A stretch of DNA of 64,000 nt, taken from positions 4,969 to 68,968 of the forward strand of contig PDOO01000026.1 in the NCBI GenBank assembly GCA_002742885.1. The letters run 5' to 3'. This document shows positions 1 to 64,000 of this stretch, one piece after another; the stretch's first letter is position 1; each line of letters begins with the position of its first letter. Made by a program: the position numbers and the translations under genes. The stretch is from Candidatus Cloacimonadota bacterium (GTDB taxonomy: Bacteria > Cloacimonadota > Cloacimonadia > Cloacimonadales > GCA-2742885). The notes below the pieces were generated by a model. The model was not told where the DNA came from, searched no databases, and saw only the letters and a list, made by a program, of their open reading frames with translations.

Positions 1-871
1 AATCAGGTTGTCTGCGAAGCATATCTTCAAAACCTTCTTCGTAAGCTTCTTCATATTTCAAAATTTCAATTTTTGACTTACTGCCGGTAAATTTCTTGAT
101 TTTCTTTGCCAATTCCTCAATTGATACGGGTTGATCGTTACCTATATTAAAAATTTCTCCTTCCGCTTTTGGAGTATTCATAAGTTTTATTATTCCGTCG
201 GTTACATCACACACATCACCGAAACATCTGGTTTGTTTACCTGTTCCGAAAACCGTAATCGGATGATCCAAAAGAGCATTTTTCACGAATTTAGGAATAA
301 CCATTCCGTATTGACCTGTTTGACGAGGACCTACCGTATTGAAACAACGAACGATTACAACCGGTAATTTCTTTTCTCTGTAATATGCCAAAGCCAAAAA
401 TTCATCTATAGCCTTGCCGCAACTGTAACTCCATCTTGAGATATGAGTAGATCCCAATAATCTGTCATCTTCTTCTTTAAAAGGAACTTTATCGCTTTTT
501 CCGTAAATCTCGGAAGTTGAAGTAATAAGAACCTTTTTCTTGTATTTGTTTGCCAATTCAAGAACATTTTCCGTACCTGTAATATTAGTTTTAAGAGAAG
601 AAAGAGGATTATCTATGATATACTGCACGCCGACAGCAGCTGCCAAATGATATATTTGATCACATTGAGAAACTAATTTTTCCATAATATCTTTATGTAA
701 AACGGAATCAATATGATACTTAAAATTTTTATTGTGAACCAGATGCTCTATATTTTCGAAACTTCCCGTGGAAAGATTGTCTATAATGGTTACGTTATTG
801 CCTTCCTTCAATAATTTTTCAGATAGATGAGAACCGATAAATCCGGCTCCTCCCGTAATAAGTATATTCAT
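1..871 (-). CDS. NAD-dependent epimerase/dehydratase (nucleotide-sugar SDR), partial, runs off the window start
   Basis: Not in the ORF track. Manual translation from ATG at 871 gives MNILITGGAGFIGSHL (GxxGxxG), then STSEIYG and WSYSCGK (YxxxK); GGAG RBS upstream. Confidence 0.9.
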   Translation of the reverse strand, partial: MNILITGGAGFIGSHLSEKLLKEGNNVTIIDNLSTGSFENIEHLVHNKNFKYHIDSVLHKDIMEKLVSQCDQIYHLAAAVGVQYIIDNPLSSLKTNITGTENVLELANKYKKKVLITSTSEIYGKSDKVPFKEEDDRLLGSTHISRWSYSCGKAIDEFLALAYYREKKLPVVIVRCFNTVGPRQTGQYGMVIPKFVKNALLDHPITVFGTGKQTRCFGDVCDVTDGIIKLMNTPKAEGEIFNIGNDQPVSIEELAKKIKKFTGSKSKIEILKYEEAYEEGFEDMLRRQPD

Positions 872-968
872 TAATATCTCCAATCTTTTAATTTAAATTC
901 TAAAAAAACAGGTTAAATTTAATTTTTCGGTTATTCTGTCAAAAAATTTTTATCATTTACGATACAGT

Positions 969-1706
969 TTAATCTATTTCATACTGTAAAATATCAGAGA
1001 AAAACTTTTTTACTCTGGGATTACTGCTGTTAAAAATTTCAGCAGGCGTTCCTTCTTCCAAAATTTTTCCTTCATCCATAAACAGGATATGATCCGCCAT
1101 GTTATAAGCAAAACCCATTTCATGAGTAATCATTACAAGCTCAATACCCTCTTTCCTCAACTCTTCCACTAATCTCAAAACTTCCGATGTAAATTCAGGA
1201 TCCAAGGCAGACGTAGGTTCATCCAAAAATAAAACTTTCGGTTTGATTGCCACGGCTCGGCACAATGCAATTCTCTGCTTCTGACCTCCGGAAAGCTCAG
1301 CCGCTTTCTTGCCGGAATGTTCCGATAAATTAAATCTCAACAGTAAATCCTCAGCAATTTGACATGCCTCTTTCTTGTCATATCCGTGAACCTTCACCAA
1401 AGGCAACATAATATTTTCGCAAGCTGTCAAATGAGGGAATAAATTATAAGCCTGAAAGACCATTCCGATGCTTTTTCGATATGACCTCAGTTTTTTGGCA
1501 TGAAAATCAACGATATGATCATTGAGGTAAATCTCTCCCGAATCCGGTCTTTCCAAGCCGGCTAAAATTCTCAAAAAAGTAGTTTTGCCGCTTCCGGAAG
1601 CGCCGATTATCGCAATGGATTTTTTACCGTTAAGATCAATATTTAAATCATTTAAAACATTTACGTCATCAAATGATTTCACAAGATTTTTAACTTTAAG
1701 ATGCAT
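969..1706 (-). CDS. Polar amino acid ABC transporter ATP-binding protein (GlnQ family)
   Basis: Walker A GASGSGKT, LSGGQKQR signature, DEPTSALDPE, THEM. Confidence 0.93.
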   Translation of the reverse strand: MHLKVKNLVKSFDDVNVLNDLNIDLNGKKSIAIIGASGSGKTTFLRILAGLERPDSGEIYLNDHIVDFHAKKLRSYRKSIGMVFQAYNLFPHLTACENIMLPLVKVHGYDKKEACQIAEDLLLRFNLSEHSGKKAAELSGGQKQRIALCRAVAIKPKVLFLDEPTSALDPEFTSEVLRLVEELRKEGIELVMITHEMGFAYNMADHILFMDEGKILEEGTPAEIFNSSNPRVKKFFSDILQYEID

Positions 1707-2490
1707 AAGCGAATTTCCTTTCCAGATATTTGGTAAAGCGGGAAACAGGCAAAGTAAGGATAAGATAGCCTACAGTCAGAGGCAAATAAGCTTCCATTGT
1801 TGAAAAAGTGGAAGAATTTATTTCTTTGGCAACCATGGTAAATTCATGCACGGAAATGATTGAAAGCAAAGATGAATCTTTTATGAGAGAGGCAAATTGC
1901 CCTGCCAAAGGCGGAAGAGTTCTTGTAATAACCTGAGGGAAAATAACATAAACGTATGTTTGATACTCCGTAAGCCCCAGAGATTTTGCCGTTTCCAGCT
2001 GACTTTCGGCAATACTCTTTATTCCGGCTCTGATTATTTCGGCAATATAGGCTCCTGAAAAAAGAGACATCACGACTACCCCCGCAACAAATCTGTTATC
2101 AAGATTTATCGAATTGGCAACAATGTAATAAAAGACCAAAATCTGAACGAGCAAAGGAGTTCCTCTTATAAATTCCACATAAATTTTACTGATGAAACGC
2201 AGAGGCAATATTTTAGAAAGAGAAGACAATGCGGTCAGAACTCCTATAATCAGACTGAGTATTAAACTGAAAAAAGACAATTGCAAAGTCATCCAAAATC
2301 CTTTTGAGATGCTGCGACGAAAACGCCAAATAACATCCCAGTCAAAATTATAATTTATTTTTCGGAAAGCAAAGTTAAAGATAAAACCAAGCAACAAAAA
2401 AACCGAGAGCAAATTTAAAATCTTTACGATTTTCGATGTGTCTTCATCCAAGATGATCAAATTTTTCGATATTTTTTTCAAAAATCTCAT
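1696..2490 (-). CDS. Polar amino acid ABC transporter permease (HisM/GlnP family)
   Basis: FIRGTPLLVQ, EAA-type loop (AEIIRAGI...QLETAKSLG), LIKDSSL. Confidence 0.93.
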   Translation of the reverse strand: MRFLKKISKNLIILDEDTSKIVKILNLLSVFLLLGFIFNFAFRKINYNFDWDVIWRFRRSISKGFWMTLQLSFFSLILSLIIGVLTALSSLSKILPLRFISKIYVEFIRGTPLLVQILVFYYIVANSINLDNRFVAGVVVMSLFSGAYIAEIIRAGIKSIAESQLETAKSLGLTEYQTYVYVIFPQVITRTLPPLAGQFASLIKDSSLLSIISVHEFTMVAKEINSSTFSTMEAYLPLTVGYLILTLPVSRFTKYLERKFAYAS

Positions 2491-2518
2491 ACTCTGTTCT
2501 AATCCTTATGCCTCAGAA

Positions 2519-3322
2519 TTATTTAACGTCCAAATCAAAGAAGAAAGGAATATTATTTTCTTTGAAAACAGATCTTATTTCTTTCAAATATTTATCGGAA
2601 ATAGGATCAAACCCGTTATTTTTTCTGAAATCCGCAATAAATTCATCAATCTTCTGCTTCAATTCTTTGTTTCCCTTTTTAACGGCAATTCCCCAATATC
2701 CTTCCGTACCCTCAATGGCTTCAAGATTAATGCGAGTTGTTTCAGGATGTTTTTTATGATTGCTGAATACTGTTAAAGCATCATAGATAAAAGCATCGGC
2801 TTTTCCCTGAGCAACTTCCATCACGCAGGCAGAAACATCTTCAAATCTGTGAATTTTTGCTTTAGGAAGATATTTTTTTGCCTTTTCTTCGCCGATGGTT
2901 CCCATTTTTACGGCAACGACTTTACCGTCTTCGTTCAAGTCTGCAAATGTATTTGCCGATGAATTTTCAGACAATAAAAGAGTAAGTCCGGCACTTATAT
3001 AAGGGATTGAAAAATCAACGGCTTTTTTACGTTCATCGGTAATTGTCATAGATGAAATTATCATATCTGTTTTACCTGTTTGCAACGCAGGGATAAGCCC
3101 TGCCCAGGCAATATTTTTTATTTCTATTTCGCAATTAAGATACTTTCCCAGTTCTTTTGCGAAATCAACGCTTACTCCCACAGGATTTCCGCTTTCGTCA
3201 GACATCTCAAAAGGCGGATACTGCAATTCCATTCCTACAATAAGTTTATCTTTGTTTTTTTTGTTTACGCATCCTTGACAACAAATAAGGATAATAATTA
3301 AAATAAAAATAATACGTTTCAT
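2519..3322 (-). CDS. Polar amino acid ABC transporter substrate-binding lipoprotein (SBP family 3)
   Basis: Signal peptide with lipobox-like Cys; YPPFE, LIPALQTGKTD, MTITDERKKAVDFS. Confidence 0.92.
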   Translation of the reverse strand: MKRIIFILIIILICCQGCVNKKNKDKLIVGMELQYPPFEMSDESGNPVGVSVDFAKELGKYLNCEIEIKNIAWAGLIPALQTGKTDMIISSMTITDERKKAVDFSIPYISAGLTLLLSENSSANTFADLNEDGKVVAVKMGTIGEEKAKKYLPKAKIHRFEDVSACVMEVAQGKADAFIYDALTVFSNHKKHPETTRINLEAIEGTEGYWGIAVKKGNKELKQKIDEFIADFRKNNGFDPISDKYLKEIRSVFKENNIPFFFDLDVK

Positions 3323-3589
3323 TTTTTTCTCCTTGCATTAACATCTCTCTCGCGAGAGATTTTCTTTAAACAACAGTTTTATATAAATTGATCTTCTGTA
3401 CTTCATTCGTAAAATCATAATAAAACCTCTGAACCGAATGAAAACAGATGCAAGTATTGTCAAGGGAGATAATAAACGGGAAAGGTCAAATCTTTTCGGC
3501 AAGAAAAATATTACTCTGAATGAAAGATATTCTGATTTTTACTGTTTTGAAAAGTAACAAAAAGATTTCCAAGATGTTTTTTCATTTAT

Positions 3590-3611
3590 AAAAAAAGCCC
3601 CTTTCGGGGCA
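3590..3611 (-). terminator. Intrinsic terminator after pyrG
   Basis: Minus strand reads GCCCC-GAAA-GGGGC followed by T7. Confidence 0.75.
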
Positions 3612-3627
3612 AAAAAAACAAATTTTA

Positions 3628-5229
3628 TCATTTACCGGCATGTTGCAGAGCAGCTTTAATAAAATCTCTGAAAACAGGTTGCGGATTATCGGGACCTGAT
3701 TTAAACTCAGGATGGAATTGTACGGCTATATAGAAAGGATGTTCCGGAATTTCGACAATCTCAACCAGCATATTATCCGGACTTGTTCCGGAAATAAGCA
3801 TACCTTTTTCATTGATAATATCGCGATATTTGTTATTGAATTCATAACGGTGACGATGTCTTTCCGAAATATCTTTCTGACCGTAAATCTTTTCAGCCAA
3901 AGAGCCTTTTTGCAGAGTGCAAGGATAGGCGCCCAGCCTCATTGTTCCGCCTATTTTATCAATATAAACCTGATCATCCATCAAAGAAATTACCGGATTC
4001 TTGCAACTTTCGTCAAACTCGGCGCTGTAAGCATTTTCCAAACCGCAGACATTCTTGGCAAATTCTATTACTGCAACCTGCATTCCGAGACAAATTCCGA
4101 AAAACGGGATATTGTTTTTTCTGGCAAATTCGGCAATGGCTATTTTACCGTCTATTCCTCTGACTCCGAATCCGCCAGGAACCAAAATTCCGTTCACGTT
4201 ACTGAGGTTTTCTTCAATAAATTTTTTATCGACGGCTTTTTCAGAATCAATCCATTTAACGTTAAGCTTGGCATTATTGTGAGCGGCGGCATGAATGAGA
4301 GCTTCGCCTACGCTTTTATAAGCATCTTTATGTTCTACATATTTTCCGCAAACGGCAATACTGACTTCATCGACGGAATTATAAATTCGATCTATCAATT
4401 TTTTCCAATTTGAAAAATCAAAAGGACGTTTTTCTATGCCGAAATGATTACAAATCACCTCGTCAACTTTTGCTTCATGGTAAATTACAGGGATTTCATA
4501 AATACTTTTTACGTCTATGGCATTAAACACGTGATTCTTCGGCACATTGGTAAACATGGCAATTTTATTGATAATTTCATCGTCAAAAGATTTTTCGGAT
4601 CGACACAATAAAATATCAGGTTGGATACCGATTTCTCGCAACTTGGTAGTGGCATGTTGACTAGGTTTGGTTTTCAGTTCTCCCGCAGCGGAAATATACG
4701 GAACATAAGTAAGAAATACGACCAAACAGTTTCTCGAGCCGGCTTCCAGAATAAATTGTCTGATTGCTTCCAGATACGGAAGACTTTCGATATCTCCGAC
4801 GGTTCCGCCGATCTCGGTAAGCACAAAATCGTTATCTTCTTCCATCATCCTGATAAGTCTTTTAATTTCATTGGTAACGTGAGGAATTACCTGAACAGTT
4901 TTTCCCAAGTAATCTCCCCTGCGTTCGTTCTTGATTACTCTTTCATAAATTTGTCCGGAAGTAGCATTGGAATTTTTATTCAAAGCGCGTCCGATAAATC
5001 TTTCGTAATGCCCCAAATCAAGGTCTGTTTCGGCACCGTCATCCGTAACAAAAACCTCGCCGTGCTGAAAAGGACTCATTGTCCCGGGGTCAACGTTTAA
5101 ATAAGGATCAAGCTTCTGCATAACAACTTTGTACCCCATATTTTTAAGCAAAAAACCGATTGAAGACGAAGCTATTCCCTTTCCGAGCGATGACAATACA
5201 CCGCCTATAACAAAAATGTGTTTACTCAT
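3628..5229 (-). CDS. pyrG: CTP synthase
   Basis: GGVLSSLGKG, KLDPYLNVDPGTMSPFQHGE, GICLGMQ, RHRHRYE, QFHPEF. Confidence 0.98.
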   Translation of the reverse strand: MSKHIFVIGGVLSSLGKGIASSSIGFLLKNMGYKVVMQKLDPYLNVDPGTMSPFQHGEVFVTDDGAETDLDLGHYERFIGRALNKNSNATSGQIYERVIKNERRGDYLGKTVQVIPHVTNEIKRLIRMMEEDNDFVLTEIGGTVGDIESLPYLEAIRQFILEAGSRNCLVVFLTYVPYISAAGELKTKPSQHATTKLREIGIQPDILLCRSEKSFDDEIINKIAMFTNVPKNHVFNAIDVKSIYEIPVIYHEAKVDEVICNHFGIEKRPFDFSNWKKLIDRIYNSVDEVSIAVCGKYVEHKDAYKSVGEALIHAAAHNNAKLNVKWIDSEKAVDKKFIEENLSNVNGILVPGGFGVRGIDGKIAIAEFARKNNIPFFGICLGMQVAVIEFAKNVCGLENAYSAEFDESCKNPVISLMDDQVYIDKIGGTMRLGAYPCTLQKGSLAEKIYGQKDISERHRHRYEFNNKYRDIINEKGMLISGTSPDNMLVEIVEIPEHPFYIAVQFHPEFKSGPDNPQPVFRDFIKAALQHAGK

Positions 5230-5289
5230 AATTCTTCCCGTTTTATGTAGTTATTTTAATTTTTAATGACGATTATAAGGCAAGCCGCG

Positions 5290-6102
5290 TCAACGACTGT
5301 CAACCAACCATGATTTTCCTAAAACTACCCGATTCAAAGCGGATATTTCTTTTCCCAAAATTATATTTGCCGTATTTATAAATTTTTCTTCATTATCGCT
5401 GACGTAAAAATTGTCTTTTCCCTCTCCGGATATTTCCGGTTCGGGCAATATTTCTTTCAGAACTTCCGAAATTGCTTCTGCGCTGTCGATAAGATTTATT
5501 TTATTGTCAAAAAATTTGCCGACGGCTTTTTTTAAGATGGGATAATGAGTACACCCCAAAACCAAGGTGTCGATATCAATATTTTTAAAATCTTCCAAAT
5601 ATTCGGAAATAATCAATTCCGTAGCTTTATGATCAAGCCATCCTTCTTCTGCGAGAGAAACCAGCAAAGGACAAGCTCGACTCATGATAGTAACTTCTGA
5701 GCTGAGTCTTCTGATTTCTTTTTCGTATGCCATGCTTTTAATGGTTCCGGAAGTTCCGATTACGCCTATTTTTTTGTTTTTTGATGCGTTTACGGCTGCC
5801 AAAGAACCCGGTTCTATTACCCCTATTACCGGAATATCCAAAGTCTGTTTCAAAATATCAAGAGCAACCGAAGAAGCGGTATTGCAGGCAATAATAATAA
5901 TTTTAACCTGCTGCTGAACCAAAAAAGAGGCATTTTGCAAAGAATATTCAATTATCGTACGGCGAGATTTAGGACCGTAAGGAAGACGAGCCGTATCGCC
6001 GAAATAAATAATATCTTCGTTCGGAAATTGTTTTCTTATTTCTTTAAAAACGGTAAGTCCGCCTACTCCCGAATCAAAAATACCGATAGCTTTTTTATCC
6101 AT
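5290..6102 (-). CDS. murI: Glutamate racemase
   Basis: FDSGVGG, ACNTAS and LGCTHYP catalytic Cys motifs. Confidence 0.97.
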   Translation of the reverse strand: MDKKAIGIFDSGVGGLTVFKEIRKQFPNEDIIYFGDTARLPYGPKSRRTIIEYSLQNASFLVQQQVKIIIIACNTASSVALDILKQTLDIPVIGVIEPGSLAAVNASKNKKIGVIGTSGTIKSMAYEKEIRRLSSEVTIMSRACPLLVSLAEEGWLDHKATELIISEYLEDFKNIDIDTLVLGCTHYPILKKAVGKFFDNKINLIDSAEAISEVLKEILPEPEISGEGKDNFYVSDNEEKFINTANIILGKEISALNRVVLGKSWLVDSR

Positions 6103-6331
6103 TATAACTCCCGACTGCTGAAAAAATAATCATATTTTGAATTATTTTCAGAGAAAAAAGATTTATTTGCTCAAGTTTTCAAAGGTTAAAAATCATCAAT
6201 AAGATAAGTATAAATCATGATTTTTTTTAGCAATTTTTTTGAAAACCTTTAGCCTGTCAATTAATAAAAACAGTCAGTTTCAACTCGAAATAAAACAGAA
6301 TAAATAAACGCAATATCGTTTTAAATATCTG

Positions 6332-7117
6332 TTATTTCCCGAAAATTTCTTTTATTTGTTTTGTCGAGTAAGTCAAGATTTCATGTCCTGATTCCGTTAC
6401 CAAAACCGTATGTTCAAATTGAGCGCTCGGCTTACCGTCGGTTGTGGTAACCGTCCATCCGTCAATATCTGAAGTTTTTATTCTTCCGCTCTTCCCCATA
6501 TTTATCATGGGTTCAATCGTAAATATCATACCGGGTTTAAGTTTTATTCTGTTGTGCGGAGAATATTTGTGTAAAACATGAGGTTCTTCGTGAAAATCTT
6601 TCCCTATTCCGTGTCCGCAATACTCTTCCACAATTCCGTAACGATATTTTTTCAAAAATTTTTCGATGGTTTTTCCTATGTCTGAGAGCATGGCTTTCGG
6701 CTTAACGGCATCAATGCCGCGATACATCGCTTTTTCTGTCATTTCCACCAATTTTTTTATTTCGGGATCAACGTTTCCGATCATAAAAGTTCTGGAGGTA
6801 TCGCCGTGATAACCGTCCAAAATCAATGTAACGTCAATATTGACTATGTCTCCGCCTCTCAATACATCATCAGCCGAAGGGATTCCATGACAAACAACGT
6901 TATTTATTGACGTGCAAATACTTTTCGGGAATCCGTTATAGTTCAAAGGAGCCGATATTGCTCCGTGACTTTGCGTAAAATTTTCAGCTAAATCATTTAA
7001 TTCCAGGGTGGAAATGCCTTCCTGAACGTAAGGAGTCAAAAAATCCAGCAAATCTCCCGCTAAACGTCCGACTTTTCTCATTTTTTCTATTTCTTCAGGT
7101 GTTTTTATTAAAATCAT
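6332..7117 (-). CDS. map: Methionine aminopeptidase type I
   Basis: CHGIP, DGYHGDTSRT, GHGIG..FHEEP, TIEPM, AQFEHT. Confidence 0.97.
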   Translation of the reverse strand: MILIKTPEEIEKMRKVGRLAGDLLDFLTPYVQEGISTLELNDLAENFTQSHGAISAPLNYNGFPKSICTSINNVVCHGIPSADDVLRGGDIVNIDVTLILDGYHGDTSRTFMIGNVDPEIKKLVEMTEKAMYRGIDAVKPKAMLSDIGKTIEKFLKKYRYGIVEEYCGHGIGKDFHEEPHVLHKYSPHNRIKLKPGMIFTIEPMINMGKSGRIKTSDIDGWTVTTTDGKPSAQFEHTVLVTESGHEILTYSTKQIKEIFGK

Positions 7118-7186
7118 TTAACCTCCGAAAATCATAACTTTAAAATAAAATAAGACGACACAAAAAATGCCGTCTTTAATCTCAAA

Positions 7187-7651
7187 TTAATTTATTTTAA
7201 GCAATTCCACTTCAAATTTAAGGTCAGCTTTAGGCGGAATAACTCCTCCTGCTCCGCGTTCTCCGTAAGCAAGATAATAAGGAATGTAAAGAATTCTGAT
7301 TTCGCCTTCGCGCATTCCGGCAACGCCTTCATCCCAGCCTTTTATGACTCGACCTTGACCCAAGACAAATTGAAACGGTTTGTTTCTGTCTTTAGAACTG
7401 TCAAATTTCTTGCCGTCTGTCAGCCAACCGGTATAATGAACCGTTACGCCGTCTCCTTTTTCGGCTGCAAAACCTTTTCCTTCTTTTACAATTTCATATT
7501 TTAAACCCGTATCGGTTTGTACGATATTTTCTTTTGCTTCAACTTTCTTTTCCATTGTTTTATTTTCCTTTTTTTTGTTTAAAGAACAACCTGTTCCGGC
7601 AAGCATTGCTCCGATTGCCGCTAACGCAATTACGGATGATAATATTTTCAT
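7187..7651 (-). CDS. FKBP-type peptidyl-prolyl isomerase, probable lipoprotein
   Basis: [32 protein letters not shown]; LAGTGC lipobox. Confidence 0.95.
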
Positions 7652-7672
7652 AATTTTCTCCCTTTTTCCCGA

Positions 7673-10600
7673 TTAAACTTCTTTCCAGGTAATTTTCCCG
7701 ATAAAGTAAATAATAACCGAAATGACAATTATCGATGCTGACGAAGAAACAATCGCTCCGGGATACAAATTATAATATCCTTTGAGCATGATTTTAAGCA
7801 TAACCGGAACAGCAACGATCATCAAAACGGAATATTTAGAATATCTGATATAATTTTTCAAAATAAATACGGAGAAAATACCGAAAATCAACGAAAGCAC
7901 CGTCCAAATCAGGTAAACATTAATTCCGGGAGATTTCAGCATAATGTTTCCGCACAGGAAGAACGACATCAGGAAAACAGTAAATACAGTCAAGTTGATT
8001 CGTTTTGTCCAATTGTCGGAAATATATTCAACCGTCTTAACCGCAACAGCAAAAGGAACCAGATAAGAAAAATATGCCGATACAGAAAGAAGAATGCCCT
8101 CGAGAACCGGCATATATCCGGCAAATTCACTTATGTCTGTCAATGCCGGTTCCGTACTCGGAATAAATTTTAATCCCAGGTAAAAAATATTTGTCATTAT
8201 TAAACCGGCTTCCATATCTGTGATAACTCCGAAATTTTTTCGTTTAGAGGATTTTTCGGCAAAAAACCATCCGAGAATAAGAGAAGCAAATCCTGACTTA
8301 AAAACAATGCTCAAAGACAATTGCGCAACAGAAGAAATAATTTGTCTGCCGAGAGGAACCGCAGTATTGAAGTCAGAGAAAGTTTCGGGAGCAGCTAAAA
8401 TCTCGCTCAAAATATTCACTGCCGCCAGGAAAAAGAAAGACAGAATAAAAATTCGTTTGTTAAATTTACCTTTGCTGAAAAAAATTACGGCAAAAATTAT
8501 ACCGACAATCCATAATAAAAATTTAAATAATCCCATCGCATAGACGAAAAGCTCTGTCAAAACGGTTTTTGCTTTAAACTCACGTTTCCAGTTTTCCGGC
8601 GCAAAAACTTCTTTTTTGATTTCAAAGGGTTTATCGCCGATAACGGTTACCGTATAATTCAATTCCCCTTTCGGCAAATTAAAGTTTACCGTATCCTTAA
8701 AAGTAAACTTGTGTTCAATACGACCCGGAAGCTTGCGAGGAATATATTCTTTCTCAGTTAAATCACTGCTTTTAAGGTGATAAAAATCTTCCAAAGCCAT
8801 AATTGCCTTTTCCAAAGCAACCTCTTTACCGTAATCCTGAACTCCAACTTTTTCAGGCAAATGATAATTAAAACTCTTTACAATTCCGTTATTTCCGATA
8901 ACAAATTTATATTTTTCGGAACGTTCTTCGGCATTCTCGGAAAACTTAACAAAAGCAACGGATCTGCTTGTTCCCGGTAAAAATTTATTTTTCAAAGCAG
9001 TATAATTGTTTGCTCCGAACTCGTTATAAATAAATTTTTCTTGATAAGTATTCTCATTTAAAACCGATGATTGTGTTTTCCAAGTATCGTCAAGTTCGGT
9101 TCCCTGAGCTTTAAGGACATCCTTCGCTCGCAAAATTGCTTCTTCCCCGGTTACGGTTAAAACATCGGAATCAGAAGCGTAAGGAATAATGAAGACCAAA
9201 ATTATAAAAGAAATAATTCCCGCAACCGAGATAATTTTAGCGGTTACAATGTTATAGCTTGCGTCAGAAACTGCTGTGTCCGGCTCATTCTCTTTTGATT
9301 TCTCAGGAATCCATGTTCCGTTTTTTTCTTCTTCGGTGATTTGAGACCATTTACCTGTTTGCAATCTTCTTATCAAAATAATCCAAAGAGGAATAAAAAG
9401 AAACGCAACAAACATTATGCGCCACGTTAAAACTTTGCTTCCGCTCACTATCCAAATCGGGAACGACATCAAAACGGCATCAAAGGTAAAGTGCATGATG
9501 ATGCCCGTCAATAATCCGTGACGCATATACAAATAAGCAAAATACATCGACGGAATAATCAACTCAACCAAACGCGCATAATAGGGCTGTGCGGGATAAT
9601 TGGCATGTCCGGCGGCAAAAATCAAAGCCTGAACAGCTAAACCTATGCCTAACCATAATTTTTCTTTACCTAATTTTCGTCCTATCAAAACGGCAGAAGC
9701 AATCGGAACCGCCCGGAACAGACATTCTTCCCAAAAACCGGCATGAAGAGCGGTTGCAATGGCGGAAAACCACGGAAAAAGAGTAGCTATAGTATTCGGA
9801 TCAGTCCCTATGGATGCCGGATTCCACCAATGAAAATATTTTTTAGTTATAAAATAAAAACCGAGAATATAGACTAAAGACAATGCCGAAGTCATATAAC
9901 CGGCAAGCGTATTTCCCAGAACATGAGTTGTTGAACCGCTTTTTTTGCCCCAGACATCCCAAAATCTGACATGATTCGGGAATGCTTTTCTGGTCAAACT
10001 TTCGGCAGCGATAAAAGTAAGAGAAAGATAGATAAACTGAACAATAAATTGAACAAGATTGCTCATTATCATCTGTATGACAAAAGCTGACTCGGATAAT
10101 TCCGTTCGATAATAAATCCAGGAAACGGGCATGTAATTAAAGCCGGCGGCAAATCCCGCCAAAGCAACGATAAAGGCAGCAATAACGCCTCTTTTCCATA
10201 AGATGTAATTTTGCTTCATCAGAAAGAAAATACCGAATAAAATTCCGCCCAACCCGTACAAAACAGCCAAGCCGACTTGAGCAAACTGAGCAATCAGATT
10301 GTTCAAGGAACGCATTTCTTTGTAACGAGTAAAAAAACTTTCGGGTATTTCGGTTTTTTGAGAGAATCCGGTAAGTTTATTGCCGCTTACAGAAACTTTT
10401 TGTCTGAAACGAGCCTCCTTGAAGTCTCGTGTTTTATGTTCGTAAGTATAAAATCTGTCAACTCTTCCGCTCAGAGAAATTGACTTTGACTTTTCGATAA
10501 GTTCATAATCCGAAAATTTCAAGTTCCATTCCCCGAAAGATTTCTCAGCCAATGCCAAAGCTTCTTCTTCGCTTATTTCTGGCAACAGCAAATCTTCCGA

Positions 10601-10996
10601 CAGCTTTTCTTCAAAACCTATTTTTTTGCCGTCGGGAGAATAATAAAACAAGGCTTCGTGTTTTTGCCCCGGATTAAAATGTCTTACTTTCCAAAAATAA
10701 GGAAAAAAGTAATCGCTCTGCAATAATTTTTTATAAGAATCAACACCGCCTCCATCAAGTTCAATATAATTTTGTATCGAACCGGAATGTTCGAAAACGG
10801 CAACATCTTTATAATTGTCGGGTCCTATTCCCAGTTCGAATGCAATCTTTCGAGATTTATCCAGAGCCTCGATACGATCCATAGATATTTTTAAATCTAT
10901 GACCGGCATCACAACCCGAAAATTCTTCAACACAAAAATAACACTTAATATGAACATAAGTGAAAAAATCAGCCAAAACGATTTTTTTTGAAACAT
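7673..10996 (-). CDS. Large CPBP (Abi/CAAX) family intramembrane glutamic protease with an internal duplication
   Basis: CPBP motifs WEECLFR, FAAGH and IMHFTFD; many TM segments; two similar soluble domains. Confidence 0.8.
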   Translation of the reverse strand: MFQKKSFWLIFSLMFILSVIFVLKNFRVVMPVIDLKISMDRIEALDKSRKIAFELGIGPDNYKDVAVFEHSGSIQNYIELDGGGVDSYKKLLQSDYFFPYFWKVRHFNPGQKHEALFYYSPDGKKIGFEEKLSEDLLLPEISEEEALALAEKSFGEWNLKFSDYELIEKSKSISLSGRVDRFYTYEHKTRDFKEARFRQKVSVSGNKLTGFSQKTEIPESFFTRYKEMRSLNNLIAQFAQVGLAVLYGLGGILFGIFFLMKQNYILWKRGVIAAFIVALAGFAAGFNYMPVSWIYYRTELSESAFVIQMIMSNLVQFIVQFIYLSLTFIAAESLTRKAFPNHVRFWDVWGKKSGSTTHVLGNTLAGYMTSALSLVYILGFYFITKKYFHWWNPASIGTDPNTIATLFPWFSAIATALHAGFWEECLFRAVPIASAVLIGRKLGKEKLWLGIGLAVQALIFAAGHANYPAQPYYARLVELIIPSMYFAYLYMRHGLLTGIIMHFTFDAVLMSFPIWIVSGSKVLTWRIMFVAFLFIPLWIILIRRLQTGKWSQITEEEKNGTWIPEKSKENEPDTAVSDASYNIVTAKIISVAGIISFIILVFIIPYASDSDVLTVTGEEAILRAKDVLKAQGTELDDTWKTQSSVLNENTYQEKFIYNEFGANNYTALKNKFLPGTSRSVAFVKFSENAEERSEKYKFVIGNNGIVKSFNYHLPEKVGVQDYGKEVALEKAIMALEDFYHLKSSDLTEKEYIPRKLPGRIEHKFTFKDTVNFNLPKGELNYTVTVIGDKPFEIKKEVFAPENWKREFKAKTVLTELFVYAMGLFKFLLWIVGIIFAVIFFSKGKFNKRIFILSFFFLAAVNILSEILAAPETFSDFNTAVPLGRQIISSVAQLSLSIVFKSGFASLILGWFFAEKSSKRKNFGVITDMEAGLIMTNIFYLGLKFIPSTEPALTDISEFAGYMPVLEGILLSVSAYFSYLVPFAVAVKTVEYISDNWTKRINLTVFTVFLMSFFLCGNIMLKSPGINVYLIWTVLSLIFGIFSVFILKNYIRYSKYSVLMIVAVPVMLKIMLKGYYNLYPGAIVSSSASIIVISVIIYFIGKITWKEV

Positions 10997-11475
10997 TAAA
11001 TCCTCCTATATTCTCATAATTAAAATAATTTTTATTCATAAAAAGATGAATCGAGACTCATTTCAAAGCATTCGCCGGTTTGGCAAGATTTTTTTATAAA
11101 TCCCCTTAATCGGGTCATTGGGTATTCAGATCAAATTTTTAAAATTTTGCGTTTTCAATTTTCTTTGATTCCTTAATTCTTTATATCTTTCTTTAACAGA
11201 AAAATCATCTTTTGTATATAGAGTTTATAATATCTTCTAATTCCAGATTATTTCCATCCCTTATAAATCTATTATTTTTTTTATTCTAAGGACTGTAACA
11301 AAATCTAATCTTATATTTTAATATACATTATCTATGTGAAAATATTTATAAAATTTTTGGGTAAACTTATCTTCCCGTCATTTATGCAATTTTTATCGTT
11401 TATAAACATTTCAAAAAAGGTTGACAAAATCAGTATTCAGATAGACACAAACAAAAAACATAAAGGGAGAAAAAA

Positions 11476-11976
11476 ATGCAAAATCAACCGGAAGAAATAA
11501 GCAAATTACTGAAAAAGCAAAAAGCAACTGAGAAAAAATTAGATAAACTTTCCGAATCAGTTTCAAAAAACATCGAAGAATTAAAAAATCTGATTAAGGA
11601 AAATACCAAGACGAATCATGATTTAAGCATGAAAATACAATCAGGTAAAACGACTATTGACAATTACCTTGAAAACATCAAAAATAAATTGGATAATTTG
11701 GAAACAAAACTGAATAAAATGTTCAGAAGAAAACGTTTGTTAAAAAGAGTTAAAATCTTATTTAAGACTATATTCGGGATGTTATTTTTGGGAGCATCGG
11801 CTCTAGCTGTTTACAAGCTCAATTTAATTAAAAAAAATTTGTCGGCTCCTTTCAAAATAATTGAAGACAAACTTAAAAATCAAATTATCGTATTCAGAGA
11901 TACAGGATTGGATAAAACAAAAGAATATACGGATAAAATAAAAAAACTTGCCGAAAATAAACTGAAAAAACAATAA
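11476..11976 (+). CDS. Hypothetical coiled-coil protein with one hydrophobic segment
   Basis: GGGAGA RBS and upstream TTGACA; heptad-like K/E-rich N-terminus; TM-like IFGMLFLGASALAV. Confidence 0.65.
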   Translation: MQNQPEEISKLLKKQKATEKKLDKLSESVSKNIEELKNLIKENTKTNHDLSMKIQSGKTTIDNYLENIKNKLDNLETKLNKMFRRKRLLKRVKILFKTIFGMLFLGASALAVYKLNLIKKNLSAPFKIIEDKLKNQIIVFRDTGLDKTKEYTDKIKKLAENKLKKQ

Positions 11977-12036
11977 AAGCCTTTTTCGCCAGCCTGAATT
12001 ATTGAAGAGATAAAAAATATCAGAAAAATCGGCTAT

Positions 12037-13167
12037 TTATCGTCTCCCACGCCACGAGAAAAGATTAAGTTGTCCGGGGACAGCCACAGCAAGATAATAA
12101 AAAGGTCGAGTTATAAACCAACTCGGAAAGAATTTTATTCTTTCTTCAGGCACAGAAAATTTCTCAACTGTTTTTTTGACGAAATTATATTCTGATAAAG
12201 CTTTTACGGCAAGCAGACAAAGAGCGATTTTCCAATCAAAAAAAAGCATACTCCAGGATGAAAACTCCAAAATGAGAGCTGAGGCAAGATAAATGAAAAA
12301 CTCAGGATTAAGTCCTAATTGATATTTTGTGTTGGAAGCCCATCTGCTGCGCTGATTTATAAATTGAGGAAGTCCTTCAATCGGTTTGGTAACAACATAA
12401 TTGCGAGGAGAAAAATTAAACCTTATCTTCATGCCGGCTTTTCTGAATAATTGCATAAGATTAACATCGTCTCCCGATAAAATATGAGATATTTTGGAGA
12501 ATCCTCCGACTTTCATAAAAGCCGATTTTCTGTAAGCAATGTTTTGCCCGGAACAGGAAAAATATTTACCTTGAGCAATACCTCCGGCAGAACATCCGAA
12601 CATTATAACAAAATCCATAAACTCGAATTTTTGAGTAAAACTGCTTTTTGACCAATCCGATATATTTGTTTCGGAGAATCCTGCCGACATTTGAACATCT
12701 TCGGTAAAAGATGCAACTGCGGAAGCAATCCAATGCTCCTTGACCATGCAATCCGCATCAACCGAAAGAATAATTTCTCCTTTTGCCGCCTCTATTCCTT
12801 GTCCCAAGGCATTTTTTTTGGGAGAAACAGCTTTTTCTCTGTCTTTTACTTTTTGATATTTTACAAAAGAAAATTTCTCTGAAAAAAATTCGACAATATT
12901 TCGAGTATTATCCGTTGAATCATCATCAACAATAATCACTTCATAAAACTTTTCGGAATAAGACTGATTAACCAAAGTTGTCAATAAAGCGGTAATATTT
13001 CGTTCTTCGTTTCGTGCGGCAACCACTACGGAAACAAACGGTTTTTTATTGCTGACTGTTTGATTAACTGTTTTCAAACCCGAATAAAAAATAAACATGT
13101 AATAAAGGTAAATTGCAAAAGCAACTGTAATTATCGCAAACCAAATTATCATTTTATTCCATTCCAA
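12037..13167 (-). CDS. Membrane glycosyltransferase family 2
   Basis: VSVVVAARNEE, DDDSTD, DADC (DxD), SGDD, QRSRW (QxxRW). Confidence 0.9.
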   Translation of the reverse strand: MEWNKMIIWFAIITVAFAIYLYYMFIFYSGLKTVNQTVSNKKPFVSVVVAARNEERNITALLTTLVNQSYSEKFYEVIIVDDDSTDNTRNIVEFFSEKFSFVKYQKVKDREKAVSPKKNALGQGIEAAKGEIILSVDADCMVKEHWIASAVASFTEDVQMSAGFSETNISDWSKSSFTQKFEFMDFVIMFGCSAGGIAQGKYFSCSGQNIAYRKSAFMKVGGFSKISHILSGDDVNLMQLFRKAGMKIRFNFSPRNYVVTKPIEGLPQFINQRSRWASNTKYQLGLNPEFFIYLASALILEFSSWSMLFFDWKIALCLLAVKALSEYNFVKKTVEKFSVPEERIKFFPSWFITRPFYYLAVAVPGQLNLFSWRGRR

Positions 13168-15386
13168 TGTTTTCTGAGCGAATCAACGGAAATAACGGTT
13201 TTATCTTCCAAATTCACCATAAATGAATCAGCCCAAGCCGAATCTGCTGCCAAATTTTCCGGCAATGTTCCGCCCATATCAAAATATAAAGTATCGCCGT
13301 CCATAGGTTTGTATATGGTCGGAATAAAGTTGTAACGCAAAGTATCCATAAGAGGAGTAGGTTCCGTTCCGGCAATAAAATATTCGGTCAGGGTTTCATC
13401 AAGAACACTCTTCGGCAACAATCCGGTCTCTTTTGATATTTTTTCGGTAATGATGCCGGCAGGCATTTCAAAATCCAAATCATCGGAATTTATGACAGCT
13501 CGTCCTAATCTGTTCTTGGGAGCGTCTTTTTCCATAGCGTATTTCATTATTTTAGGCCACACCGGCAAAGCTGCCACAGCTCCCGATTGTCCCTTGCCCA
13601 GAGTCTTGTTTTCATCGAATCCGACCCAAACTCCAAGAACCATTTTTCTATTATAACCTATAAACCAAGCATCATTGAAATCATCGGTTGTTCCGGTTTT
13701 CCCTGCTCCAGGCCATTTATATCCTCGCCATTTAACCCCGGCTCCGGTTCCTTCTTCAATTACGGATTTCATAAGATTTGCCATCAAATAAGCAGTCTTA
13801 GGTTCCAAAACTTTTATTTTTTCGATTTCGGCAACTTCCAAAATATTCCCGTTTGCGTCTTCCACTCTTCTGATATAAACCGGATTAACTCTCTCGCCTC
13901 CTCCGGCAAAAGCGGTATAAGAAGAAATCAGCTCCCAAGGATAAACTTCGCAGGTGCCTGCGGCAAGAGAAAAAACAGGATAAATTTTAGTAGATAAGCC
14001 GAAACGTTTTGCCATTCTCACTGCTTTTACCGGACCGATGTCGGTAAGCATTTTAATGGCATAGATATTTCTGGAATATTTCAAAGCTTCTCTCATCCTG
14101 GTATAACCGGAAAACTTATAAGAATAATTATTGGGTTGCCAATAAACAGTATCAGATTCAACATAAATCAAAGGTTGATCTTCAATTACGGTTGCAGGAG
14201 TATAACCGCTTTCCAGAGCGGAAGAATAAATTAAAGGTTTAAAACTTGATCCCGGTTGCCTCTTTGCCCTGATTATTCTGTTCCACTTGCTGTGATTAAA
14301 ATTACGTCCCCCGATCATTAGCGGAACATAACCTGTTTCCGGATCGACGGCAAAAACAGCTCCCTGCACATATTCGGTCTTAAAGTCGGATGTATCTTGA
14401 GGAAAATGAGAATATTGCACTTCATAATTATTTTTTTCTTCAAATTTTGTCAGATGTCTGTTCAAAACAGAGTCAGCATATTGTTGCAAATCCATGTCAA
14501 TGGTTGTATAAATTTTCATTCCTCCGGCAAATAATTGCTTTGTTCCGTATTTTTTCTCCAAAATGATTCTTACATGTTCGGTAAAATAGTCGGCAGCCTT
14601 GTAATTGGTTTTATCTTTATACAACACCAGAGGCGTTTGGACAGCTTCTTCGTATTCTTCTTTTGTAATAACTTCTTCGGCAAGCATTCTGGAAAGAACG
14701 ATATTGCGACGTTTAACGGAACGCTCCGGATGGCGAATCGGATAATAAGCTCCCGGAAGCTGAGTAATTCCGACAATAAGAGCTCCTTCGGGTAAAGTTA
14801 AATCTTTGGCATCTTTGCCGAAATATCTTTGAGAAGCAGCTTGAATTCCGTAAATTCCGATGCCGAAAAGAACTTTATTGAAATACATTTCCAAAATTTC
14901 TTCTTTGGAATAATGCTGTTCTATTCTTATGGCAAGCACCAACTCCTTTATTTTGCGAGCAATTTTTTTATCCGTGGTCAAAAACATGTTTCTTGCCAAT
15001 TGTTGAGTAATGGTACTGGCGCCCTGACTGAAACTTAAATTTTTTATATTGCTTGCAAATGCTCTGAGAAAACCGGTTTGATCCAATCCCCAATGATCAA
15101 AAAAACGAACATCTTCGGTTGCCAGCAAAGCGGAAATCACATAAGGAGGCAACTCCTTTACTTTGATTAAGTTGCGTTTTTCAAAAGCAAAAGTATGAAT
15201 TAAATTGTCGTTTATGTCATAAACTTCAGATCCGGCGCTCATATCGTAATGTTGCAATTCGCTCAGAGGCGGAAGTTCGTCTTCATAATAATACATCAGT
15301 CCCAAACCTGCCGAAATGCAGAAAAGCAGGCAGGCAAAAAGCCATAGGAATATTTTTAATGTTAATCGTGTCATATATTCTCGCAA
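13149..15386 (-). CDS. Class A penicillin-binding protein (PBP1A family)
   Basis: Transglycosylase motifs EDVRF, QGASTITQQL, RKIKE; transpeptidase motifs SSFK, SRN, KTG. Confidence 0.95.
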   Translation of the reverse strand: MREYMTRLTLKIFLWLFACLLFCISAGLGLMYYYEDELPPLSELQHYDMSAGSEVYDINDNLIHTFAFEKRNLIKVKELPPYVISALLATEDVRFFDHWGLDQTGFLRAFASNIKNLSFSQGASTITQQLARNMFLTTDKKIARKIKELVLAIRIEQHYSKEEILEMYFNKVLFGIGIYGIQAASQRYFGKDAKDLTLPEGALIVGITQLPGAYYPIRHPERSVKRRNIVLSRMLAEEVITKEEYEEAVQTPLVLYKDKTNYKAADYFTEHVRIILEKKYGTKQLFAGGMKIYTTIDMDLQQYADSVLNRHLTKFEEKNNYEVQYSHFPQDTSDFKTEYVQGAVFAVDPETGYVPLMIGGRNFNHSKWNRIIRAKRQPGSSFKPLIYSSALESGYTPATVIEDQPLIYVESDTVYWQPNNYSYKFSGYTRMREALKYSRNIYAIKMLTDIGPVKAVRMAKRFGLSTKIYPVFSLAAGTCEVYPWELISSYTAFAGGGERVNPVYIRRVEDANGNILEVAEIEKIKVLEPKTAYLMANLMKSVIEEGTGAGVKWRGYKWPGAGKTGTTDDFNDAWFIGYNRKMVLGVWVGFDENKTLGKGQSGAVAALPVWPKIMKYAMEKDAPKNRLGRAVINSDDLDFEMPAGIITEKISKETGLLPKSVLDETLTEYFIAGTEPTPLMDTLRYNFIPTIYKPMDGDTLYFDMGGTLPENLAADSAWADSFMVNLEDKTVISVDSLRKHWNGIK

Positions 15387-15459
15387 TTTTATTTTTACGG
15401 GTTAAAATCAGATAACGAATAATTTCATCGTAATTTTTATCGCAAGGATGTTTTGAAAT

Positions 15460-15972
15460 TCAAGCTGTTTGAAGCAAGCTTTTTTTTATATAAGGGAAAA
15501 ACAGCAGGGTAATATATCCCGTAACAGTCCCGGTAACCAGACCGAGTAAAATAAGATACGGAGTCAAATAAAAGATTTTATCGGTTTTGAGGATGAAATA
15601 ATTCATAATAAAAAGTTGAGTTAAAAGATGCGTTACAGATCCGGCAATGCTTATGCCGACGGTACTGAAATTTATATTCATCTTTCTGAAAATCAGCATT
15701 ATCGAAATACTCGCCAAAGAACCGAAAATCGACAAAATAAAAGTCGGGGAAAAAATTAAACCCAGCAACGAAGCTCCGATAAGAGATTTGCAGATTGAAA
15801 CTAAGTAAACTTCCTTGTAAAAATTCAACTTTATCAACGACAAAAGAAGCACGTTTGCCAAACCGATTTTCAAAAAAGGCAAAGGTTTGGGAATAAAACT
15901 TTCCAAGCAAAAAACAGAAACAGCCAAAGCTGTTATAAAGGATAATTGATTAAGCCTTATTTTTAATTTCAT
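15460..15972 (-). CDS. Gx transporter family protein (heptaprenyl diphosphate synthase component I-like)
   Basis: ESFIPKPLPFLKIGLAN and GISIAGSVTH..TQL motifs; hydrophobic. Confidence 0.8.
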   Translation of the reverse strand: MKLKIRLNQLSFITALAVSVFCLESFIPKPLPFLKIGLANVLLLSLIKLNFYKEVYLVSICKSLIGASLLGLIFSPTFILSIFGSLASISIMLIFRKMNINFSTVGISIAGSVTHLLTQLFIMNYFILKTDKIFYLTPYLILLGLVTGTVTGYITLLFFPYIKKSLLQTA

Positions 15973-16030
15973 TTTTTCTCTCTTGCGGACATAAAAAAAT
16001 TTCGTTCTGAAAATGATTTATTCCCAAAAT

Positions 16031-16054
16031 AAAAAAAAGCCGAACAAGTCGGCT
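16031..16054 (-). terminator. Intrinsic terminator after tRNA-Leu
   Basis: Minus strand AGCCGA-CTTGT-TCGGCT plus a T-tract. Confidence 0.7.
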
Positions 16055-16061
16055 AAAAATA

Positions 16062-16149
16062 TGGTGCTGAAGAAGGGAGTCGAACCCTTAAGAGCATATT
16101 GCTCACCAGACCCTGAACCTGGCGTGTTTACCAATTTCACCACTTCAGC
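16062..16149 (-). tRNA. tRNA-Leu (anticodon CAG)
   Basis: GCTGAAG/CTTCAGC acceptor stem, anticodon arm CCAGG-TTCAGGG-TCTGG, long variable arm, GGTTCGACTCC T-arm, encoded CCA. Confidence 0.95.
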
Positions 16150-16221
16150 AACAGGAAAGCAAAATGTTTTTCACCGCTTTTTGAGTCAAGAAAAAACATT
16201 TCTTTTCCTTATTTAATTCTT

Positions 16222-17016
16222 TTATCGATAACTCTTCTTAACTTTTTCGGTTAAGTTAAAGATTTTATTAATTTCATCTTCGCTGAAAAGATTATCTTTA
16301 GAGGAAAGAATAATTTTTTGTAAATTTTTATATTCTTCAATCGAAATTTGGTAATAAGGAGCTGATTTCACATCCGGGTTTTGAATTTTTCCCAAGTTGA
16401 TGATAAGCTGATCCAAGATACCTTTTTGTCCGATAATCTGAGTTCTTTTGCGTTTGTAAGAATCTTTAAGCAAGAAAGTAACTCTGTTAAGACCTTCGTT
16501 CCATCCTCCGAGCTGCAAAAGAGTAAAGACATCGTACTCTCCGCTGATATAAAGAGAACTTTCAACTTCTCCTTTATAATGATCAAGTCTTGCTTCCAAT
16601 TCGTTCCATTTGTCTTCTTTAATCAAATTTTGCAAATCATCGGTAAGCTTCAAAATATCTTCGCTGATACCGATAAATTTTGAATAATCGATCATTTCTT
16701 TGGCAATCATCTGTAATTTTGTTTTATTTCTGCTTTTGGTTGCCAAAATGGCATCAGCCGTCAATGAACCCAGCTGGAAAGCTGATTTAAATACATCGCT
16801 TTCAACTTTCGGGAACTTTTCAGGAACTGCTTTGTCAAAATCTTTTATGCCCAAAAAATCCAATTTTGAGAACATAGCCGAAAACTCGGGAAGATGAGCT
16901 GAATAGAAGGTTATATCCTTGTTTTTAGCAGGCTTAGCTTTTTCAGATTTTTTTTCTCCTGAATTGCAGGCAAACAAAACCAGTGAAAGCAGAGCGATAA
17001 TAAGAATTTTTTTCAT
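16222..17016 (-). CDS. Hypothetical helical lipoprotein
   Basis: Lipobox LFAC after the signal peptide; GGGG RBS; lies directly downstream of the ABC fusion gene. Confidence 0.8.
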   Translation of the reverse strand: MKKILIIALLSLVLFACNSGEKKSEKAKPAKNKDITFYSAHLPEFSAMFSKLDFLGIKDFDKAVPEKFPKVESDVFKSAFQLGSLTADAILATKSRNKTKLQMIAKEMIDYSKFIGISEDILKLTDDLQNLIKEDKWNELEARLDHYKGEVESSLYISGEYDVFTLLQLGGWNEGLNRVTFLLKDSYKRKRTQIIGQKGILDQLIINLGKIQNPDVKSAPYYQISIEEYKNLQKIILSSKDNLFSEDEINKIFNLTEKVKKSYR

Positions 17017-17082
17017 AATTCCCCCAATATATTTTATTTTTTTGTTTTTATATCATAATCGGCAATTGCCTGAATAGCAATT

Positions 17083-20000
17083 TTACTGTTTTTCTTTATA
17101 GAAATATTTAAGTTTTACGACAGTAACCGCTTGGATAACGGAGACATAAAAAAGAATAACAAAAATATTGAAAAAAGGCGTTCTGTACCTTCTTCCGAAA
17201 AAATTCTTGTACCCCGCCAGAAATACATTTGTATCGGTATTCAAAAATTTTCCGTCCATGAGGTTAACTGCCGAACTGTTCAGCAGATTAGTATATTCCT
17301 TCTTCGGATACTTATCGGCAATTTCTTTTTTCTCTCTGTATATCTTATTCAAAATTCCGTAATATTCCGCATTATTTAACTTCCCATTTCTGAAATTATC
17401 CGCCGTCGTCAATCTTTTTTTCTCCAAACGAGTCAAAGAATACTCGTAAGCGTTGAACTTTGCGTAAGCCGTAAAGATTCCTTCAAACAGCCAACGGGAA
17501 GGAATAAACTGAACAACTTCCGGAATAGGACTTTTGTCGATAATCTTTAAATCATGGTTCATTTTTTCAAATTCAATTAAAGCTCCGCCGAAAATAATTT
17601 GCGGAATCATAAGAAGCGGAAGATAATTTATAACCGCCTTGCTGTTATCTATAAAACAGGAAATAAGCAGACCTATCGAATAACCGGTAACCGTCGATAA
17701 AAACAGATAAATTATGCTGAAAATAAAATTACCTTTTATTTCAAGAAGCAGCGAAGCCGTCGTGTAATAAAGAATTACCTGAATAAGAGAAAATATTCCG
17801 AGCGTAATAAGTTTTGCCGAAAAATAATAGCTCACTTTCAGGTTAAGCATCTTTTCTCGCAAAATATTGCGCCTCTCGCTCAAAATATCTTCGATACTGT
17901 TCGACATTCCCAAAAAGAGAAAAACTATGATGGAAATAAAACAAAAAACACCGATATTTATGTTGTTGTAATAAGTATAACGTCCTTCGTTCGGAGCAAG
18001 TCTCAGAATAAACGAAATCAACAATGCCAAAAACGGAGCCTGAGCGAAAGTGATAAACATATTAACTTTATTGCGAATTTTATTCATCATGTTTCTGATA
18101 AAAAAGGTCTTAAATTGAGTCCAATGCGTCTGAATGTCTGCTTTGCGCTTTTTCCTGGTTGCCGGTATATTTTTTCTGATTGTTTTTTCATCTTCGGCAT
18201 GGAAGAGATCAAAAAGCATTTTACGTTTAAATTTATCTCTCCAATAAACGGGCGGAAACTTTCTTTTAACGACAAGATTTTGATCCGATTGAGTATAAGT
18301 AACTTCTCCTTTCTCGTTGTATTGAGGATAACTGATAATGTCAAACATGTATTCCGGCATGCGCAATTCTTTTTTTCGTAAAATTTCTTTTTTCTTTTTG
18401 GTAATTCTCGAAAATTCTATGTCAAAATAATCAAATGCTTCATTATAAGTACCGAAATAAACCTGATAACCGCCTCTGTCCATAAGCAAAATACGATCAA
18501 ACTTACTGAAAATTTCAGGATTAGGCTGGTGGATGGTTAAAATAATGATTTTACCTTGATTGCTCAAATCTTTCAGCATATAAATAATATGTTCCGAATC
18601 AGCGGAAGAAAGTCCGGAGGTCGGTTCATCGCAAATAATTACCGTAGGTTCAAACAACAATTCCATGGCGATGTTTAAACGTTTGCGTTCGCCTCCGCTC
18701 AAAAATTTATTTTTAACGTCTCCTACCTGAGAATTCTTTCTGTGCAACAGGTTTGTCTGGGTAAGAATATTGGTTATTTTTTGATCAAGATGCGTTTTGG
18801 AAATTTTCGGCATGCTTAATCTGCTGCGATAAAGAAGATTTTCGTAAACCGTCAAATTCGGAAAAATCAAATCTTCCTGCGGAACATACCCGATGTATTT
18901 GGTAAAAAAAGACAGGTTTTGGAAAAAATTTTTATCATCTATTTTAATGGTTCCGTAAGTAGGTATTATTTCAGAACATAAGCATTTAAGCAAAGTTGAT
19001 TTCCCGCATCCGCTTTGTCCCAAAACAGCAATCATTTCTCCTTTGTAAGCTTCCAGAGAAACTCCGTCCAATCCGACTTTTCCGTCATTAAAAAGATGCC
19101 TGATATCCTGAATGGAAATTTTTTCCACCTCAAAAGGAATCTCTACCAAATCATGAAAACTGTTTATCCTGAAATTCATCCTGTTGATGGTAAGAGTATC
19201 GGTATTGATATTAAATCTTTGAGGAGTTTCTATTTTTTGATTGTTAAGATAAAAATCCCAACCTCTTTTAGGAGGATTTATAATAAAATTATCGTCTTGG
19301 CTTACAATATGACCGATACTTTTAGGCGTTTCAAACTTGGTAATCGTAAAATAATCATTTTCGTAACAAATAAACAGTTCTTTCGGACGTATATTTTCTG
19401 TTCCGATTTCGTTGCGCCTTTGGATTACTTCCAAAATATTGAACGCTTCATAGTCCTTTATTTGAAGTTTATCGTCAAAATAAAGCGGAATTTCTTTATA
19501 ATGAGGCAACAATTTGTCGTTTCGGTAAACAGTTCCGCGAGAAATAACGATAAAGTAGCGATTCTTGTTGTTTATTATTTTAAAATCGTGATCTGATTTG
19601 GTAAAATCTATAACGTCTCTAATATTTTGATTTTTATATATCTTAAAAAGATCTTTTTCCGTAAACTCCAAGTTCCCGATTTTTAACTTTTCTCCTCCCG
19701 GAAAAGTATAAAGACGATTCGGCTTGAGCAAGGTATCCCCTATTCCGGATTGACACCGCGGACTTGTTCCGACAAAAAGATGATCCGTAATCGCCAAAAC
19801 CAACAACTCATGACCGGCAACGTTTTTCCCGGCAAATTTAACATCACAATCATCGCTTGATCCCAGCAAGATATAATCTTTGAAAATTGACTTGTTGGAA
19901 TGAGCAAAATAATTGAAACCTTTAACGTAAACAGGTTCTTTCTTGTCATACTCTATGGCATCGATTACAGACATAAAGCCTTCGGTTTCAACATTCAGTT

Positions 20001-20367
20001 TTTTGGATAAATCCAAGATTTTAGCCACTTCCGAAGTTGAAAAATCGGCATCTGAATTAGCCATCACGATTACGCTCAACAAAATTCTTATCTTGTCCAA
20101 AGTAATCAAATGCTTGTTCAAATAAGATAAAACATCTTCTATTTTTCGTTTATTCTGAGTTAATTTTCGGATATGCTGTTCCCAGGAAATACCCTCGTCG
20201 TGAAAAAGATTTTCCAGCAAAGAGTAAAAAATATTAACTTCGCTCAAGTTGATATTTTCACCTGTCTTGAACAATAAAACATAGAGGCTTGTTATTGTTT
20301 CTATTATTTCGGATCTGCGACTTTCGTTTATTTTGCAGGGGAATATTTTATCTTTTCTCGGAGACAT
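17083..20367 (-). CDS. Fused ABC transporter: TerB-like and FHA-like N-terminal region, NBD, ABC-2 (ABCG-type) permease
   Basis: GQSGCGKST, LSGGERKR, CDEPTSGL, TIHQP; C-terminal TM bundle with PQIIFGG; TerB-like ANSDADFSTSE. Confidence 0.85.
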   Translation of the reverse strand: MSPRKDKIFPCKINESRRSEIIETITSLYVLLFKTGENINLSEVNIFYSLLENLFHDEGISWEQHIRKLTQNKRKIEDVLSYLNKHLITLDKIRILLSVIVMANSDADFSTSEVAKILDLSKKLNVETEGFMSVIDAIEYDKKEPVYVKGFNYFAHSNKSIFKDYILLGSSDDCDVKFAGKNVAGHELLVLAITDHLFVGTSPRCQSGIGDTLLKPNRLYTFPGGEKLKIGNLEFTEKDLFKIYKNQNIRDVIDFTKSDHDFKIINNKNRYFIVISRGTVYRNDKLLPHYKEIPLYFDDKLQIKDYEAFNILEVIQRRNEIGTENIRPKELFICYENDYFTITKFETPKSIGHIVSQDDNFIINPPKRGWDFYLNNQKIETPQRFNINTDTLTINRMNFRINSFHDLVEIPFEVEKISIQDIRHLFNDGKVGLDGVSLEAYKGEMIAVLGQSGCGKSTLLKCLCSEIIPTYGTIKIDDKNFFQNLSFFTKYIGYVPQEDLIFPNLTVYENLLYRSRLSMPKISKTHLDQKITNILTQTNLLHRKNSQVGDVKNKFLSGGERKRLNIAMELLFEPTVIICDEPTSGLSSADSEHIIYMLKDLSNQGKIIILTIHQPNPEIFSKFDRILLMDRGGYQVYFGTYNEAFDYFDIEFSRITKKKKEILRKKELRMPEYMFDIISYPQYNEKGEVTYTQSDQNLVVKRKFPPVYWRDKFKRKMLFDLFHAEDEKTIRKNIPATRKKRKADIQTHWTQFKTFFIRNMMNKIRNKVNMFITFAQAPFLALLISFILRLAPNEGRYTYYNNINIGVFCFISIIVFLFLGMSNSIEDILSERRNILREKMLNLKVSYYFSAKLITLGIFSLIQVILYYTTASLLLEIKGNFIFSIIYLFLSTVTGYSIGLLISCFIDNSKAVINYLPLLMIPQIIFGGALIEFEKMNHDLKIIDKSPIPEVVQFIPSRWLFEGIFTAYAKFNAYEYSLTRLEKKRLTTADNFRNGKLNNAEYYGILNKIYREKKEIADKYPKKEYTNLLNSSAVNLMDGKFLNTDTNVFLAGYKNFFGRRYRTPFFNIFVILFYVSVIQAVTVVKLKYFYKEKQ

Positions 20368-20503
20368 TGCATTTTACCTTTAATAATATTTATTCGAATC
20401 AATATCGTAAATTAAATCGTGTTAAAATTCCTTTTATGCAAAATTTTATCTAAATTCAATTTGTCAAATTATTATCTCGAATTTGCCGGCAATAAAATTA
20501 AAT

Positions 20504-22243
20504 TTATTTATAAAACTGTTTAATCAAATTTGTTTTTTTTGCTTTCCGCAAAGCTTCTATAACAAGTTTTTTGTTATCCGGATTCCACCACTGAATCAAA
20601 GCTTTCATCAGTCTGATTTCCCGACCTTTGGCTACATGAATTTTTTTGCCGGAGAAAAAATCTTTTTCGGTATAGTACATGCAAGAACTTATTGTCATGG
20701 GCGTGGGAGTAAATTCTTGGATTTGACGGAGTTTTATTTTTTTCTTTTTGAGAAATAAAGCCAAATCAATCGTATCGCTCAATTCTGCTCCGGGATGCCC
20801 GGCAATAACGTAAGGAATTATTTTTTGATTTTTCCCTGATTTCCCGGAACAGGAGATGAATTTTCGGCAAAAATCCTCGTAAACAGAGAAAGAAGGTTTA
20901 TTCATCAATTTTAAAACTTTGTCGCTTTTATGCTCGGGAGCAAGTTTCAAATGTCCTCCGATGTAATTATCTGCAACGGCTTGAATATATTTATCGGAAG
21001 AATTGGATAAATCGAATCTTATGCCGGAGGCAATGAAAAGATTTTTAACCCCCTTTATTTTTTTGACTGAATTCAATAAATCCAATACATAATGATGATC
21101 CGTGTCCAAATTGGGACAAATATCCGGAACAAGACATGAAGGACGCTTACATTCGTCGGAGAAATTTATCTTGCAGCTCATCCCGTACATATTGGCGCTC
21201 GGTCCGCCCAAATCGGAAACAGTGCCTTTAAAATATTTCTTTTTCTTTAACTCGTTTATTTCTTTTATAATTGATTCTTTCGATCTGCTTTGAATTGATT
21301 TTCCCTGGTGATAACCTATGGTACAAAAACTGCAGCCTCCGAAACAGCCTCGATGAGAAGATACCGATAATTTTATCTGCTCAAATGCAGTAATAGTCTT
21401 ATTTTTATATTTTGGCGGTTTTTCTCTTCTGAAAGGCATATTGTAAACAGCATCCATTTCGGCAGTTGAAAGATGCTTCTGCGGCGGATAATGAATGAGA
21501 ATACGCCCGTTATCGTTTATAAAAAGCGGTTTTTCTCTGAAAAATTTATCAAACGTCTTGGACATTTCATAAAATAATTGCTTATCTTTCACTTTCTTAA
21601 CCGAAGGCAATTCAACTCCGTTCTCGGGAATTTTTTTGCTTAAAATTACGGTTCCCCGAATATTTTCCGGTTCTTTGTTCTTCTTTAGAAGTTCGGCAAT
21701 TTGAACTATGGGCTTCTCGCCCATACCGTAAACCAAAACATCTGCTTTGGTGTCGTATAAAACGGAATTTCTTATTTTATCAGACCAAAAATCATAATGC
21801 GGAATCCGTCTCATACCGGCTTCTATTCCGCCAAGCACTATTTTTACTTTTTTAAATGCCTGTCTGACTTTTTGAGAATAAACAGACAAAGCTCTGTCCG
21901 GTCTCAGTCCCGTTTTTCCGTCCGGAGAATAAGCATCCTCTGAACGTATTTTTTTTTGAGCGGTATAATGGTTGACCATTGAATCCATATTTCCCGAAGT
22001 AATTCCGAAAAAAAGTTTCGGGCAACCCAATGTTCGGAAAGAGTTTAAGTTGTTGCAATCCGGTTGATCGATAATTCCCGTTCTAAATCCGGCATTAATG
22101 AGAAAGCGTCCTATTACAGCAGAACCGAAACCGGGATGATCAACGTAACAATCCCCGGTTATTATAATTACGTCAAGCGGATACCAGTCCAGTTTTTTTA
22201 CTTCTTCAAGAGTTGTCGGAATAAAATCAGGTTGTTTAATCAT
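20504..22243 (-). CDS. YgiQ (UPF0313) family radical SAM protein
   Basis: GDCYVDHPGFG, GNMDSMVNHYT, RGCFGGCSFC, DLGGPSANMY, LKLAPEH, FTPTPMT. Confidence 0.93.
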   Translation of the reverse strand: MIKQPDFIPTTLEEVKKLDWYPLDVIIITGDCYVDHPGFGSAVIGRFLINAGFRTGIIDQPDCNNLNSFRTLGCPKLFFGITSGNMDSMVNHYTAQKKIRSEDAYSPDGKTGLRPDRALSVYSQKVRQAFKKVKIVLGGIEAGMRRIPHYDFWSDKIRNSVLYDTKADVLVYGMGEKPIVQIAELLKKNKEPENIRGTVILSKKIPENGVELPSVKKVKDKQLFYEMSKTFDKFFREKPLFINDNGRILIHYPPQKHLSTAEMDAVYNMPFRREKPPKYKNKTITAFEQIKLSVSSHRGCFGGCSFCTIGYHQGKSIQSRSKESIIKEINELKKKKYFKGTVSDLGGPSANMYGMSCKINFSDECKRPSCLVPDICPNLDTDHHYVLDLLNSVKKIKGVKNLFIASGIRFDLSNSSDKYIQAVADNYIGGHLKLAPEHKSDKVLKLMNKPSFSVYEDFCRKFISCSGKSGKNQKIIPYVIAGHPGAELSDTIDLALFLKKKKIKLRQIQEFTPTPMTISSCMYYTEKDFFSGKKIHVAKGREIRLMKALIQWWNPDNKKLVIEALRKAKKTNLIKQFYK

Positions 22244-22254
22244 ATTTTTCGCAT

Positions 22255-22286
22255 AAAAAAATCATACCCGAAAGAGTATGATTTTT
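22255..22286. terminator. Intrinsic terminator after the cold-shock gene
   Basis: AAAAATCATAC-N8-GTATGATTTTT inverted repeat with A/T tails on both sides. Confidence 0.65.
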
Positions 22287-22303
22287 AATTACAAAGTTTA
22301 AAT

Positions 22304-22522
22304 TTAAAATTTAGGATTCAATCTTATTACATTAATTGCCTGAACACCTTTTTCTGTTTGAATAATATCAAATTGAACCTTTTCATCCTGCTCCAATATT
22401 TTTAAATCATTTGATGATCTGGTTACGATTGATTTCCAATGAACAAAGTATTCGGTTCCTTCCTCGGTAATAATAAATCCGTATCCTTTATTAGAATTAA
22501 ACCATCTGACAATTCCTTCCAT
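22304..22522 (-). CDS. Cold-shock domain protein (72 aa)
   Basis: MEGIVRWFNSNKGYGFI (RNP1), FVHW (RNP2); AGGAG RBS before ATG at 22522. The track's longer ORF runs through the tRNA. Confidence 0.93.
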   Translation of the reverse strand: MEGIVRWFNSNKGYGFIITEEGTEYFVHWKSIVTRSSNDLKILEQDEKVQFDIIQTEKGVQAINVIRLNPKF

Positions 22523-22600
22523 AATTCTCCTTCTTCTTTTTAACTCTTGCGATAAGTTTAATTTCAAGATAAGCCGAAAATTTGTAACTTCGTTATAAAA

Positions 22601-22690
22601 TGGCGGAGAGTCAGGGATTCGAACCCTGGGTGGACGTAAATCCACAACGGTTTTCGAGACCGCCCCGTTCAACCGCTCCGGCAACTCTCC
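22601..22690 (-). tRNA. tRNA-Ser (anticodon CGA)
   Basis: GGAGAGT/ACTCTCC acceptor stem, anticodon arm GCGGT-CTCGAAA-ACCGT, long variable arm, GGTTCGAATCC, encoded CCA. Confidence 0.95.
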
Positions 22691-23139
22691 GATTTTCTTT
22701 TATTTCTGAAAAAATTCTTCAAAACAGAAGAACAATCATTTTCCAAAACACCAAATTTTATTTCAGGATGATGATTGAAATTTTTATCTTTGGGCAAATT
22801 ATAAACAGAACCGCAACATCCGGCTTTATCATCCCATGCTCCGAAAACTACTCTTCCTATCCGGGAATGAATAATAAAACCGGAACACATAAGACAAGGT
22901 TCCAGAGTTACAAACAGCGTATAATCGTAAAGGAATTTTTCTCCTCGCCCGATTATTTCCTCAATAACTAATTTTTCCGCATGAGCGGTTTGGTCATTAA
23001 GCTCCCTCGTTCGGTTATGGTTTTCAACAATTATTTCATCATCTTTTACAATAACCGCTCCGACCGGAATTTCTCCTCTTGCCGCCGCTTTTTCAGCCTG
23101 CTCAAGAGCAAATTTCATAAAATACTTGTCTGATTTCAA
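22669..23139 (-). CDS. tadA: tRNA adenosine(34) deaminase
   Basis: GEIPVGAV, TAHAE, TLEPCLMC zinc motifs; the stop codon lies inside tRNA-Ser. Confidence 0.9.
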   Translation of the reverse strand: MKSDKYFMKFALEQAEKAAARGEIPVGAVIVKDDEIIVENHNRTRELNDQTAHAEKLVIEEIIGRGEKFLYDYTLFVTLEPCLMCSGFIIHSRIGRVVFGAWDDKAGCCGSVYNLPKDKNFNHHPEIKFGVLENDCSSVLKNFFRNKRKSESCRSG

Positions 23140-23222
23140 GTCTTTCCCTTTGATGTAGACTAAAAAATTTCAACCCTGATTTTAGGAAAGAAAAATTTTT
23201 ATTTTTAACTGAATAATTTTCA

Positions 23223-23969
23223 TTATTGATATTTTTTTATGTAATCATTCAATAAAGATTCAACTTTTATTTTCTCTAATCCGAGATTGAAAACATCGGT
23301 CAGCTCTTTTCCTCTTTTGGTCTTTTTACTGAAGCAGACATAAATTTTCCTGTTTTCAAGAATCTTTTCATTAAATTGAAGCAAATCTTTGCTTTCCTTT
23401 AAATCGCTTTCATATTTTAAAAAATATTGCAACACAAATTTATCAATAACCGCGCAATCAACTCTGCCTTTGATTATTTTTTTCAAATTCATTAAATCAT
23501 TTAACGCTCGTTCCGATTTAAATTCTCCTCCGTTAAGCATAATATCAAAATCTTCCGTGTTCACATACTCTTTAACCGTGCCGATATTATATTTCTTCAA
23601 ATCTTCCAATGTTTCCCATTCTATCGGATCATCTTTTCTTTCCGCAAATCCGAGAGGTCCTGAGCATACAGGATTTGAAAAGTAAAAATTTTCTGCTCTT
23701 TCAGCACTGTAATATTCGGGTAAATATCCGTCATAGGTTGAATCTTTTTCAGCTAAGTAAACCGTTCTTTCCCAAGGATAAAAATCTATATCAACTTCAT
23801 ATTCCATGGTTCTGAAAGCCTCTTTTACGATAAGAATAAAAGCTCCTTCTCCATCAAGTTCTTTACCTGAATAAGGAGCCCATTCAGTCGTTGCAAGTCT
23901 TACTTTTTTCAATCCGGATAAACCGACAATAAAACTGAGCAAGCTTATCAATAAAATACTTTTTTTCAA
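23223..23969 (-). CDS. Stand-alone substrate-binding protein (SBP family 3-like)
   Basis: Signal peptide; EWAPY, FYPWER, KGRVD motifs typical of PBPb domains. Confidence 0.8.
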   Translation of the reverse strand: MKKSILLISLLSFIVGLSGLKKVRLATTEWAPYSGKELDGEGAFILIVKEAFRTMEYEVDIDFYPWERTVYLAEKDSTYDGYLPEYYSAERAENFYFSNPVCSGPLGFAERKDDPIEWETLEDLKKYNIGTVKEYVNTEDFDIMLNGGEFKSERALNDLMNLKKIIKGRVDCAVIDKFVLQYFLKYESDLKESKDLLQFNEKILENRKIYVCFSKKTKRGKELTDVFNLGLEKIKVESLLNDYIKKYQ

Positions 23970-24055
23970 TTTATCCCCCTGAAATTAAGATTAATTTTAT
24001 TCAAAGTCTAAAATGAAAATCAAAATAAAAATATTAAATTACCCGTGTCAATAAT

Positions 24056-25207
24056 TTATTTAAAAGCTTCCATGCCGGAAAAATCCCGATAAAAATCAAA
24101 ACTCTTCAAAATTTTTCTGTCTTCTTCCGTTATGCTCTCGCTTGTAAGGCGAGCAATAATTTCTCCCAAACCGGGACCGAGCATAAATCCCTGTCCGCAC
24201 ATACCTACGGCATTAATGTAATTCGAGACTTCTTTTACATATCCTGCTATAGGAAAACCGTCGGGAGTCATCGGATATTGACCTCTCCAGGAGCGACGAA
24301 CTTTAAGATTTGCCAACGAGGGATACAAGGTTAACATTCGCTTTGCAATTTGAGGCAAAAATACGGATGTGGATTCATTGCGAATACCGGTAACGGGAGG
24401 ATCGGGAGTAATGCAAAAAAGAACTTGTCCGTCGGCATTTTGATAAAAATAGAAGTTTTTTGAACCGGGACCGGAACGCAAATCAACAATCATAGGTTCC
24501 ATAAAACGCTTAACAGGTTCAGATATTGCAGCTTCGTGGTTATCAGGACTTACGCAAAGCTCTATTCCGGCAAGCTTACCGATTTCATTGGCGTAATTTC
24601 CGGCTGCGTTTACTGTTTTCCCGCAGGCATATCTTCCTTTATCGGTAATAACTTCTAAAATTTTATCTCCTTTCATTTCAAATTTGATTACCCTTTCGTT
24701 AAATTTATATTCTGCTCCCGCTTTTTTGCTTCTAAACCACATTGAGTTAATTGCCAATAAATTTGAAGCGGAACCGTCACCGGGCGAATAAGAAGCCCCT
24801 CGCAATCCTTCCATATTTATGCCCGGAACAAGTTCTCTGTATTCTTCGGGCGTTATCCATTTTATATCCAAACCGAATCCCTGCTGAACCTTCAAGAGAT
24901 TTTTTAAGTTTTTCTCGGTTTTCTCGTCATAAGCAGGGAAACTGTAACCGTTGGTCTGCCAACCTATGTCGGTTCCGTATTTTTCTTTCCATTGAGAAAA
25001 TATTTCAATCGAGCGAAGCGAAGTTTTTATTTTTCCGTAGTCGGAATGAGTTGCTCTGATTCCTCCGATTGCTTTTTTATGGTTACCTTGTCCCGGAGCC
25101 GAAAGAGCTTCGATGCATAACACGCTTTGACCTTTTTCGGCAATTGCCATGGTTGCCGGAACACCCGTAGATCCGGCTCCTATTACTATTACATCATAAG
25201 TTTTCAT
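24056..25207 (-). CDS. FAD-dependent oxidoreductase, DAO family (dye-linked L-proline dehydrogenase / sarcosine oxidase beta-like)
   Basis: GAGSTG, TPDGFPI, GMCGQGFMLGP; ATGA overlap with the upstream gene. Confidence 0.85.
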   Translation of the reverse strand: MKTYDVIVIGAGSTGVPATMAIAEKGQSVLCIEALSAPGQGNHKKAIGGIRATHSDYGKIKTSLRSIEIFSQWKEKYGTDIGWQTNGYSFPAYDEKTEKNLKNLLKVQQGFGLDIKWITPEEYRELVPGINMEGLRGASYSPGDGSASNLLAINSMWFRSKKAGAEYKFNERVIKFEMKGDKILEVITDKGRYACGKTVNAAGNYANEIGKLAGIELCVSPDNHEAAISEPVKRFMEPMIVDLRSGPGSKNFYFYQNADGQVLFCITPDPPVTGIRNESTSVFLPQIAKRMLTLYPSLANLKVRRSWRGQYPMTPDGFPIAGYVKEVSNYINAVGMCGQGFMLGPGLGEIIARLTSESITEEDRKILKSFDFYRDFSGMEAFK

Positions 25208-27279
25208 TTAGACTCTCCTTTAACGCCGGCAAAAACTCCGAGAGGAACTTCCACGAAAACAGGTCTTCTTCTGTGCGGAACCGTTTTATCCGGCGATATT
25301 CCTTCGCTGCGCATGATTTGTTTTGTCAGGTTACTGCATGTTTTTGAACCGCAGGCTCCCATTCCCAATCTGGTAATTGCTTTTATTTGATTAAAATCAT
25401 AAATTCCCTGTCTGACAAGTTTACGAATATCTCCGGCTTTTATCCTTTCGCAAAGGCATACCAATTGGTCATCCGGTATATTTTCGGGAATAACGGTATC
25501 AGACAAAGGAGCAGAAACAGATTCATCCTGAACTCTGAAAGAAACGATTTTTTCAGCTATAGACTTAGGAGCTTTAACTTTAATCAATTGAACCTTATTT
25601 TTTTTGTTTTCCCTGATATTCTCAATCTCAAGTTCAGCAATAATATTACCGTCAATATCTGTACATTTTATTTTATCTCCGACTTTTACAGGAATATTTT
25701 TTATTTCGTAAGGCATTGTTACATAAGGAAATTCCTTGTCTTTTCCGAAATCAACCAAAGTAATCGCCAATCCGGGACAGAGAGACACGCATTGTCCGCA
25801 TCCGATACATTTTCCGGTGAATTTAGGATAACCGACAACGGGATCTCCGATCATGTTTATGGCTCCGGTCGGACATGAAGAACTGCAGGGATTGCAAGGG
25901 ATGGATTGCAAACAAAAAATATTCGGCATTACTCCCTCTTCCGATTCAGGCGCTTCATGTTCAATTATTTTCCCGGGATGAGATTTCAAAACATCTGCTT
26001 TGACGTACCAGCTTTCCGGAACCTTTTCATCGGTTGCGCCAAGATATTCGGCTATTTTCAAACCGGCAATCTTCCCGTTAAACATAGCGGATGACGCTTC
26101 GGCAATTTCCAAAGCGTCTCCGGCTCCGAAAACGGGTATCCCGGCAACTTTCGCTTCTTCGGTAAATTCCGACAAGCTTTCCAATCCGACGGCAACCAAG
26201 ACAGTATCGCAGGCAAATGTTTTTTCTGTTCCCGGAACAGGCTTGAAATTCTTGTCTATTTCGGCAATTGTAACAGATTCAACAGACTCTTCCCCGTTTG
26301 CCGATATAATGGAATGAGATGTATAAACAGGCACTCCCAATCGTTTCAATTTATCTTCATGAACCTTATAACCTCCGCATCGGGGCAATACTTCCGCTAA
26401 TCCTATAACCTCAATTCCTGCCTGCAAAGCATGATACCCCGCTATCAGTCCGACATTGCCTCCCCCTATAATAAAAAGTCTTTCCGCCGGACGAACCAGA
26501 TCTCTGTTTACTAAAGTCTGAAAAGCGCCGGCACCGTAAATTCCGCTCAAAAAATTACCTGAAAACATGAGAAACTTTTCTCTTGCTCCGGCAGAATTAA
26601 GAATAACGCAAGGTTTAATCAATTTATATTTTCCGTCTTTTATTACTCCGACTTTTTTATCAGCAAATATATAAACGGCGGTGCTGTTTGTCCAAGCCGT
26701 AACATTTTCGTTTTCCAATACTGATTTTGCCAATAATTTTCCTATATCGTTTCCTCTGGTTCCCGCATAAGAGTCTTTGACAGAGCCGAAAAACTTATGA
26801 GTCTGGAGTACAAGCTTGCCGCCGAATTCGCTTTTATCGTCCAAAATTAAAGTTTTTATCCCGTATTCAGCCATTTTAACGGTTGCGGATAAACCTGCGG
26901 GACCTCCCCCGATAACCAGGACATCCGTTTCAATCTCTTCAATCTCTTCAAATTCCGGCGCGCCGACAACTTCAGGCAACTCGGCTAAGCCTTCTGCGCT
27001 TTCGATTACCATATTTTCGGTTACCGGGGTCATACATGATTTTACCGCCATGCCGTCGGCAATTACCGTGCATTTTGCGCATTGTCCGTTTGCGCAAAAA
27101 ATCCCCCGAGCAGCTTGATTCTTATGATTATGTCCGAATATTTTTATACCGTTGGCAAAAAGAGCGGATGCAATTACTTCTCCTTTTCCGGCAGTTAATA
27201 ACGTATTGTTCCAATAAAATTGAATTTTTTCTTTTTCTTCAACATTCAGCACGGAATGTTCTTTAATTCTCGTATCCAT
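25204..27279 (-). CDS. Multidomain FAD/Fe-S oxidoreductase (proline dehydrogenase / sarcosine oxidase alpha-like): 2Fe-2S, FAD/NAD, 4Fe-4S, BFD-like
   Basis: CANGQCAKC, GGGPAG, GGGNVG, CNPCSSSCP, CIGCGQCVSLCP, CLCE...GMGACGSKTC. Confidence 0.85.
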   Translation of the reverse strand: MDTRIKEHSVLNVEEKEKIQFYWNNTLLTAGKGEVIASALFANGIKIFGHNHKNQAARGIFCANGQCAKCTVIADGMAVKSCMTPVTENMVIESAEGLAELPEVVGAPEFEEIEEIETDVLVIGGGPAGLSATVKMAEYGIKTLILDDKSEFGGKLVLQTHKFFGSVKDSYAGTRGNDIGKLLAKSVLENENVTAWTNSTAVYIFADKKVGVIKDGKYKLIKPCVILNSAGAREKFLMFSGNFLSGIYGAGAFQTLVNRDLVRPAERLFIIGGGNVGLIAGYHALQAGIEVIGLAEVLPRCGGYKVHEDKLKRLGVPVYTSHSIISANGEESVESVTIAEIDKNFKPVPGTEKTFACDTVLVAVGLESLSEFTEEAKVAGIPVFGAGDALEIAEASSAMFNGKIAGLKIAEYLGATDEKVPESWYVKADVLKSHPGKIIEHEAPESEEGVMPNIFCLQSIPCNPCSSSCPTGAINMIGDPVVGYPKFTGKCIGCGQCVSLCPGLAITLVDFGKDKEFPYVTMPYEIKNIPVKVGDKIKCTDIDGNIIAELEIENIRENKKNKVQLIKVKAPKSIAEKIVSFRVQDESVSAPLSDTVIPENIPDDQLVCLCERIKAGDIRKLVRQGIYDFNQIKAITRLGMGACGSKTCSNLTKQIMRSEGISPDKTVPHRRRPVFVEVPLGVFAGVKGESK

Positions 27280-27670
27280 ATTTTCTCCCGAAAGTTACGG
27301 TTAATTAATCGGTTAATGTCAAAAGAGAGGAAATTTAAATAAAAATTTAACCTTTGAAGAATAAAAATATATTTATTCGATAAAGGTTTTCGAAGCATCA
27401 AAATTATGACCGGAGAAGTCGCATTTAATTCATCAGCACCGACAATCTTGAATAAATTTTTACGCTTGCATTGTCAAGAAAAAGAAACGGAACTGCTTAT
27501 AACAAGACAGTTTTATGGAAAAATCCAAAATATTTATCAATTTTTTATAATAAATCACTTGACCTCTTTAAGCAAATTTTGATAAATTTAATTATAATCG
27601 TAATTAAATTTTTTAAGACTAAAATATGATGGAAATAAATAATTTCATAAAAATATTTTAAGGAGATTTA

Positions 27671-30301
27671 ATGAAAAAGAGTTATGCGGTATTTTCATAT
27701 TTAATTTTATTTTTATTCGCTTCCTTGTATTCCTCCGATAAAAAACCGGAACTTACCGCAGCCGAAAAAGAATTTCTAAGAAAGAAAAATATATTTACAG
27801 TTGCTTGTCGCCAAAATTTTGCTCCTCTTGATTTTACGGAAAACGGTATCCCGAAAGGATTTTTGATTGAACTTCTTAATCTTGCAAAGCATAAAGTTGA
27901 TATTGAATTTAATTTTATTGAGGATTACAATAAATCCTATTTTGAAAAAAAATTCGATCTCGATAAAATAGATATAATCCCCGCATCAGTTCATGATCAT
28001 AGAATTTTGGAAAAGTCATATCATACTTATAAAATTTTGCCCTGCTACCCTGCTCTTGTTACCGTAAAAAAACCTTACGGAAATAAAAATAAGAAAATCA
28101 TTCTTGTAAGAAGGAAAAGCTGGTCTGATTTTGAAAAATACGGTTTTAAACGAAAGAACGTTATTTTTGTCCAAAATCCTTATGAAGCAATACAAAATGT
28201 AAGTTCAGGCAAAGCAGATGCCGCTCTTATATACAGAGATGTAGCCCGTTATTATCTTAAAAACTATAATTTTTCGGCAAACATCAGAATTGAAGACCTT
28301 GACCTGCGAGAAGAAGAATATGTTTACGGCATTTATTTCTTATTAAATAAAAAATATCCCATTTTATCTTCAATTTTGAATAAAGCAATTCTTGCCGTCT
28401 CTCCGAATGACATAGAAAATCTCGAAATAAAATACGGATTGCATTCTTCTTTAAAAAAGGCTGATCTTACAGAAAAAGAAAAAAAATTCATAAAACAAAA
28501 TGCTGTATTTTATTTAGAAACAAGCGGATCAAGAGAAACTCTTTTTCCTGATAAAAACAACAGGTTATACGGCTTTGACAATGATATTTTAAACTTGATA
28601 AACGAGTACACCGGAGCAAACTTTAAAATAAAACAACCTGAAAATTTCGATAAATTTCACTCAGGTACACTGTGCAGCACCAATGAATCAAACAAAAAAG
28701 GATATCTGAAAAGCAAACCTTATATTGAAATGCCCAAAATGATTATTTCGCCAAAATCAGATCGCATTCTATTTCAATCAGAAAGAGATTTACGAGATAA
28801 AACAATTATAATATGCAACAATAACGAAGAAGATCAAAAATTTGCCGAAAAAATTCCCGGAAGCATCATTATTTACGCCTCCAATTACAGAGAACTTATT
28901 CATAAAACAGTAAACGGCAATGCCGATTATACAATAGGATCAAATGAGCTTATCAGCTTGGCTGATCATTTGGGAATGCCGATGCTTGATTATTGTTTTC
29001 CCATTGATATGAAAGTAAGTTCTCGCTTTAAAGTAAAAAAAGATTATCCGGAAGCAGTTTCCGTTTTAAATAAAGGTCTGGAATTAATTTCATCAAATCA
29101 AAAAAATGAATTATATTTATACTGGTTTAAATTTTCTCCCCTTAAAAAATTTACGGATATTAAACTTACGCAAAAAGAAATTAATTACTTAAAAGATAAC
29201 CCGGTAATGAACATTTGCCTTAATACAGATAATAAATACAGGCAATCAATAAACAATAATTTTCAAATCACAAAAAATTATTACGAATATTTAGGAGAAA
29301 TTCTTGATGTGAAATTTGATAAAATTGAAGAAATAAATTCTAAGGAAATTGAAAAAAATAAAGATGATTATCAACTTATATTCTTTATGGATAAAAATAA
29401 AACAAACGAAAAATATCTTTCATTTACCAAACCTTATATATCATCCCCCTTTGTCATCATTACCAAAAATACGACTAATCTCAACCGACACGGTTTCTGG
29501 CTGAATAAAAAATTCTGTTACGATAAAAAATATAATATAAAGGATATTCTGAAGAAAAAATACCCTGCAATAGAACTTTACGAAACAGATAATCCGCAAA
29601 AAGCAATGAAAGACGTAATATCAGGCAAAGCATACGGTTATATTGAATTAAAGTCTGCAGCGCTTTACGAAATAAACCAAGCTCGCTTTAAAAACCTGAC
29701 AATAGCCAAAGAATTAAACATGTCGGACGAAAGTTGCGCAGCGGTAAAAAAAGAAGATAAAATTCTTTTAAGCATCTTAGATAAAGCAATAGCTTCAATA
29801 AAAGATGCAAAACATGCTCAGTTACAAAATATATTCGACTCGCAAAAACCTCCCGAAAGAAAAAGATACATTCCGAGAATAATCATAGCAATTCTTATTA
29901 TTTCCTGTCTTATTCTTTTTTATTTTTTTATAAATTTACGAATGAAATACAAAAATCTGAGTAAAAAAATTTCCGGTAAAAAAACATCTGATAAAAATAA
30001 TTTTAATAAAGACATTGAAGATCAAATAAACGATAATATGCATGCCTTGGCTGTTACCTTCAACCATGAATTAAGCCAGCCTTTGATGACTATTACGGGG
30101 AATTTTGAAATGCTGAAAAGTTCAAGAAAAAATAAAGAGATGGACTATTCAGAAAAGAAATATCTTGCCAGAATAGAATCTTCAATTATCAGAATACAGG
30201 CAATTTTGGAAAAATACAGAAAAAATACGGATATTAAACAAACCGGATATTCTGAAAACGTGAAAATGATGAAATTTTTCAGCGAGGAAGAAACAAAATG
30301 A
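27671..30301 (+). CDS. Membrane sensor with three tandem PBPb domains and a C-terminal HisKA (DHp) domain only
   Basis: Repeated LT.(A/K)E..(F/Y) linkers as in BvgS/EvgS-type sensors; TM near aa 735-755; H-box FNHELSQPL; no N/G1/F/G2 boxes before the stop. Confidence 0.75.
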   Translation: MKKSYAVFSYLILFLFASLYSSDKKPELTAAEKEFLRKKNIFTVACRQNFAPLDFTENGIPKGFLIELLNLAKHKVDIEFNFIEDYNKSYFEKKFDLDKIDIIPASVHDHRILEKSYHTYKILPCYPALVTVKKPYGNKNKKIILVRRKSWSDFEKYGFKRKNVIFVQNPYEAIQNVSSGKADAALIYRDVARYYLKNYNFSANIRIEDLDLREEEYVYGIYFLLNKKYPILSSILNKAILAVSPNDIENLEIKYGLHSSLKKADLTEKEKKFIKQNAVFYLETSGSRETLFPDKNNRLYGFDNDILNLINEYTGANFKIKQPENFDKFHSGTLCSTNESNKKGYLKSKPYIEMPKMIISPKSDRILFQSERDLRDKTIIICNNNEEDQKFAEKIPGSIIIYASNYRELIHKTVNGNADYTIGSNELISLADHLGMPMLDYCFPIDMKVSSRFKVKKDYPEAVSVLNKGLELISSNQKNELYLYWFKFSPLKKFTDIKLTQKEINYLKDNPVMNICLNTDNKYRQSINNNFQITKNYYEYLGEILDVKFDKIEEINSKEIEKNKDDYQLIFFMDKNKTNEKYLSFTKPYISSPFVIITKNTTNLNRHGFWLNKKFCYDKKYNIKDILKKKYPAIELYETDNPQKAMKDVISGKAYGYIELKSAALYEINQARFKNLTIAKELNMSDESCAAVKKEDKILLSILDKAIASIKDAKHAQLQNIFDSQKPPERKRYIPRIIIAILIISCLILFYFFINLRMKYKNLSKKISGKKTSDKNNFNKDIEDQINDNMHALAVTFNHELSQPLMTITGNFEMLKSSRKNKEMDYSEKKYLARIESSIIRIQAILEKYRKNTDIKQTGYSENVKMMKFFSEEETK

Positions 30302-31032
30302 CAACAGATGATATAATAAAAAAAACAGCCGATAAAATAAAAAAATCAAGATATATGATTGCTTTTACCGGAGCCGGCATATCAACAGAAAGCGGAATAC
30401 CACCTTTCAGGGGAGAAAACGGAATCTGGAATCAATATGATCCGAAAGTCTTGAGTTTGGAATATTTCAAAAAAGACCCGGCAGAAGCATGGATTTTCAT
30501 AAAAGAGATTTTTTATGATTTTCTTGAAGACACGAAACCGAATAAAGCTCACAAAGTCCTTGCCGAACTTGAAAGAAAAGGTATCCTGAAAAGCATTACA
30601 ACTCAAAATATTGACGGACTTCACGAAGCTTCCGGTTCTCCCAATGTTATAAATTTTCACGGTTCAACCGAAAATTTGGTATGTCTGAAATGCGGAGAAA
30701 AATTTCCGGCAAAAAATTTTGATTCCAAAATACCTGTTTGCCCCAAAGACAAAAAAATATTAAAACCAGACTTCGTATTCTTCGGAGAAGGAATACCGCA
30801 AAAAGCTTATACAAAAGCATTTGAGGAAGCTTTAAAAGCTGATTTGGTATTGGTTACCGGGACTTCGGGAGAAGTTATGCCGGCAAACATGATTCCTTAT
30901 CAAGCAAAGCAAAACGGAGCTGAAATTATTGAAATAAATCCTCATGAAAGCGCTTTTACCGGAACAATTACGGATTTATATATAAAATCCCCCGTAAGTT
31001 TTGCTTTGGAAAAAATAATAAACTTGTTATAA
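30298..31032 (+). CDS. cobB: Sir2-family NAD-dependent protein deacylase
   Basis: TGAGISTESGIP.FRG, TQNIDGLH, HGS, KPDFVFFGE, GTSG.V.PA. Confidence 0.93.
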   Translation: MTTDDIIKKTADKIKKSRYMIAFTGAGISTESGIPPFRGENGIWNQYDPKVLSLEYFKKDPAEAWIFIKEIFYDFLEDTKPNKAHKVLAELERKGILKSITTQNIDGLHEASGSPNVINFHGSTENLVCLKCGEKFPAKNFDSKIPVCPKDKKILKPDFVFFGEGIPQKAYTKAFEEALKADLVLVTGTSGEVMPANMIPYQAKQNGAEIIEINPHESAFTGTITDLYIKSPVSFALEKIINLL

Positions 31033-31301
31033 AAATTCAGAAGAGAAAGTCAGGCAATATATCCTTGATTTTCTATCGACAATTCGCAAAAAAATCAAAA
31101 AAAGATTTTTATCAGGTTTTCAGAGAAAAATCTCTGAAAATTTTAATCCGCAAAAAATTGATTTATTTTTCCTGAATCCCGGGTCATTGCATGAGCAAAA
31201 TTTATTGCATATTCAAAACAAGCCTTAAAGAGAAACAAAAAATATTCTCATATTCCGAAATGCGGTTCACTGCTTAAATCTTATTTTAAAATCTCAAAAC
31301 A

Positions 31302-31344
31302 GACCTCCGAAAAGTTAATTTTTTAAAGTATTATTTCGGAGGTC
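31302..31344. terminator. Hairpin between convergent genes, probable terminator
   Basis: GACCTCCGAAA...TTTCGGAGGTC inverted repeat. Confidence 0.55.
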
Positions 31345-31366
31345 GTAAACGTTAAATTCAAATCTC

Positions 31367-33490
31367 TTATTTCAACAATAAACTTTTAGCCGTACCGGTT
31401 GTTTTGCCGTTTTCGGAAATACGAAAAAGATAAACTCCGCTTGCAGCCGGACGACCGTTTTCATCTCTTCCGTCCCACTTTGCTTTATGATCTCCCGCTT
31501 TAAGTCCGGCATTCAAAATCGTTTTTATTTTTTGACCTTTAGTGTTGTAAACAGCTGCTTCCGCATAGGAATCTTTCGGAATATAAAAATTCAAAGTTAT
31601 TTCTGAGCGAGTTTTACCGAACACAAAAGGATTGGGATAAACAGATATTATTTTTGAAGAATAAGAAGGGGAATCATTATCGTTCCCGTAGGGATTAGCG
31701 CTAAATTCAGCGACAACCGGCAAGTGATCCGAAGCATAATACAAATCATCGGCAATATCAGACGGCACAACGCCGTTTGTTCCGTAATTTACAGATTGAT
31801 TATAGTGATTTCCGTCTTGTCCGACAACTCTGTAAGAATTTTCGATATATTCAATTCCGTATCCGTCATTAATATCATAATTTGTTAATATAAAGTCAAA
31901 TCTGTCATCAAGTCCTCCTCCGGAGCTGCCTCCGAATGAAGTAACTCTCGGGCATTGAGAATGAACCCAACGAAATTCCGGATTATTGTGCCAGTGACCG
32001 ACAGATGAAGAACAGTCTTTTGCTCTTCCTCTCGCATCGGCAGTCTCGTCAACCAATACTTCGTAAGCATCTTCGGAATGCGTATAAAGATTCATGTCTC
32101 CCGCAATAATAAATTCTGTATCTTCCGGGAGTTGATTGAGGTAATTACGCAATACGGCGGCTTCTTCGGCTCTCTGTTCTTTATCTTCCGAAGAATTACC
32201 GGCTTTGAGATGGCAGACATAAAATCTCAATTCATAACCGTTTATATCTAAAATATACTCCATAATGTTTCTTCCCGGAGTGCTTATGGCATTTTGATCA
32301 ACCAATATTCCCGTTTCCCCTTTGAAAACAAGCCAGCAATCGGGACCGTAAGGACCGTTTAAGTAATCGCTTCCCGTATAGCTGCCGCTGATTTCGTTTA
32401 TTTTATCCAACATTATTTCCGCACCGAAAGAATTTTCTATTTCCTGAAACATTATCACATCAGGATCTTCGTATTCAATTATCGATTTGAAGTGTTCGGA
32501 TCTTTCAACAGAATCGTCATCAGCTCCGAAAAAAAGAGAATTATAGGTCATAACTTTAAAGCCCAATTCTTCGCTTTCCGAATAAATTAAGACAAGGTTA
32601 TGCTTGATAACGGAATTTGAATTTGTTCCGTCCGAGACAGTCAATTTCACGTCATAAGCTCCCGGTTCCGTAAAAGTAAAACTCGGATTTTCTTCTTCGG
32701 AATCAACAGTTCCGTTGTTATCGAAATCCCATTGATAAGATGTAATTTCACCGTGACTGAAATTAATGAAATCAACGGTAAGAGGAGGTAAACCGATTGT
32801 ATTTGAATAAGTCGTAAAATCGGCAAAAACCATTCCCGGATTATAATAATCATTTATAAAACGAGGATTTAAACCGAAATTTCCGTAAGAATAATCTACT
32901 AATCCGCAAATATATTCCCAAGTATCTCCGGTTTCAATTGTTTCGCCGGCTTCGCTGAGATTAAACATGTTGTCATCAACCTGACATTCTCCGCTTCCGT
33001 CAGATACCTTATATTCTCCAAAATTATTTTCTCCTTCCGTAACTTCCAAGTTGCTTATTTTTACCAAAACGCCTTCGTACATTTCTTCTTCCGAAAGTTG
33101 TAAAGTCGTTATTTCGACAGGTTCAGGAAGAGGATTATTTGAACTCAGCAAATTAACCTGAATATTGCCGTCATCGGATTTTATCATGGTCTGACCGTAA
33201 AATTCTTCCACTTGCCCTGTTATTTCGACTTCGTCTCCGAGACGTAAATTATCATTTCCGCAAGCATAAACATAAATGCCGTTCCATGCTCCTCCCTCGG
33301 GGTCGGCAATAAAAATGTTATCGTCTTCACCGTTCATTCCGACTGCGACAACAATTCCCGAAACCGTTACAATTTCACCGTTGTAAGGAGAGTCTCCGCT
33401 CGAATCATCTGTAAACTGGATATCATATATACTCACGCTTTGCAAAGAAGCAAATGCCAAAATTATGATTAATCCGAATAAATTACGCAT
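31367..33490 (-). CDS. Secreted nuclease: OB-fold, PKD, endonuclease/exonuclease/phosphatase domain, FlgD-type C-terminal sorting tail
   Basis: Probable start MRNLFG at 33490 (GGAGG RBS). EEP motifs MTYN, FQEI, HLKAG, AGDMN, SDHLPV; PKD WDFDNNG; tail YPNPF...WDGRDENG..ASGVY. Confidence 0.85.
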   Translation of the reverse strand: MRNLFGLIIILAFASLQSVSIYDIQFTDDSSGDSPYNGEIVTVSGIVVAVGMNGEDDNIFIADPEGGAWNGIYVYACGNDNLRLGDEVEITGQVEEFYGQTMIKSDDGNIQVNLLSSNNPLPEPVEITTLQLSEEEMYEGVLVKISNLEVTEGENNFGEYKVSDGSGECQVDDNMFNLSEAGETIETGDTWEYICGLVDYSYGNFGLNPRFINDYYNPGMVFADFTTYSNTIGLPPLTVDFINFSHGEITSYQWDFDNNGTVDSEEENPSFTFTEPGAYDVKLTVSDGTNSNSVIKHNLVLIYSESEELGFKVMTYNSLFFGADDDSVERSEHFKSIIEYEDPDVIMFQEIENSFGAEIMLDKINEISGSYTGSDYLNGPYGPDCWLVFKGETGILVDQNAISTPGRNIMEYILDINGYELRFYVCHLKAGNSSEDKEQRAEEAAVLRNYLNQLPEDTEFIIAGDMNLYTHSEDAYEVLVDETADARGRAKDCSSSVGHWHNNPEFRWVHSQCPRVTSFGGSSGGGLDDRFDFILTNYDINDGYGIEYIENSYRVVGQDGNHYNQSVNYGTNGVVPSDIADDLYYASDHLPVVAEFSANPYGNDNDSPSYSSKIISVYPNPFVFGKTRSEITLNFYIPKDSYAEAAVYNTKGQKIKTILNAGLKAGDHKAKWDGRDENGRPAASGVYLFRISENGKTTGTAKSLLLK

Positions 33491-33774
33491 AAAATCCTCC
33501 GTAAAAAAATTTTCGACAAAGTAAATAAAGCTTAAACTTATTGTCAAAGTAAATAAAAAAGTAAATCTTAAATTTCAGTCAACTGTTTATAAAAAAGAAA
33601 TTATTTGATTGCCTTTCGCAGAAAAAAGAAATCGAGCAGAAAAAATATTTATTTTTATGTAAAAAAAACTTTCTTTTACGGATAAAAAAACGGATAATCT
33701 GATGTAACAATAAGAGACGAAACAAGTTTTATTTTATACTTTAAATAAAATTATCTTTAAAAGGAGCAGAATAA

Positions 33775-34725
33775 ATGATTGAGATTAATAATCTGGTAAA
33801 AGATTATGACGAAATCAGAGCTGTTGATCACATAAGTTTTTCCGTCCCGGAAGGTCAAATTGTCGGATTTTTGGGACCGAACGGAGCCGGTAAATCAACA
33901 ACTCTTAAAATGTTGACATGTTATATTTCTCCGACAGCAGGAAAAGCATCTGTTTATAATTTAGATGTTTACGAAAATTCTAAAGAAGTAAGAAAATTAA
34001 TCGGATATTTACCCGAACATAATCCTCTTTACCTTGAAATGACTGTTTACGATTATTTGAGTTTTATTGCCGAGGCAAGAGAAATTCCCGCCGATCAGAA
34101 AAACCTTAAAATAAAATCAGTTGTCGAAAGATGCGGATTGAGAGAAGTCATAGCAAAACCTATTCAAACGTTATCCAAAGGTTACAGACAACGCGTCGGA
34201 CTGGCTCAGGCAATCATTCATGACCCGAAAATATTAATTTTGGATGAACCGACAACCGGACTCGACCCGAACCAAATTCTGGAAATAAGACAATTGATAA
34301 AAAAACTCGGGAAAGAAAAAACACTTATAATTTCATCTCACATCATGCAGGAAGTGCAAGCCGTCTGCGACAGAATAATCATTATTAATCAAGGAAAAAT
34401 CGTTGCCGACGCACCTACCGAAGAATTGCAGTCATCGTTTGAGGGAAAATCTTCTCTTACCTTGGAAATAAAAACGGAAATCAAAGACATAAAACAAATG
34501 GAACTCGATATTCCGCAAATAAAACTTCAGTCTGCCGAAGCAACCGAAAACGGTTTTATAAAAGCAAAATTTGAATATTCGGGAGATATTGATCCGCGTC
34601 CCGATATTTTTGAATACATAAAAAACGCCGGATGGACTCTTATAGAAATGAAAAAAGATCAAATTTCTCTTGAAGACGTATTCAGGAAATTGACAATTTC
34701 CGATAAAGGAGGAGACAATAAATGA
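33775..34725 (+). CDS. ABC transporter ATP-binding protein (GldA-like)
   Basis: GPNGAGKST, LSKGYRQRVGLAQA, DEPTTGLDPNQ. Confidence 0.9.
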   Translation: MIEINNLVKDYDEIRAVDHISFSVPEGQIVGFLGPNGAGKSTTLKMLTCYISPTAGKASVYNLDVYENSKEVRKLIGYLPEHNPLYLEMTVYDYLSFIAEAREIPADQKNLKIKSVVERCGLREVIAKPIQTLSKGYRQRVGLAQAIIHDPKILILDEPTTGLDPNQILEIRQLIKKLGKEKTLIISSHIMQEVQAVCDRIIIINQGKIVADAPTEELQSSFEGKSSLTLEIKTEIKDIKQMELDIPQIKLQSAEATENGFIKAKFEYSGDIDPRPDIFEYIKNAGWTLIEMKKDQISLEDVFRKLTISDKGGDNK

Positions 34726-35435
34726 GAGCCGTATCCCTTATTTACAAAAAAGAGTTAAAATCATACTTCAATTCACCGACTGCTTATGTTGTTTTGGTCG
34801 GATTTCTTTTGATTTGCGGATGGTTCTTTTCGCAACCGCTTTTTCTGCAAAATCAGGCAACCCTCAGACATCTTTTTTCCTCTTTGCCCATGATTTTCAT
34901 TTTTTTTATTCCCGTTATAACGATGGGAGTATTTGCCAAAGAAAAAAGTACCGGAACCATTGAAACACTGTCCACGCTTCCTTTAAGCGATCAGGAAATA
35001 GTTGCAGGGAAATTTTTTGCTTCCCTTGCCGTAATCGGAACCGGATTATTGTTTACTCTTGTTCACTTTGCCGCCATAATTTTACTGGGTTCAAATTTGG
35101 ATTACGGAGCAATTTTATGCGGTTATCTCGGTTTGTTTCTTCTCAGCGGAGTTTACAGCTCAATCGGAGTTTTCAGTTCTTCTCTGACAAGCAATCAAAT
35201 TGTGGCGTTCATAATAAGTTTTTTCATAATATTCATGTTTTTTATGCTTGAGCAAACCGCTGTTTTCATGCCTTCAAGCATAAGCAATTTATTTCAATAC
35301 ATGAGTTTAGTTTACCATTTCAATAATATTTCCAAAGGCATCATAGACACGAGAGATATTATTTATTTTATCGCCTTGATTATATTTTTCCTGCGTCTCG
35401 CAACAGTTATGAATGAATCGGTAAAATGGAAATAG
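34722..35435 (+). CDS. ABC-2 permease (GldF-like)
   Basis: KELKSYFNSPTAY, EKSTGTIE.L.TLP, SNQIVAF, GIIDTRD. Confidence 0.88.
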   Translation: MRAVSLIYKKELKSYFNSPTAYVVLVGFLLICGWFFSQPLFLQNQATLRHLFSSLPMIFIFFIPVITMGVFAKEKSTGTIETLSTLPLSDQEIVAGKFFASLAVIGTGLLFTLVHFAAIILLGSNLDYGAILCGYLGLFLLSGVYSSIGVFSSSLTSNQIVAFIISFFIIFMFFMLEQTAVFMPSSISNLFQYMSLVYHFNNISKGIIDTRDIIYFIALIIFFLRLATVMNESVKWK

Positions 35436-37012
35436 GAGAGAAAATGAATAAACGAAAAGATAAACAATCGGTAATTATAAACGTAATTATTTTAGGAGCA
35501 ATTTTAATTGTCGTCAATCTGATTTCTCAAAGATTTTTTCACAGATTCGACTTTTCTCAAGGTAAAATTTACACTCTTACCGAATCAAGCAAAAATACTG
35601 TTAAGAATTTGGAAGACTTGATAATCGTAAAAGCTTATTTTACCAAAAATTTACCGGGACAATATGCGGAAATAAAACGTTATACGGAAGATATATTAAA
35701 CGAATATCGAGCTTATTCAAAAGGTAAATTTAAATTTGAATTTATTGATCCCGCCGATGACGAAACCTTGAAAACGGAAGCAAGACAAAACAGAATTCAA
35801 CCCGTAAGAATGCAGACAATAGAAAACGATAAAGTTGAAATCAGAGAAGTTTACATGGGTTTGGTATTCCATTATCAAGGAAAATCGGAAGCTTTGCCGC
35901 TAATTCAAAATACACAATCAACCGAATACGACATTACCCGAATGATCAAGAAAATTACTGCCGTCGGTTTAACAAAAGTTTCTCTTTTCACCGGAGAGCC
36001 GGAAATTCCGACCGAGTTGCGACAACAATATCCGGGACAATTGCCGGAATCGGAATTTAAAATATTAACTCAACTCGTTCAAAATACTTACGAGCTTTCA
36101 AAAACTGATTTGAAAGAACCTCTTTCAGATGAAACGGAATTATTGATTATTGCCGGAATTAAGGATTCCCTTACTCAAAATCAAATCGATAATTTTAATT
36201 CTTATATGATGAAAAAGGGGAAACTCCTGCTCATGCAGGAAAGCGTAAATGCGGAACTGCAAGCTCAAAAAGCGGAAGTTTCAAAATCAAATTTCATTGA
36301 TTTGCTTGCGGATTACGGAATAAACATAAAACCGAATCTGGTTTTATCAGCCGATTGCGGAAAAATAAGCGTTCAGCAAAGCAGCGGTTTTTTCAGACAA
36401 ATTATTCCCGTAAACTATCCTTTCTTTCCGATTGTATCAGAACTGAATAAAGATAATATCATCAGTAAAAAAATCGAGCAGATTCAATTTATATTCGCTT
36501 CCGAAATTGACACGACAAAAACAGACGGACTTAATTTCGTTCCTTTGGCGCATACGAATCAATTTTCGGCTGAAATGAAATCTCCAAGATTTGATTTGGG
36601 TTATGAAAAATACATGAATAAATTTTTACGCAGGGAATTCAATACTTATCCGCGCAATTTGGCGGGTATCTACAGAGGAAAAATTTCCGCTGACGGAAAA
36701 AGCAACGAAAATGCAGAAATTATTCTTATTGCCGACAGTGACTTCATGAAAGATTCAGCCGGCGGAACCGTTGCCGGAAACAGAGATTTGTTCCTGAACG
36801 GAATTGATTATCTTGCTTCCGATCCGACTTTAATTCAAATTCGTAATCGGGAAATAGCTTTTCATCCGCTGAAAGAAATAAGCCCAGCCGCCAAAAAAGC
36901 CGTAAAATGGCTGAATATAATTTTACCGGCTCTTCTTCTTATCATAAGCGGTTTGATGAAATTCAGAAAAGAGAAAATAAAAAGAAAACTTTTGAGGGAA
37001 ATGTATGAATAA
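35426..37012 (+). CDS. GldG-family ABC auxiliary protein
   Basis: RFDFS..KIYTL.ES, FEFIDP, EYDIT, DSDF, N.DLFLN.IDYL; start may be 35444. Confidence 0.85.
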   Translation: MEIGEKMNKRKDKQSVIINVIILGAILIVVNLISQRFFHRFDFSQGKIYTLTESSKNTVKNLEDLIIVKAYFTKNLPGQYAEIKRYTEDILNEYRAYSKGKFKFEFIDPADDETLKTEARQNRIQPVRMQTIENDKVEIREVYMGLVFHYQGKSEALPLIQNTQSTEYDITRMIKKITAVGLTKVSLFTGEPEIPTELRQQYPGQLPESEFKILTQLVQNTYELSKTDLKEPLSDETELLIIAGIKDSLTQNQIDNFNSYMMKKGKLLLMQESVNAELQAQKAEVSKSNFIDLLADYGINIKPNLVLSADCGKISVQQSSGFFRQIIPVNYPFFPIVSELNKDNIISKKIEQIQFIFASEIDTTKTDGLNFVPLAHTNQFSAEMKSPRFDLGYEKYMNKFLRREFNTYPRNLAGIYRGKISADGKSNENAEIILIADSDFMKDSAGGTVAGNRDLFLNGIDYLASDPTLIQIRNREIAFHPLKEISPAAKKAVKWLNIILPALLLIISGLMKFRKEKIKRKLLREMYE

Positions 37013-37931
37013 AAAAAATCTTATCTATATCGGAATTTTGGCAGTTTTACTGTTGTTTTATTACGTTCAAAAATCACATGAACCGACCGAAAAACGTTTT
37101 ATGCTGATCGAAAATTTAAACTTGGAAGAAATTACGGAAATTGAATTGATTCAGAAAAAAGATTCCGTCCGCATCGTAAAAAATACGGATTGGGAGATTA
37201 CGGAACCTGATATATTGCCCTGCGATCCGAGTAAAATAATTCAGCTTTTCCAAGACCTTAAAAATATTGAAGTTCCTTCAACTCCCGTTTCGGAAAATCC
37301 GAAAGTTTTTGATAAATTGGGAGTCAGCGACAGTACGGCAATTCAAGTTGTCTTAAAAGATAAAAACAATAACGTAAAAGCTCATTATCTTTTCGGAAAT
37401 ACTCGCAACTATCAATTCAACACCGTGAGAAAAGCCGAAAAAAACGAAGTTTGGCAACTTACCGGAAACGTATCTTACAAATTCCGTCCCAATATCGATA
37501 CTTGGCGACAAAAATATATTGATTACGCTGCAAAATCAGATTTAAAATCTTTCAAAGTAAAATATTCTTCCGGAGAATATAAACTTACGAACGAAGATTC
37601 GGTTTGGGTTTATTCCGACTCAAAAGAAACTTTCAAGATCAAGAAAGGAAATAAACAACTGATGAAAATTCTTAACGGATGGACAAATAATCGTTCGCAT
37701 AATTGGTTGGACAATGAATTTGAATCGGTTGCAAAAAATTTCAAAGACCCTGTTTTGACCGTTACAGTCGAAAAAAGATCAGACGTAATTTCAACTATTG
37801 TTTTCGCTTCCAAAAAAGATGACGAGAAATCATTTTGGATGATGAAAGACAACAATAAAAAAACGCTGTACGGAACAGGAGCAGATCTGGTGAACAGATT
37901 TACAAAATCATCGGAACATTTCAAAGAATAA
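37005..37931 (+). CDS. DUF4340-like protein
   Basis: N-terminal anchor, WEITEP, WR.K motifs; usual fourth gene of GldA/F/G-like operons. Confidence 0.7.
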   Translation: MNKKNLIYIGILAVLLLFYYVQKSHEPTEKRFMLIENLNLEEITEIELIQKKDSVRIVKNTDWEITEPDILPCDPSKIIQLFQDLKNIEVPSTPVSENPKVFDKLGVSDSTAIQVVLKDKNNNVKAHYLFGNTRNYQFNTVRKAEKNEVWQLTGNVSYKFRPNIDTWRQKYIDYAAKSDLKSFKVKYSSGEYKLTNEDSVWVYSDSKETFKIKKGNKQLMKILNGWTNNRSHNWLDNEFESVAKNFKDPVLTVTVEKRSDVISTIVFASKKDDEKSFWMMKDNNKKTLYGTGADLVNRFTKSSEHFKE

Positions 37932-37951
37932 ACAGAAAACCGGAACAAATT

Positions 37952-37985
37952 AAAAGGACGCATCTTAACGGAAGCGTCCTTTTTT
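37952..37985. terminator. Bidirectional intrinsic terminator
   Basis: AAAAGGACGC-N12-GCGTCCTTTTTT between convergent genes. Confidence 0.75.
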
Positions 37986-38024
37986 GCGATAAAGATATGT
38001 TATGATGTTTTATGATGCCGTATG

Positions 38025-39821
38025 CTAACTTTTATCCGATTTCATCACGGCAAGAAAAGCTTCTTGCGGAACATTTACGGAACCGACTTCTTTCATGCGT
38101 TTTTTACCTTCTTTCTGTTTTTCCAAAAGTTTTCTTTTACGAGTAATATCGCCTCCGTAACATTTTGCCGTTACGTTCTTTCGCATGGCGGAAATAGTGC
38201 TTCTGGCGATTATTTTTCCCCCTATGCTTGCCTGCAACGCAATCTTAAACAGGTGGCGCGGAATTTCTTCTTTCAGGGTTTCCGTTACGGCTTTTCCCCA
38301 ATGGTAAGCCTTGTCTTCATGGCAAATAAAAGACATCGCATCAACCTTATCTCCGTTAATTAAAACATCAACTTTAACAATTTTGGATTCTCTCATATCC
38401 TTGAAAGAATAATCCAAAGATGCATAACCGCGACTGCATGATTTCAATTTATCGTAAAAATCAAAAATAATTTCAATCAAAGGCATTTCATAGTGCAAAG
38501 CAACCCGGCGATCATCGATATACTGCATATCATTTTGAATCCCTCGCCTTTCCTGAGCCAATTTCATAATATTGCCGACATATTCGACCGGAGCAATAAT
38601 TTCAACATCCATAAAAGGTTCAAAAATCTTGTCTATGTTTACCGGATCGGGAAAATCAACCGGATTATGAACATCTGTTTGTTCTCCGTTTTTCATATGC
38701 ATTATAAATTGGACGCTCGGAGTAGTGGTAATTACCGGAACATTAAACTCGCGCAACAAACGTTCTTTTACGATTTCAAGATGCAGCATTCCCAGAAAAC
38801 CGCATCTGAATCCGAATCCGAGAGCAAGAGAATTTTCCTTTTCGTAAACCAAAGCAGAATCATTTAACTTCAATTTTCCCAAACTGTCTCGAAGTATAAC
38901 ATAATCTTCGCCGTTTATGGGAAAAAGTCCCGAAAAAATCATCGGTTTCGGTTCCTGAAATCCGGGTAATGCCTCAATTTCGCAACCGGCTAAAGAAACA
39001 GTGTCTCCGACTCTGGCATCAGAAACTTCTTTTATATTTCCGATAATATATCCCACGTCTCCGGTCGTAAGTTCTTTTGCCGGCTCAAGTTTTAATCCCA
39101 AATAGCCTATTTCTTCTATTTGATATTTCTTCCCGGTTGAAAGAAGTTTTATTTCATCTCCTTTCGCTAACTTCCCGTCATAAATCCTAACCAAGACAAC
39201 AACGCCTCTGTATTTATCGTAAAATGAATCAAAAATCAAAGCTTTCGGATCGGATTCGACTTTACCTTCCGGAGCAGGTATTTTTTCTACCAAACCTCGC
39301 AATAATTCTTCTACTCCGACTCCTGTCTTGGCGCTGATTCGATAAATTTCGTCGTCTTCCGAGCCTATGGTTTCCTGAATTTCGTGAGAAACAGCTTCCA
39401 AATCGGCATTAGGACGATCTATTTTATTCATTACCGGGATAATTTCCAAATTATTTTCCATTGCCATATAAAGATTGCTCATGGTCTGAGCTTCTATTCC
39501 CTGAGATGCGTCCACCAAGAGCAATGCTCCTTCGCATGAAGCCAAACTGCGCGAAACTTCGTAAGAAAAATCCACGTGACCGGGAGTGTCTATGAGATTA
39601 AGAATATATTTTTTCCCGTCAGCTTCATAAGGCAAACGAACGGCATGAGATTTGATAGTAATGCCTTTCTCCTTTTCCAATTCCATGTCATCCAATACCT
39701 GCTCGACTGCGGTACTTTGATCTATTAAATTCGTCATCTCCAAAAATCTGTCGGCAAGCGTTGATTTACCGTGATCAATGTGAGCAATAATGCAAAAGTT
39801 GCGAATCCTGCTTTGATTCAT
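38025..39821 (-). CDS. lepA: Elongation factor 4
   Basis: AHIDHGKSTLADR, DTPGHVDF, GFRCGFLGMLH, KCYGGDITRKRKLLEKQKEGK. Confidence 0.98.
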   Translation of the reverse strand: MNQSRIRNFCIIAHIDHGKSTLADRFLEMTNLIDQSTAVEQVLDDMELEKEKGITIKSHAVRLPYEADGKKYILNLIDTPGHVDFSYEVSRSLASCEGALLLVDASQGIEAQTMSNLYMAMENNLEIIPVMNKIDRPNADLEAVSHEIQETIGSEDDEIYRISAKTGVGVEELLRGLVEKIPAPEGKVESDPKALIFDSFYDKYRGVVVLVRIYDGKLAKGDEIKLLSTGKKYQIEEIGYLGLKLEPAKELTTGDVGYIIGNIKEVSDARVGDTVSLAGCEIEALPGFQEPKPMIFSGLFPINGEDYVILRDSLGKLKLNDSALVYEKENSLALGFGFRCGFLGMLHLEIVKERLLREFNVPVITTTPSVQFIMHMKNGEQTDVHNPVDFPDPVNIDKIFEPFMDVEIIAPVEYVGNIMKLAQERRGIQNDMQYIDDRRVALHYEMPLIEIIFDFYDKLKSCSRGYASLDYSFKDMRESKIVKVDVLINGDKVDAMSFICHEDKAYHWGKAVTETLKEEIPRHLFKIALQASIGGKIIARSTISAMRKNVTAKCYGGDITRKRKLLEKQKEGKKRMKEVGSVNVPQEAFLAVMKSDKS

Positions 39822-39843
39822 TGATTTTTCTCCGTCTTTAAAA

Positions 39844-40752
39844 TTATTTTTTTAATTTCAGGTTATTTTCTTTTAATGTTTTTTGGAATAAAACCCGAGC
39901 AATCTCATCTGTGTCGTAAACAAACTTTTTGTTGCAAAAATGACATTCCGTAGTTAAGGTTTCTTTATTTTCGATAATTTTTTCCAATTCTTCGTCGGAT
40001 AAAAGAGTTATTCCGCTTTTAAATTTTTCTTTTGAGCAGTCGCATTTAAAAAATGCCGGTTTTTCTTCCGTAATTTCGGCATCAAATCCTTTCAAAATAA
40101 AATCTTTGAGTAAAGTTTCCGCCGAATGTCCCATGTCCATCATGTCGGTAAAATTGGGAAATGTTCTGAGATTTTCTTCAAGCTTGGCAATTGTCTCTTC
40201 CGGCGTATTCGGCATTAATTGAACAATAAAACCGCCCGATTTTCTTATTCCCCCGCCCGGTTCCACTAATACTCCGAGTCCGGTTGCAGAGGGAATTTGT
40301 TCCGATTTAACGTAATAATAAGCCAAATCTTCGGCAATCTCTGACGTAACCAGTTCGATTTGTCCTACGTAAGGATGTTTCAATCCCAGATCTTTTATCA
40401 CGGTCAAAGTTCCCGAACCGATTGCTCCAGACACATTAATTCGTCCTTTTTCGTCTCTTTCCAACTCAGCTTGCGGATTATTCAGATAACCTTTTACGGA
40501 TCCTTGACTGCCTGCCGTTACAATGACATTGCCTATAGATCCGTCTCCCGTAATTTTTAATGTCAGATTGTCTTTCTCTGATTTTAAGTCCATTCCCATC
40601 ATCAATGCCGCGCTGATCAGGCGTCCGGCAATAACAGATGCCGTTATCGATAAATTATGTATTTTAACCAACTCTCTTAAAGTTTCGGTTGAATCCGTTC
40701 CAAAAAATCTTATATGTTTATTTGCTGTTATACCGCGAATAATTTTGTCCAT
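39844..40752 (-). CDS. hslO: Hsp33 redox-regulated chaperone
   Basis: EIAEDLAYY..SEQIPS, GGFIVQLMP, zinc motif CDC...CHFC; likely start MDKIIRG at 40752. Confidence 0.93.
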   Translation of the reverse strand: MDKIIRGITANKHIRFFGTDSTETLRELVKIHNLSITASVIAGRLISAALMMGMDLKSEKDNLTLKITGDGSIGNVIVTAGSQGSVKGYLNNPQAELERDEKGRINVSGAIGSGTLTVIKDLGLKHPYVGQIELVTSEIAEDLAYYYVKSEQIPSATGLGVLVEPGGGIRKSGGFIVQLMPNTPEETIAKLEENLRTFPNFTDMMDMGHSAETLLKDFILKGFDAEITEEKPAFFKCDCSKEKFKSGITLLSDEELEKIIENKETLTTECHFCNKKFVYDTDEIARVLFQKTLKENNLKLKK

Positions 40753-40960
40753 TGTCTTGTCCTTCAAGTTTGAAATATTATCTGCCTGATGAAAATTGCA
40801 GTCTGTCATAAAACGGATTCCAAAAAAAAAAATACGACTTAATTGTAAAGGATTAGAGAAAATGAATTGAAATTTGATAATTAATCAAAATTATTTGGAC
40901 AATATTCAAAGGGAACAAATATTGGAATCAATAAAATCGTCAGCAGAAAAAGGAGTTATT

Positions 40961-41950
40961 ATGATAAACGCAGGTATAGTCGGCGTAGGACAATTCGGTC
41001 AAAACCATGCAAGAATTTTAAGCGAGAGCAAATTATGTAATTTTGTCGGACTTTACGATAAGAATAAAAAAAGAGCCAAAGAAATAAGCGAAAGAATTAA
41101 TGCAAAAGCATTTCCTGATTTCGATTCTCTTTTGGAAGAATGCGATGCCTTGGTTATAGTGGTAACTACAATTTCACATTTCGAATTAGCAGAAAAAGCG
41201 TTAAATAAGGGTATCCATGTCTTTATAGAAAAACCTATTACGGAAACATTTGAACAAGCTGAAAAATTGGTGAAACTTGCTAAAGAAAAAAATCTTAAAA
41301 TACAAGTCGGTCATATAGAAAGATTTAATCCGGCAATAATGAAAATCGACGATCAAATAGAAAATCCGCTTTTCATAGAATGCCACAGAATAGCTCCTTT
41401 TACGCCTCGAGGAAGCGACGTGCCGGTGGTTCTGGAATTAATGATTCATGATATAGATTTAATTTTGGATTTCGTAAAAAGCGAAGTTACCGACATCAGA
41501 GCAAGCGGAGCCAGCGTGGCAACCAAAAGCATAGATATTGCCAACGCCAGAATCGAGTTTGCCAACGGAGCAACAGCCAATGTTGTTTCAAGTCGCATAT
41601 CAATGAAAAGAGAAAGAAAATTCAGATTTTTCCAAAAAGGTAAATATTTCTCGATAGATTTTAAAAACAAACAAGTCCGGATCATCTCTAAATCAAAACA
41701 ACTTTATAAAATTTTACCGAGTATAATGATCGGAAAAACCAATTTTGAAGAATCAAAAGATAAATTGGTCAATATTGTTGATATAGATGCCTCCGTTCAA
41801 GAAAAAGATGCTTTAACCATGGAACTGGAAGCTTTTATTGCTTCTGCCGAGAACAATATCGAACCTGTTGTTAACGGAGAAGCCGGCATGAGAGCTTTAA
41901 AAGTCGCTTTGGAAATAGTGGAGAAAATAAAACCCGGATCAATTAAATAA
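40961..41950 (+). CDS. Gfo/Idh/MocA oxidoreductase (GnnA-like UDP-GlcNAc 3-dehydrogenase candidate)
   Basis: GVGQFG, IEKP, GHIERFNPA, VVLELMIHDID; AGGAG RBS before ATG at 40961. Confidence 0.85.
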   Translation: MINAGIVGVGQFGQNHARILSESKLCNFVGLYDKNKKRAKEISERINAKAFPDFDSLLEECDALVIVVTTISHFELAEKALNKGIHVFIEKPITETFEQAEKLVKLAKEKNLKIQVGHIERFNPAIMKIDDQIENPLFIECHRIAPFTPRGSDVPVVLELMIHDIDLILDFVKSEVTDIRASGASVATKSIDIANARIEFANGATANVVSSRISMKRERKFRFFQKGKYFSIDFKNKQVRIISKSKQLYKILPSIMIGKTNFEESKDKLVNIVDIDASVQEKDALTMELEAFIASAENNIEPVVNGEAGMRALKVALEIVEKIKPGSIK

Positions 41951-42115
41951 ACACACAATATTAACACATTTTAAAAATCAAAAGCGTTACGGACGGAACA
42001 GTCGAAATTTATTATTCCGCTTATTGTACATAATTTCAAAATAAAGCTTGCTAAAATACTCGGGTTTTAAATAAATTATCCTTATTCTTATTAAAATTCG
42101 GCAAGAGAGGTTAAT

Positions 42116-42922
42116 ATGAGATTTGAAATTACTTATGAGACACAGGGTTTTATTGATATACCTTACAATTACAACTATTCCGTCCATTATTCGCTTTGTA
42201 ATTTGATGAAGAAATACCTTTCCGGTTTTCCGGATACGCATGACCATAATTGCCCTTTTTTCAAAAACGGGATTCTCCGATTTTTTACTTTTTCAAATCT
42301 GAAATTCAATAATTGCGATAGAAATGAATACGGATTTCATAACGTAAAAAGTATTTCATTGGTTTTCTCTTCCCCTCTTTCCGATCAGTTTTTTCCTGTT
42401 CTTGCAGAAATTTTTACTCAACATACCCTTATCCTTCATTTTGAGAAAAAACCTGTGCGTTTATATGCTGAAAATATTATACATCTGGAAAGCATAGATA
42501 TTACCGGAGAAGAAAAATTCACGACTCTTTCTCCTGTGGTTGTCTGCGGAAAAGGTTATTCTCCGGATTCTCTGAATTGCCATTACCTTGATTATACCAA
42601 AGAAAAAGAAAAGGAGTTTTATGTACAACAATTGCATCAAAATCTGCTTTTTAAGCATAATCTTTTGTATAATTTCGAATTTGACGAACCTCATGAATTT
42701 GAATTTGAATTCGATACGGAATACATTAAACGAAGATCCGGCAATATTCGCAAAAACATAAGCTACAGACTTATTCCGGAAAAAGAGAATTACACTCATA
42801 TTATAGGAATGGAAGCGCCTTTCACGATAAAAACTCATCCGAAACTGATAAAGATAGGCTATCAATGCGGTTTCGGAGAGCATAACAATTCCGGATTCGG
42901 TCTGGTAAAACCGGCTCGTTAA
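42116..42922 (+). CDS. cas6: CRISPR-associated endoribonuclease Cas6, stand-alone
   Basis: IPYNYNY, HD, FFTFS, FTTLSPVVV, and C-terminal G-rich loop GYQCGFGEHNNSGFG (GhGxxxxxGhG). Confidence 0.85.
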   Translation: MRFEITYETQGFIDIPYNYNYSVHYSLCNLMKKYLSGFPDTHDHNCPFFKNGILRFFTFSNLKFNNCDRNEYGFHNVKSISLVFSSPLSDQFFPVLAEIFTQHTLILHFEKKPVRLYAENIIHLESIDITGEEKFTTLSPVVVCGKGYSPDSLNCHYLDYTKEKEKEFYVQQLHQNLLFKHNLLYNFEFDEPHEFEFEFDTEYIKRRSGNIRKNISYRLIPEKENYTHIIGMEAPFTIKTHPKLIKIGYQCGFGEHNNSGFGLVKPAR

Positions 42923-42963
42923 GATTGAACCGGGACAGACAGTCGGTAAAATTAAAATTTTTA

Positions 42964-43016
42964 TTGACATTATTTCTCCGTTCAATCTTTTAGCAGACAA
43001 ATACATGGAGTGCTAA
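42964..43016 (+). promoter_or_regulatory. groEL promoter (-35 TTGACA) with CIRCE / HrcA operator
   Basis: TTAGCAGAC-N9-GAGTGCTAA at 42990-43016 against consensus TTAGCACTC-N9-GAGTGCTAA; TTGACA at 42964. Confidence 0.85.
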
Positions 43017-43040
43017 TAAAAAAATATTAAAATAAATTAA

Positions 43041-44690
<1,650 letters not shown>

Positions 44691-44736
44691 AAATATAAAA
44701 ATATGCCCTCGAATTTGAAGAGCATATAAAAAACTT

Positions 44737-44769
44737 AAAGCGCGGCAATTAATTCTGTCGCGCTTTTTT
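44737..44769 (+). terminator. Intrinsic terminator after groEL
   Basis: AAAGCGCGGCA...TGTCGCGCTTTTTT. Confidence 0.75.
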
Positions 44770-44899
44770 ATTCCCTCGTTTTGTTCATTGCAATCCTCAT
44801 CAGATTTTTGAAAAAATCATAAATGATTGTTCTCAAAGCGTAATTTCGCCGAACATTTATAAAATTTTTGAACATCTTGATTTGTCTCCCAAATTAATT

Positions 44900-46055
44900 T
44901 CAATCTGCTTTTCCACAACCGTTATCCGTATTTTCAAAATGTTCTGTTTTAAGCGCAGGGGCCCCAAAAAGATGATACTGCCATATCATTTTAGCTCGTT
45001 GAGCATCAGTTACCGCAGGGCAGTAATTATTAACAGTTTCAAAATTTGTTTTGTTTTTTAAAGCGCGAATTACAACATTACCCAACCTGCTGTTTGATTT
45101 TTTTAGCAAACATTTCAGTTACAATACCTTTAGCCAATAAATTCATACCTTTGCCGGAAGTGTTATAAGAGCCTAAAAATGCAACTGACCCATACTCCGA
45201 TAAAACCATTTCTCCAGCAAAACAACTGTTTATATGACCGTCAATGTTTTCCCTGAAAGAACCGATCAAACAACTAAAGGAGAAGATAAAAAGATAAATT
45301 ATATTATTCAACTTAATTAAATCTTTACAGTCCATTCCGAATTTCCACTTATGCATCTGTCCGTGTTCGCGATATATTAGAGATTTAACTCCGCTATTTA
45401 TAGTTTCAATATTTGTTTCACTGTCATTTGGAGTATCATCATTGGCGGTTGCCAGCGTAAAGATGTAACCGTTTGGTTTAAAATATTTATTATTCATTTC
45501 AGTCAGCAACTATTCATTAAATTCTACAGGTCAAGGCGGAAGCTGTCTGTCAGAACCGGCATGACCGTAAAATTTATCGGGATATGAAGATATGTTATTT
45601 TCAGAATAGATGGTTTTAGTTATAATGTTTTTAAGTTCAATCTCATTCTTAACTAAAAACAGACCAAGCGGAATATCAAGAGAAGGAATATCGGACAAAG
45701 ACGAAGCGACATAGCAGTTATAACTTTCAATTTCTTAATTGTTATGCGGTACTTTAAGAGTAGGAAAATCACCGTATTTTCCGATGAGTAACACATATTG
45801 GGGCATAATTTCTCTAATATAATTTCTATAACTGTCTTTATCCTCTCCAATATCATTTGGAGATACAACTTTAACATTAAAATCTTTTTCACGAAAATTT
45901 TTAAACTCTGTTAAATAATTACTGCCTGTGTAATCGTCAGAAACAATTATTAAATACAGCTCTTTGGTTTCTAAATTGTCTGAATTAACAGCTTCCTGAC
46001 AACCGACCGCTAAAAATGAAAAAACAAAGCAAACAATCATAATATAATATTTCAT
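44900..46055 (-). pseudogene. Peptidase C25 (gingipain-like) pseudogene
   Basis: YLIIV, YVLLIG, HG (YREHG), FSC, YHLFG.PAL. In-frame stops at 45735 (TAA), 45531 (TGA), 45510 (TAG), plus a frameshift near 45100. Confidence 0.8.
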
Positions 46056-46090
46056 TCTAATCTCCTCTTTTTATTATCTGTTGACATAAG

Positions 46091-46122
46091 AAAAAAACCG
46101 GCTTCGGAAAATCGAAACCGGC
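46091..46122 (-). terminator. Intrinsic terminator after pruA
   Basis: Minus strand CCGGTTTCG-ATTTTC-CGAAGCCGG plus T7. Confidence 0.7.
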
Positions 46123-46143
46123 ATATTAAAGAAAAAATCTTAT

Positions 46144-47778
46144 TTATTCTTTTTCAAGAAACGGATAGCGATAATCGTAAGGCGGCATAAAAGTTTCTTT
46201 TATCGTTCTCACGGAAACCCATCTTTGAAGATTTATCATAGAACCTGCTTTATCGTTTGTTCCGGATCCTCTGGCTCCTCCGAACGGCTGTTGACCGACA
46301 ACGGCGCCGGTAGGCTTATCATTGATATAGAAATTGCCTGCCGCTTGTCTGAGAGCATTAACCGCTGTTGCCACTGCTTTGCGGTCATTGGCAAAAACCG
46401 CTCCGGTTAAAGCGTAAACGGATGTTTGATCACAAAGTTCAAGAGTTTCTTCGTATTTTTCGTCTTCATAAACATAAACGGTAATAATAGGTCCGAAAAT
46501 TTCTTCCTGCATTGATTTATATTTCGGATCAGTCGTAACGATAACGGTCGGATTAACAAAATATCCGATTGAATCATCGCATTCTCCTCCGACAATAATT
46601 TCTGCATCAGCAGATTTTTGCGCATGTTCGATATAAGATTTGCAATTATCAAAACTTGCTTTGTCTATAACCGCATTAAAGAAATTACCGAAGTCAACGG
46701 TTGAACCGACAGTAATCGTTTTTATTTCTTCAATCAATTTATCTTTGATATTATTCCAGATTGTTTTAGGAATATAGGCTCTGGAAGCAGCCGAGCATTT
46801 TTGTCCCTGATACTCAAAAGCTCCTCTGATAATGGCGGGAATCAAAGCTTTTTCGTCTGCCGATTTATGTACGAAAATAAAATCTTTTCCGCCGGTTTCG
46901 CCTACTATTCTCGGATAAGTTTTATATTTGTCCATATTTTCGCCTATAGTCTTCCACATGCCGTTAAATACTTTGGTAGAACCTGTAAAATGCAAACCGG
47001 CAAAATGTTCGGATGCTAAAACCGGATCTCCTACTTGAGAGCCTGAACCGGGGATAAAGTTGATAACACCGTCCGGAAGACCGGCTTCCTGAAGAATTTT
47101 CATAAAATAATAATTGGCAAGCACTGCCGTTGAAGCAGGTTTCCAAAGAACAACATTACCCATCATGGCAGGAGATGTAGGAAGATTACCGCCGATTGCC
47201 GTAAAGTTAAAAGGTGTTACGGCAAAAACAAATCCTTCCAGGTTTCTGTGTTCAACCATATTCCACATTCCGGTCGGCGAATACATAGGTTGTTCTGTAT
47301 AAATTTGCTGCATATAATAAGAATTGAAACGCAAGAAATCTATTAATTCGCAAGCTGAATCAATTTCCGCCTGAAAAGGGCTTTTGCTTTGATTAAGCAT
47401 TGTGGCGGCATTCAAAAGATAACGATATTTTTTGGATAATAATTCAGCAGCTTTCAAAAATATTCCTGCTCTCATTTCGTAAGGCATGGCAGCCCATTCT
47501 TTTTGAGCTTTCATGGCAGCTTCAATGGCTGCTTTTACTTCTTTTTCGCCTGCTTTGTGATAAATTGCCAAAACGTTTTTGTGATTATGGGGTTCGATAC
47601 ATTTTCCTGTATTGCCCGTTTTTACTTCTTTTCCGCCGATGATCAAAGGAATTTCAATTTGTTCGTTTTTCATTTTATCGACGGCTTTTCTGAGTTCAGC
47701 TCTTTCAATTGTTCCGGGAGCGTAAGATTTAATCGGTTCATTAACCGGCTTGGGGATTCGAGAAACAATGTTTTGCAT
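46144..47778 (-). CDS. pruA: Delta-1-pyrroline-5-carboxylate (glutamate semialdehyde) dehydrogenase
   Basis: AEIDSACELIDF, PFNFTAI, GETGGKDF, FEYQGQKCSA, EEIFGP, NDKPTGAVVGQQPFGG. Confidence 0.95.
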   Translation of the reverse strand: MQNIVSRIPKPVNEPIKSYAPGTIERAELRKAVDKMKNEQIEIPLIIGGKEVKTGNTGKCIEPHNHKNVLAIYHKAGEKEVKAAIEAAMKAQKEWAAMPYEMRAGIFLKAAELLSKKYRYLLNAATMLNQSKSPFQAEIDSACELIDFLRFNSYYMQQIYTEQPMYSPTGMWNMVEHRNLEGFVFAVTPFNFTAIGGNLPTSPAMMGNVVLWKPASTAVLANYYFMKILQEAGLPDGVINFIPGSGSQVGDPVLASEHFAGLHFTGSTKVFNGMWKTIGENMDKYKTYPRIVGETGGKDFIFVHKSADEKALIPAIIRGAFEYQGQKCSAASRAYIPKTIWNNIKDKLIEEIKTITVGSTVDFGNFFNAVIDKASFDNCKSYIEHAQKSADAEIIVGGECDDSIGYFVNPTVIVTTDPKYKSMQEEIFGPIITVYVYEDEKYEETLELCDQTSVYALTGAVFANDRKAVATAVNALRQAAGNFYINDKPTGAVVGQQPFGGARGSGTNDKAGSMINLQRWVSVRTIKETFMPPYDYRYPFLEKE

Positions 47779-47923
47779 ATTCTCTCCTTATATTTTTTGA
47801 TTTGTGACTTGCTTTTATTTCTGAATGATTTTCTTCTTAAAAAGATAAGCTTAATAAAGTCAAGAAATAATTAATGAATTTATTTCGGATTCGGATTTTA
47901 AAAAGCGGAATCCCGTTTTCCGA

Positions 47924-48865
47924 TTAAAATAAGTCAAATAAATCAGGCTGTTCCGAATTATCATTTGAGGATAATTGCTTTTCTTCCCTCAGATCGGGAA
48001 TAAAGTCAACGGAATCGGGAATTTCAGGTATATCGTAATCTTTTTCCGAAACAAACCCGGGATACATGTAAAAATTCAGGGTATATTCCAAATCTTTATT
48101 CAAAGTTGCCATTTTATTCAACATCCAATCAATATAATTTCTGTCATCTCTGATAACGTCTTCAACTCTTCTGTCTTTGTATTTTCCGAATCTGAAATGA
48201 GAAATTAATTGCGGAACCTGACTTATAACATACAAAAGATCATCTGCAGGCAACTTTTTCAAGACTTCAACAGATAAACCGGAAGCCTGCATTTCTCTGC
48301 GAAGATTCGGTACAGCATCAACTCTTTCATAAAGATCGGGAATGTTTTTGATATGAAGGAAAAGCAAATATAAAACCAAAATATCGCCTACGGCATCATG
48401 AGCGGCAATTTCTTTTATGCCCAAAGATTCAGCCAATTCTCTTTCTTTGCGGTATATGCCCAAAGCGTAACGCGCATATTGTTCGGCATGACTTTCCAAT
48501 TCTTTGAACAAATGTCGCATCAAAATGAGGGTATCAATCACTTTCATTTTGTTTTTAAAACCCTCTTTGGCAAGCATTTTCAAATCAAATTCCGAATTTT
48601 GAATTACAATATAATTTTCCGGATCATTTAATTCTTCCAATTTTTTATAAGCATCAGTTTTAATTAATTGAGGTTTGCCTTCCAGCATTTCAGGGGTAAT
48701 ATGATGAGTCGCCATAGCATGAAAATTTATTTTCTGCTCCGGACAAGCAAGCTGTTCAGTCAGTTCAATGTGTCCCGATTCGTCAACCGTTAAATAAGCC
48801 AGCTGAATAATCCTGTCTGCTTCAGCTACGCCGGTTGTTTCGGTATCTAAGATTATATATTTCAT
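47924..48865 (-). CDS. DEDDh 3'-5' exonuclease (exonuclease X-like)
   Basis: LDTETTG, QNSEFD, AHDAVGD; C-terminal FRFGKYK...YIDW motif. Confidence 0.85.
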   Translation of the reverse strand: MKYIILDTETTGVAEADRIIQLAYLTVDESGHIELTEQLACPEQKINFHAMATHHITPEMLEGKPQLIKTDAYKKLEELNDPENYIVIQNSEFDLKMLAKEGFKNKMKVIDTLILMRHLFKELESHAEQYARYALGIYRKERELAESLGIKEIAAHDAVGDILVLYLLFLHIKNIPDLYERVDAVPNLRREMQASGLSVEVLKKLPADDLLYVISQVPQLISHFRFGKYKDRRVEDVIRDDRNYIDWMLNKMATLNKDLEYTLNFYMYPGFVSEKDYDIPEIPDSVDFIPDLREEKQLSSNDNSEQPDLFDLF

Positions 48866-49078
48866 TTAACTCCGCCGTTTTTATTTTTTTTTTGCAAGTC
48901 CTGTTAAGACCTGTCTATTTAAAATTTTATTCAGGAAAGTAACGTCAAGATATAGTTTGAATATTTTCTTAATCAGACTAAACATAAAAGACGGCAAGAT
49001 AAATAAAGAAAAATGCTATTTCATGACGAAGATAAAATCATCTTGCAAATTGATCAGGAATTGATTCCGTTTCTTGTC

Positions 49079-50089
49079 TTAGAAAAAACTTACCGGTTTA
49101 TTTTTAAAACATCCCGTCTCATATATTTCTTTTATAATTGCTTTTACAACATTTACGGCAACGCTGTTCCCGAATTGTTTATAGCTTTGTGTCAGGAACG
49201 GATTTATTTTGAATGTATCCGGAAATCCTTGAACTCGCGCGCATTCTCTCGGACTGAGTTTTCTTACTTTCCCTTTTATATGGTATAATCCCGTTTTGGC
49301 TCCCGCTCCTCCCCCGTAAGCAGAAAGCGTTATTGCATGTCCGTAAGGACTGTAAATGCGCTCGCCCTGACCGCCTTTATTGACATACCCTATTTGCACG
49401 GGTTTATCAGGTAAATCAATTTCTCCCGACAGGTTTATTTCAGGTTCAAATTTTTTGGTAAAAAATATATCGGGACGATCAATTATTTTAGCATTTTCAG
49501 GCTCGTCTTCAAGAATATCAAACAAACTTGTTTTTTGGGTACTCGGTTTCGGAAAAACAAATTTTTTCATGATTAAATCGTTTCTGAAACAAACAATAAA
49601 TACTCGTTCTCTGTTTTGAGGCAACCCGTAATTACTTGCGTTCAGAACTTTAAAATAAACATTGTATTGCAAATTTTCTAAAGTATAAACAATAGTTTCT
49701 AATGTTTTTCCTCTGTCATGTTTTACAAAATTACGAACGTTTTCAAGAATCATAACCTTAGGATTATGATATTCGGCAATGCGAGCAATATCAAAAAATA
49801 AAGATCCTCTCGTATCTTCAAATCCTCTTTGTTTTCCGGAAACAGAAAACGCTTGGCACGGAAATCCTCCGCATAACACATCATGCTCGGGGATATTTTC
49901 TTCTTTAATTTCAGTAATATCTCCTTCCGGGTTTATTCCGTAATTTTCATAATATGTCTTTTGAGCTTCTTTATCCCATTCAGAAGCAAAAACACATTCA
50001 GCATTAAAACTGTCCATTGCCTGATGAAAACCGCCTATACCGGCAAATAAATCAATATATCTTATTTTTTCAAACATCTTAAATTTCAA
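49079..50089 (-). CDS. DNA (cytosine-5) methyltransferase, M.HhaI-like
   Basis: DLFAGIGG, GFPCQ, ENV, PQNRER, QFGNSV; target-recognition region KGGQGERIYS..G.AITLSAYGGG..AKTG. Start may be 50077. Confidence 0.93.
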   Translation of the reverse strand: MKFKMFEKIRYIDLFAGIGGFHQAMDSFNAECVFASEWDKEAQKTYYENYGINPEGDITEIKEENIPEHDVLCGGFPCQAFSVSGKQRGFEDTRGSLFFDIARIAEYHNPKVMILENVRNFVKHDRGKTLETIVYTLENLQYNVYFKVLNASNYGLPQNRERVFIVCFRNDLIMKKFVFPKPSTQKTSLFDILEDEPENAKIIDRPDIFFTKKFEPEINLSGEIDLPDKPVQIGYVNKGGQGERIYSPYGHAITLSAYGGGAGAKTGLYHIKGKVRKLSPRECARVQGFPDTFKINPFLTQSYKQFGNSVAVNVVKAIIKEIYETGCFKNKPVSFF

Positions 50090-50277
50090 ATAAATATGAC
50101 TTATTAAATTTAAATTGACGTATCGTCGAACACTTTGTTATGATTTTTATTTGCATGGTAACCTTTCCTGTTTTAATCTTCTGCTTGGAGCAATTTTTAC
50201 TTCATTTATATATATATTTTTTAATATTTAAATTTTTGTCAATTGTTTCAATGTTTTCTGTTTTGATATTTATGCTG

Positions 50278-50299
50278 AAAAAAAGCCCCTTTCGGGGCA
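50278..50299 (-). terminator. Intrinsic terminator after hydF
   Basis: GCCCC-GAAA-GGGGC plus T7; identical to the pyrG terminator. Confidence 0.75.
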
Positions 50300-50309
50300 T
50301 TGAAAAAAA

Positions 50310-51545
50310 TTATATTTCAAAGTAATTCGTAACTTCTTCTGCTTTTTTCCCTCGAAAAGGAACCAAAGCTCTGTCCAGAACTCCCTGCAATTTAGAAATG
50401 GCGACACCGTAATTGGTTATTACGGTTCCTTTCCGTTCGGCTTCGGAAATTCTTCGGTTCATTTCCATGTTGTTCAACATGCAGGCGCCGCAATGCAGAA
50501 TTAATTTATATTGCGTTAAATCATCCGGAAAATCATGACCTACGCAAACATCGTAAACCAATTTCTTTCCGGTATATTGAGTCAGCCAACGCGGAATTTT
50601 AACTCGTCCTATATCGTCGCATTGCACGCTGTGCGAGCAAGTTTCGGCTATCAAGACCTTATCTCCGTCTTCCAGATTATCGATTTGTTCGGCTCCTTTT
50701 ATTAACTTATCCAAATCGCCTTTGTATCGGGCAAATAAAATTGAAAAGGTGGTAAGCATAATGTCGTCCGGCACGTCTCCGGCAACTTTCAGGACAACCT
50801 GAGAATCCGTAACAACCAATTTTGGAGGGGTTGACAAGTTTCTCAAAGCTGCTTCAATTTCTCGCTCTTTCACGATTATACCAATGGCATCGTTATCCAA
50901 AATTTCACGCAACACCTGAACCTGAGGCAAGATCAAACGTCCTTTCGGGGCAGCGAGATCAATGGGAGCAATCAGTAAAACGGTATCTCCCGGATTTATC
51001 AAATCGCCGACCAAAACTTTTTCATCCATAAGTTTTGACGGAGCCAAATTTATTATTGCGTCTTTCAACTCCGCAATGCCTGTTTTTTCTTCAGCTGAAG
51101 TCTTAACCCAGCTGATCTGAATATGATCCAATAAAGCGGTATCTTTCTTTTCCGGTTCGATAATTTCCGATTTATTGAAAACAACAAGATAAGGAATTTT
51201 TAATTCCCGCAAACGTTTCATCAAATAATGATCATCATCCGAAAGTTTACCGTCTCCCACCGTCAAAACGGCAATATGAGAACGAAGCAAAACTTTATTG
51301 GTTTTGGCAATTCGCTTTTCTCCAAGTTCTCCGACATCGTCAATTCCGGCTGTATCGTATAAGGTTACGGGACCCAAAGGCAACAATTCGTAAGATTTGG
51401 CAACCGGATCAGTGGTTGTCCCGGCATAATCAGAGACAATCGCCAAATCCTGATCGGTCAAAGCATTTATCAATGATGATTTACCGGCATTTCTTCTGCC
51501 GACAACAGTAATTATAAGACGTTCTCCTCTGGGAGCTTTAGCCAT
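50310..51545 (-). CDS. hydF: [FeFe]-hydrogenase maturation GTPase
   Basis: GRRNAGKSS, GTTTDPV, DTAG, APKGRLILPQVQ, CSH, HCGAC, TNYG. Confidence 0.97.
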   Translation of the reverse strand: MAKAPRGERLIITVVGRRNAGKSSLINALTDQDLAIVSDYAGTTTDPVAKSYELLPLGPVTLYDTAGIDDVGELGEKRIAKTNKVLLRSHIAVLTVGDGKLSDDDHYLMKRLRELKIPYLVVFNKSEIIEPEKKDTALLDHIQISWVKTSAEEKTGIAELKDAIINLAPSKLMDEKVLVGDLINPGDTVLLIAPIDLAAPKGRLILPQVQVLREILDNDAIGIIVKEREIEAALRNLSTPPKLVVTDSQVVLKVAGDVPDDIMLTTFSILFARYKGDLDKLIKGAEQIDNLEDGDKVLIAETCSHSVQCDDIGRVKIPRWLTQYTGKKLVYDVCVGHDFPDDLTQYKLILHCGACMLNNMEMNRRISEAERKGTVITNYGVAISKLQGVLDRALVPFRGKKAEEVTNYFEI

Positions 51546-52608
51546 TTTTACCTCCGCTTTTTTTCTTTCGGAAATGAGGAGAATCGCCCCACTCTCCGTA
51601 ACCGACTTCTTCTTTTACCGACTCAATGCTTTTCTGTAAATAATTTCGGCATTCCGAAGCATTTTCATCCACACACGGTTTATTGTCGTATAAAAGGTAT
51701 TGCTTTCTGTATTTCAAACCGGTAATTACAGGCATGACAATATTTGCTCCCGCTTGAAGTCCGAATTCTCTTCCGGTCGGGTTTAAAGCCTGCAAAGCGG
51801 TTGTGGCGGCGATATTTACGTCTTTAAGAACAAGTCTGGTAAGGGCAATCATTTTTAAGCCCATAGTCAATTGTTTTTCTTTATCAAAATTTTTTACTTT
51901 TTTTGCCAAAGGCGTTTCGTTATGCACCACATAAGGTCCCATTCCGATCATATCAACGTCGTTATTTTTGAAAAATAAAATATCCTTTGCCAAGTCTTCC
52001 GCCGTTTGTCCCGGTAAACCGATCATTACTCCGGTTCCTACTTGATAGCCTATTTCGCGCAGATACTCGATACAGGAAAAACGTTCGTTAAAATCATGGT
52101 CTTTCGGATGCAAAGACTGATATATAGCCGGATTGGAAGATTCTATTCTCAAAAGATAACGATGCGCCCCGGCATCATACCATCTTTGATAAGTTTCTCG
52201 TGATTGCTCTCCCAAAGAAATGGTAATTCCGAGTTCGTTATTTGACATTTTTTTTATCTTTTTGAGAACTCTTTCAATCAGAGAGACAAAAGCTTCGTCC
52301 CTTCGTTCTCCGCTTTGAATAACCATTGATCCGTAATTCTGTTTCCACGCCCATTCAGCCGATTCAACAATTTCGTCTTCCGACATCATAAAACGCTTTA
52401 CGTTGGAATTGCTTTTTCTTATTCCGCAATAATAACAGTCTTTTTCGCAGATATTGCTGAATTCAATTATTCCTCGGTAATAAACTTTATTTCCCACATT
52501 GGCTGTTTTGGTTTTATAAGCCTGTTTATACATTTCAGTTATCAAATTTTCGTCTTCTGTTTTCAATAATGAAATAATTTCTTTTTCGGAAAGATTATCC
52601 CAATTCAT
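51538..52608 (-). CDS. hydE: [FeFe]-hydrogenase maturation radical SAM protein
   Basis: RGIIEFSNICEKDCYYCG, RYLLRIE, GVMIGLPGQT, ATTAL, GANIVMP, Y.LYDNK. Confidence 0.95.
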   Translation of the reverse strand: MNWDNLSEKEIISLLKTEDENLITEMYKQAYKTKTANVGNKVYYRGIIEFSNICEKDCYYCGIRKSNSNVKRFMMSEDEIVESAEWAWKQNYGSMVIQSGERRDEAFVSLIERVLKKIKKMSNNELGITISLGEQSRETYQRWYDAGAHRYLLRIESSNPAIYQSLHPKDHDFNERFSCIEYLREIGYQVGTGVMIGLPGQTAEDLAKDILFFKNNDVDMIGMGPYVVHNETPLAKKVKNFDKEKQLTMGLKMIALTRLVLKDVNIAATTALQALNPTGREFGLQAGANIVMPVITGLKYRKQYLLYDNKPCVDENASECRNYLQKSIESVKEEVGYGEWGDSPHFRKKKSGGKNG

Positions 52609-52627
52609 AGTACCTCTGTAAAATTAC

Positions 52628-53983
52628 TCAATAGCCCAGCTTATACATTTTTCCGGGATTCATCAAATCATCAAATTCTTCTTCCGAGAATAAATTTATC
52701 GCCAAAACGATTTCTTTTACACTCTTTCCGGAACTTATTGATTCGGCTAAAATTTCTTCAACTTTTTTATAACCTGCCTTTTCAATCATAACAGTTGCCA
52801 AAGATTTACTTTTTAATAAGTTAGACATACAATTCTCATTATTTGCTTTAATTCCTTTCAAACATTTTTCGTTAAACAAAGGAACAGTATTGCTCATAAG
52901 ATGAAGAGATTCTAAAACTGTATAGCTTATCAGAGGCATAAATTGGTTAAGCTCTAAATTTCCCGAAGCGGCGCATACCGATATTATTTGATCATTTGCC
53001 ATTATTTTTATCGCAACCTGGGAAATCATCTCGGGCATTACGGGATTAACTTTTCCGGGCATAACGGTTGAACCTTTTTGACGAACAGGAAGAATGATTT
53101 CCCCGAATCCTCCGTCCGGTCCGGAGGAAAGCAAACGCAAATCCGTTCCTATTTTTAAAAGATTGACCGCAGCCGCTTTCAGAATACCGGAAATTTCGGC
53201 AAATTGATCCTGATTTTGCGTTGAATCAATCAAGTTTTCGCTTCTCGAAACAGCCAAGCCGGTTATTTTGCGCAATCTGTCCGTAACTTTGAAGATGTAA
53301 TCTCTCGGAGCAGTAAGACCTGTTCCGATTGCGGTTCCTCCCAGATTAACGGTTTTGATTCTTTCCCGGCATTTAAAAACTCTCCATCTGTCTCTGGCAA
53401 TCGCTTCGGCAAAAGCCCCGAAAGTCATGCCCAAAGTCATCGGAACAGCATCCTGAAGTTGCGTTCGCCCTAATTTTACGACATCTTTGAATTCCTGTTC
53501 TTTATGCTGCAAAGTTGTTTGCATATCGCCGACTGCGGTTTCCAGCTTTTTCAAATAAAAAAGAACGGCGACTTTTAAAGCCGTAGGATAAACGTCATTG
53601 GTGGATTGATGGAGATTTACATGGCGCAGCGGATCAATTGAAAATTTTCCTTCGATTAATTCTTCGGCTCGGGCAGCTATAACCTCATTAACATTCATAT
53701 TAAAAGAAGTTCCCGCTCCTCCCTGAAAAGGATCAAGCGGGAATTGTTCAAAATGCTTTCCTGAAAGTATCTCTTTACATGCTCTGCTTATCGCAAGAAA
53801 AATATCGTTATCGAGAAAACCGAGTTCCGCATTAACTTCGGCGCAAGCAAGTTTCACGGCGGCAAACGACTTTATGAAAAGCGGATACATCTTATAACCT
53901 GAAACAGAAAAATTATCAATAGCTTTTTCCGTTTCGCTTCCGTAATATTTAACGGTCATCTTCACCTCAAAAATTTCTGACAA
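52628..53983 (-). CDS. aspA: Aspartate ammonia-lyase family protein
   Basis: QGGAGTSFNMNVNEV, QSTND.YPTA, GRTQLQDAVP, GSTVMPGKVNP, GNLELN. Confidence 0.88.
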   Translation of the reverse strand: MSEIFEVKMTVKYYGSETEKAIDNFSVSGYKMYPLFIKSFAAVKLACAEVNAELGFLDNDIFLAISRACKEILSGKHFEQFPLDPFQGGAGTSFNMNVNEVIAARAEELIEGKFSIDPLRHVNLHQSTNDVYPTALKVAVLFYLKKLETAVGDMQTTLQHKEQEFKDVVKLGRTQLQDAVPMTLGMTFGAFAEAIARDRWRVFKCRERIKTVNLGGTAIGTGLTAPRDYIFKVTDRLRKITGLAVSRSENLIDSTQNQDQFAEISGILKAAAVNLLKIGTDLRLLSSGPDGGFGEIILPVRQKGSTVMPGKVNPVMPEMISQVAIKIMANDQIISVCAASGNLELNQFMPLISYTVLESLHLMSNTVPLFNEKCLKGIKANNENCMSNLLKSKSLATVMIEKAGYKKVEEILAESISSGKSVKEIVLAINLFSEEEFDDLMNPGKMYKLGY

Positions 53984-54269
53984 TATCTTTTAATTCATCA
54001 GTCAATTCTTGCCAAAACTCTTTTCCCAAATCATTAGCTTCCGCAATCATTCCGAGCTTATCATTGATTTGATAACGAACCTGGGCTGTATCAAGACTGT
54101 CTTTACCGGCAAAAAATGACCAGCGTCGTCCTTTCAACTCACAGAAAAAAATTCTTATTCCCAGCTCTGTTTCCAGCCAATAAGCAATGGCTTCCAAAAG
54201 AGATTTAAGCTCTACATGAGGTTCTGCAATATGGCGAAGATCTTTACAGATAGATGTCGCGTTCACCAT
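53967..54269 (-). CDS. Small hypothetical protein (about 100 aa) inside the maturase operon
   Basis: Overlaps the hydG end and the aspA start and fills the gap exactly; RRWSFFAG motif; likely ATG at 54269. Confidence 0.65.
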   Translation of the reverse strand: MVNATSICKDLRHIAEPHVELKSLLEAIAYWLETELGIRIFFCELKGRRWSFFAGKDSLDTAQVRYQINDKLGMIAEANDLGKEFWQELTDELKDIVRNF

Positions 54270-55740
54270 GTCTGATCCTTTCGTAATCATCTATAAATTC
54301 TTTCAATAACTTGCTTTTTTCAAAAAACGGTTCAGCTTTTATCTCATTGATTTCTCTTTGGATTAATTCTTCTCCCACCCTTTGTGTTTCGGGGGAAGCA
54401 TAATCATCCAAAAATTCACGGAAAGTAAGAACGGCATTCAATTTACAGAATTTTCCTTCAACGCAGTGTTTAAGCATACCCATAATTTTATCGCCGGTTC
54501 TGCCGCAACGATAACCGGAAGTACAGAAAGATGTAATCATGCCCATTTGAGCCAATTCTCTGACAATTTCATCCAAAGTTCTGGTATCACCGAGCATAAA
54601 TTGTTGTCTTTCTTTTTCCTGATCGGTATATTGCTCGCTGTAAGCCCCTATCCCTATTTTCGTGGAAGCATCTGTCTGAGTACAACCGAGTTTTATAACC
54701 TGACGTTTGATTTCCTGTTCTTCGCGAGCCGTAATAATCATTCCGGTATAAGGAACTGAAAGACGCAACACGGAAACAAGCTTTTTAAATTGATCGTCCG
54801 ATACTTTGTGTTCTGATTTGATGCTGAAAGAAGATCCTTCGGCTTGAGTCATTCTCGGGAAAGAAATGGTGTGAGGTCCGATTCCGAATCTGTTTTCCAA
54901 ATCAATGGCATGATAAAGAAGCCCCATAACCTCGAATCTCCAGTCGTAAAGTCCGAATAATGCGCCTACGGCAACATCATCTATTCCGGCATCCATGGCG
55001 CGATGCAAAGCATAAAGTCTCCAACGGTAATTTGATTTAGGACCGCTCGGATGCAAAGTTTTATAACTTTCATGGTGATAAGTTTCCTGAAATACCTGAT
55101 AAGTTCCTATACCTACTTCCCAAAGTTTTTTCAAATCCTCTATCGACATAGGAGCAGCATTAACATTTACCCTGCGAATGCTTCCTTCTCCGTGTCTCGC
55201 CTTCTTCTTAACGCTGTAAACAGATTCTATCGCTTTTGCCATATAATCGGCATCGGAAGCCGGATGTTCTCCGAAAACAATGATCATTCTTTTATGACCG
55301 ATATTGACCATTGCTTCAGCTTCTTTTTTTATCTCTTCCTGAGTAAGAATACGTCTTTTTTCTTTACAATTGGCTTCCCTGAATCCGCAGTACAAACAAT
55401 TGTTTACGCAAAGATTGCTGCAATACAAAGGAGCAAAGAAAACTATTCTGTTATCGTAAACTTTCCTTTTTATTTCCAAACCGGCATGAAACATTTCCTG
55501 CCAAAGATCTTCGTCTTGAACATTTAACAAACTTGCCGTCTCAAGCGGATCAAGTCTCTGAATTTCTTTTGATTTTTGGATAATGTCTCTCACAAAAGAT
55601 TTATCCGGTTTTTTAGATGATTTTATCTGATCCCAAATTAAAGCATCATCAATAAAGTCTTTTCCGTTAATTAAATACTTATCAATTTCTTCTTGCTTAA
55701 TTACTTGATTTGCCCATTCTCTCGGCTTCATTGCAGACAT
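54244..55740 (-). CDS. hydG: [FeFe]-hydrogenase maturation radical SAM protein
   Basis: FAPLY..N.CVNNCLYC, FQETYH, GPHTISFPR, auxiliary-cluster motif CX5CX19C, GERDIY end. Confidence 0.97.
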   Translation of the reverse strand: MSAMKPREWANQVIKQEEIDKYLINGKDFIDDALIWDQIKSSKKPDKSFVRDIIQKSKEIQRLDPLETASLLNVQDEDLWQEMFHAGLEIKRKVYDNRIVFFAPLYCSNLCVNNCLYCGFREANCKEKRRILTQEEIKKEAEAMVNIGHKRMIIVFGEHPASDADYMAKAIESVYSVKKKARHGEGSIRRVNVNAAPMSIEDLKKLWEVGIGTYQVFQETYHHESYKTLHPSGPKSNYRWRLYALHRAMDAGIDDVAVGALFGLYDWRFEVMGLLYHAIDLENRFGIGPHTISFPRMTQAEGSSFSIKSEHKVSDDQFKKLVSVLRLSVPYTGMIITAREEQEIKRQVIKLGCTQTDASTKIGIGAYSEQYTDQEKERQQFMLGDTRTLDEIVRELAQMGMITSFCTSGYRCGRTGDKIMGMLKHCVEGKFCKLNAVLTFREFLDDYASPETQRVGEELIQREINEIKAEPFFEKSKLLKEFIDDYERIRHGERDIYL

Positions 55741-55759
55741 AACAAATTCCTCCGCTGTC

Positions 55760-56008
55760 TTATATTTTCAAAGTTGTGGATTTGACTTTTACCGACTTTA
55801 TTTGTCCCAGTTTTCCGGTTAAACTTCCTAAAGTATCGGTTGTCATTTTAGTGATAATAAAGATAACGGCGATATTTTGTTCCGGCATCGGATACCCGAC
55901 TCGCATTTGAATTCTTTCGCCATATTCATGCAACAAAGAATTAACTTTAGGAAAAGCAGATTCTCTGTCATAAACGGTAATAGTTACTGTATGGTATTTT
56001 TCCGGCAT
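55760..56008 (-). CDS. TM1266-family iron-only hydrogenase system putative regulator (ACT/NikR C-terminal-like)
   Basis: 82 aa, first gene of the hyd operon; VN.LLHEY...I..R.G.P and LTGKLGQI..VKVK motifs. Confidence 0.85.
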   Translation of the reverse strand: MPEKYHTVTITVYDRESAFPKVNSLLHEYGERIQMRVGYPMPEQNIAVIFIITKMTTDTLGSLTGKLGQIKSVKVKSTTLKI

Positions 56009-56110
56009 AAAAAAATCCCCGTCACCTGAGATACAGAGACGGGGAATTAAAACTCTTTGTTTCTTTCGCCATCCCTTGATTTTAGAATTATCCTCAATCT
56101 CAGGAGAATT
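56009..56110 (-). promoter_or_regulatory. Candidate cis-regulatory leader RNA (terminator, antiterminator, anti-antiterminator)
   Basis: TCCCCGTC/GACGGGGA hairpin plus U7 directly before the ATG; upstream AGGGATGG can pair with CCGTCTCT; a further hairpin can hide AGGGA. Confidence 0.65.
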
Positions 56111-56478
56111 TATTTTCTTTATTTACCCTTTTGATCACAAAATTGCTTTCAATCAGGCATTAACGAACAAAATATTTTATGTTCATAAATTATGCAACCT
56201 ATTTTTTTAAAATTAAAAAATTTTTTTCACATCTGAAAATTTTTAAAAAATAATAAAAATAAAACCGTACAAGTCATAAAACATATAACTTACCAATATA
56301 TAAATAAATTAATTAAACATTTTTTATATGATTATTTCTATCCCGTCCTGCTCTTTCTATAGCGGACGTTATAAATTTTAATTTTATATCTTCCTATGTC
56401 ATTTCTTTTTTGTTTTGAAGATTATTCATATAATTTGCTCCTATTTAGCTGCTATATCCAAATTCTGCTCACTAATCA

Positions 56479-57316
56479 TTATGACCGCTCGAGTTTATCC
56501 TTATTTACCAGCCTCTTTCCATCTGTTAAACTTCCCTCTCTATGGCTTATGCTCGCTTTTTTTAAGTTTATCAATGTCTCTTTTAATTGTGGCATCACTA
56601 ACGCTTAAAATTTCACTTAATTCCAACCTTGTAATTTTAGGATTACTTAACATTAAGTCGACTATATTTCTTTGTCTATCCTTAACTGTTAATTTTATAA
56701 TATCATTAGCAATATCCTTTGGGTCATTATTTCCGACACTTTGACCGACATTTGTATCATTTACAGTATCATTCTTTGTATAATCCCCGGTATTTATCGG
56801 GTCATCTTTGTCAAATATACTATAAAAAATTACCATAATTTCATTTGGGTTAACTGTATATTTTGGTAAAGGATTACCTTCTTTTTCACAGGCTTCAACT
56901 ATTTTTTCAATACCTCGTCCCTGCGACTCAATAAACCCCGCTCTGTATAATGTCTTCGCAATTAAAGGGTTATATGGCACTGAAGAATGCTTTTCAAACA
57001 AGCTCTTTTCAGTACAACCTTCAGGAAATACACAGGTGTTACCTATAATTATTTTATCATCAAAAACCTTAATCTGAATCGGAACCTGCCTCTCATAATT
57101 TTTGTGAGCAATCGCATTTAGGACAGCCTCTCTGATCGCTTCTTTCGGATACGGGTAAGTCTCAACTCTATTAATGCCATCATAGCTTATCTGAGCTTTT
57201 AAGTATTTCAAATATAATAAATCTACAGCGTTTTTGGCTTGATACAACAAAGACCCGTAAATCTCATCTTGATATTCAATTTCAGCGCCGCTGCTAAAAT
57301 ATCCGACATCAACATC
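56479..57316 (-). pseudogene. Remnant of an AlbA/Schlafen-RecG-C (HATPase_c_4 + HTH) type ATP-binding regulator
   Basis: YPKEAIREAVLNAIAHKNY, NPLIA, IESQGRGIEKI, HTH. Homology continues upstream to a TAA at 57317 with no N-terminal domain; frameshift in the T7 run at 56557-56563. Confidence 0.7.
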
Positions 57317-57357
57317 TTAAATTCCATATTATATATATTTATATTGCGTATTGTTTT

Positions 57358-57966
57358 TTATTTCAATTCTAAATCCTTTTTATCGTATTCATTTGAACCT
57401 CTTTGGGAGCTTTTTAACTTCCAAAATTTCATGGCATCTTTACTTGATAAGTTCGGATTATCTTTCAAAAATTCTCTCATATATCTGTTGTACTCGAATT
57501 GAGGGCTTATTTCACTGACATAATTGCGGTCTTTTTTCAAGACTTCTATTCGTTTCCATTCCATTATCGCGTCACCAAGAGTTTTCCCGATATTTTCTTT
57601 CATCCATTTCATAAAAATGACATTGAATTTAAAATGAGATCCAATTTCCCGAATGAAAAAATTTCTTGCGTTTTCTCCGTTTTTATAGCTGTCTGTAATT
57701 ACAGTGTTTTTTGTCAAAACCTCATTAGTCCAATCAAAATCCGATTTAACCTTATGTGTTTTTCTTACTTTCTTAACAATTTCACCTGTCGATAAATATG
57801 TACGAATTCTATCAGATATTTCAATTTTTCCTCCCGTACTTGAAATTCCTATTGTTAGACAAAATTGAACAAGCTCCTTTTTCAGCCAATAAAAATCGTT
57901 AAAATCTTTTAGTGAAATTTCCTTGTCTAAAATTGGTTTACCCATTTTAATCTCCTGTATGTTCAT
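57358..57966 (-). CDS. SAP-like + DUF6434-type protein
   Basis: FYWLKKEL..FC, GGK.EI..RI, FKFNV.FM.WMK.N.GKTL.DA..EW, QFEYNRY. Confidence 0.75.
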   Translation of the reverse strand: MNIQEIKMGKPILDKEISLKDFNDFYWLKKELVQFCLTIGISSTGGKIEISDRIRTYLSTGEIVKKVRKTHKVKSDFDWTNEVLTKNTVITDSYKNGENARNFFIREIGSHFKFNVIFMKWMKENIGKTLGDAIMEWKRIEVLKKDRNYVSEISPQFEYNRYMREFLKDNPNLSSKDAMKFWKLKSSQRGSNEYDKKDLELK

Positions 57967-57977
57967 TTTGCAATGAC

Positions 57978-58115
57978 GCGCAACGGATTGGCTTTAAGAG
58001 TGCCGGATTTTGAAACAATAAATTCTAAAATAACCCTTGCCTCGAGCCAAAACTTGTTTTTACGGTCTGAATTATGCACACTCGTCCGCATTAAGTTGAA
58101 ACAATTATGTTGTCA
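57978..58115 (-). mobile_element. attC-like gene-cassette recombination site
   Basis: 138-bp imperfect inverted repeat; minus strand begins TGACAAC and ends GTTGCGC, 11 bp before the DUF6434 ATG. Confidence 0.45.
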
Positions 58116-58394
58116 AAAGTTTTCTTTATTTAGCTGATTGCATAGAAGGCGGATGATCTGACAGAGAGGGATTTTAAAGCTGCTCTTTTTTTAATCTTCA
58201 TAAAAATAAGCAAAATAAAATAATTTTTTCGGATTGGAATGAAAATGTTAAAAGTTCATACACAGCAACAATATCATCAGTTTAAGGGATAGTTGTCTTA
58301 ATTTTCTATAAATATCAATGGTGTCGTCTATCCATTCTTTCATATTGTAATCTTACGGATAACATCCTATACGCATCTGTTTTAATTTAAAATT

Positions 58395-60305
58395 TCAACA
58401 AATTATATCGTTTTTTTGCAACCACTTTTCCAGGATATAAAGAGTCCAAATCGGTTTTCGATTATCTTTTTTTCTCGTAAGATGTTCGTTGAGTATTTTT
58501 TTATAATATCGGGGATTTATTATGCCTGAGTTTGCCAAACGGGAAGAATAAAAAGTTGATTTTATTTCTGAATAAAGCTCTTCTCGCAGCCATTGCGTAA
58601 GCGGAATTCCGAATCCTTTCTTCTTACGATAAATAATTGAGTCAGGGAGTTTTGTTTCCAGAGCTTTTTTTAAGATATATTTTCTTGTCGTCATTCTGAA
58701 TTTAAAACGAGACGGAAGCTTGTTTACAAATTCGGCAAATTCCACATCTAAAAAAGGAGATCTAACTTCCAGAGAATTCATCATCGAAGCTCTATCGACT
58801 TTTACCAAAATATCATCCGGGAGATAAGTTTTCTGATAGGCTTCGGCAACTCGGGCAATATAATCATCTTTGAGGGCAAAGTTAAAGTTTAATGAATCGT
58901 AAACATCACTGTTTTTTACTTTTTTATAAAATAATTCCGAAAACAAATCTCGGAAATCATCAGACGAAAAAGCTCCCATCCAACGCTGATTTCTTTCAAG
59001 CAAAGGATAACGGAGACCTTTCAAAAAAGATTTAATCTTGAAATCAAGGCTCATATTCTTATCGGATACCGGAATTTTATTTGCCTGTTCGCGGAAAAAT
59101 TTAAGAAGAAAATCAGGTAAAAATTCAATTTTATTTGCCCAAAAATGAGCCAAAAAAGGATCATATCCGGCAAAAAGTTCGTCTCCCCCGTCTCCGCCCA
59201 AAGCAACAGTAACATGTTTTCGGGTAAATTCCGATAAAGCATAAGTCGGAATAATGGAAGAATCAGCCATCGGTTCATCCAATTTATCGATAATTTTCGG
59301 GATATAGTCCAAAAGATCGGAAGATTTTAAAATTTTGTGATGATGATCAGTTCCGAAAATTTTTGCAACTAGTTTGGCATGGGAACTTTCGTCAAAACTC
59401 GCTTCTTTAAATCCTAAAGAAAAAGTTTTTATCTTTTTGGTTTCCGTTATCTCGGAAAGTAAAGCCGGTATAGCGCTTGAATCTATTCCCCCGCTCAGAA
59501 AAACTCCTATCGGAACATCGCTCATCATTCTTTTCCCGATAGAGTTTTTTAATTTTTCCAGTATCAAAGAAGTTATTTTTTTTTCCGGTAAATTATTGAA
59601 ACAGGGATCCGGGATTAAATCGGGACTCCAATATTTTTCCGTTCTGAATTGAAATTCGTCTTTAAAGTTGAAAACTGCAAAATTCCCGGGTTCAAGTTTT
59701 CTGATATTTTTTATTAAAGAATCAGGAGCAAGGCAATATTCAAAACACAAATATCTAACCAAGGATTCTTCCGAGATTTCCGGTTTTACGGCAGGATGCT
59801 TAAACAGAGATTTTAATTCGGAAGCAAAGAAAAAATTACATTCATCAAATCCGTAAAAAAGAGGTTTTTGACCGAAACGATCTCGGGCAATTAACAATTC
59901 TCCGGCTCTCACATCCAGGAAAGCAAAGGCAAACATGCCGTTTAAACGTTGCAACAGATTTGTTCCGTATTCAATCAGTCCGTACAATAAAATTTCCGTA
60001 TCGGAATTTGATTTAAAATCGTAACCGGCAGTCAACAGGTCTTTTTTTATTTCCGGGTAATTATATATTTCTCCATTGAAGGAAAGGATATAATTTTCGG
60101 TTCTGTCAAACATAGGCTGGGCGGCATTATTGCTTAAATCCATAATGCTCAAACGTCTGTGTCCCAATCCGCAAAAGCAATTGTTTATTTTACGAAAAAA
60201 TGTTCCTCCCGCATCAGGTCCCCGGTGATAAAGTTCTCCGGTCATGTCTTTTATAACTTCCCCGTTTACGGCATTTCTTGAGACAAATCCTGTAATTCCG
60301 CACAT
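58395..60305 (-). CDS. asnB: Asparagine synthase (glutamine-hydrolysing) family amidotransferase
   Basis: MCGI, HRGPD, RRLSI, NGEIYN, SDTE, LSGGIDSS, GDGGDELFAGY, EVRSPFLD. Confidence 0.93.
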   Translation of the reverse strand: MCGITGFVSRNAVNGEVIKDMTGELYHRGPDAGGTFFRKINNCFCGLGHRRLSIMDLSNNAAQPMFDRTENYILSFNGEIYNYPEIKKDLLTAGYDFKSNSDTEILLYGLIEYGTNLLQRLNGMFAFAFLDVRAGELLIARDRFGQKPLFYGFDECNFFFASELKSLFKHPAVKPEISEESLVRYLCFEYCLAPDSLIKNIRKLEPGNFAVFNFKDEFQFRTEKYWSPDLIPDPCFNNLPEKKITSLILEKLKNSIGKRMMSDVPIGVFLSGGIDSSAIPALLSEITETKKIKTFSLGFKEASFDESSHAKLVAKIFGTDHHHKILKSSDLLDYIPKIIDKLDEPMADSSIIPTYALSEFTRKHVTVALGGDGGDELFAGYDPFLAHFWANKIEFLPDFLLKFFREQANKIPVSDKNMSLDFKIKSFLKGLRYPLLERNQRWMGAFSSDDFRDLFSELFYKKVKNSDVYDSLNFNFALKDDYIARVAEAYQKTYLPDDILVKVDRASMMNSLEVRSPFLDVEFAEFVNKLPSRFKFRMTTRKYILKKALETKLPDSIIYRKKKGFGIPLTQWLREELYSEIKSTFYSSRLANSGIINPRYYKKILNEHLTRKKDNRKPIWTLYILEKWLQKNDIIC

Positions 60306-60309
60306 ATTT

Positions 60310-61953
60310 TTACCTTTTTTTTCTGATTATTTTTTCTACGATGTAATAGTCTTTTTTCTGTCCTTCAAAATAAATCCTCATCATTATTTCCCCCAAAAGA
60401 CCCATAATCAAAATTTGGAATGAACCGACTGAAACAATACAGAAAAGCAATAAAATTGTATTAAATGAAATAAAAAAATCAGGAAAAATAAATTTCATGA
60501 CAGCGATCAGAAGCAAAGCAAGAGATGACCAACCGATAATATTTTTGGCTATTCTGCCGAAAAACTGAATGGGACGAACAAGAAAATCGGAGAAAAATCT
60601 GACCACGATAAGGTCAAAAATTACTCTGGAAACTCTGCCCAAGCCGTATTTGGCAACACCGTATTTGCGAGGATGATGTTTTACCGGTATTTCCGCAACT
60701 TTAACGCCTAGCCAAGCGGCAAAAACCGGTATAAAACGGTGCATTTCTCCGTAAAGTCTGATATTTTTTATGATACCTCGTTTATAGGCTTTCAGAGTAC
60801 AGCCGAAATCGTTGAGCTGTATTCCGGAACCTGAAATCAAAATATTTATTATTTTGTTTGCTATTTTAGACGGAATTTTACGAGTAATCGTTTTATCTTG
60901 TCTGTTTTTTCTCCAACCGTTTACCAAATCGTAGCCTTCCGCCATTTTTTCGAGAAGCAAAGGAATATCGGAAGGATCGTTTTGCAAATCACCGTCCATT
61001 GTAATAATGACCTTGCCGGAAGAATATTTGAATCCGGCGCTTAATGCCGCCGTCTGCCCGTAATTCCTTCTGAACTGAACAACTTTTACCTTGGAATCTT
61101 TTTGAGCAAGATCAGTTAAAATCTCTCCGCTTTTATCGGAAGAGCCGTCATTTATAAAAATAATTTCGTAGCTTTGATTTATTTCCGTAATTGTTTTAAC
61201 TGTCCGATCATAAAGGATTTTTATGTTTCCTTCCTCATTAAAAACAGGAACAACCACAGAAATATCCAAATTTCCTTTATCCGAATCAGAGACTATGTTT
61301 TCCTGAATTTCCAAAGGCAAAATATCGGATTCCCGACTTGTAAAATTTAAATGCAATGTGTTTTCGCTGTTTTTACTCAGCGGAATGTGCGATAAATCAT
61401 CCAAATAATTTCTCAGTTCTATAACTTCTATTTTATTTTGCTCTGCTGCGGAAAAGGATTCCGATATTTCGTAAGCTTTCGTAAGTTTTTCCTGTTTGAT
61501 GTAAACATAAGCCAGATTTATTCTTGCATGGAGGTAGTCTTTCTTTAATCGGAGAGCTTTGTTTAAAAAGAGTTCTGCTTTTTCATATTTTTTCAGATGA
61601 AAACAGGTAACCCCGATATCGTTCATCAAAGAAAAATCCGTCGGGTCAGTTTCGCGAGCTTCCAAAAAATATTTTAAAGCATCATCGTATTTCTCCCGTT
61701 CGAACATCAACAAACCGTAATCGTAAAGATACTTAAAATTTTTCGGTTCCAAATCAACGGTTTTCTTCAATGAATCGGTGCTTTTTGAAAATTCGTTTAA
61801 CATTTTATAGGCATTTCCCAAAACAGAATGAATTTCCGGTTCATCTTTATTTAAAAGGGAAGCTTTTTCCCAATTTTTTATCGCTTCTTTGAGATTTTTA
61901 TTTTTGAAATATTTTATTCCCTCTTCATATAATTCCCGCCAATCTTCACTCAT
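60310..61953 (-). CDS. TPR repeats fused to a polyprenol-phosphate GT2 glycosyltransferase (ArnC/DPM1-like)
   Basis: N-terminal TPR helices, then SVVVPVFNEE, NDGSSD, RNYGQTAA, MDGDLQND, GEMHRFIP and two C-terminal TMs; likely start 61953 (GGAGG RBS). Confidence 0.85.
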   Translation of the reverse strand: MSEDWRELYEEGIKYFKNKNLKEAIKNWEKASLLNKDEPEIHSVLGNAYKMLNEFSKSTDSLKKTVDLEPKNFKYLYDYGLLMFEREKYDDALKYFLEARETDPTDFSLMNDIGVTCFHLKKYEKAELFLNKALRLKKDYLHARINLAYVYIKQEKLTKAYEISESFSAAEQNKIEVIELRNYLDDLSHIPLSKNSENTLHLNFTSRESDILPLEIQENIVSDSDKGNLDISVVVPVFNEEGNIKILYDRTVKTITEINQSYEIIFINDGSSDKSGEILTDLAQKDSKVKVVQFRRNYGQTAALSAGFKYSSGKVIITMDGDLQNDPSDIPLLLEKMAEGYDLVNGWRKNRQDKTITRKIPSKIANKIINILISGSGIQLNDFGCTLKAYKRGIIKNIRLYGEMHRFIPVFAAWLGVKVAEIPVKHHPRKYGVAKYGLGRVSRVIFDLIVVRFFSDFLVRPIQFFGRIAKNIIGWSSLALLLIAVMKFIFPDFFISFNTILLLFCIVSVGSFQILIMGLLGEIMMRIYFEGQKKDYYIVEKIIRKKR

Positions 61954-62261
61954 AATTAACCTCCGATAAAATAAAGCCTTATGAATACAAAATCCACAAG
62001 GCTTTTCATAAATAATGATCCTTTTCACTTCCTTGTGATTTGATTTTCTTCCCTGAAATTAATGATCATCTTCTTTTATTTCGGTATATAACGACATCAT
62101 GAAATGAAATTTTTATGCCAAAAACCGGTTTTTAATTATTTTATACCGATAAAATAATAAAAAATATTCGCTGAATTGTTTCTTTAATCAAAACGTCATC
62201 AGACAGAATACTGTATTTTCGGTTTATTATTGACGAAACAGGCTGATAATTTTTTTGACAA

Positions 62262-62270
62262 TGTTATAAT
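62262..62270 (+). promoter_or_regulatory. Extended -10 promoter element upstream of suhB
   Basis: TGTTATAAT (TGnTATAAT) 35 bp before the ATG. Confidence 0.45.
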
Positions 62271-62305
62271 AAAATTAAGATTTGAGTAAGTAAAGGATTT
62301 TAATT

Positions 62306-63070
62306 ATGTTGAACAGGATAATTAATTTAAGTAAAGAAGCCGGTAAAATTCTGTCGGAAGGTTATAATAAACAAGATTGCCTAATTTCTTATAAAGGAAA
62401 AGTTGATTTGGTTACCGAAACGGATTTAAAATGCGAAAAATTCATTGCGGATTATATTAAACGCAATTTTCCCGAAGACACTGTTTTAGCGGAAGAAAAT
62501 AATTCGATTACCGGTACCAATAACCGGGTTTGGATTATAGATCCTCTTGACGGAACAACCAATTTTTCTCACAAATATCCTTTTTTTGCTGTTTCAATTG
62601 CTTTGCAAATTGACGGAGAAATAAGATTCGGAGCAGTGTTTAACCCTGTCTTAAATGAATTGTTCTATGCAGAGAAAGGAAAGGGAGCTTTTCTTAACGA
62701 CAAAAAAATTTCGGTATCTTCAACAAAAGATATTTCAAAATCTCTGATCGCAACGGGATTTCCTTACGACAGATGGGAAAACGGAGATTTATACCTAGAA
62801 GAAATGAAAAAATTCGTAAAACAATGCCTGGGAGTAAGACGGGAAGGATCGGCAGCAATTGATTTATGTTATGTTGCATGCGGTCGTTTGGACGGATATT
62901 TCGAAAGAAAATTAAAACCGTGGGATATGGCGGCAGGACAACTGATTGTTCTGGAAGCAGGCGGTAAAATAAGTACTTACGAAAATGATACCTGGAATAT
63001 AAACAGTCACTCAATAATTGCCGACAATCAAAAAATTCATAAAATAATAATTGATTTGTTATCATCTTAA
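62306..63070 (+). CDS. suhB: Inositol monophosphatase family protein
   Basis: DLVTETD, AEE, WIIDPLDGTTNF, GSAAIDLCYVACGR, WDMAAG. Confidence 0.9.
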   Translation: MLNRIINLSKEAGKILSEGYNKQDCLISYKGKVDLVTETDLKCEKFIADYIKRNFPEDTVLAEENNSITGTNNRVWIIDPLDGTTNFSHKYPFFAVSIALQIDGEIRFGAVFNPVLNELFYAEKGKGAFLNDKKISVSSTKDISKSLIATGFPYDRWENGDLYLEEMKKFVKQCLGVRREGSAAIDLCYVACGRLDGYFERKLKPWDMAAGQLIVLEAGGKISTYENDTWNINSHSIIADNQKIHKIIIDLLSS

Positions 63071-63089
63071 ATTAAAAAAAGGAAAGAAA

Positions 63090-64000
63090 ATGAATTATTC
63101 GCAAAAATTTAAAAATAACCTGCCAAACTTTTATCTGTTTCAAAAAGTAAATTTCCTGATTTTAGCCTTAATCAATATTTTTTATCTTTTTTTTACCGAT
63201 GTTCCGCAAACAAAAACTTTTTTATTTTTGCTGAATGCCTGGATCTCAAATACTTTTATGATTTCTGCGGCAATGTCTTTGATATTTTTTGTTTTATATG
63301 CAGTTTGGCCTTCCCGTAAAAATATTTATGCTGCGATGCTTCCTCTGACGGTTCCTTTTTATGCCTTCTTTTTAAGTGATGCAGGACAATATAATTTATT
63401 CAAGTATCACATTAACGGGATGGTAATAAATCAAATAACAGCATCAATTAAAGGTGAATCTGATTCTGTGTCTCTCGGGGCAGCCACGTGGCTTACGGGT
63501 ATTTTGATTGTTATATTTTTTATATTGATTCATGTTTTTACTCAGCTGAAGATAAAAAAAATAAATTCGTTCAAATTTATATCTTCAAAATACGCTAATA
63601 AATACTTCTTTATTTTGTTATTTATTTTATTTGTTTCTGACAAAGTATCTTACGGTGTATATGATTTGATGGATGAAGTCGGCGTTATAAGCTATAATAA
63701 TGTTTTCCCTTTTTATCAGCCTTTTACAATAAAAAGAACTGCTCGAAAATTCGGTTACAAAGACAATCGAGATCATGTAAAAATATCGGCGGAAGTTTCT
63801 CGACTTCAATATCCTTTGCATGAAATCATCTCTGATAAACCGGAAAAAAACTATAATATTTTATGGATTTTATGGGATGCTTTTCGTTATGATAAATTAG
63901 ATGAAAAGGTTATGCCGAATATTTATAAATTCAGTAAAAAAAGTCAGGTATTTTTAAATCATTACAGCGGAGGAAATGCTTCAAGATTCGGAGTTTTTTC
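63090..64000 (+). CDS. YejM/PbgA-like membrane protein (DUF3413 + sulfatase-like), partial, runs off the window end
   Basis: Manual translation from ATG at 63090: about 5 TMs, YHING, LQYPL, NILWILWDAFRYD, MPN, NHYSGGN. Confidence 0.8.
   Translation, partial: MNYSQKFKNNLPNFYLFQKVNFLILALINIFYLFFTDVPQTKTFLFLLNAWISNTFMISAAMSLIFFVLYAVWPSRKNIYAAMLPLTVPFYAFFLSDAGQYNLFKYHINGMVINQITASIKGESDSVSLGAATWLTGILIVIFFILIHVFTQLKIKKINSFKFISSKYANKYFFILLFILFVSDKVSYGVYDLMDEVGVISYNNVFPFYQPFTIKRTARKFGYKDNRDHVKISAEVSRLQYPLHEIISDKPEKNYNILWILWDAFRYDKLDEKVMPNIYKFSKKSQVFLNHYSGGNASRFGVF

Follow-up and report, generated by a model that had tools for sequence, protein, structure and literature searches.

The genes for H-cluster maturation in this Candidatus Cloacimonadota genome are preceded by a leader that the earlier note read as an RNA switch. 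The locus raises two questions: does the leader behave like a switch, and if so, what would bind it? To our knowledge, little is known about the regulation of H-cluster maturation in bacteria. We analyzed the leader in a window of 64,000 nucleotides (the whole stretch of DNA under study, to which all coordinates refer) and its counterparts in related genomes.

Organization of the Leader and the Operon

The leader has the following features, listed in the order in which they would be transcribed.

56197-56169, minus strand: promoter-like sequence TTGCAT-17 nt-TATTTT
56159-56124, minus strand: H1, the upstream copy of the hairpin, from MFE folds; sequence blocks UGCCU-GA-UUGA-AA-GCA-AUUU-UGU-GA-UCAA-AA-GGGUA
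56106-56073, minus strand: H2, the conserved hairpin and anti-antiterminator, from MFE folds; sequence blocks UCCU-GA-GAUU-GA-GGA-UAAU-UCU-AA-AAUC-AA-GGGA
56104-56097, minus strand: 5′ strand of H2, CCUGAGAU, whose partner in the antiterminator state is the terminator loop (56032-56025)
56076-56065, minus strand: 5′ strand of the antiterminator (AGGGAUGG, one unpaired C, GAA), overlapping the 3′ strand of the H2 basal helix
56046-56035, minus strand: 3′ strand of the antiterminator, identical in sequence with the terminator 5′ arm
56042-56035, minus strand: CCGUCUCU, part of the antiterminator 3′ strand, opposite AGGGAUGG at 56076-56069
56045-56009, minus strand: intrinsic terminator, a bulged 12-pair stem (56045-56016) and then U7 (56015-56009)
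56032-56025, minus strand: terminator loop AUCUCAGG, the partner of 56104-56097

The genes behind it are these.

55760-56008, minus strand: TM1266-like protein, 82 aa, first gene of the operon; PF21699, 92.3 bits (cut-off 27)
54244-55740, minus strand: hydG; TIGR03955, 484.5 bits (cut-off 312)
52628-53983, minus strand: aspartate ammonia-lyase family gene; NF008909, 566 bits (cut-off 510), and Pfam Lyase_1
51538-52608, minus strand: hydE; TIGR03956, 355.7 bits (cut-off 254.6)
50310-51545, minus strand: hydF; TIGR03918, 546.9 bits (cut-off 325.6)

H1 and H2 share one plan: at the base a CCU/GGG helix, then a 2x2 purine loop and a helix of four pairs, then a second 2x2 purine loop, a helix of three pairs, and a terminal loop of four bases. 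The two hairpins start 53 nt apart and differ at paired positions, with compensating changes. The earlier note does not mention H1, although it falls within the span given there, nor does it mention that the element belongs to a family spread over at least three phyla and several hyd genes, or that the stem has two-fold symmetry, both described below.

The helices drawn in the earlier note are in place, and each of its coordinates is exact when the sequence is read on the minus strand. The terminator pairs TCCCCGTC (56045-56038) with GACGGGGA (56023-56016), followed by T7 (56015-56009) and the ATG (56008). The antiterminator, pairing (ii), sets AGGGATGG (56076-56069) against CCGTCTCT (56042-56035) in 8 complementary pairs including 2 G-U. 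The anti-antiterminator hairpin, placed at about 56104-56074, is real, and its MFE fold extends to 56106-56073. Pairing (iv) also holds, CCTGAGAT (56104-56097) being the exact complement of ATCTCAGG (56032-56025).

An intrinsic terminator with its U-run thus lies between a promoter-like sequence and the first ORF, as in attenuators, and the Shine-Dalgarno-like GGGGA and AGGUGA sit within the terminator 3′ arm. A consensus promoter and terminator scan listed neither the promoter-like sequence nor the terminator. The terminator was passed over because the rule requires an unbulged stem and a loop of 3-8, and the stem here is bulged. The promoter proposed in the earlier note is present as a sequence, whereas its two boxes match the consensus at 3/6 and 4/6 positions, below the cut; because the scan omits it, the promoter is a reading of the sequence only, and it would place the start of the leader about 10-15 nt before H1. 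The upstream neighbor of the leader (56540-57250, minus strand) encodes a 236-aa protein with HATPase_c_4 and HTH domains, and the spacer of about 370 nt between the two is very A/T-rich.

The gene order after the leader is TM1266-like gene, hydG, a 107-aa ORF, aspartate ammonia-lyase family gene, hydE, and hydF. The 107-aa ORF (53967-54290, minus strand) occupies the whole 260-nt space from hydG to the aspartase-like gene, with 47 nt of overlap into the end of hydG. Neither Pfam nor NCBIfam has a match for it, tblastn against 12 related hydG loci gave none either (E above 1), and it may not be a gene.

The first protein belongs to the TM1266 family, scoring above the curated cut-offs of both PF21699 and TIGR03959 (87.3 bits, cut-off 60.8); its match to PDB 2NZC has E = 1e-23. 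The family carries the label "putative iron-only hydrogenase system regulator" and is a structural-genomics orphan: we know of a solved structure (2NZC, from Thermotoga) and of no demonstration of its function. Many genomes have a second, weak match to PF21699 (20-32 bits), and the window protein also matches NF052672 (CPF_0552 family) below threshold. These matches point to a paralogous small-protein family.

Folding of the Leader

The 171-nt leader has an MFE of -48 kcal/mol, compared to a mean of -34.8 over 200 shuffles (z = -3.4); one shuffle was as good. Folded separately, H1, H2, and the terminator reach -10.8, -9.9, and -18.9 kcal/mol, respectively, and the antiterminator duplex (56076-56065 with 56046-56035) reaches -13.8 kcal/mol. 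At full length, the terminator state has -44.4 kcal/mol versus -41.1 kcal/mol for the enforced antiterminator state. When the nascent RNA is folded only to 56024, before the terminator 3′ arm, the lowest-energy fold is the antiterminator proposed in the earlier note, with pairings (ii) and (iv) both present. H1 is folded in the terminator state and in the antiterminator state alike.

Conservation of the Hairpin in Cloacimonadota

PF21699 is present in 28 of 41 genomes (the window's own genome and 40 relatives). At all 24 loci whose TM1266-like protein is at least 50% identical to that of the window (own locus counted), the hairpin precedes the gene, at a distance of 70-190 nt from the start codon. 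The consensus is CU-RA-4 bp-RA-3 bp-loop-3 bp-RA-4 bp-RA-RG. In the alignment of these Cloacimonadota sequences (A2, 24 rows), 97.1% of cells are paired, versus 29-71% with the partners slid, and 4/10 pairs have compensatory changes. The hairpin of the earlier note is thus conserved in homologous leaders, with compensatory changes.

The covariance model built from A2 (R1) matches 94 of the phylum's 151 genomes and, with few exceptions, gives a single match in each. In the window's own genome, its sole credible match is H2 (53.3 bits), and H1 was not recovered. The broader model R2, described below, scores H1 at 34.5 bits; this score is partly by construction, because H1 was a training row of R2. 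Among 44 unique Cloacimonadota leaders, the TM1266-like ORF is directly 3′ of the hairpin in every one, and R2 detects a second full copy of the hairpin in the window leader only. In one genus (g19; loci L017, L020, L022, and relatives), a degenerate second hairpin lies about 50 nt upstream of the canonical one; its inner part fits the motif, its outer CUGA/AAGG signature is gone, and R2 does not score it.

A strict pattern scan of the genome contigs gave 15 matches, 13 of them in Cloacimonadota; the matches in Sphaerochaetaceae and Acetobacterium bakii fall inside ORFs and are chance. When one mismatch was allowed in the own genome, two extra matches appeared, neither of which fits the motif.

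A terminator hairpin and U-run stand next to the start codon in 16 of the 44 leaders; the remaining leaders look like Shine-Dalgarno-sequestering hairpins. In the eight terminator-bearing lineages, the sequence 3′ of the hairpin varies, and the terminator 5′ arm varies along with it. The hairpin 3′ flank forms its best duplex on the terminator 5′ arm in 7/8 of these lineages. The mean energy of the flank/arm duplex is -15.1 kcal/mol within a leader, in contrast to -11.8 kcal/mol between leaders, and in a permutation test, only 14 of 40320 arrangements reach the observed total. The relatives therefore retain a mutually exclusive antiterminator, as attenuators do. The three-helix logic that the earlier note had read from one sequence is supported both by folding and by the antiterminator pairing in these 7/8 lineages, and on sequence evidence, its suggestion of an RNA switch for the H-cluster maturation genes is also supported.

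At three Cloacimonadota loci (L005, L006, and L007, in genomes G016, G010, and G035), the TM1266-like gene is of the Clostridia type (about 117 bits to the Pfam model), as are hydG (about 910 bits to TIGR03955) and the leader. This suggests that the whole module was transferred between phyla.

Occurrence in Clostridia and Spirochaetota

PF21699 is present in 76 of 120 Clostridia genomes, sampled around Acetobacterium bakii. Many Clostridia leaders have the same plan, often with two hairpins 43-62 nt apart and then a terminator. R1 was too narrow for other phyla. R2 was built from a joint alignment of Cloacimonadota and Clostridia sequences (A4, 32 rows). In A4, 92.7% of cells are paired and 8/10 pairs show compensatory changes, a figure that is biased toward structure, because the Clostridia rows were picked by a scanner that demanded pairing.

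In 121 Clostridia genomes, R2 had 39 matches below an E-value of 0.007. In 18 cases, a TM1266-like gene follows shortly after the match. From the remaining 21 matches, we examined 20 (the match in G264 was left out): 18 are linked to hyd genes and two are chance. The hyd-linked sites precede hydG (9), hydE (2), hydF (1), an aspartase-like gene (2), an SsuA-like ABC transporter (2), and a NifH-like gene (1); one is located after hydA and before a small unidentified ORF at a contig end. At several of these sites, the 3′ tail of the hairpin is the Shine-Dalgarno sequence itself. A tandem match in G170 proved to be a coding repeat, and a match in G269 (contig C47) lies inside an ORF that its translation, judged by eye, names as gyrA-like; both are chance. 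Among weaker matches (E-values of 0.0075-0.1), 14/16 examined are chance, and 10 are inside ORFs.

The hairpin and a terminator precede an SsuA-like substrate-binding protein and permease at two of the Clostridia loci (L177 in G186 and L181 in G156), and a NifH-like/NifD-like pair at a third (L184 in G265). The regulon therefore extends beyond hydE, hydF, and hydG. Such genes may offer a clue to the signal, perhaps the supply of sulfur or of iron-sulfur.

In Spirochaetota, PF21699 is present in 38 of 121 genomes, and 8 of the 11 R2 matches are true. Three of the true matches precede hydG, and the other five extend into the start of the TM1266-like gene. In the two of these five that we inspected (L226 in G344 and L227 in G333), the AUG and first codons (M-E-K/R-R) are inside the 3′ half of the hairpin, so that one set of bases encodes both the RNA fold and the protein's conserved N-terminus.

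We aligned 27 matches from outside the training set to the model (A6). In A6, 92.8% of cells are paired and 8/10 pairs have compensatory changes; this pairing, too, leans toward structure, because the rows were aligned to the model. The element is real, and it is conserved in at least three phyla (Cloacimonadota, Clostridia, and Spirochaetota).

Candidate Binding Partners of the Hairpin

The hairpin is absent from 13 of 14 genomes that have hydG and no TM1266-like gene. In Cloacimonadota, none of the seven such genomes, from three families, has a credible hairpin, and their weak R2 matches are chance; in Clostridia, the hairpin is missing from six of seven. The true Spirochaetota matches are all in TM1266-positive genomes (8/8). 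In the exception, the Clostridia genome G245, a true hairpin stands ahead of hydG-hydF and we could find no TM1266-like gene; the assembly is of uncertain completeness, and its contig ends inside hydF. It is the TM1266-like gene, rather than hydG, that the hairpin follows, in a set of related genomes that are not independent and with a co-occurrence that is partly inherent, since this gene is itself a main target of the hairpin.

At five of the Cloacimonadota loci without a TM1266-like gene (L165 and L167-L170), hydG comes after a long ORF, an [FeFe]-hydrogenase as judged by eye. A terminator-like hairpin without the motif is located between the two, and the operon layout differs from that of the window.

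The stem of the hairpin is two-fold pseudo-symmetric: each strand reads CU-RA-N4-RA-RG. In A6, the two 5′ blocks are present in 26/27 and 24/27 sequences, and the two 3′ blocks in 26/27 and 25/27. This symmetry fits a homodimeric binder. A homodimer model of the TM1266-like protein scored 0.61, compared to 0.24 for the best control, and passed a mark reached by 20 of 30 proteins solved as pairs and by 1 of 23 solved as single chains. The model runs agreed in at least 92% of contacts, with pLDDT of at least 91. The pass may reflect memory of 2NZC, which holds four chains.

The TM1266-like gene is the first gene behind its own leader, its family is labeled a regulator, and Pfam and NCBIfam profile searches found no DNA-binding domain in the protein. 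We consider that these observations favor the TM1266-like protein as the binder. On the other side, the dimer model buries the beta-sheet faces, and no obvious RNA-binding surface was identified in it to which the protein reading could point; RRM-like binding of RNA on the beta-sheet was dropped as an idea because the sheet face is buried. We take the fold to be ACT-like and know of no precedent for RNA binding by it. Taking both sides together, autoregulatory attenuation by the TM1266-like protein is the best reading, and we lean slightly toward accepting it.

The purine internal loops could equally well form a small-molecule pocket. The hairpin, single or in tandem, would then be a riboswitch for a small molecule or ion, using its two purine loops to bind a metabolite linked to the H-cluster (a substrate, a by-product, or iron); the ligand would stabilize the hairpin and turn the hyd genes off, and the TM1266-like gene would merely be the commonest first gene of the regulon. 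In A2, A4, and A6, the hairpin has the conserved structure with covariation expected of a riboswitch aptamer, with conserved nucleotides in the internal loops and a covarying stem. Tandem copies are frequent, the regulon combines biosynthesis and transporter genes, expression platforms of the terminator type and the ribosome-site type both occur, as they do in riboswitch classes, and G245 has the hairpin without a detectable TM1266-like gene. Against the riboswitch, 13 of the 14 TM1266-negative genomes with hydG lack the element. The RNA is also a plain hairpin of 32-40 nt whose basal helix has 2-3 pairs, with no sign of tertiary contacts and no matching class in Rfam, and its pseudo-symmetric strands are what a dimeric protein would lead one to expect over a single ligand pocket. 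We regard the riboswitch reading as rather unlikely.

The same clamp could be applied by a different protein: HydF, HydG, a moonlighting aspartase-like repressor, or a general RNA chaperone. The hairpin precedes hydF, hydG, and aspartase-like genes in one genome or another, and a symmetric stem suits any dimeric protein. However, HydG at least is no predictor of the hairpin, since hydG genomes without the TM1266-like gene lack it, and no other gene was seen to track the hairpin as closely, in a genome-by-genome profile that covered hydG and the TM1266-like gene. A different protein binder seems improbable to us.

That there is no regulated switch, and that the hairpins are RNA stability or processing elements before a terminator that acts as a constitutive partial stop, we consider very improbable. 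No RNA sequencing run is listed for this stretch. Against this reading, the complementarity of flank and terminator is kept through sequence change in 7/8 lineages, leaders that lack a terminator have the hairpin over the Shine-Dalgarno sequence or the AUG, and the two states of the window's own leader are nearly equal in energy.

Proposed Mechanism and Its Implications

We propose a transcription-attenuation switch for this leader, based on two copies (H1 and H2) of the conserved hairpin. As the polymerase approaches the terminator, both strands of H2 would, judging from the folds, pair instead with the terminator 5′ arm and loop. With the antiterminator formed, the TM1266-like gene, hydG, the lyase gene, hydE, and hydF would be read. 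Because the nascent RNA to 56024 folds as the antiterminator, read-through would be the default path. A factor would switch the leader to termination by clamping the weak basal helix and the purine loops of H2, with H1 as a helping second site. Once H2 is clamped, the terminator would form, transcription would stop at about 56010, and the Shine-Dalgarno sequence would be buried as well, so that binding would turn the operon off.

The factor would most likely be a dimer of the 82-aa TM1266-like protein encoded downstream. The result would be negative autoregulation, perhaps with a small ligand of the ACT-like fold as modulator, much as for PyrR. Elsewhere among bacteria, it is the ribosome-binding site that the hairpin overlaps, be it that of hydG, hydE, hydF, or the TM1266-like gene; the pair of protein and hairpin would therefore control the whole H-cluster maturation regulon. 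In its widest form, the proposal is that TM1266-like proteins are a new family of dimeric RNA-binding attenuators and translational repressors, which act through a symmetric hairpin in a feedback circuit over the hyd regulon of at least three phyla, in which the aspartase-like gene and some transporters would be included, and possibly respond to a metabolite. Our confidence in this wider proposal is evenly divided.

An element that stands before hydG, hydE, hydF, and the TM1266-like gene provides a handle on the regulation of the H-cluster and on the function of TM1266. It defines a regulon and predicts both a binding partner and an off-switch logic. If the TM1266-like protein binds the hairpin, its fold would represent a new RNA-binding family; if a small molecule binds it, the hairpin would be a new riboswitch class tied to hydrogen metabolism. 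Either outcome, if true, would matter for fermentation, for syntrophy, and for the engineering of hydrogen production.

Comparison with Known Systems

The earlier note had recognized no named family in the leader, and the Rfam check bears this out. In a search of window positions 55800-56700 against Rfam 15 (4227 models, E-values up to 10), no family reached its gathering score, and 19 related loci from Clostridia and Cloacimonadota had no matches at E-values up to 0.1. The full-text literature, in a scope that stopped short of subscription journals and supplements, yielded no description of the hairpin element and no paper on the regulation of H-cluster maturation or the function of TM1266. 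The element is apparently undescribed. PMC9481103 includes a passage on tungsten-cofactor riboswitches before hydrogenase genes, which are unrelated to the present hairpin.

The best Rfam match was the L10 leader (RF00557), with 34.8 bits against a gathering score of 44, over 56122-56001. Both are leaders that end in a terminator. However, the alignment is carried by the A/U-rich spacer together with the terminator, most of the first helix being deleted, and the gene downstream is the TM1266-like gene, not rplJ. The PyrR binding site (RF00515) scored 19.9 bits against a gathering score of 54, and the genes downstream are again the TM1266-like gene and hydG. Kink-turns of the L7Ae type have a three-nucleotide bulge followed by tandem sheared G-A pairs; the internal loops of the hairpin are symmetric (2 by 2), place RA against RA, and contain no bulge, and they do not form this motif.

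The guanidine-II, NAD+-I, xanthine/NMT1, and THF-II riboswitches are short hairpins with internal loops, which sometimes occur in tandem. The element described here resembles them as a short conserved hairpin before terminators or ribosome-binding sites; it differs from them in that no Rfam 15 model matches it and in that it tracks the gene for one small protein.

HutP and TRAP are ligand-activated, oligomeric RNA-binding proteins that act in attenuation, and hutP is the first gene of its own operon. The putative likeness is that a small oligomeric protein would bind the repeated RNA elements of a leader once it has sensed a metabolite. In contrast to HutP and TRAP, which read short single-stranded triplet repeats, the candidate binding element here is a structured hairpin with purine internal loops.

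In PyrR attenuation of the Bacillus subtilis pyr operon, the small regulator is encoded by the first gene of the operon, and its binding favors termination. In the PyrR leader, the protein binds an anti-antiterminator hairpin, which an antiterminator and a terminator follow, and several such sites make up one regulon. The present system differs in its protein, an 82-aa PF21699 protein in place of the phosphoribosyltransferase fold of PyrR, and in its RNA, a two-fold pseudo-symmetric hairpin in two copies. The likeness lies in a small protein gene at the head of the operon, in a leader with anti-antiterminator, antiterminator, and terminator, and in a regulon with several sites. Our analysis suggests that a known logic, attenuation or occlusion of the ribosome-binding site, is here carried out by a new RNA and probably by a new family of RNA-binding proteins.
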